Part shown: positions 1 to 64,000 of the stretch, one piece after another | How the letters are laid out: each line of letters opens with the position of its first letter | Position numbering within the stretch: position 1 is the first letter of the stretch | The notes under the pieces: generated by a model | What the model saw: only the letters and a program-made list of their open reading frames with translations | The model's database searches: none | What the model was told of the DNA's origin: nothing | Translations under genes and position numbers: made by a program | Assembly (NCBI GenBank): GCA_003962975.1 | Contig: RXKC01000001.1 | Coordinates: 38,061-102,060 of the forward strand | Reading direction: 5' to 3' | Origin: Candidatus Saccharimonadota bacterium | GTDB taxonomy: Bacteria > Patescibacteriota > Saccharimonadia > Saccharimonadales > AWTP1-31 | Length of the DNA: 64,000 bases

Positions 1-1086
1 CAAAAACAGGTTAAAAAAACGCTGAGCAAGCGATACCGACGTCGTCTTGTTCGCTACGGAATTCTTCTTGCGAACCTCGTTATGTTGGTAGGTGTGGCTG
101 CTTTTATCCTCAAGACCCCTAGTAGTGGCCCTTCATCTGCAAATAACATTGCTAATGCTGGCAGTGAATCAGTGACAGCAACTGGTGCACTTGATCAGCT
201 TTCATCTGCTGACATTGCTGTTCAGGTAGCTATTATGACCAAGCTATATCAGGCGCCATCAGTCGCAAACCATGCCGATACCATGAACGCACAGTTGGCA
301 GTTACTCCTGCCGATGACACTGTTATTGCTAAGCCACAGGTAGTAGCGACAGCGTTGAAGTCATATAAAGATATTCAGACGTACGTCACCGTTGAAGGTG
401 ACAATATTCCAAACGTAGCAGCTAAGTTTGGTATAACCTCTGAAACCGTACGGTGGTCAAATGGCCTGCAGGGTGACAACTTGTCACCTGGAATGAGTCT
501 GGTTATTTCACCGGTGAACGGTATTGTATACACAGTTAAAGACGGCGATACTATCGACACAATTGCTTCTAAGTATCGCGCCAACAAAGATCAGATTATT
601 GCCGATAACGACGCTGAGGCCGGCGGTTTACGTGTTGGTCAGCGTATTCTGATTCGTGACGGTAGTGAGGCGCCAGTGGTTATTCCTCGAGTTGCTACTG
701 CTGCTACATACGGTGCTGGCTTCGCCTGGGGCGGCGGCAATGCTGTCTATCAAGGCGGCGCCAATGGCTACGACTACGGCTACTGTACATGGTGGGCTGC
801 TAACCGACGTGCCCAAATCGGTCGTCCTGTTCCAAGTAACCTAGGAAATGCAAGTACATGGCTAACGCTCGCTCAACGAGCCGGTTTTGCTACTGGTAGT
901 GTGCCACAGGCAGGTGCTGTTATTTGGACTCGTCCGTATGACTGGTATGGCCACGTTGGGTTTGTAGAATCAGTCAACGACGACGGCAGTGCCAATATCT
1001 CTGAAATGAACGTAGCCGGTTGGGGTGTAGTTAGTCGCAAGACTCTGTCTGCAGCCGAAGCTGCTAACTATCTCTACATCTACTAG
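1..1086 (+). CDS. LysM-repeat / CHAP-domain peptidoglycan hydrolase (5' end probably cut by window edge)
   Basis: ORF 82-1086, and the same frame stays open back to nt 1 (QKQVKKTLSKRYRRRL then TM-like LVGVAAFIL). LysM-like repeats (YTVKDGDTIDTIASKY...RVGQRILI). C-terminal CHAP signature (CTWWAANRR...GHVGFVESV). Confidence 0.8.
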   Translation, partial: QKQVKKTLSKRYRRRLVRYGILLANLVMLVGVAAFILKTPSSGPSSANNIANAGSESVTATGALDQLSSADIAVQVAIMTKLYQAPSVANHADTMNAQLAVTPADDTVIAKPQVVATALKSYKDIQTYVTVEGDNIPNVAAKFGITSETVRWSNGLQGDNLSPGMSLVISPVNGIVYTVKDGDTIDTIASKYRANKDQIIADNDAEAGGLRVGQRILIRDGSEAPVVIPRVATAATYGAGFAWGGGNAVYQGGANGYDYGYCTWWAANRRAQIGRPVPSNLGNASTWLTLAQRAGFATGSVPQAGAVIWTRPYDWYGHVGFVESVNDDGSANISEMNVAGWGVVSRKTLSAAEAANYLYIY

Positions 1087-1155
1087 AAACGACGAGTGGT
1101 TCTGGTTCCTGAGAAATACAAAACAACAATTCTAACATAATTTTTACGATTGTAA

Positions 1156-2463
<1,308 letters not shown>

Positions 2464-2527
2464 TCATAATCATATCGGCACATGCCGGTCGTGTCTAGGT
2501 ATTGGAGGGGTGATACACTAGATTGGT

Positions 2528-3982
2528 ATGGCTGACAGTCTTTATTTTTACGACCTAGAAACCTCGGGTATAAACCCACGAGAATCACGTGTGATGCAAT
2601 TCGCCGGTCAGCGCACCGATCTAGATCTAAACCCAATTGGTGAACCGCACAATATTCTCATTACTTTGTCGGAAGACGTCTTACCGGACCCTGACGCAAT
2701 CTTGATAACAGGAATTACTCCACAGCAAACACAAGCTGAAGGGACGACAGAGTATGACTTTTTACAAACGTTTGCGCGCGAGATTGCAACGCCAGGAACG
2801 ATTTTTGTTGGCTATAATACCGTCCGTTTTGATGATGAATTTATGCGCTGTCTGCATTGGCGAAACTTTCATGACCCATACCAATGGCAGTGGAAGGACG
2901 ATCGGTCGCGCTGGGATTTACTCGATGTTGTTCGCATGACTCGCGCCCTACGACCAGAAGGAATCAAGTGGCCAGTTGACAGTGAAGGCAGGCCGACCAA
3001 CAGGCTCGAACTACTATCTGCCGCCAACAAACTCGAACATAGTCACGCTCATGATGCACTCAGTGATGTTCGTGCCACCATAGCCTTGGCACAGCTGCTG
3101 CGAGGCAAGCAGTCCAAGCTCTTTGACTACTTATTGAAAGTACGCGACAAGCAATCGGTTCGCAGTATTGCCACTGCAGGAAAACCTTTTGTGTACTCGT
3201 CAGGCAAGTACTCGTCACAGTTTGAAAAAACCACTGTTGTTGAGTTCATGAGTGAAAACTCAAGAAAAGACGGGGCACTGGTCTATGACCTACGTTGGGA
3301 TCCGACGCCATTTGCTACTATGTCTGCCGATGAATTGGTAAATGCTTGGGCCTGGCAAAAACCAGAAGACCGTAAACCAGACGAGCCACGTTTGCCGATA
3401 AAAACGCTCAAGTATAATCGCTGTCCGGCAGTTGCTCCTTTAGCAGTACTAGACCAGGAAAGTCAGCAAAGACTAAAAATAGATATGGCAGTAATTGAAG
3501 CGAACCGAAAAAAGTTGGCAGCAATTACTGATTGGCCCGACAAAGTGTTATTAGCGCTTGATATTATGGATGGCCAAAGGCAGCAACACTTTGACGGACT
3601 TGAAAAACACGTCGATGGGCAAATATATGACGGCTTCTTAGATGAAGGTGACAACAAACTGATAGAGAAATTACGAAACGCGCAACCGGATGAGCTGGCT
3701 GACTTTGTGTCGCGGTTGCACGACAAACGGCTTAAAGAACTTTTGCCACTTTATAAAGCCAGAAACTTCCCCCGCAAGTTGAACGATCAAGAAAAGGAAG
3801 AGTGGGAGCAGTACAAATCGAAGCGTTTGTTTGATGGTGGCGCGAACAGCCGTTTGCAGAAATACTTCGCCAGAATACAAGAGATTGCTGCTCGACCCAG
3901 TCTGACACAGGCGCAACGATATATCCTCGAAGACTTAACTTTGTACGGTCAGAGTCTTATGCCAGCTGATTGGGAGAACTAA
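2528..3982 (+). CDS. sbcB: exodeoxyribonuclease I
   Basis: DEDDh exonuclease motifs (FYDLETSGINP, GYNTVRFDDEF, HDALSDV). 484 aa, ExoI-like length and C-terminal region. Confidence 0.9.
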   Translation: MADSLYFYDLETSGINPRESRVMQFAGQRTDLDLNPIGEPHNILITLSEDVLPDPDAILITGITPQQTQAEGTTEYDFLQTFAREIATPGTIFVGYNTVRFDDEFMRCLHWRNFHDPYQWQWKDDRSRWDLLDVVRMTRALRPEGIKWPVDSEGRPTNRLELLSAANKLEHSHAHDALSDVRATIALAQLLRGKQSKLFDYLLKVRDKQSVRSIATAGKPFVYSSGKYSSQFEKTTVVEFMSENSRKDGALVYDLRWDPTPFATMSADELVNAWAWQKPEDRKPDEPRLPIKTLKYNRCPAVAPLAVLDQESQQRLKIDMAVIEANRKKLAAITDWPDKVLLALDIMDGQRQQHFDGLEKHVDGQIYDGFLDEGDNKLIEKLRNAQPDELADFVSRLHDKRLKELLPLYKARNFPRKLNDQEKEEWEQYKSKRLFDGGANSRLQKYFARIQEIAARPSLTQAQRYILEDLTLYGQSLMPADWEN

Positions 3983-4145
3983 CTTTAGCTGTCGCTTTGT
4001 TTGTTCGACGAACAGTGCGAATTTTGCCACCTTCAAGATAGGCAAATGCAAAGCCAGCAGCTATAAGCCCTAGTAGCAGTAGCCAGCTAAGGGTGAGTAC
4101 GAAGTTTGTACCCGGTACGATTCCCAGAACTATGAATTCAAGCAT
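3957..4145 (-). CDS. small membrane protein, hypothetical
   Basis: ORF track 3957-4187. I prefer internal start MLEFIVLGIVPGT... at 4145 because a TTGACT-16-TATAAT promoter (4204-4177) sits inside the longer ORF. One clear TM helix. Overlaps the sbcB 3' end by 26 nt. Confidence 0.4.
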   Translation of the reverse strand: MLEFIVLGIVPGTNFVLTLSWLLLLGLIAAGFAFAYLEGGKIRTVRRTNKATAKVSSPNQLA

Positions 4146-4176
4146 CCCACGTCCATCCACATTAGATTTAGACGGA

Positions 4177-4204
4177 ATTATAAACAATATTGCACATAAG
4201 TCAA
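4177..4204 (-). promoter_or_regulatory. sigma70-type promoter TTGACT-16-TATAAT with two CAATATTG palindromes
   Basis: Minus strand: -35 TTGACT (4204-4199), 16-nt spacer, -10 TATAAT (4182-4177). The decamer AACAATATTG occurs twice on the plus strand (4183-4192 and 4203-4212), 20 nt apart. Confidence 0.45.
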
Positions 4205-4234
4205 CAATATTGTATTGTTCTTATGCTTAACGAC

Positions 4235-5071
4235 TTATTCGGCCTGATACGAGCCCAGAACTTGCAGCTTCCAACCCTCGCTCTGTAAGGCTGTCAGGAC
4301 GCGCGTGCCTGCTTCACTCTCTGCAGATTCATCAAAGTCGATGAAGAAGGAATAAGACCTAACCGCACCGGGTTTGGGGTGACTGTCAAGTTTAGACAAG
4401 TTAATATTTTCCTGCGTGAATAACCCCAGAGCTTTATACAGTAAGCCCGGTTGATCAGACTCGTTCTCTCGCAGAATTATGCTGGTTCGGTTGGCGGCCG
4501 GGTTAAGAATTGGGTGTTTGGTGATAACAAAAAAGCGCGTGTAATTTTGAGGGTCATCGTTAATATCGGTACGAATGACGGTGCCGCCATGTAATTCTGC
4601 TGCATGTTGACTGGCAATGGCAAAAGTACGTGGGTCAGGTGTCGCCACTATACTGCGAACAGCTGCGGCTGTGTCGTCTGCCTCAGATAACTTAGCTAAA
4701 GGAATATTGCCACGCAGCCACTGCTCACATTGTCCAAAGGCCGCAAAGTGCGAGTAGACGATTGTTTCAGGACTATTAAGAGTAGCGACATCTGCGGGCT
4801 GGCTCCCGATAAGGCATAAGTTGATACGCAGGCGAATCTCGCCCTCAACCCACAAGGATTCTTTGGCAAGCAGCCGATAGACAGGATTGATCGAACCATG
4901 GAGCGAGTTTTCGACGGCTACTATGCCTCGATCTGCCTGACCGTCCTGGACTGCCTTAAAAACATCTTGAAAGCTTAGACACTCAAGTATCTCTATGTCT
5001 TGTTTTGCATAATACTGAGCTGCTGCCTGCTCGTGGAATGAGCCACTAATTCCTTGGATCGCTACTTTCAT
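4235..5071 (-). CDS. pheA: prephenate dehydratase
   Basis: PDT domain (MKVAIQGISGSFHEQAA...) followed by a C-terminal ACT domain (TSIILRENESDQPGLLYKALGLF...SRP-like region). 278 aa, typical monofunctional length. Confidence 0.88.
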   Translation of the reverse strand: MKVAIQGISGSFHEQAAAQYYAKQDIEILECLSFQDVFKAVQDGQADRGIVAVENSLHGSINPVYRLLAKESLWVEGEIRLRINLCLIGSQPADVATLNSPETIVYSHFAAFGQCEQWLRGNIPLAKLSEADDTAAAVRSIVATPDPRTFAIASQHAAELHGGTVIRTDINDDPQNYTRFFVITKHPILNPAANRTSIILRENESDQPGLLYKALGLFTQENINLSKLDSHPKPGAVRSYSFFIDFDESAESEAGTRVLTALQSEGWKLQVLGSYQAE

Positions 5072-5146
5072 AACCTGCCTATGTTATCACAAATAACAAC
5101 AGATAAACGTTTGTTTGTTACGGCTTACGCTTTACTATATGACTAT

Positions 5147-5830
5147 ATGGGGGAAATTGTGCCACCAGAACCGGCAGAAGTTCTACAGCCAACCGGAATA
5201 TATGCGGCCGTTTATGTTGAGCCGATTGGTAGACACTCAAAATTCTTTAACCAGTTCAATAGCCGAACCTTACGCGAAAACCTGGCGGCTGGCAATATGC
5301 ATGTCAGTGTGCAATATCCTCGAGAAGTTATTGACCAGGGTGTCCAGGCCACAGATTATGAGCAAGTAGCCGACGCTGCAGCCCTGGCACAAAGTCGATT
5401 GGGTAAAATGGGACTATTTGGTGTGGAGTTTTATGTTGACACAGAGCGCGGCATACAGGGAAAGAAGAAATGGTGGACAGTAGAGGTAGACGAAGAATAC
5501 GACACCCTATTCAACCAGTGTCGACAGGCTGCCGCTCTGGCAGTCGAAGAAACACTTGAAGGCATTACGATTGCACACAGTAATCCTGACGGCTACCACG
5601 TAAGCCTCGTGCATAGAGGCAAGTCAAGTCATTCACGGATGAAAGCTAAAATTGCGCCGCCTCAGCGATGGCGAGTGACTGGGGTGGGTGTTATACAGTC
5701 TACGGTTTCGACTCGGGAAGCAGCCGAGCATTTGGCCGCTCATGGGTCGGCTGCAGCACCTGGCAACGACGGTCAATCTTATGCTAATCGGCCACGCAGG
5801 CTGCAAACAAATCATTCGGCACGTAAATAG
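5147..5830 (+). CDS. hypothetical protein, possible 2H phosphoesterase (LigT-like) fold
   Basis: ORF track 5054-5830. That start overlaps the divergent pheA start, so alternative starts are 5081 or 5147 (TACTAT 5133-5138, 8 nt before ATG 5147). Two H-x-S-x motifs about 99 aa apart (MHVSVQY, YHVSLVH). Low-complexity basic tail. Confidence 0.3.
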   Translation: MGEIVPPEPAEVLQPTGIYAAVYVEPIGRHSKFFNQFNSRTLRENLAAGNMHVSVQYPREVIDQGVQATDYEQVADAAALAQSRLGKMGLFGVEFYVDTERGIQGKKKWWTVEVDEEYDTLFNQCRQAAALAVEETLEGITIAHSNPDGYHVSLVHRGKSSHSRMKAKIAPPQRWRVTGVGVIQSTVSTREAAEHLAAHGSAAAPGNDGQSYANRPRRLQTNHSARK

Positions 5831-5884
5831 ACCGGCGCTAAGCTCTAGAAAGTTTTAGATTAGTGGCGTATACTAATTGGTCAC

Positions 5885-8695
5885 ATGACTGAGTTTATTG
5901 ACGTACGCGGTGCTAGGGAGCACAACTTAAAAAACGTGGATGTTAAGATTCCGCGTGGCAAGCTAGTCGTTATTACCGGACTTAGTGGCTCCGGAAAATC
6001 GAGCCTAGCTTTTGATACTATCTATGCTGAAGGTCAGCGTCGTTACGTAGAAAGTCTCAGTAGCTATGCACGACAGTTTTTGGGCCTTATGGAAAAGCCC
6101 GATGTTGACCAAATTGACGGCCTCAGTCCAGCTATTTCTATTGATCAAAAATCAACCAGTCGTAACCCGCGCAGTACAGTTGCTACCGTCACAGAAATCT
6201 ATGATTATCTTCGCTTACTGTTTGCACGCATTGGTGTGCCGCATTGTCCGGTTTGCAACAAGCCAGTCGAGCGCCAGACGGTTCAGGCCATTGTTGACCA
6301 AGTTGCTGGTCAGGCGGTTGATGCTCGGTTGTTTATATTGGCCCCGGTAGTTATTGATAAAAAGGGAGCCTTTGAGCATGTGTCTGAGCAATATCAACGA
6401 GCTGGCTTTGCGCGTGTGCGTGTAGACGGTGTTGTCTATGCACTCGACGAATTTCCTGAGCTCGATAAGAAGTATAAGCACACTATAGAAGTTATCGCTG
6501 ACCGACTGGTAAACAACCAAGACAGCCGCGGTCGACTTGCCCAATCGGTTGAGCAGGCCTTAGATATCGCCGACGGTAAGCTAAAAGTTATTGATGCAGA
6601 TAGTAACGAAGAGTTTAGTTACAGTTTGCAATATGCTTGTATTGATCACCCAGAAGTAACTATTCCAGAGCTCGAACCACGAACATTCAGCTTTAATAGT
6701 CCACATGGTGCGTGCCCGGTATGTACCGGTCTTGGCTCACGACTCGAAGTCGATCCAGAGCTTGTTATCCCAAACGGCCGGCTGACTATTGCCGAAGGCG
6801 CCATCCGACCGTTTAACCGTATCAACACAGACGCCTGGTATATGAAGAAGGTCCAGGCTTTGGCAGATCGGCATTCCTTTAGTTTGCACGTACCAACAAG
6901 TGAGTTGACTGAACAGCAAATGTACATGCTAATGTACGGTACTGGTAATGAAAAGTATCGCATTTCACTTGGTTCTGGACGTATGTTCGACACGACCTAT
7001 GAAGGTGTTGTTAATAACCTAGAGCGCCGACACAAAGAAACCGACAGTGACTTTATCCGTCGCGACATTGAGCGCTTTATGCAAGAGCGCCCTTGTCATG
7101 CCTGCAGAGGTAAGCGCTTAAAGCCCGAAGTCCTGGCAGTCACTGTGGGCGGCAAATCTATTATGGATATTTGTGAGCTGTCTATTGATGAAGCCATTGA
7201 CTACTTTAATGGAGTAAAAATGAGCGACAAAGAGCAACACATTGCCGCTATGATTTTGAAGGAAGTCTGCTCACGCCTGCAGTTCCTGCGTGATGTAGGA
7301 CTTAGCTATCTTAACTTATTGCGAAGCGCAGTTACTCTCAGTGGCGGTGAAGCACAACGCATTCGTTTAGCTACCCAGATTGGCTCTGGCCTACAGGGTG
7401 TGCTGTACGTCCTAGACGAACCATCAATTGGTCTACACCAGCGTGATAACGGACGACTTATTACAACGCTCAAACACCTCAGAGATATCGGTAACAGTGT
7501 CTTGGTTGTTGAGCATGACGAGGACACAATCCGAACCGCCGATTACTTACTGGACATTGGTCCTGGAGCTGGTGTGCATGGTGGCCATATTGTTGCCGCT
7601 GGTTCACCCGATGAGGTTGCCAAGAATCCAAAAAGTATCACGGGACAATATTTGCGGGGCACTAAGGAAATTGCTGCACCCAAAAAGTATCGCCCTGGGA
7701 ATGGTAAGGAATTAGTTATTGTCGGCGCTCGCGAGAACAACTTGCAAAACGTTACTGCCAGTATCCCACTCGGAAAGCTTGTGGTGGTAAGCGGTGTATC
7801 GGGTAGTGGTAAATCGAGTCTTATTAACGATATTCTTGCTCGCGAACTCTCTGCACGACTGATGCGTGCCAATACAGTTCCTGGCAAGCACGACGAAATA
7901 CAAGGCCTCGAGCATCTAGATAAGGTGATCATTATCGACCAATCGCCAATTGGCCGTACGCCACGCAGTAACCCTGCGACCTATACGGGCTTATTTACGC
8001 CAATACGTGAGCTATTTGCTGGTGTTCCGGAAGCCAAGCTGCGCGGCTATAGCGCCGGACGCTTCAGTTTTAATGTCAAAGGTGGTCGCTGTGAAAACTG
8101 TGCCGGTGACGGCATTATCAAAATCGAGATGCACTTTTTGCCTGACGTATATGTGCCGTGCGAAGTTTGTAAGGGCAAGCGGTACAACCGTGAAGCACTC
8201 GAGATTCACTTTAAGGGTAAAACAATTAGCGATGTGCTCGATATGACCTGCGAACAAGCGCTCGAATTCTTTGGCAACATTCCTTCTATTGCTCGTAAAC
8301 TTCAAACTCTTGTAGATGTTGGCCTTGGTTACATTGGCCTTGGCCAGCCAGCTACAACTCTCAGTGGCGGTGAGGCACAACGTATTAAGTTGGCGAGTGA
8401 ATTGTCACGTCGTCCAACTGGCCGTACGCTGTACATTCTTGATGAGCCAACCACCGGTTTGCACATTGCTGACGTAGACAAGCTGCTAAAAGTGCTACAT
8501 GCTCTGGTTGATACCGGCAACAGTATGGTAGTTATCGAACACAACCTAGACGTTATAAAATCTGCTGATCACCTAATTGACATGGGTCCAGAAGGCGGCT
8601 CTGGTGGCGGGCAAGTAGTTGCCACGGGGACTCCTCGTGAAATTGCCAAAGCCAAAGAATCATACACTGGCCAGTTCCTCAAAAAAATGTTATAG
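5885..8695 (+). CDS. uvrA: excinuclease ABC subunit A
   Basis: 936 aa. Two ABC ATPase modules ([18 protein letters not shown]; LSGGEAQR twice) and zinc-finger CxxC pairs. Typical UvrA N-terminus [13 protein letters not shown]. Confidence 0.97.
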
Positions 8696-8733
8696 AACGG
8701 CACTCTTTCTAATTGAGTAATAATCGGCTTAGA

Positions 8734-9408
8734 CTAGTCGACGCGTTTGTTGAGGAAGACTTTGCTGAGGTTTGACTTGATGCCGTCGATGACCATGGCA
8801 CGGGTTTTCTTATCTTTTAATAGATGTGCGAATGCCAGTAGAATACTCAAGACCACGACGCCAAGAATGGCGATCTCGATGTACTTGTCGAGATGAGGAA
8901 TTTTGCTACCAATGTAGTATCCGAGCAGGGGCATACCAGCACCCCAAAGGATGCCTCCAAAAACATTAAAGAACAAGAAGCGTTCGCGGGGCATCTTGCT
9001 AGCGCCAGCCACAACAGGAGCAAAGGTACGGACAATGGGCGTAAAGCGCGCCAGAATGATTGTCTTGCCACCGTGTTTCTCGTAAAACTCTTCTGACTTT
9101 TGGATGTACTCTTGCCGGAATAAAATGCCGTCTTTCTTTTTAAAGATACGTGGTCCAGCGCGGCGGCCAATACTATAACCAACGTTGTCACCGATAATGG
9201 CTGACAGAACCACAAAGAAGATAAGCCATAGTAGCGAGAACTTGCCTTGTGAGGCGGCTAGGCCGGCTCCAAACAGCAAAGTATCGCCGGGTAAAAAGAA
9301 GCCAATCAGCAAGCCGGACTCGGCAAAAATAATTAATGAAATAAGCAGAATACCGCCGGCTGAAATAATGCTTTCGATATCAAACATCCTCACCATAGTA
9401 CTGAACAT
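8734..9408 (-). CDS. DedA/SNARE-associated family membrane protein
   Basis: Multi-TM protein with DedA hallmarks (FAESGLLIGFFLPGDTLLF, GRFTPIVRTFAPVVAG). Confidence 0.85.
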   Translation of the reverse strand: MFSTMVRMFDIESIISAGGILLISLIIFAESGLLIGFFLPGDTLLFGAGLAASQGKFSLLWLIFFVVLSAIIGDNVGYSIGRRAGPRIFKKKDGILFRQEYIQKSEEFYEKHGGKTIILARFTPIVRTFAPVVAGASKMPRERFLFFNVFGGILWGAGMPLLGYYIGSKIPHLDKYIEIAILGVVVLSILLAFAHLLKDKKTRAMVIDGIKSNLSKVFLNKRVD

Positions 9409-9523
9409 ACGGCTACACGTCCAGGCGGTTTGATCTTTATCTAACTGTTATAAACTACAACAAACCCCTTACGATCTCTGGTATACTAGAAGGACAAAAT
9501 TGTTGATACGGAGGGTAACGACT

Positions 9524-10213
9524 GTGAGCGATCAAGCTATTTCATTAACACTCGAAAAACGAGAAGTTGTTGGTAAGGGTCTGGCCAAATTGCGCCGCGA
9601 CGGTAGTATTCCTGCAGTCATTCATGACCACGGCAAAGAATCACAGCACGTCATGGCAGGTTTCAGTGAACTTTCCAAGGTATACCAAGCCGCAGGTAAG
9701 CACCATCCAGTAAACCTCACCGTTGGTTCAAAAAAATACATGGCACTTATCAAAGATGCTGACTTCGAACCACGCAAGCACACCTTGCGTCACGTTGTCT
9801 TTAACGCTATTAAGGCAGACGAGAAGCAACAAACTGAAGTGCCTATCCATTTTCTTGAGGACGCCGAGATCCCAGCTGAAAAAGCCGGACTTATGGTCAT
9901 TCGCAGTCTTGATGTTGTCGAGATTGAGGCGCTACCTAAGGACCTTATTGACTCTATCGTTATTGACCCAAGTGGCCTTACCGAAATTGGCGACAAGCTG
10001 ACGGTCGCTGATCTAAAAGTGCCAAGTACCGTTACTATTGTTACCGAGCCAGAGCACACTATTGCAGTGGTTGAAGAAACCAAAGCACAGATGAGTGAAG
10101 AAGCCGAAGAAGAGGCTGCAGCTGAAGGAGCAGAGGGTGGAGCTCCAGCTGAAGATTCAGGCGAAAAGAGCAGTGACGACAAGGCCGCTGCTGACGCCGA
10201 AAAAGACAGCTAG
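9524..10213 (+). CDS. rplY: 50S ribosomal protein L25/general stress protein Ctc
   Basis: L25/Ctc domain (LEKREVVGKGLAKLRRDGSIPAVIH). ORF track starts at TTG 9500, but GGAGGG (9510-9515) precedes in-frame GTG 9524. TATACT at 9482-9487. Long acidic Ala/Glu tail. Confidence 0.88.
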   Translation: MSDQAISLTLEKREVVGKGLAKLRRDGSIPAVIHDHGKESQHVMAGFSELSKVYQAAGKHHPVNLTVGSKKYMALIKDADFEPRKHTLRHVVFNAIKADEKQQTEVPIHFLEDAEIPAEKAGLMVIRSLDVVEIEALPKDLIDSIVIDPSGLTEIGDKLTVADLKVPSTVTIVTEPEHTIAVVEETKAQMSEEAEEEAAAEGAEGGAPAEDSGEKSSDDKAAADAEKDS

Positions 10214-10262
10214 TTTTTTGTTCTCACACAATAAACCTACATAAGGAACGCTTCCTCACCCA

Positions 10263-10832
10263 ATGGCGACACCCCTTCACCCAGTACAGCAACCGTTTTC
10301 AGAAACTGTTCAGGGCGGGCTGGCGCATGTGCCTCATGAGCTTTTAGCGGGTTATCATGCCGTCGTAGATCTGGATGCTACTTCACGCTTTCATTTTGAT
10401 AATCACCTTCATCCAGCGGTGCAAGGCAAGCTTGTCCAGCTACTGGATGACGAGACGATTCAAAGTTTGTCGTTGGCAACACTTAACCCCAGGGCTATGA
10501 GTGTGGCAGGTATCGAGCAAGTGTTCGAGCATGTCTATGCTAGTCGATATGAGCGGACAAGGCGCGGCGTGCGTTTATTAACAAAACTACAGCCAGACTT
10601 TTATCGATGGATAGCTGAAGATTTGCAAACAGAGACAGACCAGCTGGTGGTTATTGATAACTCGCATGTGGCCGGATTGTGGGCAGCAGAACGGGCCGGC
10701 TGTAACACAGTCCATGTCGAGCCACTCAGACGTACGCCAATCCCTCCGCGTTTCCGTATGGTTACCCGGGCGGACCGAAGCCTGCGCCTGCGCACGCGTG
10801 GTGTCGTTGATCCGTCTGAGCAAGCTGCCTAG
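10263..10832 (+). CDS. hypothetical protein, weak HAD-like hydrolase features
   Basis: Possible HAD motif I (VVDLDAT) and motif IV-like VVIDNSHVAGLWAAERAGC. The segment looks GC-richer and carries several antisense or overlapping ORFs. Confidence 0.3.
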   Translation: MATPLHPVQQPFSETVQGGLAHVPHELLAGYHAVVDLDATSRFHFDNHLHPAVQGKLVQLLDDETIQSLSLATLNPRAMSVAGIEQVFEHVYASRYERTRRGVRLLTKLQPDFYRWIAEDLQTETDQLVVIDNSHVAGLWAAERAGCNTVHVEPLRRTPIPPRFRMVTRADRSLRLRTRGVVDPSEQAA

Positions 10833-10844
10833 TAATCTCGTGCC

Positions 10845-12602
10845 TCAAGCTTCGAGAAAGCCACCCGACTGATGATTCCATAGCTCTGCATACTGACCTT
10901 TTTTGGCCAAGAGCTGCTTGTGCGTGCCTTGCTCAATGATTTTTCCGTCATCAATCACAACGATACGATCCATTTTTTGTACGGTACTTAAACGGTGCGC
11001 AATAACCAGGGCAGTACGATCTTGCATGAGTTCCCATAGGGCTTGCTGAATGGCAATTTCAGACTCCGAGTCGAGCGCGCTCGTGGCTTCATCGAGCACC
11101 AGTATAGGCGCATCTTTTAAGATTGCTCTAGCAATGGCTACGCGCTGTTTTTGGCCGCCAGATAGTTTGACGCCACGTTCACCTACTTCAGTGTCATAGG
11201 CCTTTGGCAGTGAAGTAATAAAGCCATGAGCTTGCGCCAGCTTGGCTGCACGTTCGACATCTTTCTTCTTCGCTTCCGGCTGACCATACGCGATGTTCTC
11301 GGCAATTGTGCGATGAAAAAGCAGTGGTTCCTGCGGTACGTAGGCAATAGCTTGTCGCAAGCTTTCTTGTGTAACGTTGGCGATGTTCTGACCGTCAATT
11401 TCAATGGCGCCACCTTGGATGTCCATGAACCTCAGAGCAAGCTTGGTTACGGTTGTTTTGCCACCACCACTTTTACCGACCAGACCAACTTTCTCGCCTG
11501 GTTGAATCGCCAGGTCAAAGTTTGTGAATACAGCGTCTTCCTTGCTAGTGTCATTATAGTGAAAGGTTACATTGTTGAGTGATAGCGCTCCTTTACTGAC
11601 TGTCAAACGAGCCGCATCAGGTGCATCAACTAGTGTGTGAGGTGTATTCATGATGGCCACCATTTCATGAGCATCGGCAAAAACGCGTTCAAGCGCACGC
11701 ACTATGCTGGAAGCGTCCCAGAAAGATCCCGAAAGACGTACCGAGTAAAGCTGGGCGGTAATGAAGACGGCAGGCGCCAGGAAGCCCTGCTGAACGCCGT
11801 AAATGCCATACGCCATGACGGACAAATTCAAAAGAGCCATCATGCCAATAATGACATTGTTGCCATTAATCTGTTTTGCCCATGACACAAATACTGCATC
11901 TCCAGCAGCAACAACTTTCTTTTGGTACGAGCCTAGCTCTTCTTTTTCAGCCGCAAACATTTTTACGGTCATGGCATTAGTAATCATGTCGGCCAGGTGA
12001 GCGGTTTGTTCAGAATATTTTGCTACCGAGATTTTTTGTAATGGAAAACGCTTACGAACCATGATAATTGTTGAACCAGCACCAAGCACAGCGATTGTGA
12101 ACATAACCAGTGCTAGCCCAATGTCATACACGGCAATGGCGGCGCTAGAAATAAACATGATCATCAAGAAGCGGCCAAAGCTTTGGTACATGGTGTCGAT
12201 AAATGTTACATAAGCACTGCCCAGTCTTCCGGCCTGGTTAATGAGGGCACCGCTGTAACTGCGAGCATGAAATTCGTACGACTCATTGACGATGTGCTTT
12301 GCTATATCGGCATGAATTTCTTTGACGGCTGCAACTTCAAGGCGATCAACAGCACTGTTAGATATGCGGTTACATATGATTGCTACAACGCCAGCACCGG
12401 CAATGAGCCAAAGAATATTCGCAAACGATAAGCTTGTTGACTGAGCATTTCCAATTTTTGCTGCTCCCAAACCCAGGATTAGCGGAATCAAAATAACATT
12501 CATGCTGTACTGAATAAATACAAAACAGGCTAGAAAAATATCACGTGGATGTCTCTTGGTATATTTCCAAAAGAAGGAGAGTGTTGCTCGAGTATTTCGC
12601 AT
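10845..12602 (-). CDS. ABC exporter, fused permease/ATPase (third of three)
   Basis: 6-TM domain plus NBD. Walker A GKSGGGKTT, signature LSGGQKQR, Walker B LVLDEATSALD, IAHRLST. Ends HQSGGFLEA. ATG lies 1 nt after the upstream stop. Confidence 0.9.
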   Translation of the reverse strand: MRNTRATLSFFWKYTKRHPRDIFLACFVFIQYSMNVILIPLILGLGAAKIGNAQSTSLSFANILWLIAGAGVVAIICNRISNSAVDRLEVAAVKEIHADIAKHIVNESYEFHARSYSGALINQAGRLGSAYVTFIDTMYQSFGRFLMIMFISSAAIAVYDIGLALVMFTIAVLGAGSTIIMVRKRFPLQKISVAKYSEQTAHLADMITNAMTVKMFAAEKEELGSYQKKVVAAGDAVFVSWAKQINGNNVIIGMMALLNLSVMAYGIYGVQQGFLAPAVFITAQLYSVRLSGSFWDASSIVRALERVFADAHEMVAIMNTPHTLVDAPDAARLTVSKGALSLNNVTFHYNDTSKEDAVFTNFDLAIQPGEKVGLVGKSGGGKTTVTKLALRFMDIQGGAIEIDGQNIANVTQESLRQAIAYVPQEPLLFHRTIAENIAYGQPEAKKKDVERAAKLAQAHGFITSLPKAYDTEVGERGVKLSGGQKQRVAIARAILKDAPILVLDEATSALDSESEIAIQQALWELMQDRTALVIAHRLSTVQKMDRIVVIDDGKIIEQGTHKQLLAKKGQYAELWNHQSGGFLEA

Positions 12603-12603
12603 A

Positions 12604-14427
12604 CTATTCTTCTAAGAAGCCGCCTGATTGATGTTTCCAGAGTTCGGCATATTCACCCTTTTGCTTGAGCAGTGATTCGTGACTACCATCTTCAATAATT
12701 GTACCGTCTTTCATGACTAAAATGCGGTTAAGTTTACGAATCGTACTCAAACGGTGAGCGATCACAATTGTGGTGCGATCTTTCATGAGCCGATCCAAGG
12801 CTTCAGTAATAAGCTTTTCGCTGCGGCTGTCCAGTGCGCTCGTGGCTTCATCGAGAACAAGAATTGGTGCGCGGCTCAGCATAGCTCGGGCAATAGCAAC
12901 GCGCTGTTTTTCTCCACCAGAAAGCTTGACTCCACGTTCACCAACTAATGTGTCATATTGCTCGGGCATGCGTTCAATAAAGTCAGCGGCGTTGGCCATA
13001 CGGGCAGCAGCGTGCACTTCTTCATCAGTGGCATCGGTGCGGCCATAGCGAATGTTGTCGAGCAGCGAACGGTGAAACAGAATCGGTTCTTGCGGCACAA
13101 AAGCAATGTGTGAGCGTAAATCATCCTGCTTAATACTGCTGATATTTTGCCCATCAATGGTAATACTGCCGGCTTGAATATCGGAAAAGCGTAACAGCAA
13201 TCTAGTCAGCGTTGACTTGCCAGAGCCCGAGTGCCCGACCAGGCCAACCTTTTGACCGGCTGGAATATGCAAAGTAAAGTCATCGAATATTTCTCGTTTA
13301 CCGTCGGTGTAGCGAAAATTCATATGGTCAAAAACAATGTCGCCTTTGTTGATGCGAATAGGTTCTGGTTTCTCTGGGTCTTTAACATCAAGTTCTTGGT
13401 CTAGGATCGCTGTCATTTCGCTGGCATCAGCAAATGCTACCGAGGCACGTTCAATGGTTTTAGCGATATTAAATAGACGATCTACAATATTAAATATGTA
13501 TAGCTGAGCGGCTAACACGACGGTCATCCCAACTTGGCCAGTTATCACCATGTGTGCCGAATAGCCAATGTATGCCATCAGAAATATAGCCATGAATGCC
13601 CAACGAATGTTGCGAATTTTAAGATCATAGTTCCAAGAAGCCCTGCGACGTGTGAAGCGATTAAGCGTTGTGTTTGCAAAAGCTTTGTTTTCGGCATCGT
13701 GTCGTCCGAATACTTTCACGGTCAGAATATTGGTAATCACATCGGCGACATGTGCCGTGACTTTAGAATCGGCCTCGGCTGCAGCGCGCGTTAAAGGTGC
13801 TTTACGAATTGTCAGCCACATCATGGTACTTGCAAAAATGAGAGCCCAGACAAAAAGAGCGATGCCGAGAGGCGGTGCAATGAACAGGAGCACAATAGTC
13901 GAAAACAACAGCATGGCTATGGACTGTAGGATTTCAAAGTAAATCAGATCCTCGAGTGTCTCGTACGATTTAAGGAAACGATTAAACTGAGTGACAAGTG
14001 AACCAGTGAAGTTATCGGCAAAAAATCGGAAACTATGAGCTTGGAGTTTTTGCATACCCTTGTGTTCCAGGTCGCGCAAGATCCTTGCTTGTCTATACAG
14101 GTACGTATAGTCGTTAATGCGCCAGAATAGGATCTCTAGCGCCAGTAGCACCAGTAAAAACTTGAAGGTGCCCCAAATGGCACTCGTCGATACGCTATCA
14201 AGATTTGCCAGTTGTTCAAGCATGCGAGCCAAGTAATAGCTGAAGCCAATATTACCGAACAGAATAGCGAGCAGTGGGGAAAATAGAATCACATAAAAGC
14301 TAGGTCGATATTTCAGAGAGGCTTGCAAGTAGTGCCGGAGCGTGGCACGAATTGCGAGGGGGGCGGGCTGGCTAGTCTTCAAGAAATCCTCCGGATTGAT
14401 GTTTCCATAGCTCAGCATATTTACCAC
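12604..14427 (-). CDS. ABC exporter, fused permease/ATPase (second of three)
   Basis: Walker A GHSGSGKST, LSGGEKQR, LVLDEATSALD. Ends HQSGGFLEE. The ATG start overlaps the upstream gene by 56 nt. In-frame TTG at 14382 after GGAGGA is an alternative start. Confidence 0.9.
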   Translation of the reverse strand: MVNMLSYGNINPEDFLKTSQPAPLAIRATLRHYLQASLKYRPSFYVILFSPLLAILFGNIGFSYYLARMLEQLANLDSVSTSAIWGTFKFLLVLLALEILFWRINDYTYLYRQARILRDLEHKGMQKLQAHSFRFFADNFTGSLVTQFNRFLKSYETLEDLIYFEILQSIAMLLFSTIVLLFIAPPLGIALFVWALIFASTMMWLTIRKAPLTRAAAEADSKVTAHVADVITNILTVKVFGRHDAENKAFANTTLNRFTRRRASWNYDLKIRNIRWAFMAIFLMAYIGYSAHMVITGQVGMTVVLAAQLYIFNIVDRLFNIAKTIERASVAFADASEMTAILDQELDVKDPEKPEPIRINKGDIVFDHMNFRYTDGKREIFDDFTLHIPAGQKVGLVGHSGSGKSTLTRLLLRFSDIQAGSITIDGQNISSIKQDDLRSHIAFVPQEPILFHRSLLDNIRYGRTDATDEEVHAAARMANAADFIERMPEQYDTLVGERGVKLSGGEKQRVAIARAMLSRAPILVLDEATSALDSRSEKLITEALDRLMKDRTTIVIAHRLSTIRKLNRILVMKDGTIIEDGSHESLLKQKGEYAELWKHQSGGFLEE

Positions 14428-16150
14428 TTTTCTTTAGCAGTTCGGCATGTGAGCCTTCTTCAAGTATTTTACCGTCATCCATGACGATAATGCGATCCAT
14501 TTTTTGAATCGTACTTAAACGGTGGGCAATCACGATGGTGGTGCGACCTTCCATGAGTTTCCAGAGTGCATCCTGGATCAGGACTTCCGATTCACTGTCC
14601 AGTGCGCTAGTGGCTTCGTCTAGAAGTAGCACTGGCGCATCTTTGAGCATGGCACGAGCAATAGCAACACGCTGACGCTGACCGCCTGAAAGCTTTACGC
14701 CGCGCTCACCGACTAGTGTGTCGTAGCCGTCTGGTAGGTCTTTGATGAACTCGTGTGCATGTGCCATTTCGGCAACTCGCTCAATTTCTGCTTTTGTGGC
14801 GCCAGGCTTGCCATAGGCAATGTTTTCGGCCAAAGAACGGTGAAACAACAGCGGTTCTTGAGGCACATACGAAATGTGTCGTCGCAAGTTGTCTTGCGTT
14901 AGCTTACTAATGTCGTGACCACCAATGCGTATGGTGCCACTGTCTATGTCGGAGTAACGCAGTACTAGACGAGTCAGTGTTGTCTTGCCGGAGCCAGAAT
15001 GGCCAACGAGGCCAACCTTTTCTCCAACTCCAATAGAGAAGTTGAGCTTGTTAAAGAGTGGCTTAGGGCTGCCGTCGTGCGTAAAGGTTACTTTGTCAAA
15101 GTCGAGGTTGCCATTTACAGCTTCAACCTGAAGTGGATCGGCGACATCTTTAACACCAGGCTGTATGTCGAGAATTTCGACCATGTCCTTGGCGTCTCCA
15201 AAAGCACGGTTGTACTGACGGAGAATGTTTTGGAACTCCCATAGACGCATACCAATATTGCCGGTGTATGACACGATCAAGAACAGGGTGGCAATGTCAT
15301 TGCCAAACAACTTGGTGCCAAGTACGGCAATTAATAGAGCGGCAACGCCGATCGAAGTCGTTATAGTACTGGCAAAGATCTCTCGACTGGTTGTGGTGCG
15401 CAGCGACAAATAGCCAGCGTCTGCTACTTTGTTTGATGTTTTAGCAAAGCGAGATTTCTCGTAGTCACCGCGGGCAAAGCTCTTAATAGCCATAATGTTA
15501 GTTATGGCATCAGCCAGCTCACCAGTTTGTTTACTTTGGGCGGTTGCCTCGGCACTGTTGGCGTCCCGGACTGGTCGTGAAAGCTTAATGGTGCCTAGAA
15601 TAAACACCACCGCAAACACCAGCATGGTAACGGCATAGACCGGTACTTTTGGCCCCAGCACTACCATGGTTGCGACTAGGCTAATAATCAGTGTGTATAG
15701 GTTGAATACGGTTGAATCTGCAAAGCGTACATAGGCACCAGTCAGTTTGTTGGTTTGTGAGACTAATGAACCGCTAAAGCGGTTAGCATGGAATGTGGTA
15801 CTCATCGAGAGCAGGTGACTAAAGACGCGTTGGTTAAGATCACGAATGACTCGGTTTTCGAGTGACCAGATCATCCATACATTAAAGCGCCAACCCAGAA
15901 CTCCCCAGACATAGGTACTAATGGCGTACACCAAAATGTAGCCACCAAATGCGCCCCATAAATCGTTGGGGTTGTATCCGCCGCTGCTAATTATTGCTAA
16001 GACACGTGACAGAATGTAGGGGCCAAGAATGTCGCCTAATACAATAGTTATGGGGACGGTTACAAAGAGCGGAAATAGATACCGCTTATAACGAAGAGCA
16101 TGATTCCAAAATAATTGGATAGTTTTTTTACTTGTAGATGCAGTTTTCAT
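14372..16150 (-). CDS. ABC exporter, fused permease/ATPase (first of three)
   Basis: Walker A GHSGSGKTT, LSGGQRQR, LLLDEATSALD, IAHRLST. Ends HQSGGFLED. RBS AGGAGG upstream of ATG 16150. Confidence 0.9.
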   Translation of the reverse strand: MKTASTSKKTIQLFWNHALRYKRYLFPLFVTVPITIVLGDILGPYILSRVLAIISSGGYNPNDLWGAFGGYILVYAISTYVWGVLGWRFNVWMIWSLENRVIRDLNQRVFSHLLSMSTTFHANRFSGSLVSQTNKLTGAYVRFADSTVFNLYTLIISLVATMVVLGPKVPVYAVTMLVFAVVFILGTIKLSRPVRDANSAEATAQSKQTGELADAITNIMAIKSFARGDYEKSRFAKTSNKVADAGYLSLRTTTSREIFASTITTSIGVAALLIAVLGTKLFGNDIATLFLIVSYTGNIGMRLWEFQNILRQYNRAFGDAKDMVEILDIQPGVKDVADPLQVEAVNGNLDFDKVTFTHDGSPKPLFNKLNFSIGVGEKVGLVGHSGSGKTTLTRLVLRYSDIDSGTIRIGGHDISKLTQDNLRRHISYVPQEPLLFHRSLAENIAYGKPGATKAEIERVAEMAHAHEFIKDLPDGYDTLVGERGVKLSGGQRQRVAIARAMLKDAPVLLLDEATSALDSESEVLIQDALWKLMEGRTTIVIAHRLSTIQKMDRIIVMDDGKILEEGSHAELLKKSGKYAELWKHQSGGFLED

Positions 16151-16384
16151 AGGACAGCCTCCTGCTGCCTAAAATTAATAATGATTTTGTTTTAAGGTTT
16201 TTTGTTGTCTACAGGGCCGACTGGCGTGCCGCGTAGTGGGCGACCTGAAGAGAATTTGGTGAAACAATACTTTGTCTCATGGTTGTTTTGGCCGCCCTTT
16301 CCATTAGTTTGATAACAATCTATCTACTGTAGCATAAGCGCGCCCCTGATGACAAGAGAGTAATTTTACGGTATAATATATTCA

Positions 16385-17272
16385 GTGAAAAAAGTCATTC
16401 TCTATTACAAGTTTATCCCTGTTAGTGACCCTGCAATTACCATGCGCTGGCAGCGCGAATTGTGTACGCGTTTGCAGCTAACTGGCCGCATTATCATTAG
16501 CCGTCACGGTATTAACGGTACCTTGGGCGGTGATATAGAAAACCTGCGCGAATACAAGCGGGAAATGAACCGCTCGATCCTATTTAAGGACATCATGTAC
16601 AAATGGAGCGACGGAACTGGTAAAGACTTTCCGCGTTTGAGTGTCAAAGTACGCGACGAACTAGTCAGCTTTGGCGCCCCTGACGAAATTCAGGTAGACG
16701 AAAAAGGCGTAGTTGGTGGTGGAAAACATCTCAAGCCCGAAGCTGTACACAAACTCATCGAAGAGCGCGGTGAAGACGTGATCTTTTTTGACGGCCGAAA
16801 CGCCTATGAAGCCGCTGTTGGTAAGTTCAAGGACGCCGTCGTACCTGATACCAAAACAACCCGTGATTTTCTAGCCGAGCTGGAGGGTGATAAATACGAA
16901 GATATTAAAGATAAACCCGTAGTTACGTACTGTACTGGCGGTATTCGTTGTGAGGCACTTAGTGTGCTGATGAAGAATCGAGGCTTTAAAGAGGTCTACC
17001 AAATTGATGGTGGCATTGTGAAGTACGGTGAAAAGTACGGTGATGATGGTCTTTGGGAAGGCAGCTTACACATATTTGACGATCGTATGGCACACCGGTT
17101 TAGTGACAAATCAAAAGACATTGGCGAGTGTGTCCATTGCCAAGGTAAAACCAGTCGCTATATCAATTGTGCCGACAAATCTTGTAACCGACTCGTGCTA
17201 GTGTGCGAAGATTGCACCCAAAAAACACACTGTGCGACGCACCAGACTGCAACTGTAGGCGAGTTGAGTTAG
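16385..17272 (+). CDS. trhO: rhodanese-domain protein, UPF0176/YceA family (tRNA U34 hydroxylase TrhO-like)
   Basis: N-terminal YYKF...GRIIISRHGINGTLGG, rhodanese active-site loop YCTGGIRCE, Cys-rich C-terminal tail. GTG start 7 nt after TATAAT (16372-16377). Confidence 0.8.
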   Translation: MKKVILYYKFIPVSDPAITMRWQRELCTRLQLTGRIIISRHGINGTLGGDIENLREYKREMNRSILFKDIMYKWSDGTGKDFPRLSVKVRDELVSFGAPDEIQVDEKGVVGGGKHLKPEAVHKLIEERGEDVIFFDGRNAYEAAVGKFKDAVVPDTKTTRDFLAELEGDKYEDIKDKPVVTYCTGGIRCEALSVLMKNRGFKEVYQIDGGIVKYGEKYGDDGLWEGSLHIFDDRMAHRFSDKSKDIGECVHCQGKTSRYINCADKSCNRLVLVCEDCTQKTHCATHQTATVGELS

Positions 17273-17295
17273 TTCAGACACTGATTCACCTAATA

Positions 17296-17325
17296 TTGAC
17301 AAACTATACAAATAGGGTATAAAAT
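17296..17325 (+). promoter_or_regulatory. sigma70-type promoter for RNA motif copy A
   Basis: TTGACA (17296-17301), then TATAAA (17318-17323, 16-nt spacer) or TAAAAT (17320-17325, 18-nt spacer). Confidence 0.5.
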
Positions 17326-17353
17326 TGTCAGCACCGTGCTTGTTTCAGGTGTA

Positions 17354-17413
17354 GGCTATGAAATGTGAGTCAGATATGGACGCTTAGCTCACATAGAGCC
17401 ACTAGCGTAACCG
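17354..17413 (+). ncRNA. unclassified structured RNA motif, copy A (60 nt, helix plus pseudoknot)
   Basis: GGC-TAT-GAAAT-GTGAG[loop ..TGGACGCTT..]CTCAC-ATA-GA-GCC then CACTAGCGTAACCG. Loop GGACGCT is complementary to AGCGT-AA-CC in the tail. Both helices covary with copy B at 19516-19575. Confidence 0.6.
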
Positions 17414-17448
17414 AACAGTTTGACACAGGCCAAGATGGTGAGTTTTGA

Positions 17449-17479
17449 CTCCAGTCCCTACATGGGACTGGAGTTTTTT
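17449..17479 (+). terminator. intrinsic terminator after RNA motif copy A
   Basis: Perfect 10-bp stem CTCCAGTCCC/GGGACTGGAG, 5-nt loop, T6 tract (17474-17479). The opposite strand has no T tract, so it is plus-strand specific. Confidence 0.8.
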
Positions 17480-17487
17480 ATGCCCGT

Positions 17488-19383
17488 TTAGTGCTTGATG
17501 CCGCCGCGCAGTAAGCCACCCCATTCAACTAAGGTGAAGCCGTTACGTTTTGGTGCAGTAAATTTCTGAGGAGTAATGTCGATCGGACTATTTAAGCCTT
17601 CAAAGTCCAAGAAGGTGCGAATGGTAGTTTGTGGTTGCTGGCTGAGAGTTAGTGGGGCTAGCTGGTTAAGCTGTGTTGTGGTTAGCCAAGAGATACGTAC
17701 GTAGGGAGTGCTAGGAATATGAGGTTGCCAGAAGTCCATGAACTCTGTAATCTCACGGCCGCGCAGGCCTTGGGCTGCTAATTGGTCGCGCATTGTTGCA
17801 TCTGCTTGTGCGGTGGGTACTACGGTACCGCTGGTAATCTCAGGGTACGTGCCATATCCATAGCCTTCCCAGAAGAGTGATCCATATGCTTTGTTTTGGT
17901 AGCGTAGATTACCATTTGGCTCGGCAGTAACATTCTTCCAGCCACCTTTTGGATAGTTTGGTTCAGAGATGACGACGTCAGCTCCAACTGCTACATCAAG
18001 CATTGTTTTCTTGGTGGGATATAGGTAGATAACGGGTTTTGCACAACCTCCGCGTATAAACAAGTCATCCCGCAGGAAGACAACATATTCGCCGAGGCCA
18101 TTTTTGGCAAGGAAGTAGCCATGCTTATCTGTAAGTTGCTGAACAGTTAAGTTTTTCAGGCTGTCGTCATTAGTGCTTTCGCCAGTCATGTAGTCTTTCT
18201 CAAAGAGTTCTACGACTAATGGATGGGTGTTGGGCAGCTGGTATAGAGTTTGGCCGCCTGCTGTCTTGCCGGCGGCAACAACCATAGAATCCGTTACATC
18301 TTTTGCGGACACATAGCCACCGGCTGATCCACAGCCACTACCAGCGCTATAGTACGCCGAGGTATTCTTTTCGCCAGTTGTCCAGTTGTAGGCTACTTTG
18401 TCCGTCTTGCTAGCTATCTCTCCAGCGGGCTGATAAGGAATAGCGTATACGCCGTTTACAGTCCCATAGTACGCGTACACTTTATAGGTTGCGTTGTCGC
18501 TGATCAGCGCTTTGTAGTATGATTTGCCATCTTTATCTGCGAGCTTATCGGGTAAACCATGTTTTAACTCACCCCAGAATGAGCCACGAACACTGTTCAG
18601 TCCGCCAAGTATAAAGTAACCAGTTGCACCTTCTGACAAAGACATTTTTTGCCCAGCAATTTCAACTTCCTTTGGAAAATCGAGACCAGGTAGTTTAGTA
18701 GTAGTATCGACATCCACGCCAGCCGCTAGAGCATCTTTAAAACGTTTCAGCGTTGTTGCTTCGTAGTCATCAGTTTTTATCGCATAGATACCAGCGCCAG
18801 TTGATTGAAGGGCAAGCACGGTATATGTTCGATCACCATTATCGACGATGGTAAAGTCGCCGCTGTCCATGCCAAGCCCATAGGTGACCACAATGATCTT
18901 GCCGCCCGACTTGGTACTGCCAACCTGATGGTAGGTGAGCTCATCGGTTGTCACGCTAGGCTCGCACCCAGTGGTATAACTTGGTGGATCACAGTTTTCT
19001 TCACCTAGAATATTTAGGTTGGCCAAGAATGTGAACGGTGTATACGTCTGTGCTGACTCAAGGTACGTAACATCAGGAATTTCTTTGGCTACTGGTTTAG
19101 CTGTGTTTGCTTGGGGCTTGGGTGTAGGTTCAGGTGTTTTCTCTCGCCCAAAAACGAGCCAGCCAGCGATAGCCAGAATAATAACAGTGACTACTCCAAC
19201 GATAATCCACTGTTTTTTACTTAGTTGTATACGTCGTTTCTTCTTATCTGTTTGTACTTGATTATCATTGTTTTCAGAGGTTAGGTCGGTGTTGCTGTTA
19301 TCGCTTTCTAATGTCGTATCATCGGTGTTTTCGGTCAGGTCTGGTGAGATCACTTCTTCTGCGGGTTTGTCTTGTTTTGGCAT
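17488..19383 (-). CDS. large bitopic membrane/surface protein, hypothetical
   Basis: ORF track start is 19419. AAGGAG lies 7 nt before ATG 19383, so I prefer that start (631 aa). Acidic disordered N-terminus, one TM (WIIVGVVTVIILAIAGWLVFG), about 540-aa ectodomain with no motif I recognise. Confidence 0.6.
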   Translation of the reverse strand: MPKQDKPAEEVISPDLTENTDDTTLESDNSNTDLTSENNDNQVQTDKKKRRIQLSKKQWIIVGVVTVIILAIAGWLVFGREKTPEPTPKPQANTAKPVAKEIPDVTYLESAQTYTPFTFLANLNILGEENCDPPSYTTGCEPSVTTDELTYHQVGSTKSGGKIIVVTYGLGMDSGDFTIVDNGDRTYTVLALQSTGAGIYAIKTDDYEATTLKRFKDALAAGVDVDTTTKLPGLDFPKEVEIAGQKMSLSEGATGYFILGGLNSVRGSFWGELKHGLPDKLADKDGKSYYKALISDNATYKVYAYYGTVNGVYAIPYQPAGEIASKTDKVAYNWTTGEKNTSAYYSAGSGCGSAGGYVSAKDVTDSMVVAAGKTAGGQTLYQLPNTHPLVVELFEKDYMTGESTNDDSLKNLTVQQLTDKHGYFLAKNGLGEYVVFLRDDLFIRGGCAKPVIYLYPTKKTMLDVAVGADVVISEPNYPKGGWKNVTAEPNGNLRYQNKAYGSLFWEGYGYGTYPEITSGTVVPTAQADATMRDQLAAQGLRGREITEFMDFWQPHIPSTPYVRISWLTTTQLNQLAPLTLSQQPQTTIRTFLDFEGLNSPIDITPQKFTAPKRNGFTLVEWGGLLRGGIKH

Positions 19384-19459
19384 GTCACTGCTCCTTGTAT
19401 GATTGTTTGCTTTAAGCATAACCCCAAAAGCGTCAAGGGTAAACTAGACACGTAAAGTA

Positions 19460-19488
19460 CTTGACATAAATTAAACTAAGTACTATAA
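19460..19488 (+). promoter_or_regulatory. consensus sigma70 promoter for RNA motif copy B and downstream operon
   Basis: TTGACA (19460-19465), exact 17-nt spacer, TATAAT (19483-19488). Confidence 0.7.
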
Positions 19489-19515
19489 TACTGTCACCAA
19501 AAAAGTTTTGGTTGT

Positions 19516-19575
19516 CGACTATGAACTTGTACTCGTATTTGGACGCTTGAGTACTAGGGAGTCACTAGCGTAACC
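19516..19575 (+). promoter_or_regulatory. unclassified structured RNA motif, copy B (candidate riboswitch/attenuator aptamer)
   Basis: GAC-TA-TGAACTT-GTACTC[loop GTATTTGGACGCTT]GAGTAC-TA-GGGA-GTC then CACTAGCGTAACCG. Same loop and tail as copy A, with compensatory helix changes. Confidence 0.6.
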
Positions 19576-19600
19576 GGGCAACAGAACCTCTCTCTTCATG

Positions 19601-19630
19601 AGCGGTTTGGAGCCACCCAAACCGCTTTTT
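19601..19630 (+). terminator. intrinsic terminator inside operon leader
   Basis: 9-bp stem GCGGTTTGG/CCAAACCGC, 6-nt loop, T6 tract (19625-19630), 40 nt upstream of ATG 19670. Confidence 0.75.
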
Positions 19631-19669
19631 TGGTTGATCGATGTAAATCTTTCATCCAAGGAGGATGCA

Positions 19670-20350
19670 ATGACAAATCTAGGCCCTGAGTTCGTAGATC
19701 CAATGGACGCCTTTCCAGTCGGACAACCAGTTATTGGTGTTGATGTGAATGAAGTACAGTTTGTGCGCGACTTATATGTAGTCGGAGCAATTAGTGTGGA
19801 CACTGCCGGCACAGAACAAAGCCGTTATTATCCTTACCGATCTGCAGAGTTTGGCGGTTTGCTATTTGAGCCGATCGATACTCGTGAACCAAGTAATGAA
19901 TATTTACTAACTCCAGACTCCTACAATGATCGCGTCAGAAACGAAGGGCCGGTGATTCGAACTTCATTTGCAGATGGAAATCTGGAAGACCGATATGCAG
20001 TGCTACTACGTCCTAATGGTGGCCAGCCTTTTGCCGGCTATATCTTACGTTATGATTCTGCGCCACATGTTCGTATTGCCGAGCAACTGCCGCTCGTGCA
20101 GCGAGAAGTGCCAACCGGCTTACGCCAATTTGGCGAACGACGAGCTGCCATTAAAAATAATCGTGCTCTTGCTGAACGCGAGCAAGCAAAGCGATACCGC
20201 CGACAGCGAGCAAGTGATCCGCTTGGCCACACCGAAGTACTTGACCGTATGGCCGGTCTTTTCTATGGGGAAGTAACCCGACTGCAGGGTGGACCGGTTC
20301 GAATAGGTATGCCACCAGAAGCTCGTAAAGAACACGAAGAAGAGGACTAG
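19670..20350 (+). CDS. hypothetical soluble protein (first gene of three-gene operon)
   Basis: ORF track starts at 19598, inside the terminator. AAGGAGGA (19658-19665) precedes ATG 19670. 226 aa, no TM, basic Arg-rich C-terminal helix. No motif recognised. Confidence 0.6.
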   Translation: MTNLGPEFVDPMDAFPVGQPVIGVDVNEVQFVRDLYVVGAISVDTAGTEQSRYYPYRSAEFGGLLFEPIDTREPSNEYLLTPDSYNDRVRNEGPVIRTSFADGNLEDRYAVLLRPNGGQPFAGYILRYDSAPHVRIAEQLPLVQREVPTGLRQFGERRAAIKNNRALAEREQAKRYRRQRASDPLGHTEVLDRMAGLFYGEVTRLQGGPVRIGMPPEARKEHEEED

Positions 20351-20358
20351 GAGCTGTC

Positions 20359-23300
20359 ATGAGCACGACCAACTATGTGTGTGGTGGAATGTATGAGCCT
20401 GAACGACGTCCTGATATGAGTGACGTGGTGCCTTTTAAGACCGCCACATTGCTGCGATCACCCGAGTATCCCGAAGGTGTTCAAGCGATTACGTATCATG
20501 ACGGTAATCAAGAATTTGTACCATTACCCCATGTTTCGGTAGCAGAGCCCATGCCTCGACCGAGCGAGCTAGAACCAAAATGGAAGGATGGTTCAAGAGG
20601 ATCTGATACACCTGAGCTAACGTTTGACGTAGCGCTCCCTTCGGATTTGTTCTATAGGCTTATCTCGAGTGGAGAACTTAGTCCGGATTCACGACAGATT
20701 CCTTCGCCAACTCCGCGGCCTAAGGTTGTAATGCCCGCGATGTCTCGACCGGCTCAAGCGCAACGAAATCAGACCCAGTCGCCACAGAAACACCCCAAAA
20801 AAGAACGCCGTGAAGAGCCAATTGCACAAAGTCCCCAGTCAGAACCACCAAAAACCGGACCGAGCTTTAGAGAAAATCTACGAGATATAGTATTCCTAGA
20901 TATTCTTGGCTTGCCGGCCGGCGATAGCCCACTGGAAGTCTATAAAACTGGCTTCTGGGAAATTGGTCAGAGCATAAAAACTGGTGTACCAACAGTGTTA
21001 GGGGCAGTGCATAACATTACGCAGGGCACCGCCGAGAGTGCTCGGACAATGCGCGATCGTGTCACACCGCATGTGCGACGCACTGCAGCCGTAGCTACTG
21101 TTGCAGCCGCTGCTACCGTCGGATCAGTTATAGCAACGGGACAGATGGCTGATGTGCCAGAAAAGAACTTTGCAAAACCAGTTGTCATGATGCCTGTCGA
21201 ACTCACAAGTGTGACGGTGCCTTTGCAAAAAACCGAAGATCTTAACGCACTGGCTGACAGTTTACAGATTGGCCCTGAAGAAATGGCTATGCTGGCGCAA
21301 GCTGCAGGCATTAGTCCTGGGGAGCTAACTGAACCAGCCGAGTTAACACTTGAACTGCGCACTTCTGAAGTTGAGCTGTCTAGCCCAGCAACTGCTGATC
21401 AAATTGCTGAACGATTTGGTCTTACCCAAACGCTTATAGAGGCAGCCAATCCAGGCAGTACTGACGAGGCTCGTATGTCCTTCCGTATTCCTGGCCGAAT
21501 GGTTTTTGCGACGAGCGTTGAACAGCCAAATGTTTCAAGTGTTGCTCAAGTCATTGGAGTAGACCCAGCGCTAGCTCAATCTCTAAATACTGCTAATGAC
21601 GGACTAATTGCGTTACCCGCGCATGAGGAGGTTGACGCCTCGGCAGAAAAAGCTGTGGCCATGGCATTACTTGCTCCAATTCAACCAGAAGATGCACCAA
21701 TCGAAACAGTACCCGAAACGACAGTTCCACCAACAACTGCCGCTCCTGCAACCACGGTACCGGCTGCCGAAGCTGTTCAGGCACAGCCTGGCGACCCGGC
21801 ACTTGAACTATCACCACCACCGAGCATGCCTGAAAAAAATCCAGAACAGATGACAGATACCGAGTATATGCAGTGGCTGGCAAGCGAAGTCAATCCAACT
21901 GTTGCTGATTTGTTTGCGCTACAAGTAGATACCAGCCGCATGGGTGCATTTGATAGTGAACTCAGTGGCACCCGTATTCAACCCACGAAGTTTGTTGGTC
22001 ATTGGACAGCAGGTTTGTACGAAAACGGTGTTGATCAGTTTGTGAGTTCGATCAAAGGTCGCGACGGTGACTGCTGCAACGTGACTTACTTCATGGATCT
22101 GGACGGACAAATCTATCAGTTTGCTGACCCGAATATCATGACCAGCCATGCCAAGGGTGCAAATAGCTTTAGCCAGGGTGTTGAAATCGAAGCCCGCGGC
22201 CTACGCGATTATGGCCCACAACAAATGCGCAACTTTGTCTTGCTAGCTTACCGGTTCATGCGTGAGCAGAACATACCTATTGAACGCCCTAACTTTACCG
22301 GCCACGAAGAAGTAGATGTCATTCATGCGCATCGAGGCTGGAAGTCAGATATGCCTACCGAACTAGTCGACATGCTTTTCCCTAAGCTAAAAGCCCTGGA
22401 TGATCTTGTGAAAGCCCAAGATGCTCAAGATCAAGCAGTTGTCGACACAATTGCTCCTGAAGTTCACGAGCTTTCATCACAAGAACGATACGACGCCTTA
22501 ATCGACATGTTGCTAGCCGAAATCTCTTCTCATGAAGGCGGTATCGACTCCGTAAATACTGGCGATGCTGGTGATACAAAAGTCGGTAGCGAGCGGTACA
22601 ACCAAATTCTTGGCGGCAGATTGCTTTCTGAATTAACAATTGCAGAAGTCATGGAACTCCAGGCGCAAGATTTACTGTTTGCCGTGGGTTACATGCAGTT
22701 TATACCAGACACTCTAAAGGGTGCGGTCCAGGTTACTGGTATAGACACTGCTCGCAAGTTTGATCTTGTAACACAAAAAGAGTTAGCTATTAAGTACCTT
22801 ATATTCGGTAAGCGAAAGCACCTGAAGGGGTATATTAACGGCGAGAATTATTCTCTTGATTCTGCAACACAAGACCTGTGTCAAGAATTTGCCAGTATGC
22901 CATGCCCAAATGGTGAAGGTTTCTACGATGGTGACTCGGCAGGCAACAATGCCAAAAATGGCCTGCAACGATTACCACATATACGCGGTGTGCTCATTAT
23001 GCTGCGTACGGCTCAACAAGACCGGATTGCCGATATGCACGCAGCAGCACTTGCCGAGTCGGAAGCTCTAAAAACTCTGCCCGCACCAACGACCGAGCCA
23101 GCGCCATTGCCCGCACCTACGGATACTACTCCGCCAACTACTGAGGTTGTTCCGTTGCCGGCACCAGCTGACACAACTACAACCACACCAGCGTCAACTA
23201 CTTCGACCACACTGAAATCAACAACCACAACCAGCACACCAGCCGACCAGCTGATACTACGTACTGCGCTTTCAGAACCAGGTGCTCAGTCAGCCGAGGC

Positions 23301-23466
23301 AAGCTGGTTGCCAGTTGAAACGGCCAAACAAGTTGTAACTGTCTATCTCGGTTCCGAGCAAGCCGCTGAAGAATGGCTGGATACCCAGATATTTGCCCAA
23401 GATGGTGATGGCAGTAACACGCGCGTGTTTGTCGATCCCGCAAAACTAACCCCACAAGGAGAATAA
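20359..23466 (+). CDS. bitopic multidomain cell-wall hydrolase: LysM-like repeats, amidase_2-like domain, lysozyme-like domain, Thr/Pro linkers
   Basis: RBS AGGAG. About 240-aa cytoplasmic Pro-rich N-terminus, one TM (AAVATVAAAATVGSVIATG), degenerate LysM-like repeats. Amidase_2/T7-lysozyme-like motifs (VGHWTAG, TSHAKGANSFSQGVEIEA, TGHEEV...KSDMP). Lysozyme-like motifs (SHEGGIDSV..D.GDTKVG, AVGYMQFIPDT). T/P-rich tracts (PLPAPTDTT / PLPAPADTT). Confidence 0.7.
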   Translation: MSTTNYVCGGMYEPERRPDMSDVVPFKTATLLRSPEYPEGVQAITYHDGNQEFVPLPHVSVAEPMPRPSELEPKWKDGSRGSDTPELTFDVALPSDLFYRLISSGELSPDSRQIPSPTPRPKVVMPAMSRPAQAQRNQTQSPQKHPKKERREEPIAQSPQSEPPKTGPSFRENLRDIVFLDILGLPAGDSPLEVYKTGFWEIGQSIKTGVPTVLGAVHNITQGTAESARTMRDRVTPHVRRTAAVATVAAAATVGSVIATGQMADVPEKNFAKPVVMMPVELTSVTVPLQKTEDLNALADSLQIGPEEMAMLAQAAGISPGELTEPAELTLELRTSEVELSSPATADQIAERFGLTQTLIEAANPGSTDEARMSFRIPGRMVFATSVEQPNVSSVAQVIGVDPALAQSLNTANDGLIALPAHEEVDASAEKAVAMALLAPIQPEDAPIETVPETTVPPTTAAPATTVPAAEAVQAQPGDPALELSPPPSMPEKNPEQMTDTEYMQWLASEVNPTVADLFALQVDTSRMGAFDSELSGTRIQPTKFVGHWTAGLYENGVDQFVSSIKGRDGDCCNVTYFMDLDGQIYQFADPNIMTSHAKGANSFSQGVEIEARGLRDYGPQQMRNFVLLAYRFMREQNIPIERPNFTGHEEVDVIHAHRGWKSDMPTELVDMLFPKLKALDDLVKAQDAQDQAVVDTIAPEVHELSSQERYDALIDMLLAEISSHEGGIDSVNTGDAGDTKVGSERYNQILGGRLLSELTIAEVMELQAQDLLFAVGYMQFIPDTLKGAVQVTGIDTARKFDLVTQKELAIKYLIFGKRKHLKGYINGENYSLDSATQDLCQEFASMPCPNGEGFYDGDSAGNNAKNGLQRLPHIRGVLIMLRTAQQDRIADMHAAALAESEALKTLPAPTTEPAPLPAPTDTTPPTTEVVPLPAPADTTTTTPASTTSTTLKSTTTTSTPADQLILRTALSEPGAQSAEASWLPVETAKQVVTVYLGSEQAAEEWLDTQIFAQDGDGSNTRVFVDPAKLTPQGE

Positions 23467-23467
23467 G

Positions 23468-24574
23468 ATGAACGATCGAATCATACCTACAGAAAGTGTT
23501 GATGCAGAAACTGGCTTTGGCCGCTACGATATAGTTGCCGATGTTGCCCAGGGTGATTTTGCGCCTGAAGTGTCGACCGACATGGTAGGTTCAGACGCTG
23601 CTTACGATACTGCTGAACAGCGACAACAGGAGCTTTTGGTTGTGCGTACTGCTGAACCAGTACTCGAATCACCAGCATATGCTCCATCTCGTCGTGAACG
23701 ACGTCGTGCTAACAAACTGGCAAATCCAAAACCACCACGCCGACCTGGAAGAATTCGCAGGGGTGCAAGATTGATAGGATATGGCGGTGCAGCTGGGCTC
23801 ATGGCTCTTGGAGCTCTGCAGCTAGCTGATATTGCTGGTTGGGACTTTGATATTTTGCCAGGTGATGGCACAAAAGTAGAGGCAAGTGTCGGTGACGTAG
23901 AGACTACAGTCGAAGAGTGGCACGGGCTGGTTGCAGCTAAACTCAGTTCAACAGTTGACCTAGACATTACGCGTAACCTTAATCATGTGTTTCCTATCCC
24001 TGACTGTAATATTAGTGTCCACGAAGATAACCTTTCGCTAAGTGGCCTCTTAACAGTTGGATTGTCGGGCATTCAGGTTGAGACAGTCGGAGATCAAGTA
24101 ACTGCTACTGTGTCAGCGTTTGAGGTGCCACAACTTGGACTTCCGCTTGATGATCCTGTTTTGCCAGAAGGCTCAGGCACCAGTGCGTGTGTGCAAAAAG
24201 ATGGCGAAGAAAAGAAGGATAGTCCAGAGAATGTTCCAGTTTTGATAGCAGGGGAATTACTCGAGGCCTCAAGCCAACGTATTGGTGAGTGCGTTATCAA
24301 TCGAGCCAACGACGAAGGCAGTGACGTACAACGCTTATTGTCTACGAGCATTGCGCAGACCATCGCTACTATCCGAGGTATTGACGCTGCGCAAGTGGAT
24401 GTTGTCTTTGACTTCGAAGATAGTGACGAAGGTAAGAAAGCAATTAAAGATGCCAAAGAACGCATTATTGCCAAACAAAAAGAAGAAACCGACGCCAAGG
24501 TAACCATCGATACTGTTGCTGTAGAGGACTGCGAGTTGCACGAGATTCAAGCCGTACTCGCACCAGCAGCCTAA
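23468..24574 (+). CDS. hypothetical bitopic membrane protein (third gene of operon)
   Basis: AAGGAG RBS. ATG lies 1 nt after the upstream stop. Arg-rich juxtamembrane segment, one TM (LIGYGGAAGLMALGALQLADIAGW), acidic ectodomain. No motif recognised. Confidence 0.6.
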   Translation: MNDRIIPTESVDAETGFGRYDIVADVAQGDFAPEVSTDMVGSDAAYDTAEQRQQELLVVRTAEPVLESPAYAPSRRERRRANKLANPKPPRRPGRIRRGARLIGYGGAAGLMALGALQLADIAGWDFDILPGDGTKVEASVGDVETTVEEWHGLVAAKLSSTVDLDITRNLNHVFPIPDCNISVHEDNLSLSGLLTVGLSGIQVETVGDQVTATVSAFEVPQLGLPLDDPVLPEGSGTSACVQKDGEEKKDSPENVPVLIAGELLEASSQRIGECVINRANDEGSDVQRLLSTSIAQTIATIRGIDAAQVDVVFDFEDSDEGKKAIKDAKERIIAKQKEETDAKVTIDTVAVEDCELHEIQAVLAPAA

Positions 24575-24582
24575 GTACAAGC

Positions 24583-24605
24583 GGGGTGCTATATCCAAGC
24601 ACCCC
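24583..24605 (+). terminator. weak hairpin after operon
   Basis: 7-bp stem GGGGTGC/GCACCCC with a 9-nt loop and only a short T-containing tail. Sits directly upstream of the uvrC -10 box. Confidence 0.3.
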
Positions 24606-24620
24606 TGTTATACTGGGCTA

Positions 24621-26135
24621 GTGAACGAAATACTTGCCAAGAAATTAAAGGATCTACCCAAAGAGCCTGGTGTTTATTTTCATAAGGATGCTAAGGGCGA
24701 GATTATCTATGTGGGTAAGGCAGCCATTTTACGCAACCGTGTGCGCCAGTATTTTCAGAAATCTCGTTTACGCGATCCCAAAACTGACCTACTGGTAAGC
24801 GAAATTGTTGATACCGATTGGCAGGTGGTCGAAAGCGAATTCGACGCACTTTTCTTAGAGGCCGAGATGATTCGTCGCTACATGCCGCGTTACAACATTC
24901 TGCTGCGTGACGACAAAAGCCAGACCTTTGTGCGCATAGATTTTAAAAGTCAGTACCCAACGGTAACCATGACTCGTCGGCCGCTTGATGACGGCGCAAA
25001 TTATTATGGACCTTTTCTTAGTACCATTGCTGTGCGCCGGGCGCTCAAGTATTTACGAAAAGTTTTCCCATATTCGACGCACACAGTTATGCCTAAGCGA
25101 GCTTGCTTGCTGGCGCACTTGCATTTGTGCCCTGGGCCAGAAACGGGCGAGCTTGATGAAAAAGATTACAAAACGAATCTCAAAAAATTAGTCCGCGTCT
25201 TGCAAGGGCAAAAGGGCTCGATTATTCGAGAAATCGAAAAAGATATGCAGGCAGCAAGCGCCGCTCATAACTTTGAGTTGGCTGCCAAAAGACGTAATCA
25301 AATAACGGCCCTCAAAGACCTAGATCGCCGAGTATTATTTAGTGACAAAGAATTCCTAGACTTGTCGAAAGATCATGCGCTTATAGAATTAACCGAAGTG
25401 CTTGGCTTGGCAAAAGTGCCAAAGCGAATCGAGGGCTACGACATATCGCATATGAGTGGCACTGACGTGGTGGCCAGTATGGTTGTGTTTACCAATGGTG
25501 CGGCCGATAAAGCCAATTACCGCAAGTTTAAATCGCACAAGCAAAATAACGACGACTTCGAGCATATGCGCGAAACTATGACACGACGTTTCAGCGAAAA
25601 GAACATCAAACAGTGGGGTATGCCCGAACTGGTCTTGATCGATGGTGGTAAGGGTCAGCTTGAAGCTGCCTTGTCAGTCATTCGCGAAAAAGAGCTAAAG
25701 CTCCCCGTAATTGGGATTGCCAAAAAGCACGAAGAAATCGTTATTCGTAATGATTGGCCAAATACCGATTTGCAGCCGCAAGTCGTGACTCGTTTACGCG
25801 GCATATTACGTGAAAGTGACGACTTTACCTTAGTTGATCTGCCAAATTCAAGTAATGTTATAAAGCTTTTGCAGCGCATTCGTGATGAGTCACACCGCTT
25901 CGCGGTGAGTTACCACAGTGTTCTAAAAGTAAAACGCCAGACAGCCAGTATTCTCGATGATGTACCAGGCATTGGCCCGGCTACTCGCAAGAAACTGATT
26001 CGAACTTTTGGCAGCCTACGTGGTGTCCAGCAAGCTCGTCGTGACGAACTAGAACAAATCCTCGGACCTGTGAAAGCGACTGTCCTGCGCCAGTATTTGC
26101 GCGCCGCCAACAAAGAGCAAGACAAAACTAGCTAG
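24621..26135 (+). CDS. uvrC: excinuclease ABC subunit C
   Basis: GIY-YIG N-terminus (PGVYFHKDAKGEIIYVGKA...RYMPRYNILL), UVR motif, RNaseH-like endonuclease region, C-terminal HhH (IPGIGPATRKKL). GTG start 6 nt after TATACT (24609-24614). Compact at 504 aa. Confidence 0.93.
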   Translation: MNEILAKKLKDLPKEPGVYFHKDAKGEIIYVGKAAILRNRVRQYFQKSRLRDPKTDLLVSEIVDTDWQVVESEFDALFLEAEMIRRYMPRYNILLRDDKSQTFVRIDFKSQYPTVTMTRRPLDDGANYYGPFLSTIAVRRALKYLRKVFPYSTHTVMPKRACLLAHLHLCPGPETGELDEKDYKTNLKKLVRVLQGQKGSIIREIEKDMQAASAAHNFELAAKRRNQITALKDLDRRVLFSDKEFLDLSKDHALIELTEVLGLAKVPKRIEGYDISHMSGTDVVASMVVFTNGAADKANYRKFKSHKQNNDDFEHMRETMTRRFSEKNIKQWGMPELVLIDGGKGQLEAALSVIREKELKLPVIGIAKKHEEIVIRNDWPNTDLQPQVVTRLRGILRESDDFTLVDLPNSSNVIKLLQRIRDESHRFAVSYHSVLKVKRQTASILDDVPGIGPATRKKLIRTFGSLRGVQQARRDELEQILGPVKATVLRQYLRAANKEQDKTS

Positions 26136-26162
26136 CAGAGTTTGCTATACTAATACACCGAC

Positions 26163-27386
26163 ATGAGTGATCTACTTTCCGCAGATTTTTATGCGGGTAA
26201 TCGAAAACGACTTCGTTCTCTCTTTCAGGGCACTGCCCCGATAGTTATAACTGCTGCTGGTTCGCTGCAGCAGGGTAGTGATTACGCATATAGCTTTCAT
26301 CAAGACGGAAGTTTCCTGTATCTTACTGGGCTAAATAACGCCGAATTAGTACTCGTTATAGACCGCGACCGAGAATATCTTATTCTGCCTGAACGTAGCC
26401 ATGTGTCTGATGTTTTTGATGGCAGCTACGAGGCTGAATCATTTGCTAAGATCTCTGGTATAAGTGAGGTACTAGACTACAAAGTAGGCTGGAAAAAGCT
26501 GGCCACTCGCTTAAAACGGTCTAAGCACGTGGCTACACTAGCACCACCAGCTCCGTATGTTGATGTTCTAAATTTGTACACCAACCCTGCGCGCGCGGTC
26601 CTCATGGAAAAAATTAAAACTCTGAATCCTGACATCGAGCCGCTCGATTTGCGTCAGCACTTGGCTGTGATGCGTATGATCAAGCAGCCAGCGGAACTGG
26701 CTGCAATCCAAAAAGCTGTCGATACTACCGTAAAAACATTCCAAGAGATTCAAAAGAAATTACCAAAACTACGCTATGAGTATGAAGTTGAAGCATTGCT
26801 AGGCTATGGCTTTAGGCGACGCGGTGCAGACGGCCATGCATATAGTCCAATTGTGGGGGTGGGGCAAAATGCCTGCACGTTGCACTACGAAGAAAACAAC
26901 GACCCATTAACCGAAAATCAGCTTTTGCTCATTGATGCTGGCGCCCAAGTTAATCGATATGCTGCTGATATTACGCGCACCTTTGCTATTGGCCAACCAA
27001 CCAAGCGCCAACGTCAGGTTTACGATGCGGTGCTTGAAGTTCATGAATTTGCACTGACGAATCTAAAAGCTGGTATCTCGATTCGGGATAACGAAAAAAC
27101 TGTGGAGCAATTTATGGGCGAGAAGCTACGCAGCCTCGGTTTGATTCGTAACGTCGAACGCGAAGAGATTCGCAAATACTATCCGCATGCCACATCACAC
27201 TTTTTGGGTCTCGATGTTCATGACGGTGGAGATTACGACAAGCCGCTCGAGTCCGGTGTCGTACTAACCGTAGAGCCTGGTATTTACATTCCCGAAGAAG
27301 GCATCGGTATTCGCATCGAAGACGACGTACTCATTACTGCTACTGGTATTGATGTGCTGTCGGCAAAACTACCTACAGTGCTGTGA
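26163..27386 (+). CDS. pepP: Xaa-Pro aminopeptidase (M24B)
   Basis: M24 metal-ligand context (LIDAGAQVNRYAADITRTF, HATSHFLGLDVHD, LTVEPGIY, IRIEDD) plus a creatinase-like N-domain. Confidence 0.88.
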   Translation: MSDLLSADFYAGNRKRLRSLFQGTAPIVITAAGSLQQGSDYAYSFHQDGSFLYLTGLNNAELVLVIDRDREYLILPERSHVSDVFDGSYEAESFAKISGISEVLDYKVGWKKLATRLKRSKHVATLAPPAPYVDVLNLYTNPARAVLMEKIKTLNPDIEPLDLRQHLAVMRMIKQPAELAAIQKAVDTTVKTFQEIQKKLPKLRYEYEVEALLGYGFRRRGADGHAYSPIVGVGQNACTLHYEENNDPLTENQLLLIDAGAQVNRYAADITRTFAIGQPTKRQRQVYDAVLEVHEFALTNLKAGISIRDNEKTVEQFMGEKLRSLGLIRNVEREEIRKYYPHATSHFLGLDVHDGGDYDKPLESGVVLTVEPGIYIPEEGIGIRIEDDVLITATGIDVLSAKLPTVL

Positions 27387-27402
27387 TATACTAAGCATAA
27401 GT

Positions 27403-27765
27403 ATGAAGCGACCGTTTTCGCGATTTTTAGTTCGTTGGTTTGTATCTGGCTTGGGTATATGGATTGCTGCCGGATTACTTGGTGACCGTATCAATTACGA
27501 CCGACGCCTTGGTGTTATTGTGATTGCCGGCCTGATACTTGCGCTGGTAAATACCATTATCAAACCGATTGTTATTTTATTATCATTGCCAGCAATACTT
27601 TTCAGCCTTGGTTTGTTCATGATTGTCATCAATGGACTGATGGTTATGATTGTAAGTAAACTGTATGAACCGCTGCACGTAACTAACTTCGGTGCTGCCA
27701 TGGTTGCCGGTATGGTGATTGGCTTGGTGAATTACCTTGTCACCACTATAATGGAAGAACGATGA
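27403..27765 (+). CDS. small 4-TM membrane protein, phage-holin-4/DUF360 (YvlD-like) family
   Basis: ORF track starts at 27349, overlapping pepP. I prefer ATG 27403 (MKRPFSRFLVRW...). Four hydrophobic helices with a family-like NTIIKPIVILLSLP segment. Confidence 0.6.
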   Translation: MKRPFSRFLVRWFVSGLGIWIAAGLLGDRINYDRRLGVIVIAGLILALVNTIIKPIVILLSLPAILFSLGLFMIVINGLMVMIVSKLYEPLHVTNFGAAMVAGMVIGLVNYLVTTIMEER

Positions 27766-27974
27766 ACATATTCAACTACATTACTATTGGGTCAATGGTA
27801 CTTCTGACCATTCTTATTCTTATGCAAACACGTGGCGCATCTCTTGGTGCTGGCTTGGGCGGTGGTGGCGAAGTGAACAGTGTGCGACGAGGATCTGACA
27901 AAACACTACACCAGATCACTATTCTTTTAGTGGTTATTTTTAGTGTGTCATTAATACTTGGCATTCTGGCGTAA
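27762..27974 (+). CDS. secG: preprotein translocase subunit SecG
   Basis: 70 aa, two TM helices flanking a Gly-rich loop (QTRGASLGAGLGGGGE). ATGA start/stop overlap with the upstream gene. Confidence 0.8.
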   Translation: MNIFNYITIGSMVLLTILILMQTRGASLGAGLGGGGEVNSVRRGSDKTLHQITILLVVIFSVSLILGILA

Positions 27975-28014
27975 TACGAGCAAAGATGTATGAAGAAGAT
28001 CATAGTGGGGGCAT

Positions 28015-29799
28015 ATGATTGACCGTTCCACTAAGCTCCGTTGGCGACGACGGTTCCGTCGGAGCAAGCAGCAAGTTGAGGATCTTGGTCAGCAGACTGA
28101 AGTCCAGCTTGAGCGTCACTTTTTTACTCGATTGAGTCGACTCACAAAAGTGCGTCGTTTCATGGCTGCATGGTTACTTCTTTTTGTGTTAATCATTGGC
28201 GGCGTATTGTACCAGGCACGCAGTCTCGGGCAGTTCTACCTACAGCCAACACCAGCAGACGGCGGTGTTTTTACGGAAGGAGTGTTGGGTAGTTTCAGGA
28301 ATGCCAACCCACTATATGCCAGTGGCAGTGCCGACAATAGCGTAGAACGATTGGTTTTTTCTGGTCTCTTTCGATTCGACCAAAATAATAATCTTGTCGG
28401 TGAGCTGGCGGAGGGCTGGCAACTGGATACCCGCGAAACCACCTATACCGTCACGCTAAAAGAGAACTTACGTTGGCATGACGGCGAGCCGCTGCAGGCC
28501 GATGATGTGGTGTTTACCTATAACATGATCCAAAACCAAGATGCTAAGTCACCCTTGGCCACTAGTTGGCAGGGTATAAAGGTGGTTGAGGTAAACCCAC
28601 GCACGGTACGGTTTACACTCCCAAGTATCCTGAGTGCTTTTCCATATTCACTCACAAATGGCATTGTGCCCAAGCATGTTCTCAAAGATGTGCCGCCAAG
28701 CCAGCTACGTGCTATCGCGTTTAACGCCAACAATCCGATTGGTTCTGGGCCTTTCAAGTGGGAAGCGATTGAAGTGATAGAGACCAGCGAAAACACGCGC
28801 GAGCAGCGCATTGCACTGGTAGCAAACAATGACTATGTCGGTGGCCGACCTAAACTAGACCGGTTTATTATTCGTACTTTTGCTGATGAACAAAAGCTTA
28901 TAAAGTCATTTGAAAAGCGTGAGATTGTAGCAGCAGCGGGTCTAAGCGTAGCGAGCGATGCTATGAAAAGCGACACAAATGTCCAGACGTATAACATTCC
29001 TTTGACAAGCCAAGTCATGGTGTTCTTTAAATCTTCCTCCGAAATAATGGGTAATGTTTCGATTAGGCGAGCATTAGCATATGGGCTTAATATTCCAAGC
29101 ATTCTTGAGGGCTTGGGACGCCCAGTGTTGCCGAGTGATGCGCCGCTATTAAAAACACAGGTTGGTTACGATAAGTCGGTAGTGCAAAAAACAAATGATA
29201 TCGCTACTGCCAACAAGCTGTTGGATGAAGCCGGTTGGGTGCGTGGTAAAGACGGCATACGCGTAAAAGACAAACGTCCACTATCCTTCATGCTGACAAC
29301 ACAGGCAAATTCAACTTACGACTACATCGCCAAGTCATTAAAAGACCAGTGGCGCGGCTTGGGCGTAGATGTAAAAGTGTTGCCGCTGCAGGATAGTGAA
29401 TTACAGCAAGCGCTTTCAGTCCATAACTACGATGCTTTGCTCTATGGCATTTCATTAGGTGCTGACCCAGATGTCTTTGCCTACTGGCATAGTTCTCAGG
29501 CTGACATTCGATCTGCGAGTCGGCTCAATTTTGCAGAGTATCGTTCACCTGTTGCTGACCAGTCATTGGAAGGCGGCCGTACACGTAGCGATGACGTCGT
29601 GCGGTCAATCAAGTACCGACCATTCCTGGATGCGTGGCGACAAGACGTACCCGCTGTGGCCTTGTACCAACCGCGGTATTTATATGTTTTCCGTGAACCA
29701 CTATTTGGTTTTGCGCCTTCCGAAATGAATGCTGGAGCCGATAGGCTCAACAATGTAGTGAACTGGCGCGTCCGTGTCAGCGATCAGCCTGTTCGTTAG
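28015..29799 (+). CDS. ABC transporter substrate-binding protein, family 5 (oligopeptide/dipeptide type), membrane anchored
   Basis: N-terminal TM anchor and SBP_bac_5 features (LRWHDGEPLQADDVVFTYN, GSGPFKW). No permease or ATPase genes adjacent. Confidence 0.85.
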   Translation: MIDRSTKLRWRRRFRRSKQQVEDLGQQTEVQLERHFFTRLSRLTKVRRFMAAWLLLFVLIIGGVLYQARSLGQFYLQPTPADGGVFTEGVLGSFRNANPLYASGSADNSVERLVFSGLFRFDQNNNLVGELAEGWQLDTRETTYTVTLKENLRWHDGEPLQADDVVFTYNMIQNQDAKSPLATSWQGIKVVEVNPRTVRFTLPSILSAFPYSLTNGIVPKHVLKDVPPSQLRAIAFNANNPIGSGPFKWEAIEVIETSENTREQRIALVANNDYVGGRPKLDRFIIRTFADEQKLIKSFEKREIVAAAGLSVASDAMKSDTNVQTYNIPLTSQVMVFFKSSSEIMGNVSIRRALAYGLNIPSILEGLGRPVLPSDAPLLKTQVGYDKSVVQKTNDIATANKLLDEAGWVRGKDGIRVKDKRPLSFMLTTQANSTYDYIAKSLKDQWRGLGVDVKVLPLQDSELQQALSVHNYDALLYGISLGADPDVFAYWHSSQADIRSASRLNFAEYRSPVADQSLEGGRTRSDDVVRSIKYRPFLDAWRQDVPAVALYQPRYLYVFREPLFGFAPSEMNAGADRLNNVVNWRVRVSDQPVR

Positions 29800-29874
29800 C
29801 TTCACATCTGTTGAGCACTTGAGTTTGTGGTGTTTCTCGAGTACAATCACCCCATTACATGAGTCTATTTTGTT

Positions 29875-29961
29875 GCCGCGATGGCGGAATTGGTAGACGC
29901 GCTACGTTCAGGACGTAGTGAGAGCAATCTCGTGGAGGTTCAAGTCCTCTTCGCGGCACCA
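29875..29961 (+). tRNA. tRNA-Leu (anticodon CAG)
   Basis: Hand-folded cloverleaf: acceptor GCCGCGA/TCGCGGC, anticodon arm CTACG-TTCAGGA-CGTAG, long variable arm, T arm GGAGG-TTCAAGT-CCTCT, encoded CCA. Confidence 0.9.
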
Positions 29962-29977
29962 AAATAGGTATCAGGTT

Positions 29978-30178
29978 CTAATCAAGATATTTTTGACTGC
30001 AGCTAGTTTTGTCTGCGTTTTGCACACACTGTCTGTACTGTCTTTGTCTGTACTCAGTTTTAAAGTTGCTCGGCCGTATGTATAAGAGGCTAAGTAAGCC
30101 TGAGGCCAGGAGGCAAATAATGCCAACGATAAGTAATCGTGCAGGAAGTTTTGAAGTGTGAGTTACAGGTCGTCTCAT
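29978..30178 (-). CDS. small membrane protein, hypothetical
   Basis: 66-aa ORF with one TM (LLIVGIICLLASGLLSLLYI). No RBS checked. Coding status uncertain. Confidence 0.3.
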   Translation of the reverse strand: MRRPVTHTSKLPARLLIVGIICLLASGLLSLLYIRPSNFKTEYRQRQYRQCVQNADKTSCSQKYLD

Positions 30179-30205
30179 AATGATTATGCTAAGCTTATAC
30201 TAACT

Positions 30206-30655
30206 ATGTCCGTACGCAAGAGCAAGCATCTGTCGACCCGAAAACTTATGACGTATGTCATGTTTGCCGTAGCATTCTTGGCGCCATTATCGAATATTCC
30301 ACAAATACATACCTTGTATAGTCTTAGGGTTACCGAGGGCCTATCGCTTAGTACATGGCTTATGTATGTTGCGTTCGCCTTAGTGCAGCTGACCTATGCA
30401 CTGATCAATCGCATACGACCGTTAATTATCTCGAACATTCTATGGATTTTTGTTGAGCTGGTAATGATTTACGGCATTATTGTTTTTGGAGTTCAAAAGG
30501 CACCACCCGCGTACGAACAGTTACTACTGATCAATACGATTGGCAAGACGCTCAGTGGGCTAGCGATTATTTGCTTCAGTTCAGCAGGAGCACTGTATGC
30601 CTATGAGCTGCTCGAAATGGAGAAGGCGCTGTTGCACAAGCAGCGACGACGTTGA
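30206..30655 (+). CDS. PQ-loop (SemiSWEET-like) membrane protein, putative
   Basis: ORF track 30158-30655. I prefer ATG 30206, just after TATACT (30196-30201). Has the PQ motif (LSNIPQIHTLY), three TM helices and one extra C-terminal TM. Confidence 0.4.
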   Translation: MSVRKSKHLSTRKLMTYVMFAVAFLAPLSNIPQIHTLYSLRVTEGLSLSTWLMYVAFALVQLTYALINRIRPLIISNILWIFVELVMIYGIIVFGVQKAPPAYEQLLLINTIGKTLSGLAIICFSSAGALYAYELLEMEKALLHKQRRR

Positions 30656-30745
30656 TTGCCGGAGTGACTGGCAAGTTGTTGTGCAGAATGCTATCATACA
30701 TGCAACACACTAACGGTTATTTTTTAGCTACAAACAAGAGGGTAC

Positions 30746-32383
30746 ATGAGTAAAGTCGCGCACTATTTACAAGAACATCTTAGCGGTGAGGTTACAGCTG
30801 AAGCCCGGATGCGCAAATACTTTTCGACAGACGGCGGTGTTTTTGAGTTAACTCCTTCATTGATTGTTTACCCACGAAACGAAGGTGACGTCCGTAAAAC
30901 AGCCAGGTTTACCTGGCAGCTCGCCGAAAGAGGCCGTGTCATACCAATCACAGCTCGCGGTATGGGTACTGACCAAGCCGGTGCGGCCGTTGGTTCAGGA
31001 ATTATGATGGTATTCCCGGCGCACATGAAGCGAATTTTAGAGTTCGATGGCAAGACCGGTGATGTGGTTATTGAGCCAGGCATTTTGTATGGCAAGTTAC
31101 AACAAGCCCTGCACACTCATGGTCGCTTTTTACCGCCGTATCCGTCTTCTATTGAATTTAGTACCTTAGGTGGTGCAATCGCTAACAACGCAGCTGGCGA
31201 AAAAACAGTCAAATATGGCTGTACACGTGACTTTGTGAAAAGCCTCCGTGTAGTGTTGGCAAACGGCGAATCAATCGAGACTCGACGTCTTTCCAAGCGC
31301 GAACTCAATAAAAAAATGGGACTGACTACCTTTGAGGGCGAAGTCTACCGAGCCCTCGATGCCTTGATCGAAGAGAATAAAGAACTACTGAAGGACTCAA
31401 AACTCAAAGTTTCTAAAAACTCTGCCGGTTATGCCTTGGCCGACGTAAAGCGTAAAGATGGTTCTTTTGACCTGACACCACTACTCGTCGGTTCTCAGGG
31501 CACGCTCGGAATTGTGACAGAAGCTACCATAAAGACAGTTCCATACAACCCCGAAACCACACTGATTGCTGCCTACTTTGACGACCTGTCAGTTGCTGAA
31601 CAGGCCTTGGCAGAGATTCGGGCCTTGCCAGATCAGCCAAGTGCTATGGAATTGGTTGACGAACACCTACTGAACTTCCTGGACAAACACAATCCAAACC
31701 AGCTAAAAGGCATTGTCGAGAAACCATTCCATAAGTTGGTGGTCCTGGTTGAATTCGACAGTGCTAATGGGCGTGTGCAAAAGAAGATGGCCAAACGCGC
31801 TACAAAGATTCTTAACAAGCTACAGGTGAGCTTCCAGGTAGAGACTGACGAAAAAGAAAAGGAAAAGCTCTGGACAATTCGTCATTCTGCTGCCGCCGTC
31901 ATTTCTCACAGCGAAGGTAGCACCAAGGCCTTGCCAATCATCGAAGACGGCGTGGTGCCGGTCGAGAAAATGCAACAGTACTTGCACGCTGTCTATGATA
32001 TGTTTGCCAAGTACAAACTGGACGCTGCCGTGTGGGGTCATGCCGGTGATGCTAATGTGCACATGCAGCCGTTTCTTGACCTTAGTCAAATTGGTGACCG
32101 ACAGAAAGTTTTTAAGATTATTGACGAATACTACAGCATGGTAATTAGCCTGGGTGGTAGTACAAGTGGCGAGCATAGCGACGGACGTTTACGTGCGCCA
32201 TACCTTAAGCCACTCTATGGTGAGGGAATCTACACTGTCTTCCAGAAACTTAAGCTTATTTTTGATCCCTACGGCACACTTAACCCAGGTGTAAAAATCG
32301 ATGTCACCCTTGACGACATCAAGCCACTACTGCGCCATGAATATTCTATGGATCACTTGGCTGACCACTTGCCAAGGACCTAG
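30746..32383 (+). CDS. FAD-linked oxidase (GlcD / D-lactate dehydrogenase-like)
   Basis: PCMH-type FAD-binding domain (VYPRNEGDVRKTARF, GGAIANNAAGEKT) and an FAD-oxidase C-terminal domain (GGSTSGEHSDGRLR). Confidence 0.85.
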   Translation: MSKVAHYLQEHLSGEVTAEARMRKYFSTDGGVFELTPSLIVYPRNEGDVRKTARFTWQLAERGRVIPITARGMGTDQAGAAVGSGIMMVFPAHMKRILEFDGKTGDVVIEPGILYGKLQQALHTHGRFLPPYPSSIEFSTLGGAIANNAAGEKTVKYGCTRDFVKSLRVVLANGESIETRRLSKRELNKKMGLTTFEGEVYRALDALIEENKELLKDSKLKVSKNSAGYALADVKRKDGSFDLTPLLVGSQGTLGIVTEATIKTVPYNPETTLIAAYFDDLSVAEQALAEIRALPDQPSAMELVDEHLLNFLDKHNPNQLKGIVEKPFHKLVVLVEFDSANGRVQKKMAKRATKILNKLQVSFQVETDEKEKEKLWTIRHSAAAVISHSEGSTKALPIIEDGVVPVEKMQQYLHAVYDMFAKYKLDAAVWGHAGDANVHMQPFLDLSQIGDRQKVFKIIDEYYSMVISLGGSTSGEHSDGRLRAPYLKPLYGEGIYTVFQKLKLIFDPYGTLNPGVKIDVTLDDIKPLLRHEYSMDHLADHLPRT

Positions 32384-32680
32384 ATGAATTGGTCTGATCC
32401 ATATCACTATGTGGGAGCTGTTGGTGTTGTTTTGGTGCTGGTTGGCATTTGGCGCACCAGCTCTGGAAAATGGCGACAGAACTCGGTGTGGTATGAGCTC
32501 GACACAATTGTCGGTGCTGGCCTACTCTTGCTCTACCAAATACATATGAAGGCCTACATCGTCATGCCCATAAATATTGCATTAGTCATTATTTCGTTCA
32601 GAGGGCTATCTTCGTTTGCTGAACGCTATGCAGTACGTGAAAAGAAGCAGATTGTTAAACGCCTCAAAAAGAAACGCTAA
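32384..32680 (+). CDS. small 3-TM membrane protein, hypothetical
   Basis: ATG immediately follows the upstream TAG. 98 aa with hydrophobic helices and a basic tail. Confidence 0.5.
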   Translation: MNWSDPYHYVGAVGVVLVLVGIWRTSSGKWRQNSVWYELDTIVGAGLLLLYQIHMKAYIVMPINIALVIISFRGLSSFAERYAVREKKQIVKRLKKKR

Positions 32681-32723
32681 GAGTGGTTTGCGCGATAGCT
32701 TAGTACATGATATTATCATTTTT

Positions 32724-32801
32724 ATGAAGATTCTTAACTTCAGTTCAATTGTTCGCCGACGCAGCAGCCGTATTTGCGGGAGCTGTCCTTGTAGTTGTTA
32801 A
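32724..32801 (+). CDS. candidate 25-aa Cys-rich micro-ORF (MKILNFSSIVRRRSSRICGSCPCSC)
   Basis: TATTAT (32711-32716), inside palindrome ATGATA-T-TATCAT, lies 7 nt before the ATG. A strong terminator follows 25 nt downstream. The unit could instead be a noncoding sRNA. Confidence 0.2.
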   Translation: MKILNFSSIVRRRSSRICGSCPCSC

Positions 32802-32825
32802 GAAAATAATCTAAGCCCTAGTCAT

Positions 32826-32848
32826 GCCCCGCAAAACGGGGCTTTTTT
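32826..32848 (+). terminator. intrinsic terminator
   Basis: GCCCCG-CAAAA-CGGGGC followed by T6. Confidence 0.8.
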
Positions 32849-32872
32849 AATATTCAATTTCTAGGAGTAGAT

Positions 32873-33466
32873 ATGAAAAATTTCGATATTAGCGCAGCCG
32901 TGGTGACACACGGTAATGAGCTAGAAAGTTTAGCAATGCATGCTATAAATGCGAGCCAATGGCTGGCGGCTGGCGTGCCAGATACAAAACCAAAATCCAT
33001 GGCAGAGCTCATCGATGACGCAGCCGCCAGTAAGTACGTTTTGTTTAACGGTCACACCGTTGGCCATATTGCGACGACTGCGCACACTGAGCTGTTTGCG
33101 CTTTGTTTTGGCAGCGCCAGAGAAGGTATGGACTACAAAGATGTTCCACACTTTACTATTGAAAGTTTGGCTGTAAAACCAGACATGAAGGGCATGGGTA
33201 TTGGTGGATTGGTGCTCGAGACTGCCCTGGGTGATATAGCTGCGCAGGTGGGCACCGGGCAAGAAAAAGTTACACTGGCAGTAGTCAGCGCTTTGGCATG
33301 TAGCGCATCTTTGCCACTCTTCCAAAAGTTTGGCTTTAGCGAGTTTGCCTACAGAAACGACGATCTCGAATACCATGAGCCATTCAAAGATATCGACCTT
33401 GTGGCCGCACAAGCGCACGGCAAAGACATCGTGAGCACAGTTCTGGTAGTTCCTCCAGGCGCGTAG
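32873..33466 (+). CDS. GNAT-family N-acetyltransferase, putative
   Basis: RBS AGGAG. GNAT motif A-like LAVKPDMKGMGIGGLVLETAL. The antisense 199-aa ORF is judged spurious. Confidence 0.55.
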   Translation: MKNFDISAAVVTHGNELESLAMHAINASQWLAAGVPDTKPKSMAELIDDAAASKYVLFNGHTVGHIATTAHTELFALCFGSAREGMDYKDVPHFTIESLAVKPDMKGMGIGGLVLETALGDIAAQVGTGQEKVTLAVVSALACSASLPLFQKFGFSEFAYRNDDLEYHEPFKDIDLVAAQAHGKDIVSTVLVVPPGA

Positions 33467-33536
33467 CGATTCGTAGCTCAAATTAAAGCCCGGCCTTCGG
33501 GCCGGGTCAGAACACCACATAATACGCAAGAAAGTT

Positions 33537-34331
33537 TTGAGGTATGTTGATATGCATTTACCTAAACGTGTAGCTGCAGTACGACATGGAGAATCTGCCT
33601 ACAATAAAATGGCCGCAGTAAAACAGGCGCATCCGCTTTACAGACAGTTCGATGCAGCTTTTCAGGCTCGCTCAGAGAATCCTGAGCGAGCAGTCGAATT
33701 GGCGAACGAGTTACTCGATGCGCAGGTTCTTTCCTTTGGTGCAAGTGATCTCAGCGACAATGGCAATCGTCAATTATATGAAACGGGTGCAGGGCTTAGC
33801 GGTAATCGTGAATTGCCGGATCTCGTGATAGCCTAGCCGTATCTGCGCACAGGACAGACATTAGCAGGCATGGTGTTAGGCTGGCCGGAATTGGGGGCCG
33901 TTGAAACGATAGTCGAAGAACGAGTTCGAGAAAGAGAGCACGGATTAGCTAATCTCTACAATGACTGGAAGGTTTTCTATACTCTCCACCCAGAGCAGCA
34001 ACGTTTGCATGCACTCGAAGGAAGTTACTGGTACAGGTATCCTCAGGGTGAAAGCATTCCAGATGTCAGGGAGCGAATGAGATCGGAGATGAATACGCTG
34101 TGCGTGGATTATCCGGGTCTCGACATTATGATTGTCACACACCACGTATCTATACTCTCGCTGGTAGCAAACGTACAGGGGCTAGATAGTGTGGCGTTCA
34201 AGAAGCTGGATAGAACAAACAAGCCAGACAACGCCAGCATTACAACCCTAGTCCCAATCTCTGATGGCGGACCGACGGGCAGCATGGTTGTCGAAAGCTA
34301 TAACCAGAAGTTCTACCAGGAAGCAGCCTAG
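33537..34331 (+). pseudogene. histidine phosphatase (phosphoglycerate-mutase-like) family gene interrupted by in-frame TAG at 33834-33836
   Basis: ORFs 33537-33836 and 33870-34331 share one frame. The first carries the catalytic RHGES motif. The stop falls exactly where the family has Ser in S-P-x-x-R (VIA*PYLRTGQT). The second ORF carries REREHG and VTHHVSI. Confidence 0.65.
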
Positions 34332-34385
34332 ACATGAGCCATGTCAAGTGACACCACCAAAGTACGTAGGTGGTGCCACTGAAGG

Positions 34386-34865
34386 TTACTTCCCAAAGAG
34401 CTGAATCCGGACCTGGTCAGTGTCTTGTTTGCAAAGCAGGTAGACACCCTGTCTTTCAAGCCGCTGTTTCATTGCTGCGGCCATACTAAATGATTGCTCG
34501 AAGATCTCCAGTATGCCGTATTCAGGGTCATCCCGGGCAACTCTATTTATATGGATTTTTGGGCATGACAAACAAGCATGTATGAACATGATTTCACCCA
34601 CTTTTCCGAATCCTTCATGCTTAAAGGTAAGTCCTACTGGCTGCATACCACCTTTGCAGTCAGACCTACGGTCTCCTGTTTGGCTGTCGACATGTTTTGA
34701 CCAGAAGCATATGTTACAGTGGTTTCGGTTCACTGTTCCCATGTAGTCGTTTATTACGACAAATTGTCTACAGTGCGAGCAACGGAAGCCACCTGCGTTA
34801 TGTTCTTTGTTCCAATCTTGTAATCTTTTCTTCTCAAAATAGTCACTATCCTCATAGCGTTTCAC
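34386..34865 (-). CDS. RNHCP-domain protein
   Basis: Cys-rich Zn-ribbon-like motifs (CSHCRQ, RNHCNICFWSKH, CLSCP). Family name recalled from the RNHC signature. GTG start 6 nt after AGGA. Confidence 0.65.
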   Translation of the reverse strand: MKRYEDSDYFEKKRLQDWNKEHNAGGFRCSHCRQFVVINDYMGTVNRNHCNICFWSKHVDSQTGDRRSDCKGGMQPVGLTFKHEGFGKVGEIMFIHACLSCPKIHINRVARDDPEYGILEIFEQSFSMAAAMKQRLERQGVYLLCKQDTDQVRIQLFGK

Positions 34866-34879
34866 AAATTTTCCTTACT

Positions 34880-35065
34880 AAAAAACCAGCCGTTTGGCTG
34901 GTCTACTGGATAGTAAAGAAACTATTTTCTATATGGTATTGCGAACTGAATTTTGACCAGCCAAAGATACCCCTTCGCGAGGGGCAACGGCGGTTGCAGT
35001 GGTACGGTAGTTTACTAAATGTGTCATACAAAATACTATTATATACACTTATGCATATATATCAA
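34880..35065 (-). promoter_or_regulatory. candidate transcription attenuator: promoter, 32-codon leader ORF, antiterminator/terminator
   Basis: Minus strand: TTGATA (35065-35060), 16-nt spacer, TATAAT (35043-35038). Leader ORF 35027-34929 (MTHLVNYRTTATAVAPREGVSLAGQNSVRNTI). Segment A GGCTGGTC (34962-34955) is complementary to B GACCAGCC (34903-34896). B also pairs with C GGCTGG (34891-34886), followed by T6 (34885-34880). Confidence 0.5.
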
Positions 35066-35153
35066 TGGTGCGCGAGAGAGGACTTGAACCTCCACGTCCC
35101 TAAGGAACACTACGACCTCAACGTAGCCTGTCTACCAATTCCAGCACTCGCGC
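35066..35153 (-). tRNA. tRNA-Leu (anticodon GAG)
   Basis: Reverse complement folds as acceptor GCGCGAG/CTCGCGC, anticodon arm CTACG-TTGAGGT-CGTAG, long variable arm, T arm GGAGG-TTCAAGT-CCTCT, A-CCA. Confidence 0.9.
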
Positions 35154-35253
35154 ACAGACATCGTATTCTAGCATTTTACAGTGGTAAATGAAAGCATAAA
35201 GCTATAGACGATTGCTATTTACTTTGCTATAATCACCTCTGTTAGAAAAATTT

Positions 35254-35330
35254 GGGCGCTTAGCTCAGTTGGCTAGAGCACCTCGTTTACACCGAGGGGG
35301 TCGGGGGTTCGAGTCCCTCAGCGCCCACCA
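35254..35330 (+). tRNA. tRNA-Val (anticodon TAC)
   Basis: GGGCGCT acceptor, D arm GCTC-AGTTGGCTA-GAGC, anticodon arm CCTCG-TTTACAC-CGAGG, T arm GGGGG-TTCGAGT-CCCTC, CCA. TGCTATAAT lies upstream (35224-35232). Confidence 0.92.
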
Positions 35331-35337
35331 TACAAGC

Positions 35338-35367
35338 AACTCATCTGAAAGGATGAGTTTTTTGTTT
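35338..35367 (+). terminator. intrinsic terminator after tRNA-Val
   Basis: AACTCATC-TGAAAG-GATGAGTT followed by a T-run. Confidence 0.75.
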
Positions 35368-35418
35368 GCATATTCAACCTTGTAACCAGGTGGTATAGTT
35401 AAAGAACAAGGAGAATAC

Positions 35419-36165
35419 ATGGAAGGCTTTATAACATCTATAGTTTTTGTTGGAATCTTTATTCTGGCAAGCGGTATACGCATTATTAATCAGTACGAAC
35501 GAGGGGTCATCTTGACGCTCGGTAAGTACACTGGCATGCGTAACCCGGGGCTGAACATTATCATTCCTATCGTCCAAACGCTCCGCAAAGTAGATGTACG
35601 CTCAACTCCTGTTGACGTGCCAAAGCAAGAAGTTATCACCAAAGACAACGTAACTATTGGTGTCGATGCAGTTGTGTACTTCCGTGTGCTTTCGGCAGAA
35701 AAGGCTGTGCTAGAAACGACAAACTACACCTACGCCACCGCACAGTTTGCCCAAGCAGCACTACGTGATGTGGTTGGTAATGTTGAGCTAGACGAATTAC
35801 TCAGCAAGCGTGACGAGATCAGTACCCAAATCAAGAACGTCGTCGACAGTGAAACCGATAAATGGGGAATTGACGTCGAGAATGTAAAGATCCAAAACAT
35901 CGAGCTGCCACAAGATATGAAGCGCGCTATGGCTAAGCAGGCAGAAGCCGAGCGTGAGCGCCGTGCCGTTATCATCACGGCCGGTGGTGAAAAAGCTGCC
36001 GCCCAAGAGGTTGCCGAAGCCGCCAAGATCTTGAGTGAATCACCAGGTGGTGTAGCAATTCGTACCTTGCAAACACTCGAAAAAATATCGGTAGAACCAT
36101 CACAAAAGAGTGTCTTTGTCCTTCCAATGGAAATGACAGACGCGCTCAAAAAACTCGTCCGCTAG
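35419..36165 (+). CDS. SPFH/band-7 (stomatin/prohibitin-like) membrane protein
   Basis: RBS AAGGAG. N-terminal TM, SPFH core (INQYERGVILTLGKY...), PQDMKRAMAKQAEAERERRA coiled-coil segment. Confidence 0.9.
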   Translation: MEGFITSIVFVGIFILASGIRIINQYERGVILTLGKYTGMRNPGLNIIIPIVQTLRKVDVRSTPVDVPKQEVITKDNVTIGVDAVVYFRVLSAEKAVLETTNYTYATAQFAQAALRDVVGNVELDELLSKRDEISTQIKNVVDSETDKWGIDVENVKIQNIELPQDMKRAMAKQAEAERERRAVIITAGGEKAAAQEVAEAAKILSESPGGVAIRTLQTLEKISVEPSQKSVFVLPMEMTDALKKLVR

Positions 36166-36193
36166 TTACAGACTGCGGCAGAAAGAAGACCCT

Positions 36194-36508
36194 ATGTCTC
36201 TGCAAAAATATCAGCAGCGTATTGACGCTGAACTGCAACTCTATGAAAAGCCCTATTGGGACCCGCTCAGTATTCTGGCGCGCATGACAGAAGAAGTTGG
36301 CGAAGTAGCCCGTATTGTAAACCACACCTTTGGAGATAAGCCAAAAAAGGTTAGCGAAGAACACGAGCCACTCGAAGACGAACTAGCTGACGTTATCTAC
36401 GCGGCTATTTGCTTAGCGAACAGTCAGAAGCTTGACCTCGACGCCGCTATGGAGCGAGTCATCGCGAAGCTAAGCACTCGTGACAAAGATCGCTTCAAAA
36501 AGAAGTAG
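36194..36508 (+). CDS. MazG-like nucleotide pyrophosphohydrolase (small single-domain)
   Basis: EVGEVARIV ... EDELADVIYAAICLAN, the EExxE/D-type MazG helices. 104 aa. Confidence 0.7.
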   Translation: MSLQKYQQRIDAELQLYEKPYWDPLSILARMTEEVGEVARIVNHTFGDKPKKVSEEHEPLEDELADVIYAAICLANSQKLDLDAAMERVIAKLSTRDKDRFKKK

Positions 36509-36586
36509 CATTGAAAAATCACCCCTGATCGGGTATCCTATACAGGTTGACCAAACAGCAGTTATGCTTCTTCCGAAGCATAATCT

Positions 36587-36662
36587 GGCTCTTTAGCTCA
36601 GTTGGTAGAGCAGAGGCCTGAAGAGCCTTGTGTCCCCAGTTCGAGTCTGGGAGGAGCCACCA
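36587..36662 (+). tRNA. tRNA-Phe (anticodon GAA)
   Basis: GGCTCTT acceptor, D arm GCTC-AGTTGGTA-GAGC, anticodon arm GAGGC-CTGAAGA-GCCTT, T arm CCCAG-TTCGAGT-CTGGG, CCA. Confidence 0.92.
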
Positions 36663-36700
36663 AACCAAAATCCCGATATTCTTCGGGATTTTGGTTTGGT
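36663..36700 (+). terminator. intrinsic terminator after tRNA-Phe
   Basis: About 14-bp stem AACCAAAATCCCGA/TCGGGATTTTGGTT with a T-rich tail. Confidence 0.7.
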
Positions 36701-36828
36701 AATACGGGTGTAGAAAAAATGAACTGCACGTTGGCTATGGTGCATCTTTTTCTACTATTGACTGACTAGGTAACCGGTTCATATACGCGTAATTTGCCAA
36801 GCATAGGCTGGTTATGGGATCCTGACGT

Positions 36829-38244
36829 ATGGAAGTGCAGACATTTACTTCAGACACTAAACGTTTGGCTGGAACGGAAACCGAGCACGGTTGCCAGGTC
36901 GAGCGTGAATTTAACGGTCACATGCTTGTGGGCCATGAGATTGCGCGCTATGTCTATGACTACATGGACGAAGATGTTGCCCACGCCGGCTATCATTTAG
37001 AAACGGGAGACAGGGCATACCCTGATATTAATGGTCACTTTGAATTTGCCACTGCAGAAGAAGTCTCTTTTAGGAGCGTTATAGAACGCGAATTTTGGGG
37101 CGGTCAGTTTGTGTTCCGTGCTATGCAGCGAGCCAAAGAGGCCGGACGAATTGCTGATTTTAAGATCACTAAGAACGTAAACAACGGTATCTTCTATTGG
37201 GGATACCACGAAAACTATCTGACGCCACGAACCGAATGTTGGCAAGAACAGTACATATTGCCATTGGCCGTGCACCTTGCAACCCGACAAGTCTTTGCGG
37301 GTGCTGGCGATCTGCGTCCAGACGGAACATATTTGGTGTCACAAAAAGCCGACAGTACTAGGTCTCTCAACCATGGTGAGGCACACCAAGAGCTCTGGCG
37401 ACCACTGGTCGACATGCGTGACGAGCCACACGCTGACGCAGACATGTATCGACGACAACATATAACTCCTGTTGACCCACATCTGTGGAAGTTCCCAGCG
37501 TGGTTGCAGATGGCTACTACTTCGGTGGTTATGCGGTTAGTAGAGGGAGGGGTAGACTTGAGTGACCTGTATTTGCAGAATCCGGTCGCAGCAACTCACC
37601 AGGTAGCTAAAGACGTTTGGCTCAAGCAGCCACTAGAAATGGCAAATACACAAAAGACGTACACAGCGCTTGAGATTCAGTACCTACTGGCACTACGCAG
37701 CAAGCAGTTTGCAGAAACGCATCCTCTGCCCGAGGAAGAGCAGATAGCCATAAAAGAATGGATACGTATTCTCGAAGATCTACAGAGTGGCCCATCTGCG
37801 TGTGTTGACCGAGTAGAATGGATCGGTAAACGCAATTTTCTGAATGCCATGCGCGAAAGGCGAGGCGTGGATATGAGGCATCCGCATATGGTTGCCGCTG
37901 CTCGCAACTGGACAGACCTCGACCCTGAAACTGGGTTTGGGCTACGCCTGCAACATAAATCTGCTGATATACCGTATGGCGACAACCTTGTAGACGGTTC
38001 GGTGCCGCCAGCTGACACGCGTGCTCACGCCCGCGGCCGCCTGATCGGTGCAGTCATGGCATGGACACGTAGGTCTCAAGAAAGACCAAAACACCCCATT
38101 AGAGGTATGGGTACAGACTGGAGCAGGGCGACATTAGACAGGTCACATAGCGTCAAAGAAGGGCAACATATCCTGATGTTAGACCCGTACCGCTCACGCT
38201 ACGACCATGTCGAAGAAGTCATTGATGAAATGGAGGCCGCCTAA
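36829..38244 (+). CDS. Pup-ligase/deamidase family protein (PafA/Dop-like carboxylate-amine ligase)
   Basis: Collinear matches to the M. tuberculosis PafA sequence as I recall it: GTETEHG (GIETEFG), [11 protein letters not shown] (GSHPEYATAE), WGYHENYL (YGCHENYL), [31 protein letters not shown] ([21 protein letters not shown]), [10 protein letters not shown]. 471 aa. Confidence 0.8.
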   Translation: [471 protein letters not shown]

Positions 38245-38312
38245 GCAAAAGATCAGCAAAAAATACTGACTTGAGTGTAACGCTAAAGTCCAGTATAATC
38301 TTCATCTGTTAC

Positions 38313-38389
38313 GCGGGTCTAGCTCAGTTGTTTAGAGCGCGTCCTTGCCAAGGACGAGGCCAGGGGTTAGAGTCCCCTGACCCGCACCA
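38313..38389 (+). tRNA. tRNA-Gly (anticodon GCC), unusual D-loop/T-loop pair
   Basis: GCGGGTC acceptor, anticodon arm CGTCC-TTGCCAA-GGACG, CCA. D loop is AGTTGTTTA (no GG) and T loop is TTAGAGT (A at position 56). TATAAT at 38294-38299. Confidence 0.85.
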
Positions 38390-38405
38390 ATTTGGTAAAT
38401 CTGTC

Positions 38406-38429
38406 AAATACACCTTCGGGTGTATTTTT
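38406..38429 (+). terminator. intrinsic terminator after tRNA-Gly
   Basis: AAATACACC-TTCG-GGTGTATTT with a T-run. Confidence 0.75.
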
Positions 38430-38487
38430 GTTATGATGAAGTTATGAAAATTATCTCGAGCCAGAGTGCTGAGCGAGGAGAAATAAT

Positions 38488-38856
38488 ATGACACCATTTG
38501 AAGCTTGGAAAGATCCAGTAACTGGCGTAGAGTTTGTGTTTGCTCATTCTGACGAAAAGTTCACAACCGGAGTTATGTACATTCCTCCTGGTGCTGCTCT
38601 ACCTAAACATAATCGACCAAAGGCATTCGAGAACCTAAAACAAATAAGCGGCAAATGTCAGATGACGGTCTTTGATATTGACGGCGAAGGATCCTTTGAC
38701 AAAGTTTTAAATCCTGGAGATACATTACACATGGAAAAAGGGCAATTCCATATACACTCTAACCCTTTTGACGAGAAGTCATTTACACTGTTCAAGGCGG
38801 AGGGGGATATTACGGGAGTGATGAAAGTACTAAGAGAAAACTTTAAGAGTATCTAG
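38488..38856 (+). CDS. cupin-domain protein
   Basis: RBS GAGGAG. Cupin-like motifs (YIPPGAALPKHNRP ... GDTLHMEKGQFHIHSN). 122 aa. Confidence 0.55.
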   Translation: MTPFEAWKDPVTGVEFVFAHSDEKFTTGVMYIPPGAALPKHNRPKAFENLKQISGKCQMTVFDIDGEGSFDKVLNPGDTLHMEKGQFHIHSNPFDEKSFTLFKAEGDITGVMKVLRENFKSI

Positions 38857-38858
38857 GC

Positions 38859-39204
38859 ATGACGGCCCTCGAAATAGCCAAGCATTACTTTGATCTTTCA
38901 AACAGAAGTGACTTTGATGAAATTGCCAAACTGTTCACCAGTACAACTACTTGCAGTTCACAGAATACTGGCGTATATCTTGGGGTAGCAGACATCATCG
39001 ATATGCAGAAAGAGTTCCTTTCAAAGTTTCAGAAGCTCCACTGGCAAGTAAATTCAGCAGAGGAAGTAAAGCCCTGGCATTATCCTGTTTGACTATAGTT
39101 TTGAAGCAACTACAAATTCGGGTGAAGCTACCAATAGTTCCGGGCTTGAATATGTCGTTGTAGCCAACGGAAAAATTCAGCACGTTGAAGTAAGGAATAA
39201 ATAG
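38859..39204 (+). pseudogene. SnoaL/NTF2-like protein gene with apparent +1 frameshift near 39070-39092
   Basis: ORF 38859-39092 stops after ...EEVKPWHYPV. The +1 frame continues GIILFDYSFEATTNSGEATNSSGLEYVVVANGKIQHVEVRNK to TAG 39204, which is the expected C-terminal beta-sheet of the fold. The shift lies near a CCC run. Confidence 0.5.
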
Positions 39205-39227
39205 CTACAAGGAGCTAAAATTCGAAT

Positions 39228-39662
39228 ATGACAGACCAGAACAAGACTAAGCAAACGGACAGTTCAGTAACAGGCTTTTTGAATACGCTTAATGACGAAG
39301 AGGTAGTCAGCGACTGTCTAAAACTTATTGACATCATGACCAAGGTGAGTGGCTGTGAGGCTAAAATGTGGGGCCCAGCTATCATTGGCTTCGATAGCTA
39401 TCACTATAAGTATGCGAGTGGCCGAGAAGGCGACGCACCGGTTATCGCATTCTCTCCGCGTAAGGGCAAGTTAACCGTCTATATAGATGCTCATGATGAA
39501 TCTCGTAATGCCGATTTGTTTGCGAAACTTGGTAAACATACAACCAGTAAGGTGTGTATTTACATTAAGCGTTTGAGCGATATTGACCTGTCCGTGCTGA
39601 CCCAGATAGTCGAAAAATCCTATCACTACACAAAGTCTCTCTCAGAAACTGAGCACGCGTAA
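39228..39662 (+). CDS. DUF1801 (YdhG-like) domain protein
   Basis: Family recalled from VTGFLNTL...MWGPAIIGFDSYHYKYASGREGDAPVIAFSPRKGKLTVYI. Confidence 0.5.
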   Translation: MTDQNKTKQTDSSVTGFLNTLNDEEVVSDCLKLIDIMTKVSGCEAKMWGPAIIGFDSYHYKYASGREGDAPVIAFSPRKGKLTVYIDAHDESRNADLFAKLGKHTTSKVCIYIKRLSDIDLSVLTQIVEKSYHYTKSLSETEHA

Positions 39663-39695
39663 ACCTAAAATTTGCTATAATTACATTTAAGTTTT

Positions 39696-40808
39696 ATGAC
39701 TTCAGAAAACAATCTCGACTTAAACCGAATCAACGCATCAATTGCCGATAGATCGGACGTGTTTTATTGGCAGACCGACCGTGCGGTTGAGCCAGAAGAG
39801 GCTGGTCACATTTGGGCGGATCGACATCGCTATTTCACGGACGATGAACTTCTAGAGCGGGTAAATGCTGTACTGCCTGGTGATAAGCTTGCGTCAATAC
39901 AACCACTAGACCAAGAAGCACAAACAAATTTGGGCAATGTGAGCTCGGTGCGAGTTGGTGTGCTTGAAGGTGGTGACGAAGTCATAATGCGCTGTTTCCC
40001 GAAAGGAGTCTTGAATGGCTACTTCCATGCTGAAGCAGCGGCTGCCGATAAGGTTCGCGCGGCAGGACTGCCGACATATCAGACCTTTGCAATTCATGAT
40101 TTTGAAGGCGGCGATGATTTTGCGTTTCATGTACTGCAAAAGCTGCCGGGCTTTGCGATTCGGCGGTGGCTAGAACAGCACCCTGAAGATGAAGACAGCC
40201 TGATTGCTGAAGTAGGTGCAACAATGGCGCGAATGCACACTGTGTCAGTAACTGGGTTCGGGCCTTTCGATAATGAGAAGGCTAAGACTGGTCAATCGGT
40301 TGGACTACACGAAACCTATGCGCAAGCGTTGCGTGCAGGTTTGCCGTTTAACCTTAAAGTGCTCGTTGATGAAGGTATATTCACGCCGGCTCAAAGCGAA
40401 GCGGTAGCCAAACTATTTACCGACGACAACCCACTACTGCAAGTCAGTGATTCAGTCCTGGTACACAATGACTTTGCAGATTGGAATCTGCTCACAGATG
40501 GCAAGAGTGTTACGGGTATTCTGGACTACGACGAATGTGTCGGTGGCGACCCAGTGTCAGATATTGCCTGCTGGAGCACATTCTTTGAGCCAAAACGTAT
40601 GGACGCGTTCTTAAAGGGCTACTTTAGTGTTGCTGAAAAGCCGGCTGACTTTGAGGCTAAATTTGAGCTACTTAGACTACGCTACACCGTTTCTAAAATG
40701 ACACTTCGTATTCGCCGCTATACCTGGAGTCCCAGCGAGGATGTTAAGAAGCGAATAGAAAACGGCAAGGAACACCTCGCTCAATCTCTGAAGTACTTCG
40801 AAATATAG
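39696..40808 (+). CDS. phosphotransferase (APH/choline-kinase-like) family protein
   Basis: Catalytic loop LVHNDFADWNLL and the Mg-binding ILDYDE motif. TATAAT at 39676-39681. Confidence 0.8.
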   Translation: MTSENNLDLNRINASIADRSDVFYWQTDRAVEPEEAGHIWADRHRYFTDDELLERVNAVLPGDKLASIQPLDQEAQTNLGNVSSVRVGVLEGGDEVIMRCFPKGVLNGYFHAEAAAADKVRAAGLPTYQTFAIHDFEGGDDFAFHVLQKLPGFAIRRWLEQHPEDEDSLIAEVGATMARMHTVSVTGFGPFDNEKAKTGQSVGLHETYAQALRAGLPFNLKVLVDEGIFTPAQSEAVAKLFTDDNPLLQVSDSVLVHNDFADWNLLTDGKSVTGILDYDECVGGDPVSDIACWSTFFEPKRMDAFLKGYFSVAEKPADFEAKFELLRLRYTVSKMTLRIRRYTWSPSEDVKKRIENGKEHLAQSLKYFEI

Positions 40809-40882
40809 CTCTTTGTAATCTTTGGGTCGAGTACTAGGTGGAGTAAACTAAAAGTACATAAGACGTAAAAGGGGACAAGGCA

Positions 40883-41263
40883 ATGGCAAAGTATGTAGAT
40901 GGTTTTGTGTTAGTAGTACCAAAGGGCAAAGAAGCTGAATACCAGAAAATGGCTGAGCTTGGTCGTGATTCATGGATGAAGAACGGCGCACTCCAATACT
41001 TTGAATGTAAAGGCAATGATCTTAAGGTCCAAGAAATGGGCGATCAAAAATCACGCGGCTACAAAGACATGACCGATGCCAGTGACGATGACAACGTCTG
41101 GTACTCGTTCATCGTTTTTGAATCTAAAGAACACCGCGATGAAGTCAACGCTAAGGTCATGGCCGAAATGGACGAAACCTACAGCGAAGAAACTGATTTT
41201 GAAATGCCAAATGACATGCAAAAAATGGCATACGGCGGTTTTGAGGTAGTCGTTGAAGGATAG
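40883..41263 (+). CDS. DUF1428 family protein
   Basis: N-terminus MAKYVDGFVLVVPKGKEAEYQKMAE...ALQYFEC matches the recalled DUF1428 pattern. 126 aa. Confidence 0.55.
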   Translation: MAKYVDGFVLVVPKGKEAEYQKMAELGRDSWMKNGALQYFECKGNDLKVQEMGDQKSRGYKDMTDASDDDNVWYSFIVFESKEHRDEVNAKVMAEMDETYSEETDFEMPNDMQKMAYGGFEVVVEG

Positions 41264-41771
41264 TCCTGAAGCTAGCCCTGAGCAGATCACAAATGCCAAG
41301 AAGCTTCTAAAGACGGTGAGGCATGCAGCGTATGCAACGGTCAGCGAGGATGGTACGCCGCATAACTCACCATTGATGTTGATCTATAACGACGATCTTT
41401 CGAAACTTTACATTGGTTCGCATAGCGATTCACTACATAGCAAGAACATAGCGCGTACCGGAAAAGCCTTTGTGGTTTTGTTTGACTCTTTTGTCAAAGG
41501 GCAAGGCGGCGTGTACATAACTGCCGTCAACGGGCACGAGTGTCAGGACGACGAACTCACAGAAGCGCTGAGTGTGCATAATGCCGTTCGAACTCGCTAC
41601 AGCAGACAAGCAATAGAGCAGAGTTTTTATATGGCTCCAAAACCTGCCCAAAGAATGTACAGCCTGGATATAGAAAAGATTGAAGTGTACAGTCCAGAGC
41701 GCAATAGCGAGGGGTTGATTGTGCAAGAAACTAGAACCCCTGTGTCAACCACGGCCTTACTAGATGCATAG
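41253..41771 (+). CDS. pyridoxamine 5'-phosphate oxidase-like FMN-binding protein
   Basis: Split-barrel pattern (LKTVRHAAYATVSEDGTPHNSPL...LYIGSHSDSLHSKNI...AFVVLFD). TTG start overlaps the upstream gene by 11 nt. Confidence 0.55.
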   Translation: MKDSPEASPEQITNAKKLLKTVRHAAYATVSEDGTPHNSPLMLIYNDDLSKLYIGSHSDSLHSKNIARTGKAFVVLFDSFVKGQGGVYITAVNGHECQDDELTEALSVHNAVRTRYSRQAIEQSFYMAPKPAQRMYSLDIEKIEVYSPERNSEGLIVQETRTPVSTTALLDA

Positions 41772-41831
41772 AACTTTTGTTGCGAAACTAACGTTGCGAG
41801 ACCCTCACGTTTCCTGACATACTGATGATTC

Positions 41832-43382
41832 ATGTTACAGAACGAGGCGTTAGATATATTAAAGATGGGGCACAATGTGTACCTGACTGGTGCTGCTGGT
41901 AGCGGTAAGACTTTTGCATTGAACCAATACATCAAATATCTTCGTGAAAACAACATTACGGTTGGTGTGACGGCAAGTACCGGCATCGCAGCAACACATA
42001 TGAACGGCATGACCATTCATTCCTGGGCTGGTCTGGGTGCGGGTGACGCTATAGATATCGATAGTATTTTGACTCGGCCTACCCTGAAGAAGCGAATGCT
42101 AGAAACAAAGGTGCTCATTATCGATGAAGTATCTATGTTAGACGGCAACATCCTTGACGCGGTTGATGCTATCACTCGAGCCTTTAAGGACAAGACAAAA
42201 CCTTTTGGAGGCTTGCAGGTTGTCTTGAGTGGTGACCTGTTTCAGTTACCTCCCGTCTCCAAATCAGGTGAACCATTCTTTATCTTTAAGTCTGCCGCAT
42301 GGAAAGCCATGGGGCTGAAGATCTGCTACTTAGAAGAGCAGCACCGACAAGACGACAGTAGTCTTTTGAATATTCTGAACGCTATTCGAGCGAATAATGT
42401 CGACGAGACGCATTTCGAAGAGCTCAGTGAGCGTATGAAGCCAGCTCCTAAAGACGAAGATATCATCAAGCTGTATACGCACAATGCGCATGTTGACGAT
42501 ATCAATACAGAAGAGCTAAAGAAGATAAAAGGCAAAACTACGTCATATATTATGGCGACACATGGGCAAAAGAATGCTGTGGAGTCGCTAATAAAACGCT
42601 GCTTGGCACCTGAACAACTGCAGCTTAAAGTTGGTGCCGAGGTTATGTTTGTGGCCAATAACCCAACCAAAGATTTTTATAACGGTACCTTAGGTAAAGT
42701 GCTCGAATTTAACGATGCTGGTCAGCCGGTTGTCCAGACCAGACACAAACGGATTACCGTTGAGCCACATAGCTGGAAGACAGAAGACGGCGACAAGACC
42801 ATTGCCGAGGTAGAGCAATTACCATTGCGGCTGGCTTGGGCTATAACGATTCATAAAAGTCAGGGTATGAGCCTAGACGCAGCCGAAGTAGACCTTTCTA
42901 AATCATTTGAGCCAGGCATGGGGTACGTGGCCTTGTCTCGGGTGAGAAGTATTGAGGGGCTGTATATTAAGGGCATTAACAATATGGCCATGGTGGTTAA
43001 CGAACTGATCATAGATTTTGATGCCCAGCTCAAAGCGCGATCTGCACAAGCAGTGGCTGGCCTAAAGACAATAAGCAAAAAGTCGATGGACCAGTATCAC
43101 CAGACAGTCCGTAAAGCTTTGCAGTCCGACGAGGACAAGCTGTTAGCAGATTACGACGAGGCGGTATTTGAAAAGCTCAAACAATGGCGCACCAAGCAAG
43201 CTGATAAGCAGAGTGTCCCTGCCTACGTGATTTTGCCTGACAAGACCCTTAAACTAATCGCGGCAATCTTGCCAAGCGACAAACAGGCCTTAGCTCGGAT
43301 TAGTGGAATTGGCACCGTAAAACTCGAAAAATACAGCGCAGACATACTATCTGTTATTGAATCGACCCAGCCATACAAGTAG
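41832..43382 (+). CDS. Pif1/RecD-like SF1 helicase with C-terminal HRDC-like domain
   Basis: Walker A GAAGSGKTF, Walker B LIIDEVSM, later motifs QLPPV and AITIHKSQGMS. C-terminal about 80 aa is HRDC-like (WRTKQA...PAYVILPDKTLKLIAAILP...ISGIGTVKLEKY). CATACT lies 8 nt before the ATG. Confidence 0.82.
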   Translation: MLQNEALDILKMGHNVYLTGAAGSGKTFALNQYIKYLRENNITVGVTASTGIAATHMNGMTIHSWAGLGAGDAIDIDSILTRPTLKKRMLETKVLIIDEVSMLDGNILDAVDAITRAFKDKTKPFGGLQVVLSGDLFQLPPVSKSGEPFFIFKSAAWKAMGLKICYLEEQHRQDDSSLLNILNAIRANNVDETHFEELSERMKPAPKDEDIIKLYTHNAHVDDINTEELKKIKGKTTSYIMATHGQKNAVESLIKRCLAPEQLQLKVGAEVMFVANNPTKDFYNGTLGKVLEFNDAGQPVVQTRHKRITVEPHSWKTEDGDKTIAEVEQLPLRLAWAITIHKSQGMSLDAAEVDLSKSFEPGMGYVALSRVRSIEGLYIKGINNMAMVVNELIIDFDAQLKARSAQAVAGLKTISKKSMDQYHQTVRKALQSDEDKLLADYDEAVFEKLKQWRTKQADKQSVPAYVILPDKTLKLIAAILPSDKQALARISGIGTVKLEKYSADILSVIESTQPYK

Positions 43383-43403
43383 CCATTTGCTATGATATGA
43401 GCA

Positions 43404-44510
43404 GTGACTAAGCATAAAAAGAAACAAAGTAACCCATGGAAATATCCCAAGCTGGTTCTCGCGCTGGGGCTGGGCATCGTGGTAGCTTTTTCTTCGATCT
43501 CATACGTATCTTTACGGGCACCAGATCTACCATCGCCGTCACTTAAAGATCTGGCTGCAAAACACGGTATTGACTTGGGCATGCTGGTCTATGACCATAA
43601 ACTCAACGATAGAATCTACCCAGACCTTGTTCGTGATCAGTTTGGGTTGGTAACCATAGACGGTGGTGCACATTTTAAAGAGCTAAGACCGTCAGAAACT
43701 GAGTTTGATTTCTCGACTTCCGACACTATTGTTGCCTTTGCAGCGGCCAACAACATGCCTGTGCAGTTACACCACCTGATTTGGGGTGATCGGATCATGA
43801 TTCCAAAGTGGCTCGAGCAAGGGAACTATTCTAAAGATCAGCTGCGGGCTATTTTGCGCGATCACATCACCAAAGTCATGCAGCATTATAAGGGCAGAGT
43901 GCGTGAATATTCGGTCGTGAACGAAGCCTTTACCGAAGCCCAGCATTTGTATGGTTTAAGAAGCTTTTATGGTGACGAGTTGGGTTACGAATACGAGCTG
44001 CTCGATGATTACTTTAGGTGGGCCAAGCAAGCTGACCCTGACGCTAAGCTGATTCTTAATGACTTTAATAATGAAACCAAAAACAAGGTTTCGGACGCTA
44101 TGTATGTGTATATAAAAGCGGCAAAGGCTCGAGGTGTGCCAATCGACGGTATTGGTATGCAAATGCACATTAATGCTTCGAATATTCCTCCTAAACAAGC
44201 CTTGCTCGACAACATGAAACGGTTTGGTGAGCTTGGAGTGTCGATCTATATCACTGAGTTTGACATCAATAGTAACTCTGTAAAACAAAGTGAAGCAGAT
44301 AAGGATAAGTTGGAGTCCCGAATTATGTATGATGTTACGCGCGCCTGTATTGAGTCTAAGGTTTGTAAGAGCATGACGGTCTTTGGTTTGACTATGAAGA
44401 ACGATCTCGTGAAAAAGCTCACCAGGGCTAACTCTCGTGACCTGCTCTTTACTAGTCGTTTCGAACCAACTCAGGCCTATTTTGGACTGAGACAAGCTTT
44501 CTCGGAGTGA
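43404..44510 (+). CDS. glycoside hydrolase family 10-like (endo-beta-1,4-xylanase fold), membrane anchored
   Basis: GTG start, N-terminal TM. Catalytic-type motifs YSVVNEAF (acid/base) and IYITEFDIN (nucleophile) with TIM-barrel spacing. Confidence 0.65.
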   Translation: MTKHKKKQSNPWKYPKLVLALGLGIVVAFSSISYVSLRAPDLPSPSLKDLAAKHGIDLGMLVYDHKLNDRIYPDLVRDQFGLVTIDGGAHFKELRPSETEFDFSTSDTIVAFAAANNMPVQLHHLIWGDRIMIPKWLEQGNYSKDQLRAILRDHITKVMQHYKGRVREYSVVNEAFTEAQHLYGLRSFYGDELGYEYELLDDYFRWAKQADPDAKLILNDFNNETKNKVSDAMYVYIKAAKARGVPIDGIGMQMHINASNIPPKQALLDNMKRFGELGVSIYITEFDINSNSVKQSEADKDKLESRIMYDVTRACIESKVCKSMTVFGLTMKNDLVKKLTRANSRDLLFTSRFEPTQAYFGLRQAFSE

Positions 44511-44521
44511 GTTGCTAACAA

Positions 44522-44917
44522 TTACGATGCCTTGTTTTGATTGACTTCAATTGCGGACAGGACGAGTTTCTGAATAGCCGGACCATTTACGGCATCACCT
44601 TCATGCAGTTCAATCGCACGGAGCGCTGAACTGTTTAGTCGAGCATTAAAAATCTTGTCGGTGTCCTGTAGCTGCGCCCCTTTGGCAAAGAGCAGCTTTA
44701 TATTGTCTTTCCACGTTTCGGTATAGCAAAGAATGCCTTGATGACTCCAGACAGGCAGGCCTTCTGGTCTGCTGGCCATTTTCCACTTTATTTCTTCAGT
44801 TATACCTGGGCTGCTGGCCAATATGGCTGCACGGATTTGCGAAAGAACTTCACCCTTCCATCCTCCGTAGGTTTTAATGATGTCATCAATTTGTTGACTG
44901 GCAGATTTGTCATGCAT
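44522..44917 (-). CDS. DUF1801 domain protein
   Basis: Recalled family pattern ([24 protein letters not shown]...EEIKW...[28 protein letters not shown]). Confidence 0.5.
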
Positions 44918-44971
44918 AAAGTAGGGCCCTTATTACAGAAAGTATACGCTACTGTTTGCTATGATTACCTT

Positions 44972-45334
44972 ATGAATGAACGAAATCAACGTATTTATAC
45001 AATGACCTTTGCTAGGGTGTACCCACTGTACATAACTAAAGCAGAGAAAAAGGACAGACAAAAAGCCGAAGTAGATCAGATTATCTGCTGGCTCACGGGG
45101 TATAGCGATAAACAATTACAAACTAGTGTCGAAGAGCAGGTCACTTTTGAAGAGTTTTTTGCGAACGCACCTAGGTTAAACCCAAGTAGAAAGCTGATCA
45201 CAGGTATGATTTGTGGTGTAAGGGTCGAGGAAATCAAAGAACCCCTCATGCAAGAAATTAGATATCTCGACAAGCTCATCGACGAGCTTGCAAAAGGTAA
45301 GGTAATGAGCAAAATTCTAAGGAGCGACAAGTGA
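44972..45334 (+). CDS. DUF2200 family protein
   Basis: ORF track starts at 44738, but that extension is antisense to the DUF1801 gene. ATG 44972 gives [44 protein letters not shown], matching the recalled DUF2200 N-terminus. Confidence 0.6.
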
Positions 45335-45407
45335 GGCTAGGCATTGTACTTTACCGGCTGGGTTTGCTCTGCTTGGGCTCAGTGCGATTATTACAGAAAT
45401 TGTAGTC

Positions 45408-45938
45408 TTGGTTCAAAGGGAAAAATTTGTACCTGCAAACTTTTTTAGCTACTTTACCATTCAGTCTAATATCCTTGCGGTCATCATTCTAGCAATTAGT
45501 GCATTCGCTGCGTGGCGAGGTTTACACAGCAAAACCATTAGTATGCTACGCGGAGCTAATACTCTCAATATGGTTGTTGTCGGGGTGGTTTTTTCCTTGT
45601 TACTGTCGGGGCTGGACGGGGACTTGACCGCAGTACCATGGGACAACACGGTCCTGCACTATATTATTCCTGTCGTAGTGGCGCTTGATTGGCTATTTAT
45701 ATCATCAAAAACAAAAATCACATTTAAGCAGGGTATTGTTTGGGCAATATTCCCAATGCTTTATGTACTATATAGCTTGGTGCGGGGGCACCTTGTAAAC
45801 TGGTATCCATATCCATTTTTGAATGCTGCCGAGCAGGGTTATCTTCGGGTTTTGATAGTCTGCACGGCCATAACGCTGGGTGCGTTCGTCTTAATATATG
45901 CGATAGCTAAGACGTCTGGTCGAGTGCAAAAGCGCTAG
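45408..45938 (+). CDS. Pr6Pr-family membrane protein (N-terminal helix apparently in another frame from GTG 45331)
   Basis: FFSYFTIQSNILAVIIL hallmark and multiple TM helices. The ORF-track TTG start lacks the first TM. See the finding on the frameshift at about 45355-45365. Confidence 0.6.
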   Translation: MVQREKFVPANFFSYFTIQSNILAVIILAISAFAAWRGLHSKTISMLRGANTLNMVVVGVVFSLLLSGLDGDLTAVPWDNTVLHYIIPVVVALDWLFISSKTKITFKQGIVWAIFPMLYVLYSLVRGHLVNWYPYPFLNAAEQGYLRVLIVCTAITLGAFVLIYAIAKTSGRVQKR

Positions 45939-45959
45939 ATTGTCTGTTATGCTGGATTT

Positions 45960-46274
45960 ATGAAGACTACCAAAGAACAGGCTCAGAGCATTCTAGAAAA
46001 AATTCAAGTTGTTGCGGAAGCCCGTATCCGGCCTATGATGGGCGAATACATTGTCTATATAGACGAGAAAGTCGCTGGTCAGATTAATCACGGAGTGTTG
46101 TTTATTAAGGTCACTGACTTTGGCGAGAGTTTTGCTGCAGGCCTAATTAAAGAGTCGCCGTATGACGGTGCAAAGCCAGCTTTTATAGTGCCCGAAGCCA
46201 AGATTGCCGACACTGCCTGGATGCGTGAATTTGTAGCCGGTACTGTCAGTGAGCTGCCAGCCCCAAAAAAATGA
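45960..46274 (+). CDS. TfoX N-terminal-domain-like protein
   Basis: Pattern RPMMGEYIVYIDEKVAGQINHGVLFIKV...AKPAFIVPEAKIADTAWMREFV resembles TfoX_N. TATGCT lies 6 nt before the ATG. Confidence 0.4.
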   Translation: MKTTKEQAQSILEKIQVVAEARIRPMMGEYIVYIDEKVAGQINHGVLFIKVTDFGESFAAGLIKESPYDGAKPAFIVPEAKIADTAWMREFVAGTVSELPAPKK

Positions 46275-46780
46275 GAAGAATCACTATCCTTGGTAATCCT
46301 GGTGCAGGCAAGACAACGTTTGCACGAGCTCTTGGCAAAAAGACGGGTATACCTGTACATCATCTGGACTATTATTATCACCAAAAGGGCACGGATTATT
46401 CGCAAAACAAAGAGGCGTGGCTGTCATTAGCCAAGGATCTTACGAGTAAAGATCGTTGGATAAGCGAAGGTAATTACAGCACAACCTACCCAGCCAGAAT
46501 ACCGAAATCAGATCTGCTTATCTTGATGGATGTGCCAACGTGGCTTTCAGTTTGGAGTGTCCTGAAAAGAAGGTGGCAGTATCGTAATACAACACGTGCA
46601 GAAATGCCTGATGATTGGGTTGAGAAAATTGATCCAATATTCTTTTGGTATGTACTGCAGTTCCGTTTGAAGTCGAGGAAAGATGTGGTTGCGGGTATAC
46701 AACAGTACAAGCACGATAAGCTACAGATCCTGACGTTCAAAAGTCGAAAAGCTGCGTACGAATGGCTTGATACTCAATAA
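46271..46780 (+). CDS. P-loop NTPase, adenylate-kinase-like (topology modulation protein family)
   Basis: Walker A GNPGAGKTT at the N-terminus. 169 aa. ATGA overlap with the upstream gene. Confidence 0.65.
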   Translation: MRRITILGNPGAGKTTFARALGKKTGIPVHHLDYYYHQKGTDYSQNKEAWLSLAKDLTSKDRWISEGNYSTTYPARIPKSDLLILMDVPTWLSVWSVLKRRWQYRNTTRAEMPDDWVEKIDPIFFWYVLQFRLKSRKDVVAGIQQYKHDKLQILTFKSRKAAYEWLDTQ

Positions 46781-46822
46781 AAACATATTGTAAAACGACA
46801 AATACTGTGTTATTCTTCTTTC

Positions 46823-47329
46823 ATGAAGAAAGCAATCATGAACCGTGTATCAACAATAGTATTACGAATCGCTTTGGCGGTTATTGGGTCAATAGTCTTG
46901 GCAATATGTATCTTTGCATTACCAGGAGGCTGGGCTGGAGCTGCCAAAGAGTATCCTAACGATCCGGATGTTGTATTTGCCATGAGAGGCATACTGGTTG
47001 TTCTTTATGCTGCTGCAATACCGTTCTTTGCCGCGCTGTATCAGGCATTAAAGCTCGTGAAGTACATTGATCAGAACCGGGCATTTTCTAAATTGTCAGT
47101 TCTAGCGCTACAGCGAATTGCATACTCTGGTCTGACAATTAGTGCTATTTTTGCAGCAGGGCTGCCATTCTTTTATATATGGGCACAAAAGGATGATGCT
47201 CCAGGGTTAATCGTCATAGCTATGGGTTTCAGCGGTGCGGCATTCACGGTAGCAGTTTTTGCAACTGTTGTGCAGCGTTTACTGCGACAGGCGATAGCTA
47301 TTAAGTCAGAGAATGATCTTACGGTTTAA
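46823..47329 (+). CDS. DUF2975-like 4-TM membrane protein
   Basis: Four TM helices. The typical partner gene (a small XRE regulator) follows 2 nt downstream. TATTCT lies 6 nt before the ATG. Confidence 0.5.
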   Translation: MKKAIMNRVSTIVLRIALAVIGSIVLAICIFALPGGWAGAAKEYPNDPDVVFAMRGILVVLYAAAIPFFAALYQALKLVKYIDQNRAFSKLSVLALQRIAYSGLTISAIFAAGLPFFYIWAQKDDAPGLIVIAMGFSGAAFTVAVFATVVQRLLRQAIAIKSENDLTV

Positions 47330-47331
47330 CT

Positions 47332-47541
47332 ATGGCAATAATTATTAATGTTGATGTTATGCTGGCCAAGCGCAAAATGAGTGTAACCGAATTGGCCGAT
47401 AAAGTCGGTATTACTATGGCTAATATTTCTATCCTAAAAAACGGTAAAGCCAAAGCAGTGCGTTTATCTACACTCGAAGCTATTTGTGTAGCACTGGATT
47501 GTCAGCCCGGCGACATACTAGAATATCGCAAAGACATATAG
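47332..47541 (+). CDS. XRE-family helix-turn-helix transcriptional regulator (YozG-like)
   Basis: 69 aa. HTH MSVTELADKVGITMANISILKNGKAKAVRLSTLEAIC. Confidence 0.85.
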   Translation: MAIIINVDVMLAKRKMSVTELADKVGITMANISILKNGKAKAVRLSTLEAICVALDCQPGDILEYRKDI

Positions 47542-47565
47542 TCAATATTCATCGTATCTGTTAGT

Positions 47566-48375
47566 ATGGTGGCGATGTATAAGACGGTGACACGACCAGC
47601 TATTGAGCACAGAGCAAGAGCCCTTGCTAAAGGCCCACGAGAATCATTAGCGTTCCCCGAGGTGATACCTGGTCTAGTGACGGCCAAAGCAGACTGCAAA
47701 GCGTTGCTCGAAAAAGGTCTAGATGTCACTCGTGAAGGGCTCGACTTTTCAATGATCGCTGCACTGGCTGTACGGCATTTAGCAGAGAGTGAAGTAGAAT
47801 CGGAAGGCTCAAGCTCTTCATTGATAAGTATGACTTGGTCACGTAAACGGCTCCTGGCTGTGCGGGCAGTGTATGACATAATGGCCCATGCCAAAGCGCC
47901 TCGACCCATTAAAGAACTGTGCCGTGCCATGGGGACTGCAAAAGATACGAGTCAAGTTGGCGCGGTTGCCGTGAAGGATCTGCCCCGTATTGTGTATTGG
48001 GCGGACGAGGCCCGACCATTTGCGACCCGCAACGCAAGACCCGTCAACTTGGCAAAGTTCACAGGACGCATGGATTATAGGCACGCCACAATTCAGTCAA
48101 TCGCCGACGGACAGGCGATGCCTTTTGGCCAATATCACGCAGCGCGCCGCAACATTCGTCAGTTGGCCACCTTGCATATGGTTGCAGCGGTAGGTGCACC
48201 GACAATCGAGGACCCGCTGGTAGAGACTGCGGCACTGTTGATGAACGCCAGCAATATGGCGGGCCGAGAGCTTGGACCTCCGCAGGCTGGGCCAGAAGTT
48301 GTGCAGGCACCTGAGCATCTGCAACAATTAATGACAGGATACCTAGAGGGCGTGCAAGCCGGTGTGATACACTGA
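47566..48375 (+). CDS. hypothetical protein
   Basis: 269-aa ORF with no recognised motif. Looks GC-richer than the flanks and carries long ORFs in other frames and on the other strand. Strand choice rests on length and tight spacing to prs. Confidence 0.4.
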   Translation: MVAMYKTVTRPAIEHRARALAKGPRESLAFPEVIPGLVTAKADCKALLEKGLDVTREGLDFSMIAALAVRHLAESEVESEGSSSSLISMTWSRKRLLAVRAVYDIMAHAKAPRPIKELCRAMGTAKDTSQVGAVAVKDLPRIVYWADEARPFATRNARPVNLAKFTGRMDYRHATIQSIADGQAMPFGQYHAARRNIRQLATLHMVAAVGAPTIEDPLVETAALLMNASNMAGRELGPPQAGPEVVQAPEHLQQLMTGYLEGVQAGVIH

Positions 48376-48380
48376 TCGGT

Positions 48381-49352
48381 ATGAGCGCAAGCGTCGTGCA
48401 GCGTCAGCTGCATCTTATTGGGGGAAGGTCGCATCCGACATTAACAGAAGATGTCGCTAAGCGTCTGGGTATAAAGCCCTGTGACATAAAACTAGGCACC
48501 TTTGCGAACGGTGAAATAAGTGTGAAGCTGGGCGAAACCATTCGCGGTGCCGACGTCTTTGTGATGCAGACACATAGCCGTAGCGTTAACGAAGCTATTA
48601 TGGAGCAAGCAATCATCATTGATGCGTGCAAGCGGGCTTCGGCCGGGTCAATCACAGCGGTCTGTCCATTTTTGGGGTACGCTCGGCAAGATCGCAAATC
48701 AAGTGGTCGTGAACCGATTACCGCAAAGCTGGTCGTAGATATGTTGGCGCATGCTGGTGCCGACCGAATTATGAGTGTCGATTTGCATGTTGGTCAGATC
48801 CAAGGTTTTTTTGATGGGCCATTTGACCATTTGGTAGGCATGCCAATACTGACTACATTTATTACCGAAAACTTTAACCTTGATGACCTAGTTATTGTGT
48901 CGCCTGACGCTGGTCGAGCTAAAACGGCCGAACGCTACAGCAGCTTCCTTGGTTGCGGCATGGCCATAGTGCACAAACAGCGGTCGTACGTAAAACACAA
49001 TGTTGCCGAAGCAAAGTATTTGATCGGTGATGTCAAAGGCAAGCAGTGTGTCGTTATCGATGACATGATCGATACGGCTGGCACTATGTGTGCAGCTGCT
49101 ACAATCTTGAAAGAGCACGGCGCCAAGTCGATTTATGGCCTAGCGACACATGGTGTACTATCTGACCCTGCACTAGAACGCATCGAAGCATCTGATTTTA
49201 AAAAGGTTGTCGTCACCGATACGCTGCCTCTGCCCAAGAAATCTAAGAAAATCAAAGTCTTACCAATTGGGCAGCTGCTGGCTGATGCGATTTCAGCTGT
49301 CCATTCAGGCGATTCAGTCTCCGCACTATTCGGCGGCAAGAACCAGTCCTAG
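48381..49352 (+). CDS. prs: ribose-phosphate pyrophosphokinase
   Basis: DLHVGQIQGFF, PRPP-binding loop VVIDDMIDTAGT, ARQDRK. TACACT lies 7 nt before the ATG. Confidence 0.95.
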   Translation: MSASVVQRQLHLIGGRSHPTLTEDVAKRLGIKPCDIKLGTFANGEISVKLGETIRGADVFVMQTHSRSVNEAIMEQAIIIDACKRASAGSITAVCPFLGYARQDRKSSGREPITAKLVVDMLAHAGADRIMSVDLHVGQIQGFFDGPFDHLVGMPILTTFITENFNLDDLVIVSPDAGRAKTAERYSSFLGCGMAIVHKQRSYVKHNVAEAKYLIGDVKGKQCVVIDDMIDTAGTMCAAATILKEHGAKSIYGLATHGVLSDPALERIEASDFKKVVVTDTLPLPKKSKKIKVLPIGQLLADAISAVHSGDSVSALFGGKNQS

Positions 49353-49355
49353 GCA

Positions 49356-49961
49356 CTATTTACTTAAGAAGTCGACGCACTCTTTGTATTTGGCGTCGTC
49401 AATTTTGCCTTCGTCGTGCATGATGTCCACAACTTCTCGCATGGTCATAACAGCGTGCAGTGCGTAACCCTTTTCTCGTAGCAAGGCGCTACCGCCTTTT
49501 TCGTAATCGATCAGCACTACGAAGTCTTTAATTTCGAGATCATTGCTCTTGAACGGTTCGATGACTTCAAGCTTTGAGTCGCCCTTGGTTATCAAATCGT
49601 CAATTACGACAATTGTGTCACCTTTATCGTACTCACCCTCAATAGCTTTTTTGAGTCCGTAGCCTTTAGCTAGGCCTTCTTTGCGCATATAAATCCATGG
49701 CTTTTCCATTTCTAGACTGACGGCACCAGCAATCGGTAGCGCTGCATAGGCAATACCGGCAAGCTTGTCGTAGGTGAGTGGTTCGATAATCTGCGCATAT
49801 GCCTGGGCAACCTTCTTGAGTAGCTTGGGATGGCTCACGAATAGGCGAAGATCCATGTACATCGGGCTGACGATACCACTCTTAAAGGTAAATTCACCAA
49901 ACTTCAAAGCACCAATGTTGTGTAGCTCGAGTGCAATTTCTTTCTTCAATGTATCTGCCAT
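49356..49961 (-). CDS. pyrE: orotate phosphoribosyltransferase
   Basis: [22 protein letters not shown] and PRPP loop [13 protein letters not shown]. Confidence 0.85.
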
Positions 49962-49985
49962 GGTATCTCCTTCGTTAACGCGCGG

Positions 49986-50795
49986 TTAGCGATATTTATT
50001 AATTTCGTCTTTAAACTCTAACGCTGCGGTGCGGGCTGCGTCTGCGTAATCATCGCCACTGCTTGCGTACAAAATTGCGCGTGACGAGTTGATCAACACA
50101 TTTTCACCACCAGCCTTTACGGTTTTCTCTAAATCACCGCCTTGCGCACCAATGCCGGGGATGAGTAAGAACATGTCAGGTCCTACAATGTTACGTACTT
50201 CGGCTATTTCGTCTGGATACGTTGCACCCACTACAAGTAAACAGTTTTTGTTTGTGTTCCACGTGGTAGCAACGCGCTCGGCGACATGTTGGTAGACGGG
50301 CTTACCGTCTACCAATAGATCTTGGAACTCGCCGGCACCCGGGTTAGAGGTACGACAAAGAATGATAATTCCTTTTTCTGCTTGTGACAGGAATGGCTCC
50401 AAGGCTTCTTGCCCTAAGTATGGATGAACGGTGACTGCGTCAGCACCCAGGTAGTCAAAGCTTTGCGCAACGTAGCCATTATTGGTGTTACCAATGTCGG
50501 CGCGCTTGCTGTCGAGGATAATAGGAATATCTGGATGTGCTTGCTTGATGTAATCGCAGAGCTGTTTGAGGTGGGCTACGCCATCTGCACCTTGTCCTTC
50601 AAAGAAAGCGCTGTTTGGTTTGAAGGCACAGGCTAGATCGGCTGTAGCATCAACAATGGCTTTGCAGAATTGAAAGTAGGCGTCTGTCTGGTCGGCGACA
50701 GACTTTGGTAGCTTAGGTGAGTCGGGGTCTAAGCCAACGCACAGCAAAGAGTTATTCTTTTTGGCTGCAGCTTGTACCCTCTCGCTAAAAGTCAT
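49986..50795 (-). CDS. pyrF: orotidine 5'-phosphate decarboxylase (type 2)
   Basis: LCVGLDPD, ILDSKRADIGNT, long-form ODCase length (269 aa). Confidence 0.85.
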   Translation of the reverse strand: MTFSERVQAAAKKNNSLLCVGLDPDSPKLPKSVADQTDAYFQFCKAIVDATADLACAFKPNSAFFEGQGADGVAHLKQLCDYIKQAHPDIPIILDSKRADIGNTNNGYVAQSFDYLGADAVTVHPYLGQEALEPFLSQAEKGIIILCRTSNPGAGEFQDLLVDGKPVYQHVAERVATTWNTNKNCLLVVGATYPDEIAEVRNIVGPDMFLLIPGIGAQGGDLEKTVKAGGENVLINSSRAILYASSGDDYADAARTAALEFKDEINKYR

Positions 50796-50835
50796 TACTG
50801 CTATGGTATTCTAAAACCAGAAAGGGTACAAATTT

Positions 50836-51903
50836 ATGTTGCAACAAGTTCAGCTGTACGATGATCAACTTGATTTTGAAGAGAATAAGGCGAAGGGGCC
50901 ATTTGGTGACTATGCCAACACTAGTGAAAGGTACAAAAACAGTGGCGAGCCACAGTACGATTTTTTTGGTACACCCGTCTACAGTCCATTTGGCATAGCC
51001 GCTGGACCGTTGCCAACAACACAGTTTATTGATGCAGCGCTGGCCAAAGGCTTCGATATTGTTACCCTCAAATCTGTACGGACTGACATTTTTCCATTAA
51101 ATGCCTACCCACAAGTACGGCCAGTTATATGCGACGGCGATGTCAGTACTGACCCAGACTTTACAGTAAAAGTTGCCGATGCCTATACAGAGCGTCTAGC
51201 GGTAAGTAACTCATTTGGTATTCCTTCTGTAACGCCGAGCGAGTGGCAGCCATTCTTGCGAGACTCAAAAGCCTTGCTGCAAAAAGGACAAGCTCTACTG
51301 ACGGCCTTTCAGGGTACAGCACATGGCAAAGGCAAAGACGATTTTGTGCAAGACCACGTCCGAGGTATTGAGTTGATCAGACAAACCGGTGCCGATGCCG
51401 TGATAGAGATTAACCTCAGCTGTCCTAACGAAGGCGAAGCAGTCCTGGCATGTTTTGATACGGATATTACAGAGCGCATTGTGAAAGCGGTTCGCGAAGC
51501 AAACCCCGACCTAAAATTCATTATCAAGCTAGCTTATTTCAGCGATCACGAACAACTGAAAGATTTGGTGAAACGAGTTGGCAACATTGTTGATGGTTTT
51601 AGCGCTATTAATACTATGGCTACAACTGTTGAGGACGAGAATGGTAAAGAGGTCTTTCCGGGCCGACCAAAAGCGGGCGTGAGCGGTGCTCCAATCAAAT
51701 GGGCGGGACTCGAGATGACAAGGCTCTTAAAACAGTATCGTGATGAGCTTGGCTATGACTATAAGATCGTCAGTATGGGTGGTGTACTGACACCAGATGA
51801 CTTCAATGAATATCTAGAAGCTGGCGCTGACACCGTGATGTCGGTCAGTGGAGCAATGTGGAACCCGCAGCTCGCGGCCCAAATTAAAGCGACATTACAA
51901 TAG
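50836..51903 (+). CDS. pyrD: dihydroorotate dehydrogenase-like (class 1, Cys base) with N-terminal extension
   Basis: TIM-barrel DHOD motifs (IEINLSCPN, GVSGAPIK, VSMGGV). 355 aa. Confidence 0.7.
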   Translation: MLQQVQLYDDQLDFEENKAKGPFGDYANTSERYKNSGEPQYDFFGTPVYSPFGIAAGPLPTTQFIDAALAKGFDIVTLKSVRTDIFPLNAYPQVRPVICDGDVSTDPDFTVKVADAYTERLAVSNSFGIPSVTPSEWQPFLRDSKALLQKGQALLTAFQGTAHGKGKDDFVQDHVRGIELIRQTGADAVIEINLSCPNEGEAVLACFDTDITERIVKAVREANPDLKFIIKLAYFSDHEQLKDLVKRVGNIVDGFSAINTMATTVEDENGKEVFPGRPKAGVSGAPIKWAGLEMTRLLKQYRDELGYDYKIVSMGGVLTPDDFNEYLEAGADTVMSVSGAMWNPQLAAQIKATLQ

Positions 51904-51916
51904 ACTTTTTCGCAGC

Positions 51917-52711
51917 TTAAGCAGCGGGTTTTTGGAGAATAAAAACGTCTACTTCGTTGCAGGGATTGACAGGGGATGGGAACTGGTAGGGTTCGTGGCT
52001 TACGATTTCAAAACCACTGGCGGTAACAAGTGTTACCATGTCACCTACAGAACCTAGGTAGGTTTGCGTCCCAAGTCGTTGTAGTTTTTCGTCAGGCTTT
52101 GGTGGTTCATCGTCGGTAACACAGCCTCGATAATCAAGCCCGACCACGCTCAGGTGCACATCATCAGTAACCTTTAGGTCTGCTTCTGTGAGGATACCGC
52201 CTCGCTCGAGGTAGTGATCGTAAAAGACAGCGTTATTCGGATTGTTAAAAGATCGAAAGTTTACCGCACACTGGGCGCCAGGCTGCAGGGCGTTAAACAT
52301 TGTCCAAAGCATTTGGCCAGGAACATAAATCATGGCGTTAACCATCATACCGGCATCGGCAAATCCTGGACGCAATGCTGTGTTGCTGGCATCGGCAGCA
52401 AAAAACATTGCCCTATCACCCAGACGTCGTTGTACTTCTGGCAAAATATCAGGAGATATGTCAGTAGCAAAAACTTCGATATCTTCTGGGATAAAGTCCA
52501 GTTCAAAACCAGGGCTGCAGGCAATATCGAGCATGCGTGGTCGGCGGGCGCCAGCTAATTCTCGCGCGTGTGCAAGTACTGGCTCGTGGAACTGTTCGTA
52601 GTAATCCACACGTCCGGCGGGTGTGTTGATATGCGCAGCATAATCAGCTGTATCCATGTTGGCATGGTAAGTCGAGCCTGATCCGGCCAATGTATCGCTT
52701 GGTATGCTCAT
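51917..52711 (-). CDS. class I SAM-dependent methyltransferase, putative
   Basis: Motif I-like MLDIACSPG. ORF track start 52759 overlaps peptidase E. ATG 52711 lies 7 nt after TATACT (52724-52719, minus strand). Confidence 0.5.
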   Translation of the reverse strand: MSIPSDTLAGSGSTYHANMDTADYAAHINTPAGRVDYYEQFHEPVLAHARELAGARRPRMLDIACSPGFELDFIPEDIEVFATDISPDILPEVQRRLGDRAMFFAADASNTALRPGFADAGMMVNAMIYVPGQMLWTMFNALQPGAQCAVNFRSFNNPNNAVFYDHYLERGGILTEADLKVTDDVHLSVVGLDYRGCVTDDEPPKPDEKLQRLGTQTYLGSVGDMVTLVTASGFEIVSHEPYQFPSPVNPCNEVDVFILQKPAA

Positions 52712-52733
52712 TCGCGCTAGTATAGCATGTCTG

Positions 52734-53357
52734 TTAACTGTACAAGCGGTACCAATCATCTTTTACTACAATATATTGCAGGTTGCTGAGTGGTATAAGT
52801 TTATACGATTCGTCGTATGCTTTTAAAAGCCGCTCAGAAAAATAAACTTTACGCAGCTCATCAGAGCCCCAGTGGGGCAGTACCGTAAAATCGATCAATC
52901 CCATGCCTTCTAAATTGTCAGGAATTTTTGTATGAGCAGCATGATCAGAGCGAACTGCAGGCACTAACGTCGGTCCGGCCACCATGGCGCCGGCACTTTG
53001 ACCAATATAGGCTTTGCCAGAATTCATATGCTTTTGGGCGTACTCTTTGAAACCACTCTTATGAATCTGTTCAAGCAGGAACATGGTATTTCCCCCTGTT
53101 ACGTACAAAGTGTCAAAATCTTGCAGATCTTGCGTGAGTTGCTCAAGGGTCTTGCCGGTAATCGTGTATTCCGTTACAGATACGTCCTGCAGGCTCGCCA
53201 AAGCTTGCTTGTCCTTACTAAACCAGTCAGGAGTTTGCACTTCTTTTTCAAGTGCAGTCGTAATGAGAGCAATCTTTTGGGAGTGCTGACTAACAAAGTC
53301 TTGAAGAGACTGAATGACTGGCGCTGCGTACGAAATGAACAGCAGTTGCTTGGACAT
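52734..53357 (-). CDS. peptidase E / S51 family dipeptidase
   Basis: LYVTGGNTMFLL, nucleophile context YIGQSAGAMV, His region VLPHW. Confidence 0.72.
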   Translation of the reverse strand: MSKQLLFISYAAPVIQSLQDFVSQHSQKIALITTALEKEVQTPDWFSKDKQALASLQDVSVTEYTITGKTLEQLTQDLQDFDTLYVTGGNTMFLLEQIHKSGFKEYAQKHMNSGKAYIGQSAGAMVAGPTLVPAVRSDHAAHTKIPDNLEGMGLIDFTVLPHWGSDELRKVYFSERLLKAYDESYKLIPLSNLQYIVVKDDWYRLYS

Positions 53358-53360
53358 GAT

Positions 53361-54413
53361 TTAGGGGAGGAGCGTTCCAGAGCCAGGCTGTACAATAACC
53401 TGACCATCTTTAAAGGCTTCAGCGCCATGTAAAGTCACATTGGTAACTTTACCGACAACTCGTTGGCCAGCAAAAGGCGTCCAGCCAGCCTTAGTGAGGA
53501 GTTTTTCATTAACTAATTCGTATTCTGACATATCAACAGTTACTACGGTCGTGTCATCAACGGTGACGTTAAAGATCCTGGCTGGGTTTGCGTGCAGGCG
53601 ATCAATGAGCTGCTGACGGTTTAGCTTGCCTTCTTGCTCAGCTGTCAGCATAAGTGGCAAACAGGTTTCGATTCCAGGAACACCAAATGGTGGCTCGGCG
53701 CTATCTTTTTCGGCACGGGTGTGCGGCGCGTGGTCTGACTCGATGACGTCAATGGCGTCAAGGTGATCCCATAAGAACTGCACATCTTTAGCTGTTTTTA
53801 GGTAAGGCTTCATGTGGCCATAGGCGCCTAGACGATCGGCATCTTTGTTGGTTAGAAACAGGTGATGTGGGGTGACGCCACAGGTTATCGGCAGGCCTTT
53901 TTCTTTGGCTTTCATAACAAAAGTAAGCTCGGCTTCGGATGACACATGGCAAATGTGGGTTTGCTTGGGCACTGCTGCGAGCGTTTTAAAGACGATGTCC
54001 GATACATCGTCTTCGGCATGCAACAGTATTGGTTTGCTGCCTGGCCATGCTTTGTAGATTTCAATCAAACGGTCGGCGTCTATTTTGAAGTTACCGGTTG
54101 TAACATTCATATAGATCTTGAGGCCCATAACTTTATCGATTACTTTTGGGAACTCCTCAAAGTTATCGCCCAGCGTGCCGAAGTGAAAACCAATGTCACT
54201 GACTGCTTTGCTTTTGGCGCCGGCAATCTTTGCCTCAAGGCGCTCTAAAGAAATAATAGGCTCAGCATTGTTGGGCATATCCATCACGGTTGTATAACCG
54301 CCAGCTAAGGATGCGCTGGTGCCTGTAAAGAAATCTTCTTTGTGCGTTTGTCCTGGGTCACGTAAGTGTACGTGCGGATCAATGAGACCTGGTAGTGTGA
54401 TTGTTTTTGCCAT
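53361..54413 (-). CDS. pyrC: dihydroorotase (short, amidohydrolase superfamily)
   Basis: LPGLIDPHVHLRDPG metal site, later HAED, HICHVS and ESDHAPH motifs. RBS AGGAGGG. Confidence 0.8.
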   Translation of the reverse strand: MAKTITLPGLIDPHVHLRDPGQTHKEDFFTGTSASLAGGYTTVMDMPNNAEPIISLERLEAKIAGAKSKAVSDIGFHFGTLGDNFEEFPKVIDKVMGLKIYMNVTTGNFKIDADRLIEIYKAWPGSKPILLHAEDDVSDIVFKTLAAVPKQTHICHVSSEAELTFVMKAKEKGLPITCGVTPHHLFLTNKDADRLGAYGHMKPYLKTAKDVQFLWDHLDAIDVIESDHAPHTRAEKDSAEPPFGVPGIETCLPLMLTAEQEGKLNRQQLIDRLHANPARIFNVTVDDTTVVTVDMSEYELVNEKLLTKAGWTPFAGQRVVGKVTNVTLHGAEAFKDGQVIVQPGSGTLLP

Positions 54414-54469
54414 AAACCCTCCTGCTTTGGTTTGGTAACACTATATCATGAGGAGATATTGCTCTGACT

Positions 54470-55450
54470 CTAGAGGGCTGCAAAATTAGCTACTTGGCGT
54501 TCGGCCCGATAGCGGTTGTGGCTCGCATTATCGGGGAAGCGGTCGGGATCCCACTGGAAATAACTACCGTCTACAATATCGGTTAGGTACCGCGCAGCTA
54601 GGCCAAGCGCCATTAATCGTGTTGCTTGAACGGCTTGGTCAAAATAGGTATCAACATCGACATCGGGACGAGCTTGGGCATAGTAGCCAAGCACAATAGG
54701 CAAGAGCGCATCTTTGTTCATAGCAGGATTTGTATCACGCAGAATTCCTGTCATCGAACGCAGCATATCTGCGACATCGAGCATAGGGCTACCACGCATC
54801 AAGGTGTCCCAGTCGATAAATGTAAAGACTTCACCATTTCTGTAGAGCCCATTTGTCAGCTTTGGATCACCATGAATCAGTTGAGGTGCACCAGGTATAT
54901 CGGGCAGGCGCTGCATCTCGTCTAGGATCATTTCGGCCATGTCTTGATCTTTGTTGTCGAGTAGCAATAGTCGACGAGTAAGCTGTGCTTGATGATGAGA
55001 AAAATCATGGAAGTGAGGTATAGTCGCTTTCGGCTCATAGTCTAGTTCGGCGAGGTCAGTATGAAGTTTGCCCAGTAGGCCGGCAAACTGCCGAAAGCCA
55101 GCTTGGCTGTGAGGTGGCTGCGCCTGGTCGGATTCTATATAACGATAGCTGCGCCATGGTTTACCGAACACATCGACGGGCGTGAGCGAGTTGCTTATGC
55201 CGCGAACTGGCTCGGCGATTTCCCAGCCCTTTGCTCGCAAGTGATCGGACGCGATGGCAAAATCTTCGGTTGCTTTTGGCAAAGAACTCGGAGCCATTTG
55301 TTGCATGACCGATATGTCCCCCAAGGCATCTATAACCCGGTAGGTTGTATTGACCTGCCCACCTTCTAGTTGCTGTATTTCGTGAACGCCGCTTGGGCAG
55401 AACTCTGCCAAAATACCAGACGGTATACCAATGTGCATGGTTCGACTCAT
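54470..55450 (-). CDS. phosphotransferase (APH/homoserine-kinase-II-like) family protein
   Basis: Catalytic loop LIHGDPKLTNGL and FIDWDT. Starts 2 nt after the glmS stop. Confidence 0.7.
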   Translation of the reverse strand: MSRTMHIGIPSGILAEFCPSGVHEIQQLEGGQVNTTYRVIDALGDISVMQQMAPSSLPKATEDFAIASDHLRAKGWEIAEPVRGISNSLTPVDVFGKPWRSYRYIESDQAQPPHSQAGFRQFAGLLGKLHTDLAELDYEPKATIPHFHDFSHHQAQLTRRLLLLDNKDQDMAEMILDEMQRLPDIPGAPQLIHGDPKLTNGLYRNGEVFTFIDWDTLMRGSPMLDVADMLRSMTGILRDTNPAMNKDALLPIVLGYYAQARPDVDVDTYFDQAVQATRLMALGLAARYLTDIVDGSYFQWDPDRFPDNASHNRYRAERQVANFAAL

Positions 55451-55452
55451 GG

Positions 55453-57261
55453 CTACTCTACCGTCACTGACTTAGCGAGATTGCGTGGCTTGTCGATATT
55501 GCGTTTGTTTTTGGCAGCAATCTCGAGGGCAAGTAATTGCAAGCAAGCGTTCATTACCAAACCGTCAGTATGTGGCCCGGTATGGGCAACTTCAACATGG
55601 TAGTCACTCTGGCTTGGTTTAGGGCGAGTTGAAACAGTGAGTACTGTACCACCGCGCGCTTTTATTTCTTGCAGTGCAGACAAGCCTTTTTCATACAGCA
55701 GTTCATCTTCGGGTAGGAGCAAGACTGACACATGCTTTGCATCAATCAGCGAGATCGGGCCGTGTTTCATCTCCCCGGCAGGAAATGCTTGAGCGTGGGC
55801 ATAGGCGACCTCGGATAGTTTAAGTGCTCCTTCAAGTGCTACTGGGTAGAGCTCGCCTCGCCCTAGGAAAAACCAGTCATGACGATCATATAGTTCTTCG
55901 GCTAGCTTCTTGATTTGCTTATGTAGTTCTAAGGCAGAGGTGATCTCGCTTGGCAGCATGGCAAGTTCTCGCGCCAGGTTGCGCATAAGCACCTGGTTTT
56001 GCCCCAGCTTGTTGGCCATGAAGCCACCAAACATGAGCAACGCAACAACCATGGCAGTGAAAGCTTTCGTACTGGCGACAGAAGTCTCGACGCCAACATG
56101 TAGGTAAATACCGCCGTGATCTACATCGCGGGCAAGTGAAGAGCCAACTGCATTCACGATACCCATGGTCATGATGCGTCGGCGCTTGGCCTCGTGTAGC
56201 GATGCCAGAGTGTCAGCGGTTTCGCCGGACTGACTCATAAAAATAGCCAAAGTGTGTTCAGGATCGTAAGCACCATAGCGATAACGAAATTCACTGCCAT
56301 GCTCTACGCTCACCGGTATGCCCAGCATTTCTTCTAGACGATACTTCGCATAAAAACCAGCATAGTAGGCAGTGCCACAGCCAATAATTAATATATGCTT
56401 GATAGCCTGCATCTCTTCAAGAGCTAGATTTGGCCCGCCCAAAACAATTGAACCATCTTCACTTACTCGACCACGCATGGTGTTGGTGAGTGCAGTTGGC
56501 TGTTCGTAAATCTCTTTTTCTAGATAACTCTCAAACCCTTCGAGTTTGGAGGCCCGTTCGGTCTCTTCGAGTTCTTCGACAGCGATTGACTGTACTTGCA
56601 TTTTTAGGTCATACACCTCGAGTCCAGCTTTCGAGAGCTTGGCAACCTGATTATCTTCTAAGTACACCACTCGGTCCGTGTGATCAATCAGAGCTGTTGG
56701 ATCACTAGCGATGTAATACTGCTCATCGTCAACGCCAATAATGACTGGGCTACCACGACGCGCAGCAATCAATGCGCCCGGCTCTTTTGGCGACATAGTA
56801 ATAATGCCAAAGGTTCCCTTGGCACGAGACAGTGCTTGCTGTGTGGCTTGCAGCAGATCTTTAGTACTATGAAAGTATAGATTAATTAAGGCTGCTAAAA
56901 CCTCACTATCAGTTTGACTCTTTAGCTTTGTAGTGTCGATTTCGGCTTTTAGATCTTCGAAGTTTTCGATAATGCCGTTGTGTACCAAGACAATATCACC
57001 AAAGTGATGAGGGTGAGCATTGGCCGCAGATGGTTCGCCATGTGTAGCCCAGCGCGTGTGACCGATTCCCATAGTTGCCTCATCGCTAAGCTTCTGTAAA
57101 TTCAAGCTGGCAGTATCGCCTTTAGTCTTATTAATACTGAGTGACTGGTCAAGTAGTGCAATACCCGCTGAGTCGTAGCCGCGATACTCTTGCTGTTTGA
57201 GCCCACTATATATAATCTGCTTTGCCGGACGAGTGCCAATATACCCCATGATGCCGCACAT
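55453..57261 (-). CDS. glmS: glutamine--fructose-6-phosphate aminotransferase
   Basis: MCGIMGY Ntn Cys, GHTRWATHG, two SIS domains, C-terminal KSVTVE. Confidence 0.97.
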   Translation of the reverse strand: MCGIMGYIGTRPAKQIIYSGLKQQEYRGYDSAGIALLDQSLSINKTKGDTASLNLQKLSDEATMGIGHTRWATHGEPSAANAHPHHFGDIVLVHNGIIENFEDLKAEIDTTKLKSQTDSEVLAALINLYFHSTKDLLQATQQALSRAKGTFGIITMSPKEPGALIAARRGSPVIIGVDDEQYYIASDPTALIDHTDRVVYLEDNQVAKLSKAGLEVYDLKMQVQSIAVEELEETERASKLEGFESYLEKEIYEQPTALTNTMRGRVSEDGSIVLGGPNLALEEMQAIKHILIIGCGTAYYAGFYAKYRLEEMLGIPVSVEHGSEFRYRYGAYDPEHTLAIFMSQSGETADTLASLHEAKRRRIMTMGIVNAVGSSLARDVDHGGIYLHVGVETSVASTKAFTAMVVALLMFGGFMANKLGQNQVLMRNLARELAMLPSEITSALELHKQIKKLAEELYDRHDWFFLGRGELYPVALEGALKLSEVAYAHAQAFPAGEMKHGPISLIDAKHVSVLLLPEDELLYEKGLSALQEIKARGGTVLTVSTRPKPSQSDYHVEVAHTGPHTDGLVMNACLQLLALEIAAKNKRNIDKPRNLAKSVTVE

Positions 57262-57262
57262 A

Positions 57263-57439
57263 CTATTCTTCTACCTTTTCTATGACGAGTTTATTGCCCT
57301 GACGACGAACCATAAGAGTCGTGCCTTTTTCCCAGCCGAGTTGCTTTACGACGGCGACGGGCAGGCTTACTGCGTATGATTTCTTACCAACCATATTCAG
57401 TTTGCGTATACCGGTTTGATCGTTATCTGGACGTGCCAT
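57263..57439 (-). CDS. AbrB/MazE/SpoVT-type DNA-binding protein
   Basis: SpoVT-AbrB pattern KKSYAVSLPVAVVKQLGWEKGTTLMVRRQGNKLVIEK. ORF track start is 57475. I prefer ATG 57439, which lies 7 nt after TATTCT (57452-57447) with TTGCAT (57475-57470) at 17-nt spacing. Stop is 1 nt from the glmS ATG. Confidence 0.6.
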   Translation of the reverse strand: MARPDNDQTGIRKLNMVGKKSYAVSLPVAVVKQLGWEKGTTLMVRRQGNKLVIEKVEE

Positions 57440-57475
57440 AACAGATAGAATAGGGCACTGAAACACAAAATGCAA

Positions 57476-57491
57476 TTAATTACGTAATTAA
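57476..57491. promoter_or_regulatory. perfect 16-bp palindrome TTAATTACGTAATTAA (operator candidate)
   Basis: Abuts the -35 TTGCAT of the abrB-like/glmS promoter in the divergent intergenic region. Confidence 0.45.
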
Positions 57492-57552
57492 ATATCTTAC
57501 ATACTTCTAGCTGTTTCATGGTTATACTTGTGTCTACGTAAGTGGAGCCTCA

Positions 57553-57894
57553 ATGCATACAGTCGGAGAGATAGACACAGCTGCTCGAGAATTTATCACC
57601 AGACAACTTGATCCGAATGAATGGAATGGTTGTTACGCGTTTATCTTTGTTGAATGTCTTGGTGATGAGGTACTAATGGTTGAGGCGTGGCAGCGAGACG
57701 AAGCATGCGAACGCGTTAGGGATGAGAGTTATATTTTGGAGAAACCGGAGTATTGGCTAGTAGATGCGGCTCACTACTACGGAGTAGAACCATGCTTTCA
57801 GGAGGTAGCTTTGTTAACGGCCGCTATTGCACGAGAAAAACGACAAAGAGAGCGGCAAAACGATCTCGTCGCTGCATACGTTGTGCAGTATTAA
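57553..57894 (+). CDS. hypothetical protein
   Basis: 113-aa ORF. GTGGAG lies upstream of the ATG and TATACT at 57523-57528. No motif recognised. Confidence 0.4.
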   Translation: MHTVGEIDTAAREFITRQLDPNEWNGCYAFIFVECLGDEVLMVEAWQRDEACERVRDESYILEKPEYWLVDAAHYYGVEPCFQEVALLTAAIAREKRQRERQNDLVAAYVVQY

Positions 57895-58406
57895 TGCAGT
57901 AGCTTGTTGACTCGTCTTGTGCTGACGTAAAAGATTGATAGCGCTACGATAACGGCCGCAGCAATATTTTTATTGAGCTGCAAAACAATAAGTAGCGGAA
58001 CAGTGACTCCACTGACAGTAATGGGGAGTCCAATCAGGTAGCCCTTGGTAAGATGCCGATTAATGTTGTGACGAGCTAGGCGGAGTGCCCCACATACTGG
58101 TAATAAAATCGCAAGCAGAGATAGCCACGGTGTGTTGTAGTGTGCCGTCACCAGCACCATCGGTGCAACACCAAATGTTACGAGGTCCGCCAGTGAGTCT
58201 AACTCGGCACCAAACTTTGACTCGATGTGCATGCGCCTGGCAACGTAACCGTCGATAGCATCAAAGAACACACCGAGTAGCAACAGTACCGCTGCAGTCA
58301 TAAAGTAACCGTGAATAGCGGAGTATATAGAAAGAAGTCCGGCAACTAAATTCAGACATGTTACATAGTCTGGTAGCTTCATGATCTTAGGAATTGATTT
58401 TTGCAA
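57891..58406 (-). CDS. pssA: CDP-alcohol phosphatidyltransferase (phosphatidylserine synthase-like)
   Basis: D-G-x2-A-R-x8-G-x3-D-x3-D motif (DAIDGYVARRMHIESKFGAELDSLADL). Multi-TM, 171 aa. Confidence 0.8.
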   Translation of the reverse strand: MQKSIPKIMKLPDYVTCLNLVAGLLSIYSAIHGYFMTAAVLLLLGVFFDAIDGYVARRMHIESKFGAELDSLADLVTFGVAPMVLVTAHYNTPWLSLLAILLPVCGALRLARHNINRHLTKGYLIGLPITVSGVTVPLLIVLQLNKNIAAAVIVALSIFYVSTRRVNKLLH

Positions 58407-59010
58407 GGATAGTCTCCCCGGCGATCACACGATCGCCCTTATTACACATAAGCATAACAGATTTTGGTACTACTAAGGTAACCTGCGACCCAAGATTGAT
58501 TAAGCCGACATGCTGACCAGCTTTTACTTTGTCTCCTGGTCTGACATTTGTAATGACGCGTCTGGCCAGAAAGCCAGCGATTTGCACCATTTTTACCTTG
58601 ATGGTGCCGTGAATAATTGTTTCGGTTTTTTCATTGACCAGTCCAGCTTGAAAGGTGTTTACCGCTAAAAACTTGCCATCACTATGCTTAACGCTACGCA
58701 CTGTCCCAGAAATAGGTGAGCGGTTATGGTGTACGTCAAGAGGCGACATAAAGATTGAGATAATATAGCCCTCTTTTGCGATATCGTTAGTCAGTGTATG
58801 GATGTGGCCAAGCCATTCGTGCCCGCCTTTAAAAAGATCCACACTCTTGTCTTTATAGGTAAAGATTTCAATAATGCGGCCGTCTGCAGGGGCAACAATG
58901 TGGTTGCCCTTAGGTGTGGTGCGCTTCGGGTTGCGTAAAAATATACCTTTCCAAAATGCTAATAAGCCTGCGCCAGTCAGAACCAGCAAATACCCTATGT
59001 TGCGGATCAT
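58387..59010 (-). CDS. psd: phosphatidylserine decarboxylase (short form)
   Basis: Pyruvoyl self-cleavage context INLGSQV near the C-terminus and an N-terminal TM. RBS AAGGAGG. Overlaps pssA by 20 nt. Confidence 0.8.
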   Translation of the reverse strand: MIRNIGYLLVLTGAGLLAFWKGIFLRNPKRTTPKGNHIVAPADGRIIEIFTYKDKSVDLFKGGHEWLGHIHTLTNDIAKEGYIISIFMSPLDVHHNRSPISGTVRSVKHSDGKFLAVNTFQAGLVNEKTETIIHGTIKVKMVQIAGFLARRVITNVRPGDKVKAGQHVGLINLGSQVTLVVPKSVMLMCNKGDRVIAGETILAKINS

Positions 59011-59066
59011 GCCGCCTCCTTTAGTAACATCATAGCATAAGCAATGTGGGGCAATGAAATAAGCTC

Positions 59067-59095
59067 TTGACCTAAGTTAGCATAAGTGGTAATAT
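59067..59095 (+). promoter_or_regulatory. sigma70-type promoter TTGACC-17-TAATAT
   Basis: Read directly. Followed by a 65-nt leader with two mutually exclusive hairpins (GTGTC/GACAC and ACACCTG/CAGGTGT plus TTT). Confidence 0.45.
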
Positions 59096-59161
59096 ACATG
59101 CTTTGTGTGTCATAAAAGACACCTGTTTTTGCAGGTGTTTTGCATGAAAGGAGAATGAACT

Positions 59162-59437
59162 ATGGCAGAACGATTTGGACAAGAAAACAGCTCACGGAAA
59201 TCTATCCGTGGCATCATCACCTCACTTACTGGGGTTAGTCTTGATGTATTTGGTGACCCAGTGTCAGTTGGCGAACAGCGTATACGTGAAAAACGTCGTA
59301 TGGAAGCAGAAGTGGATCGGGCTATTGCTGATATTGCTATCGCTGAAGCATTAGGCGAAGCAACAGAGACACCTGCTGCGGTACAGGCGGCACCTCAAGA
59401 AATGCCACCAGTGCGGCCAGACTTTCTCGAAGGGTAA
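59162..59437 (+). CDS. hypothetical protein
   Basis: RBS AAAGGAG. 91 aa with no motif recognised. Confidence 0.4.
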   Translation: MAERFGQENSSRKSIRGIITSLTGVSLDVFGDPVSVGEQRIREKRRMEAEVDRAIADIAIAEALGEATETPAAVQAAPQEMPPVRPDFLEG

Positions 59438-59461
59438 CAATATCGTATACTTAGCTTCTGT

Positions 59462-59535
59462 GGCGCGTTGGCCGAGAAGTTAGGCACAGGTCTGCAAAAC
59501 CTGGTAGACGGGAGCGTTACCCGTACGCGCCTCCA
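59462..59535 (+). tRNA. tRNA-Cys (anticodon GCA), atypical T loop
   Basis: Acceptor GGCGCGT/ACGCGCC plus U73-CCA, identical to E. coli tRNA-Cys as I recall it. Anticodon arm CAGGT-CTGCAAA-ACCTG. T arm ACGGG-AGCGTTA-CCCGT lacks the TTC. The D loop has no GG. TATACT at 59446-59451. Confidence 0.7.
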
Positions 59536-59548
59536 CACTGCATAAGCA

Positions 59549-59574
59549 CGACTCTCACCCGAGGGTCGTTTTTT
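59549..59574 (+). terminator. intrinsic terminator after tRNA-Cys
   Basis: 8-bp stem CGACTCTC/GAGGGTCG (one G-U pair), loop ACCC, T6. Confidence 0.7.
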
Positions 59575-59634
59575 ATTTGTGTAACAAACGTATTCCCGAC
59601 GCTACGCATGGTCAATGAGGGTATACTAGAAGCT

Positions 59635-60864
59635 ATGAATCCATGGGAAGAGGCCAAACAAAATGTAATCGCCGCAGCTCAGTCTGCCCAAATCGAGGAT
59701 GACTTTGTCGACAAGCTGTTGACCCATGAAAATACGATCCAGGTGCAGGTGCCACTAGTCAAAGAAGACGGTACAAAAGTGCATATTCACGGCTATCGAT
59801 TACAGCACAACAGCTGGCGTGGTCCTTATAAGGGCGGTCTGCGTTTTCATCCGCAAGTTTCCGTAGACGAAGCTAAGGCACTGAGTTTGTGGATGACTAT
59901 TAAAAATGCCGTTATCGATGTGCCATTTGGTGGTGGTAAGGGCGGCCTTGCGGTTGATCCAAAAACGTTGAGTAAGAGTGAGTTAGAGCAGCTGACACGT
60001 TCCTTCACGCGCGAAATTGCCCAGCATATTGGCCCCGATGTTGACGTGCCAGCCCCTGACGTGAACACGAACGGCGAAATCATGGGTTGGATTGCTGATG
60101 AATATGGCGACGCAGCGGTGGTAACAGGCAAGAATATTGATGGTGGTGGCTCAGAAGGCCGACTAGAGGCTACCGGTCTGGGCGGAGTCTACGCACTGCT
60201 CGAGTATTTCCGCTTGAATAATATCGATCCTGCAACTCAAACTATTGCCATTCAGGGTTTTGGTAATGTCGGGCTGTATGCGGCACACTTTTGCGAACAG
60301 AACGGTATAAAGGTAGTTGCTTTAGCGGATTCCAAAAATACCGTGATCGCAAGTGAAGGCTTTAAAGATGTATTGACTTTGGCCAGCGCTAAACGAAAAC
60401 ATGGCAGCCTTGCTGCCGCAGTTGAATCTTTGAATATTGACGCAAAAGTCATGCCAGCTGATGCAATATTTAGTACTCATGCAGATGTTCTCGCACCGGC
60501 AGCATTGGAAGCCGCTGTGCATGAAGGCAATGCTGACGATATAAAGGCTTCTATTATCCTCGAACTTGCCAACGGGCCGCTCACAATTGAGGCAGACCAG
60601 ATTTTGGCCAAAAAACAGATAACGATTATCCCGGATGTATTAGTAAATGCAGGTGGTGTGGCGGTGAGCTATTACGAATGGCTACAGAATAAGCAGCGCG
60701 AGACTTGGTCTAAACAACAGGTGTTTGACCGACTTGAAAAGCAAATGATCACTGCAGTAAAAGCAGTGGCAGCTGTGCAATTTGATAATAAAGTAACCTG
60801 GCGAGTCGCAGCCTACACCCTAGCCCTCCAGCGTCTGCAGCATAGCTTCTTAAATAAATCTTAA
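59635..60864 (+). CDS. gdhA: Glu/Leu/Phe/Val dehydrogenase family (glutamate dehydrogenase)
   Basis: GGLRFHPQV and the catalytic Lys region VPFGGGKGG, plus a Rossmann GFGNVG. ORF track start is 59608. TATACT (59622-59627) lies inside that extension, 7 nt before ATG 59635. Confidence 0.88.
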   Translation: MNPWEEAKQNVIAAAQSAQIEDDFVDKLLTHENTIQVQVPLVKEDGTKVHIHGYRLQHNSWRGPYKGGLRFHPQVSVDEAKALSLWMTIKNAVIDVPFGGGKGGLAVDPKTLSKSELEQLTRSFTREIAQHIGPDVDVPAPDVNTNGEIMGWIADEYGDAAVVTGKNIDGGGSEGRLEATGLGGVYALLEYFRLNNIDPATQTIAIQGFGNVGLYAAHFCEQNGIKVVALADSKNTVIASEGFKDVLTLASAKRKHGSLAAAVESLNIDAKVMPADAIFSTHADVLAPAALEAAVHEGNADDIKASIILELANGPLTIEADQILAKKQITIIPDVLVNAGGVAVSYYEWLQNKQRETWSKQQVFDRLEKQMITAVKAVAAVQFDNKVTWRVAAYTLALQRLQHSFLNKS

Positions 60865-60928
60865 GTCGCACCCAAAAAGACAACATAATCAGCAACTTTA
60901 CGAGGTGTAAAGTCGATACAATAGTTGT

Positions 60929-61438
60929 ATGAGTTCTGGTGGCAGGAAACGTTCTTGGACTGACGAGCAGCTAATTGCAATTGTTAAAGAATCGCGCAGT
61001 GTCCGTATGGTTATTATGAAGCTAGGTCTAATTCCGGCAGGCGGCAATTACGCACAGGTTGGTGCAAGAATTGATGAGCTCCATCTGAACACAGAACATT
61101 TTACTGGAAAGGGCTGGAATCATGGATTACTCTTCGTCCCGGTTCCGCCAACACCTCTTGAAGAAATCCTTGTGAAAAATAGAAGGTATCAAAGCCACTC
61201 ATTAAAAAAGCGATTATTTGCAGCTAATCTTAAATTGCCGGCATGTGAACTATGTGGCTGGGCAGAGAAGTCGGTAGATGGTAGAATTCCAGTAGAGTTG
61301 GACCATATCAATGGAGACCACTTAGACAATAGAATTGAAAATTTACGCATTCTTTGTCCAAACTGTCATAGTCTTCAGCTTACTTACAGGGGTAAGAATA
61401 AGAAAGTCTATCTGACAAAACATGCGCGGGTGTTGTAA
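60929..61438 (+). CDS. HNH endonuclease with N-terminal HTH-like domain
   Basis: CELCGW...ELDHINGDHLDNRIENLRILCPNCH. TACAAT (60917-60922) lies 6 nt before the ATG. The last 15 nt overlap the tRNA-Leu 5' end. Confidence 0.8.
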   Translation: MSSGGRKRSWTDEQLIAIVKESRSVRMVIMKLGLIPAGGNYAQVGARIDELHLNTEHFTGKGWNHGLLFVPVPPTPLEEILVKNRRYQSHSLKKRLFAANLKLPACELCGWAEKSVDGRIPVELDHINGDHLDNRIENLRILCPNCHSLQLTYRGKNKKVYLTKHARVL

Positions 61439-61510
61439 TTGGTAGCCAAGTCTGACTTAAAATCAGATGCCTTAATCGGCGTGCGGGTTCAAGTCCCGCC
61501 CCGCGCACCA
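61424..61510 (+). tRNA. tRNA-Leu (anticodon TAA)
   Basis: Acceptor GCGCGGG/CCCGCGC, anticodon arm TCTGA-CTTAAAA-TCAGA, long variable arm, T arm GCGGG-TTCAAGT-CCCGC, A-CCA. Confidence 0.88.
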
Positions 61511-61529
61511 TAACCGAACTTATACTTTG

Positions 61530-61868
61530 ATGACAGATTATTCAATTGAGATGGGCGTTGCTCGCTATGCCGCCCTTTTGGGTGTCATGCCTGCAATTCC
61601 AAAGCTAGTACCAGATGTTCTGCAGGTCGTGTGCGCACAAGAAATACCGAATCCAATGAGCCTTGTGACCACTTTTACGTTCCAAGGCGATCCGTATACT
61701 GAAATAATGTTTGATACAGCTGAGCTTGAAGCTGATTGTAGGACGCAGATGTATGGTGTAGCCAACGGTATAGCTGACTTACTGAGCTCTAATGGGCATA
61801 GTGTTACTCGGGGTATTTTGCTACCGGAAACCTTGGGAAGCCTTCGCCTTTTTCGACATACAATTTAA
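61530..61868 (+). CDS. hypothetical protein
   Basis: ORF 61527-61868 (TTG) with ATG at 61530. No motif recognised. Confidence 0.35.
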   Translation: MTDYSIEMGVARYAALLGVMPAIPKLVPDVLQVVCAQEIPNPMSLVTTFTFQGDPYTEIMFDTAELEADCRTQMYGVANGIADLLSSNGHSVTRGILLPETLGSLRLFRHTI

Positions 61869-61911
61869 GTGTATGTAGTGCTATACTTTTAGAGTAACTA
61901 AGGAGTAGAAA

Positions 61912-62469
61912 ATGCTTTATATTATTTTGGCAGTAATTGCGGTCATCGTGATTGTGATTATCGCAATGTATAACGGTTTGGTTCGCGCCAATGTACGCGT
62001 CGACGAAGCCTGGAGTGACATCACCGTTCAGCTCAAGCGACGTGCGGATTTGATTCCAAATCTCGTAGAAACCGTCAAAGGCTATGCTAAGCAAGAAAAA
62101 GAAGTTTTCGAGAATGTAACCAAGGCTCGTTCTGCAGTTATGAACGCCAACGGTGTGCAAGAAACTGCTGAAGCCGACAATATGTTCACTGGTGCATTGA
62201 AAAGCCTGTTCGCTGTTGCCGAAGCCTACCCAGACCTAAAATCAAACCAGAACTTTGCCCAACTGCAAGCAGAGCTTACTGACACAGAAGACAAGATCCA
62301 AGCTTCACGACGTTTCTATAACGGTTCAGCTCGTGACCTAAACATCAAAGTACAGACTTTCCCAACCAGTATCTTTGCGGGAATGCTCGGCTTCAAAAAG
62401 CGCGAGTTCTTTGAGCTTGAAGAAGCTGAAGCGGCCGCTGCTAAAAACCCAGTCGACGTAAAGTTCTAG
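61912..62469 (+). CDS. lemA: LemA family protein
   Basis: RBS AAGGAG. N-terminal TM, LemA pattern ([40 protein letters not shown]...RRFYNG). Confidence 0.9.
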
Positions 62470-62494
62470 TTAGTCACGAGTAATTCACACATAG

Positions 62495-63373
62495 ATGTAT
62501 AAAGAGATAGATGCCAATAAGCGCAAGAGTGCCTTTATTATGGTGTTCTTTGTGGCGTTCGCTTCTGCAATAGCCTACATTGGCGGCTACTATGCTGGAG
62601 GCAAGAGCTTTGCTCCGTACGCGATCATTGCAGCTTTTGCGTATACACTCTTTTCATATTTTGCGGGCGCCAAAATGGCTCTGGCATTAAACGGCGCCCA
62701 TGAAATAACAAAACAACAAGAACCTCGTTTGTACCGCACCGTCGAAAATCTAGCCATAACAAACGGCATGCCAATGCCTAAAGTTTATGTTATCGAAGAC
62801 GCTGGGCTAAATGCGTTTGCAACAGGCCGAGACCCAAACCACTCTGCTGTCTGTGCTACACGTGGCCTTCTTAACAGTCTTACGGATGTTGAGCTGCAGG
62901 GGGTCATGGCGCACGAACTTGGACACGTCAAGAACTATGACATCCGAGTTAGCCTCATCGCCTTCGCACTCGCCTCAATAATCGGCATTATTAGCGACCT
63001 CGTGTTGCGCATGTGGTTCTGGGGCGGCAGTGATGACGACGCACCATCTAACCCTGTTTTTATGGCTATTGGCGTTGTGGCAATCTTGCTTTCGCCGTTT
63101 GTCGCCATGCTTATTCAGTTGGCTATCTCACGGCGTCGTGAATATCTGGCAGATGCCACCGGAGCATTGACAACCAGATACCCAGAAGGTTTGGCATCGG
63201 CCCTAGAAAAGCTTGAGCAGCAGGGCAGTGCACTCAAACGCCAAAGCAGCAGCACCGCACATTTGTTCTTTGCTAATCCATTAAAAGGCAAAACACTGGC
63301 TGGTTTGTTTAGTACCCACCCCCCTATTCAAGACCGGATCGCTCGACTTCGGCAAATGGGACAGGGCGGATAG
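62495..63373 (+). CDS. htpX: zinc metalloprotease HtpX (M48)
   Basis: HELGHV zinc motif, 4 TM, downstream EYLADA glutamate ligand context, C-terminal THPPIQDRI. Confidence 0.9.
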   Translation: MYKEIDANKRKSAFIMVFFVAFASAIAYIGGYYAGGKSFAPYAIIAAFAYTLFSYFAGAKMALALNGAHEITKQQEPRLYRTVENLAITNGMPMPKVYVIEDAGLNAFATGRDPNHSAVCATRGLLNSLTDVELQGVMAHELGHVKNYDIRVSLIAFALASIIGIISDLVLRMWFWGGSDDDAPSNPVFMAIGVVAILLSPFVAMLIQLAISRRREYLADATGALTTRYPEGLASALEKLEQQGSALKRQSSSTAHLFFANPLKGKTLAGLFSTHPPIQDRIARLRQMGQGG

Positions 63374-63374
63374 T

Positions 63375-64000
63375 ATGCCTGCAAAAAAGTCTGCGCAAAA
63401 GTCAAAAAAGACCGCAAGCACTAAATCAAAAACGGCGCGTGCGTCTACGGCAGTAAAGGCAGACGATCAGAAACCACGCCGATTAAAAACTCCTCGCTAT
63501 AGCAGTTTCCGTCTTCGTAAGAAAATAAAGCTTCGGCAGAAACCCCTCAGCGGACCCATTTCATTGACTAGGCAAGCCTTTCGGCTTATGCGACAACACT
63601 GGGTTATCTTTGCTTGGTTGCTCATTATCTATGCTGCGCTTTCTGTGGTACTTGTTCGTGGGTTTGGTAGCGAACTAAATGTACGAGAAGCAAAAGAAAC
63701 GCTGGCCATACTAGTTGAGGGTCGCTTAGCCGATGTGACGATCACCGCTTCAGTATTTGGCATTATGCTCGGTACGGTTGGAACGGTTAGCACTGCGACT
63801 GCTTCTGTATATCAATCAATACTTCTGGTCGTCGCTATCTTAACGACCATATGGACAGTACGCACGCTCTTGGCGGGCCAACCCATGCGAGCCCGTGATG
63901 CCTATTACCGCGGACTTTACCCGCTGGTTGTTTTCTTGCTTGTACTTATGGCAATCGGGGTGCAGTTGCTGCCATTAGTGGGCGGTAGCTGGCTGTACGG
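63375..64000 (+). CDS. hypothetical membrane protein (3' end cut by window edge)
   Basis: ATG 63375 lies 1 nt after the htpX stop. The frame is open to nt 64000 (hand-translated, no stops). Lys/Ser-rich N-terminus followed by several TM helices. Confidence 0.5.
   Translation, partial: MPAKKSAQKSKKTASTKSKTARASTAVKADDQKPRRLKTPRYSSFRLRKKIKLRQKPLSGPISLTRQAFRLMRQHWVIFAWLLIIYAALSVVLVRGFGSELNVREAKETLAILVEGRLADVTITASVFGIMLGTVGTVSTATASVYQSILLVVAILTTIWTVRTLLAGQPMRARDAYYRGLYPLVVFLLVLMAIGVQLLPLVGGSWLY

Follow-up and report, generated by a model that had tools for sequence, protein, structure and literature searches.

Pupylation is generally ascribed to Actinobacteria and Nitrospirae, with outliers only sporadic. 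Neither Saccharibacteria nor the CPR is listed among the surveyed phyla with PafA/Dop homologues (PMC7947786), and our literature search found no paper that connects PafA, Dop or pupylation with either Saccharibacteria or Patescibacteria. A lone gene of this family lying between two tRNA genes of a Candidatus Saccharibacteria MAG poses the question of what such an enzyme does there, and whether it attaches a tag, removes one, serves some other chemistry or a host, or has arrived only recently. The gene product, here called the ligase, is protein RTK95395.1 and is annotated merely as 'hypothetical'; across its clade the database labels are inconsistent, being either 'hypothetical protein' or 'PafA2 family protein'. 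The window, i.e. the whole stretch of DNA that was analysed, is 64 kb long, and the organism had been guessed in a preliminary description to be an epibiont, which was right. The features of the locus are collected in Table 1.

Table 1 Features of the ligase locus, in window positions
Feature	Position	Strand	Basis
Band_7/SPFH protein, 248 aa, recurrent neighbour	35419..36165	+	Pfam; adjoins ligase in L020
MazG-family NTP pyrophosphohydrolase, 104 aa, recurrent ligase neighbour	36194..36508	+	Pfam MazG
Promoter-like site TTGAAA-17-TATCCT, upstream of tRNA-Phe	36511..36539	+	Consensus match only
tRNA-Phe(GAA), conserved upstream neighbour of ligase	36587..36662	+	ARAGORN and Rfam
Hairpin directly 3' of tRNA-Phe (AACCAAAATCCCGA-TATTCT-TCGGGATTTTGGTT)	36663..36698	+	Sequence; inverted self-match 36659-36700
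PafA-like (Pup_ligase family) CDS, 471 aa	36829..38244	+	Pfam, NCBIfam, AF2/Foldseek, dN/dS
GhExE ATP/Mg-binding motif of carboxylate-amine ligases, codons G15-T-E17-T-E19	36871..36885	+	Invariant in clade alignments A1-A3
D66-I-N-G-H70-F-E72-F-A-T-A-E77: catalytic Asp, PafA-type 1-residue insertion before His, 'ATAE'	37024..37059	+	Alignments to PafA and Dop
W124-G-Y-H127-E128-N129-Y-L131, metal-binding HEN motif	37198..37221	+	Motif survey, conservation table
Alpha-loop, codons K173-R191	37345..37401	+	Alignments; AF2
RDEPH nucleotide-pocket motif, R197-D-E-P-H201 ... R208-R209-Q-H211	37417..37461	+	Alignments, conservation table
D430-W431, C-terminal domain: PafA-type Asp and invariant Trp	38116..38121	+	Alignment
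Promoter-like site TTGAGT-17-TATAAT, between ligase stop and tRNA-Gly	38271..38299	+	Consensus match; -10 kept in relatives
tRNA-Gly(GCC), conserved downstream neighbour	38313..38389	+	ARAGORN and Rfam
Intrinsic-terminator-like hairpin and T-run, after tRNA-Gly	38406..38427	+	Scanner

Family, fold and active site of the ligase

The reading frame starts with ATG, and its stop codon is counted within the coordinates of Table 1. Pfam PF03136 (Pup_ligase) matches the product with E=3.6e-68 and 231 bits (cut-off 25) over profile positions 60-428 of 441, the sequence matches in the PDB are to Dop and PafA (E=3e-37 to 2e-32), and an AF2 model (pLDDT 88.8, pTM 0.92) gives TM scores of 0.81-0.84 in Foldseek to structures of Dop (4B0R, 7OXY, 5LRT) and PafA (4BJR). 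These results confirm the preliminary assignment to the PafA/Dop family, and every motif that had been quoted from the translation is present in the 471-aa product. The ligase is a Pup-ligase/deamidase family member and has the family's fold. No other GS-like family fits better: the next-best fold, YbdK/GCS2, reaches a TM score of only ~0.45, and Pfam and NCBIfam searches of the ligase gave no match to GCS2/YbdK or glutamine synthetase. The PADLOC defence library has no match for the ligase or for its two neighbours. At the same time the ligase is neither a canonical PafA nor a canonical Dop, as both equivalog cut-offs are missed: TIGR03686 (PafA) aligns over its full length (model positions 1-457 of 457) with a score of 204.6 bits, below the cut-off of 551.3, and TIGR03688 (Dop) scores 185 bits, below 492.3.

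The catalytic residues are all in place. Invariant across the clade are GxExE, D66, H70/E72/E77, H127-E128-N129, R153, R191, R197-D-E-P-H201, R209, H211, R398, R402 and W431, and the ligase retains 60 of the 84 positions that are at least 80% conserved across PafA, Dop and other outgroup sequences. GhExE, the ATP/Mg motif of the carboxylate-amine ligase superfamily, is defined in PMC7947786, and the arginines of the RDEPH segment are equivalent to R207 and R218 of PafA site 2 (PMC10465538). Before the HEN motif, W124 marks the Saccharibacteria 'WG' clade, whereas PafA and Dop have a tyrosine there (Tyr frequency in WG 0.02).

PafA and Dop had been left undistinguished in the preliminary description, and here the diagnostic positions turn out to be of the PafA type. 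Residues around the catalytic Asp and its strand, which are positions 10-15 in Table 1 of PMC7947786, read D64-V-G-S-H and A72-T-A in C. glutamicum PafA against D-H-A-H and S-[AT]-P in Dop; the ligase has D66-I67, with the insertion (V65) present, and A74-T75-A76, while G66 and S67 of C. glutamicum PafA are not kept (N68, G69) and relatives carry S-T-A where the query has A-T-A. Position 46 of the same published table is D430 in the ligase, corresponding to D439 in C. glutamicum and to Ser or Asn in Dop. The Dop loop (~37-40 residues that precede strand beta2 and include a conserved Trp), which is reported in all Dop orthologs (PMC8599861), is absent from the ligase by alignment and by motif spacing: the distance from GxExE to NGxRxYxD is ~45-50 residues in the clade, 43-50 in PafA and 72-82 in Dop, and the N-terminal region aligns to C. 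glutamicum PafA with one gap, of one residue. A clade profile built from the 40-sequence alignment A4 places the named PafA proteins, at 370-412 bits, ahead of all Dop proteins (at most 367 bits) in an index of 5.8 billion proteins, a search that, owing to its word prefilter, did not recover the 'WG' members themselves. Judging by these alignments, the architecture is PafA-type: the Dop loop is missing, and the residue inserted behind the catalytic Asp, the ATAE motif and the C-terminal Asp-Trp pair are all there.

It is the alpha-loop that is non-canonical. In alignments it exceeds the loops of both PafA and Dop by two residues and lacks the Thr-Thr dyad, the PafA type of loop (helical; H188, W190, E191, G192, S194, S195, A196, T197, T198, R199, S200) is not matched, and the AF2 model predicts it to be non-helical at low confidence (pLDDT 62-79). 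R191 of the ligase corresponds to R201 of C. glutamicum PafA, a residue in contact with the carboxylate at the C-terminus of Pup (PMC8599861). Because the alpha-loop has been reported as the main switch between ligase and hydrolase (PMC7947786) and here resembles neither PafA nor Dop, we infer, rather than observe, the ligase direction. With its unusual loop the clade also offers a naturally occurring test of the element that decides between ligase and hydrolase activity.

Partner genes and alternative activities

The preliminary description had seen no Pup, Mpa or proteasome genes in the window, and this holds on Pfam annotation, Pup probes and C-terminal patterns. All sizeable ORFs of the 64-kb window were annotated with Pfam, and neither a proteasome subunit nor an AAA+ ATPase is among them; no Pup or Mpa/ARC gene was found there either. 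The neighbourhoods (±10 kb) of the related loci L001, L012-L016, L018, L020, L022 and L024 likewise contain no Pup, proteasome or AAA+ gene, a GPPGxGKT-type AAA+ Walker A is absent from the window and from L001, L012-L015 and L018, and no Pup-like ORF ending in GGE or GGQ occurs in the window or in ~12 related loci (roughly 250 kb). The Pup search combined phmmer with two Pup probe sequences, a Pfam scan covering 150 small ORFs from intergenic stretches, and C-terminal patterns, a combination that a divergent tag could escape; neither phmmer nor the Pfam scan gave a Pup match. For the UBact pattern R[ST]G[EQ], the only ORF with such an ending in the window and loci encodes a MarR-domain protein in L022 (...SRSGQ). 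A complete Pup-proteasome locus was found neither in the window nor in the loci read (±10 kb). A pup-like gene may lie further away, since only ~10 kb on either side of each locus was read, and in Actinobacteria pafA is often not adjacent to pup.

Several candidates for a tag were considered and set aside. The sole stop-to-stop segment of the window that ends in GGQ (5370-5483) has no Met, lies inside the region of another ORF and is not Pup-like. The MazG-family neighbour gave weak phmmer matches to M. tuberculosis Pup (E = 0.24-7.8; window, L014 and L024), but the match consists of one acidic helix, Pfam identifies the protein as MazG (E=2e-16) and its C-terminus is KKK. Small coiled-coil ORFs between tRNA-Val and tRNA-Phe end in ...QWG in L012/L013 and in ...QQQ in L014, and are conserved no further than L012/L013. 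Finally, a 144-aa ORF that lies 6 nt upstream of the ligase in L001 ends in KKS and is absent elsewhere.

That no tag gene lies near any of the ~12 loci is one point in favour of a repurposed enzyme. A real, though minority, possibility is a repurposed carboxylate-amine ligase that applies GS-like chemistry without any Pup-like protein, joining a small-molecule or envelope carboxylate to an amine or acting on one dedicated protein. The remodelled alpha-loop with its lost Thr-Thr dyad would fit such an enzyme, as would the clade-wide replacement of positions conserved in PafA and Dop (KNN to K-N/R-V, F149 to H, Y361-H362 to W-T), the scores far under both equivalog cut-offs and the fact that the superfamily includes small-molecule ligases (GCS2/YbdK, GS). 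However, the full two-domain PafA/Dop architecture is kept, C-terminal domain included, and residues 221-345, a helical region, are well conserved with both enzymes. Within the close clade, moreover, Arg191 is invariant at the position of the Pup C-terminus contact, and so are the arginines with which PafA docks its protein substrate (R134, R197, R208), although Dop has these too.

Another activity to be weighed is that of a Dop-like amidase or depupylase, or of an ancestral-type enzyme with two functions, attaching the tag as well as removing it. A promiscuous ancestor has been argued for, and single-copy Planctomycetes homologues have been noted (PMC7947786); in addition, the best PDB sequence and fold matches of the ligase are marginally Dop, its alpha-loop is modelled without a helix, in line with that of Dop, and an alignment is possible in which its Gly183 falls opposite Gly215, a Dop-specific residue. 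Such an activity nevertheless appears unlikely for an enzyme that has no Dop loop, whose residues beside the catalytic Asp, in ATAE and at D430 are PafA-type, whose clade profile favours PafA, and which lacks the Thr-Thr dyad facing the active site of Dop; the alpha-loop model is also of low confidence.

We consider it very unlikely that the enzyme is directed at an actinobacterial host, using or interfering with the host's Pup or pupylated proteins, in which case the epibiont would have no Pup gene of its own because its enzyme acts on that of the host. The organism is indeed a Saccharibacterium, a passage in PMC10633639 describes cultivated Saccharibacteria as epibionts living on Actinobacteria, elsewhere the family has its centre in Actinobacteria and Nitrospirae, and the window and related loci yielded no endogenous Pup. 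Yet identity to actinobacterial PafA and Dop is only ~29%, the neighbourhoods show no secretion or host-interaction genes, and inspection of the N-terminus by eye shows no hydrophobic stretch of the signal-peptide kind, as GxExE already begins at residue 15.

The tRNA-Phe locus and its inheritance

ARAGORN and Rfam both find the two tRNA genes that had been described as flanking the ligase. The accompanying claim that each tRNA has its own terminator stands for tRNA-Gly, where the terminator is called by the scanner; the hairpin after tRNA-Phe is visible in the sequence and in the self-match but was not called at ~36663-36698, and is probably a terminator or a processing structure. Relatives carry a GAGGGC...GCCCTC terminator with a T-run at this position. 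Upstream, the MazG-family gene is a recurrent genomic neighbour of the ligase by position alone, adjoining it in L014 and L024/L025 and lying within 3 kb in L015.

The linkage to tRNA-Phe extends well beyond close relatives. The ligase is next to tRNA-Phe in nine loci at protein identities of 29-93% (among them L001, L009, L012, L013, L014, L020, L022 and L024), and positional orthologs beside tRNA-Phe(GAA) occur in Saccharimonadales genomes even at 29-40% protein identity; L024 and the window share long synteny. Besides the MAG of RTK95395.1, carriers of the gene include CAZWJA01, JAYRIP01, JAYRRP01, JBDSDR01, GCA_040384045.1 and a 512-kb contig of ERZ25039483. A contig profile search with alignment A2 recovered at least four loci, a lower bound because the search relied on a single motif pattern, a metagenome scan using the same alignment recovered three, and a contig search with the single ligase protein recovered none. 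In a neighbour-joining tree, which is unrooted and has a weakly supported backbone, the query groups with P0001-4 and P0117 (bootstrap 100), and this close clade is nested in the 'WG' supergroup of ~113 of the 201 sequences (bootstrap 52-64), which contains no canonical PafA or Dop. All taxon-labelled members of the clade are Saccharibacteria/Saccharimonadales, whereas most 'WG' members carry no taxon label, and cluster look-ups for 20 'WG' representatives returned entries mostly without organism names. These data suggest, within the limits of the weak backbone, that the ligase clade is a deep Saccharibacteria-associated subfamily distinct from canonical PafA and Dop.

Compared with L010, the ligase has a dN/dS of 0.051, indicating strong purifying selection, and its GC and GC3 (GC3 0.495) are within the range of the neighbouring genes; a composition test for recent HGT is negative. 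The low dN/dS and the host-like base composition argue for old vertical inheritance and not for recent transfer, and since a 1.4-kb gene is kept under strong purifying selection in reduced genomes, a real function is implied. The preliminary suggestion of horizontal acquisition, taken as a stray recent event, does not agree with these values, with the tRNA-Phe-linked orthologs or with the deep, separate clade; transfer from actinobacterial hosts, if it ever happened, is ancient. A recent arrival, or carriage by a mobile element that integrates at tRNA genes, perhaps with decay under way, is strongly disfavoured. In its favour, the ligase sits between two tRNA genes, the junction with foreign DNA in another strain (L004) falls exactly at the last 16 nt of tRNA-Phe, and six extra genes separate tRNA-Phe from the ligase in L001. 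Against it, the L004 ligase lies outside the insertion and is 100% identical, the locus is kept across the full range of 29-93% identity, a scan of viral contigs found no member of the clade, and the ORF is intact with all catalytic residues.

Proposed function and comparison with known systems

We favour, with a probability of roughly 0.55, a vertically inherited and functional PafA-type enzyme that ligates a gamma-carboxylate to an amine, using a non-Pup or distant tag, with no coupling to a neighbouring proteasome. The ligase is, in other words, most likely an ATP-dependent gamma-glutamyl-amine ligase that is independent of the proteasome. From the fully conserved catalytic apparatus, ATP-Mg is expected to bind in the beta-sheet cradle. 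A gamma-carboxylate, most probably that of the C-terminal Glu of a small protein or peptide held via the conserved Arg191, would be phosphorylated, and the acyl group would then be passed to an amine, with the side chain of a lysine as the most probable acceptor, so that an isopeptide bond forms. The tag or substrate would either not be Pup as currently defined or be encoded far from the ligase, and the reaction would be uncoupled from any neighbouring proteasome or Mpa/ARC. The gene, inside its tRNA cluster, is probably transcribed at a low level by read-through from tRNA-Phe. Substrate identity and mode of expression are, like the ligase direction, parts of this explanation that we infer. 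A bolder and, in our view, doubtful extension is that Saccharibacteria, and perhaps other CPR, carry out proteasome-independent conjugation with a pre-PafA/Dop or early-diverging PafA-like enzyme that uses a new tag or host Pup, with the tRNA-Phe linkage as a shared regulatory unit.

What emerges is an apparently deep, well-conserved PafA-like lineage in ultrasmall epibionts of reduced genome. If a new tag is used, ubiquitin-like tagging would extend to the CPR; if the substrate is a different one, the clade would mark the boundary between protein-tagging and metabolic carboxylate-amine ligases. It could also serve as an outgroup to root the PafA/Dop duplication.

Among known systems, PafA (C. 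glutamicum, PDB 4B0T/4BJR; TIGR03686) has the same two-domain GS-like fold (TM 0.81) and shares GxExE, the catalytic Asp, HEN, RDEPH and Arg191 (R201) with the ligase, in which the PafA-specific features (no Dop loop, 1-residue insertion, A-T-A, C-terminal Asp-Trp) are also present. It differs in belonging to another phylum, at ~29% identity, in having alpha-loop residues H188, W190, E191, S194, S195 and A196, which are missing from the ligase, and in reading YGCHENY where the ligase reads WGYHENY; pup, pafBC, mpa and prcBA are not found near the ligase. Dop (A. cellulolyticus, PDB 4B0R/5LRT/7OXY; TIGR03688) has the same fold (TM 0.82-0.84) and the same catalytic residues, and the possibly non-helical alpha-loop of the ligase (AF2, low confidence) would be a further likeness, but Dop has the Dop loop, which the ligase does not, D-H-A-H instead of D-I-N-G-H, S-[AT]-P-E instead of ATAE, and Ser or Asn instead of Asp before the conserved Trp. 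For UBact systems, a tag gene and genes resembling those of the proteasome have been described as well, and none of these were seen near the ligase. GCS2/YbdK and glutamine synthetase use the chemistry of the same superfamily, in which ATP serves to activate a gamma-carboxylate, and have the core cradle in common with the ligase, but are far removed from the ligase in fold (TM 0.25-0.45) and sequence (~10-13% identity). Within the family, a group of 500-530-aa proteins (P0056-P0072) with RDEPLA and a C-terminal insertion forms a tree branch separate from the ligase clade. The single-copy homologues of Planctomycetes (PMC7947786, the outgroup of Hecht et al. 2020) are reported to align in part with the Dop loop, whereas the ligase clade has none; they are likewise lone, divergent family members outside the two-enzyme pathway, and such lone PafA/Dop homologues outside Actinobacteria and Nitrospirae show ~29-31% identity to PafA and Dop alike.

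Family and lineage of the ligase

The 471-aa open reading frame (ORF) assigned in the preliminary description to the PafA/Dop family (Pup ligase and Pup deamidase/depupylase, respectively) is real, and all the motifs quoted for it are present in the translation. Its family membership is secure, because Pfam, PDB sequence and fold matches agree. The protein matches Pfam Pup_ligase (PF03136) with 231 bits (E=3.6e-68) and, by sequence, the experimental structures of Dop and PafA (E=3e-37 to 2e-32), and its AlphaFold2 model (pLDDT 88.8, pTM 0.92; 28-sequence alignment as input) resembles Dop (4B0R, 7OXY, 5LRT) and PafA (4BJR) at TM 0.81-0.84. Pfam and fold comparison revealed no other GS-like family that fits better, the next-best folds (YbdK/GCS2, then glutamine synthetases) reaching TM values of only 0.25-0.45. 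It corresponds to RTK95395.1 ('hypothetical protein EKI60_00385'), encoded on a 106-kb contig of a Candidatus Saccharibacteria MAG. Judged by the NCBIfam equivalog models, it is neither a canonical PafA (204.6 bits vs. a cut-off of 551.3) nor a canonical Dop (185 bits vs. 492.3). An index of 5.8 billion proteins holds only four close relatives (93, 52, 40 and 41% identity); the next tier, PafA and Dop of Actinobacteria, is only ~29% identical.

With a clade profile, an exhaustive HMMER search through 1.84 billion representatives turned up 4520 family members, with graded scores (proteins P0001, 884 bits; P0003, 751; P0004, 738; P0117, 434; P0118, 383; P0119-P0123, 300-330) that become a continuum under ~273 bits. 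Most of the top 150 carry the motif WG[YS]HE[NS]Y, where PafA and Dop have YG, and within this set all 'WG' proteins having both spacing motifs show PafA-like short spacing. In an unrooted neighbour-joining tree with a weak backbone (201 sequences, 398 columns, 100 bootstraps), the query, P0001-4 and P0117 form a clade with 100% bootstrap, which nests in a 'WG' supergroup (~113/201 leaves, bootstrap 52-64) with canonical PafA and Dop outside. Scanning one genome per GTDB species (185,579 species) for [YFA]WG[YR]HE[NS]Y[LQ] gave at least four loci, four of four from Saccharibacteria or Saccharimonadales MAGs; all other taxon-labelled 'WG' members are Saccharibacteria too, under the NCBI label 'proteasome accessory factor PafA2 family protein'. 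A search seeded with a distant 'WG' member reaches PafA and Dop of Nitrospirae and Actinobacteria below ~200 bits, a JGI metagenome scan added only two relatives, and no clade relatives were found in the viral contigs scanned. The best-supported reading of these comparisons is a Saccharibacteria-specific subfamily. In several family branches the His of the nucleotide-pocket motif RDEPH is replaced (RDEPLA, RDEALA, RNQPLA), including P0056-P0072 and many 'WG' members, e.g. P0118 of locus L013; P0056-P0072 (500-530 aa) also have a ~35-residue insertion in the C-terminal domain.

A published survey records the family in Actinobacteria, Nitrospirae, NC10, Armatimonadetes, Verrucomicrobia, Nitrospinae, Firmicutes, Proteobacteria and Planctomycetes, with CPR/Saccharibacteria absent (PMC7947786). 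Our full-text literature search found no paper tying Saccharibacteria or Patescibacteria to PafA, Dop, pupylation or 'proteasome accessory factor', and the 'PafA2 family protein' label represents homology picked up automatically, not studied.

PafA-type and Dop-type features

Positions separating PafA from Dop, tabulated by Hecht et al. 2020 (PMC7947786), were transferred to the ligase via HMMER and MAFFT alignments. By this alignment most of them are PafA-type, with the alpha-loop as the exception. The Dop loop, present in Dop, is missing, the spacing from GxExE to NGxRxYxD being ~45-50 residues in the ligase clade, 43-50 in PafA and 72-82 in Dop. Both the ligase (D66-I-N-G-H70) and PafA (D-V-G-S-H) have a one-residue insertion after the catalytic Asp, unlike Dop (D-H-A-H); A74-T-A76 corresponds to ATA in PafA, whereas Dop has S-[AT]-P; and D430, preceding an invariant Trp, aligns with D439 of C. 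glutamicum PafA, a position occupied by Ser or Asn in Dop. A wider-clade profile ranks named PafA proteins (370-412 bits) over every Dop (<=367 bits). Catalytic and nucleotide-pocket residues are all conserved (G15xE17xE19, D66, H70, E72, E77, H127-E-N129, R153, R197-D-E-P-H201, R209, H211, R398, R402, W431), and 60 of the 84 positions with >=80% conservation across PafA, Dop and other outgroup sequences are retained. Also kept are Arg191, equivalent to C. glutamicum PafA R201, which touches the Pup C-terminal carboxylate (PMC8599861), and the equivalents of the PafA site-2 arginines, R134, R197 and R208 (site 2 after PMC10465538). The alpha-loop is reported to be the main discriminator of ligase vs. 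hydrolase activity, and mutating its Thr-Thr dyad slows PafA (PMC7947786). In our protein it spans K173 to R191, is two residues longer than that of PafA or Dop, lacks the dyad and is predicted to be non-helical, at a pLDDT of only 62-79.

Genomic position, inheritance and expression

As described previously, the ligase is flanked by tRNA-Phe and tRNA-Gly on the same strand. Among loci carrying relatives, L012, L013 and L014 (32-35% identity) have the same gene order, the L001 contig (MAG CAZWJA01; 40%) opens with tRNA-Phe and closes with tRNA-Gly, which the ligase abuts, and in L009 (41%) the ligase start codon follows tRNA-Phe after 39 nt. The tRNA-Phe linkage persists at ~29% identity in L024 (124 nt upstream), where gene order agrees with that of the window over a long stretch (UvrC, M24 peptidase, holin_4_2, SBP_bac_5, FAD oxidase ... 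MazG, ligase). L020 and L022 have both tRNA genes directly upstream on the opposite strand, and only L015/L016 and L018 lack the arrangement. Compared with its 87%-identical ortholog in L010, the gene has dS 0.71, dN 0.036 and dN/dS 0.051; its GC (0.511) and GC3 (0.495) are close to or inside the range of neighbouring genes. Conserved position, dN/dS and neighbour-like composition point to a functional gene of ancient vertical inheritance, and speak against the horizontal acquisition proposed earlier, in its recent form.

Coordinates of features in the window and in related loci (L handles)
Feature	Locus	Position	Strand	Remarks
Ligase CDS	window	36829-38244	+	ATG start, 471 aa, ORF call
tRNA-Phe(GAA)	window	36587-36662	+	ARAGORN and Rfam agree
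tRNA-Gly(GCC)	window	38313-38389	+	ARAGORN and Rfam agree
Hairpin after tRNA-Phe	window	36663-36698	+	differs from relatives' hairpin
-10-like box before tRNA-Gly	window	38271-38299	+	conserved
Terminator after tRNA-Gly	window	38406-38427	+	predicted
MazG-family pyrophosphohydrolase	window	36194-36508		
Band_7/SPFH	window	35419-36165		
MazG/Band_7 in relatives	L014; L024; L015; L020	9500-9817; 1753-2070; 6703-7044; 11444-12199		
Hairpin/tRNA-Phe-to-ligase regions	L009; L013; L014; L012; L024	162-200; 9940-10000; 9946-9991; 9745-9979; 320-443		
tRNA-Phe remnant CTGGGAGGAGCCACCA	L004	5981-5996		16 nt; = window 36647-36662
Foreign DNA	L004	1-5980		PLDc_2, HTH, DUF3800, Peptidase_S51, NUDIX, PNPOx proteins
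Six inserted genes	L001	187-6396		60, 345, 323 (Big_7), 553 (Big_7/CARDB), 431, 144 aa
c-di-GMP-II aptamer (RF01786)	window	17343-17425	+	55.5 bits, gathering score 53.5
Second c-di-GMP-II aptamer (RF01786)	window	19505-19588	+	56.3 bits, just over 53.5
643-aa ORF	window	17488-19419	-	no Pfam match

The tRNA-Phe site is an insertion hot spot. L004, from another strain or sample, has an identical ligase, but of tRNA-Phe only the final 16 nt are left, and unrelated DNA begins precisely at that point; the junction resembles an attR end left by integration of an element at tRNA-Phe, an assembly chimera at the tRNA being the alternative. In L001 the extra genes, with Big_7 and CARDB surface proteins among their products, lie between tRNA-Phe and the ligase, which is outside both insertions. 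By eye, the 431-aa L001 product looks Pro/Thr/Ser-rich and membrane-anchored; the 144-aa ORF stops 6 nt before the ligase start, and relatives of it were not detected in the other loci.

Relatives carry a strong terminator-like hairpin 3' of tRNA-Phe (GAGGGC...GCCCTC, then a T-run). In L009, L012, L013 and L014 just 0-20 nt separate the end of this hairpin from the ligase start codon, and they contain neither an obvious Shine-Dalgarno sequence nor an obvious promoter. Since this leaves no room for a separate promoter in relatives, we infer transcription by tRNA-Phe read-through; the hairpin suggests expression by terminator read-through or another regulatory role. In the window ~125 nt separate hairpin and ligase, with by eye only a weak promoter-like TTGACT-18-TATACG, and no terminator lies between the ligase stop and the -10-like box.

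Elsewhere in the window, the second c-di-GMP-II aptamer is followed after 10 nt by a 250-aa ORF without Pfam match (19598-20350) and then by an Amidase_2 protein of 1035 aa. Downstream of the first aptamer no ORF lies on the same strand, and the aptamer faces the 3' end of the 643-aa ORF. A 169-aa HNH_3 ORF (60929-61438, +) ends within the start of tRNA-Leu(TAA) (61424-61510, +), and this tRNA-adjoining gene may be of the homing-endonuclease kind.

Partner genes and possible function

Pfam annotation of essentially all sizeable window ORFs bears out the earlier statement that Pup, Mpa and proteasome genes are missing from the window: no proteasome subunit, AAA+ unfoldase or Pup was found, the ligase neighbours including UvrA, UvrC, ObgE and exonuclease I, and further ORFs being those for pyrimidine synthesis, for ABC transporters, for a helicase of the Pif1 family and for a GlmS-like protein (GATase+SIS domains). 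Among stop-to-stop segments, only 5370-5483 ends in GGQ; it is not Pup-like, has no Met and falls inside the ORF at 5054-5830, in a different frame. Neighbourhoods of relatives (10 kb each side where available; precomputed Pfam listings or ORF inspection) likewise contain no Pup, proteasome or AAA+ genes. Over roughly 250 kb of window and related loci, no credible tag emerged from phmmer probes with the Pup sequences of M. tuberculosis and C. glutamicum, from C-termini matching GG[QE], R[ST]G[EQ] or [KR]G[GA][QE], or from a Pfam scan in which 150 small intergenic ORFs were included; the tag, as suggested earlier, may be encoded elsewhere.

In several lineages the ligase again has MazG or Band_7 next to it, Band_7/SPFH less often than MazG in distantly related Saccharibacteria; in L024/L025 the MazG gene converges on the ligase, with a 14-nt overlap at the ligase 3' end. 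This recurrence may be synteny only, and MazG was rejected as a Pup candidate, its weak Pup matches being chance matches of one acidic helix. In the slot that holds Band_7 and MazG in the window, two Saccharimonadales MAGs (L012 9163-9603, L013 9338-9796) have a conserved coiled-coil ORF between tRNA-Val and tRNA-Phe, ~123 aa from an internal Met (146-152 aa as called) and ending ...ERQAAQWG, without relatives in the other loci.

On the sequence data, the protein is best read as an active, ATP-dependent ligase of PafA type that would join gamma-carboxylates to amines and belongs to a subfamily specific to Saccharibacteria; for family, lineage and functionality together we put the probability at roughly 0.9. 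It would probably attach a tag or substrate ending in Glu, with no proteasome involved; for comparison, pupylation persists in corynebacteria that have no proteasome. That it is specifically a protein-tag ligase is a more tentative proposal, at a little under even odds. A ligase repurposed for a non-Pup substrate is distinctly less probable. An alpha-loop unlike that of PafA is the reason for also entertaining an enzyme that is Dop-like or bifunctional; with the Dop loop missing and most diagnostic positions PafA-type we consider this unlikely. Action on the Pup of an actinobacterial host would fit the failure to find a tag gene, and appears more improbable still. Recent mobile-element cargo, despite the insertions at tRNA-Phe, is very improbable given the conserved position of the gene.
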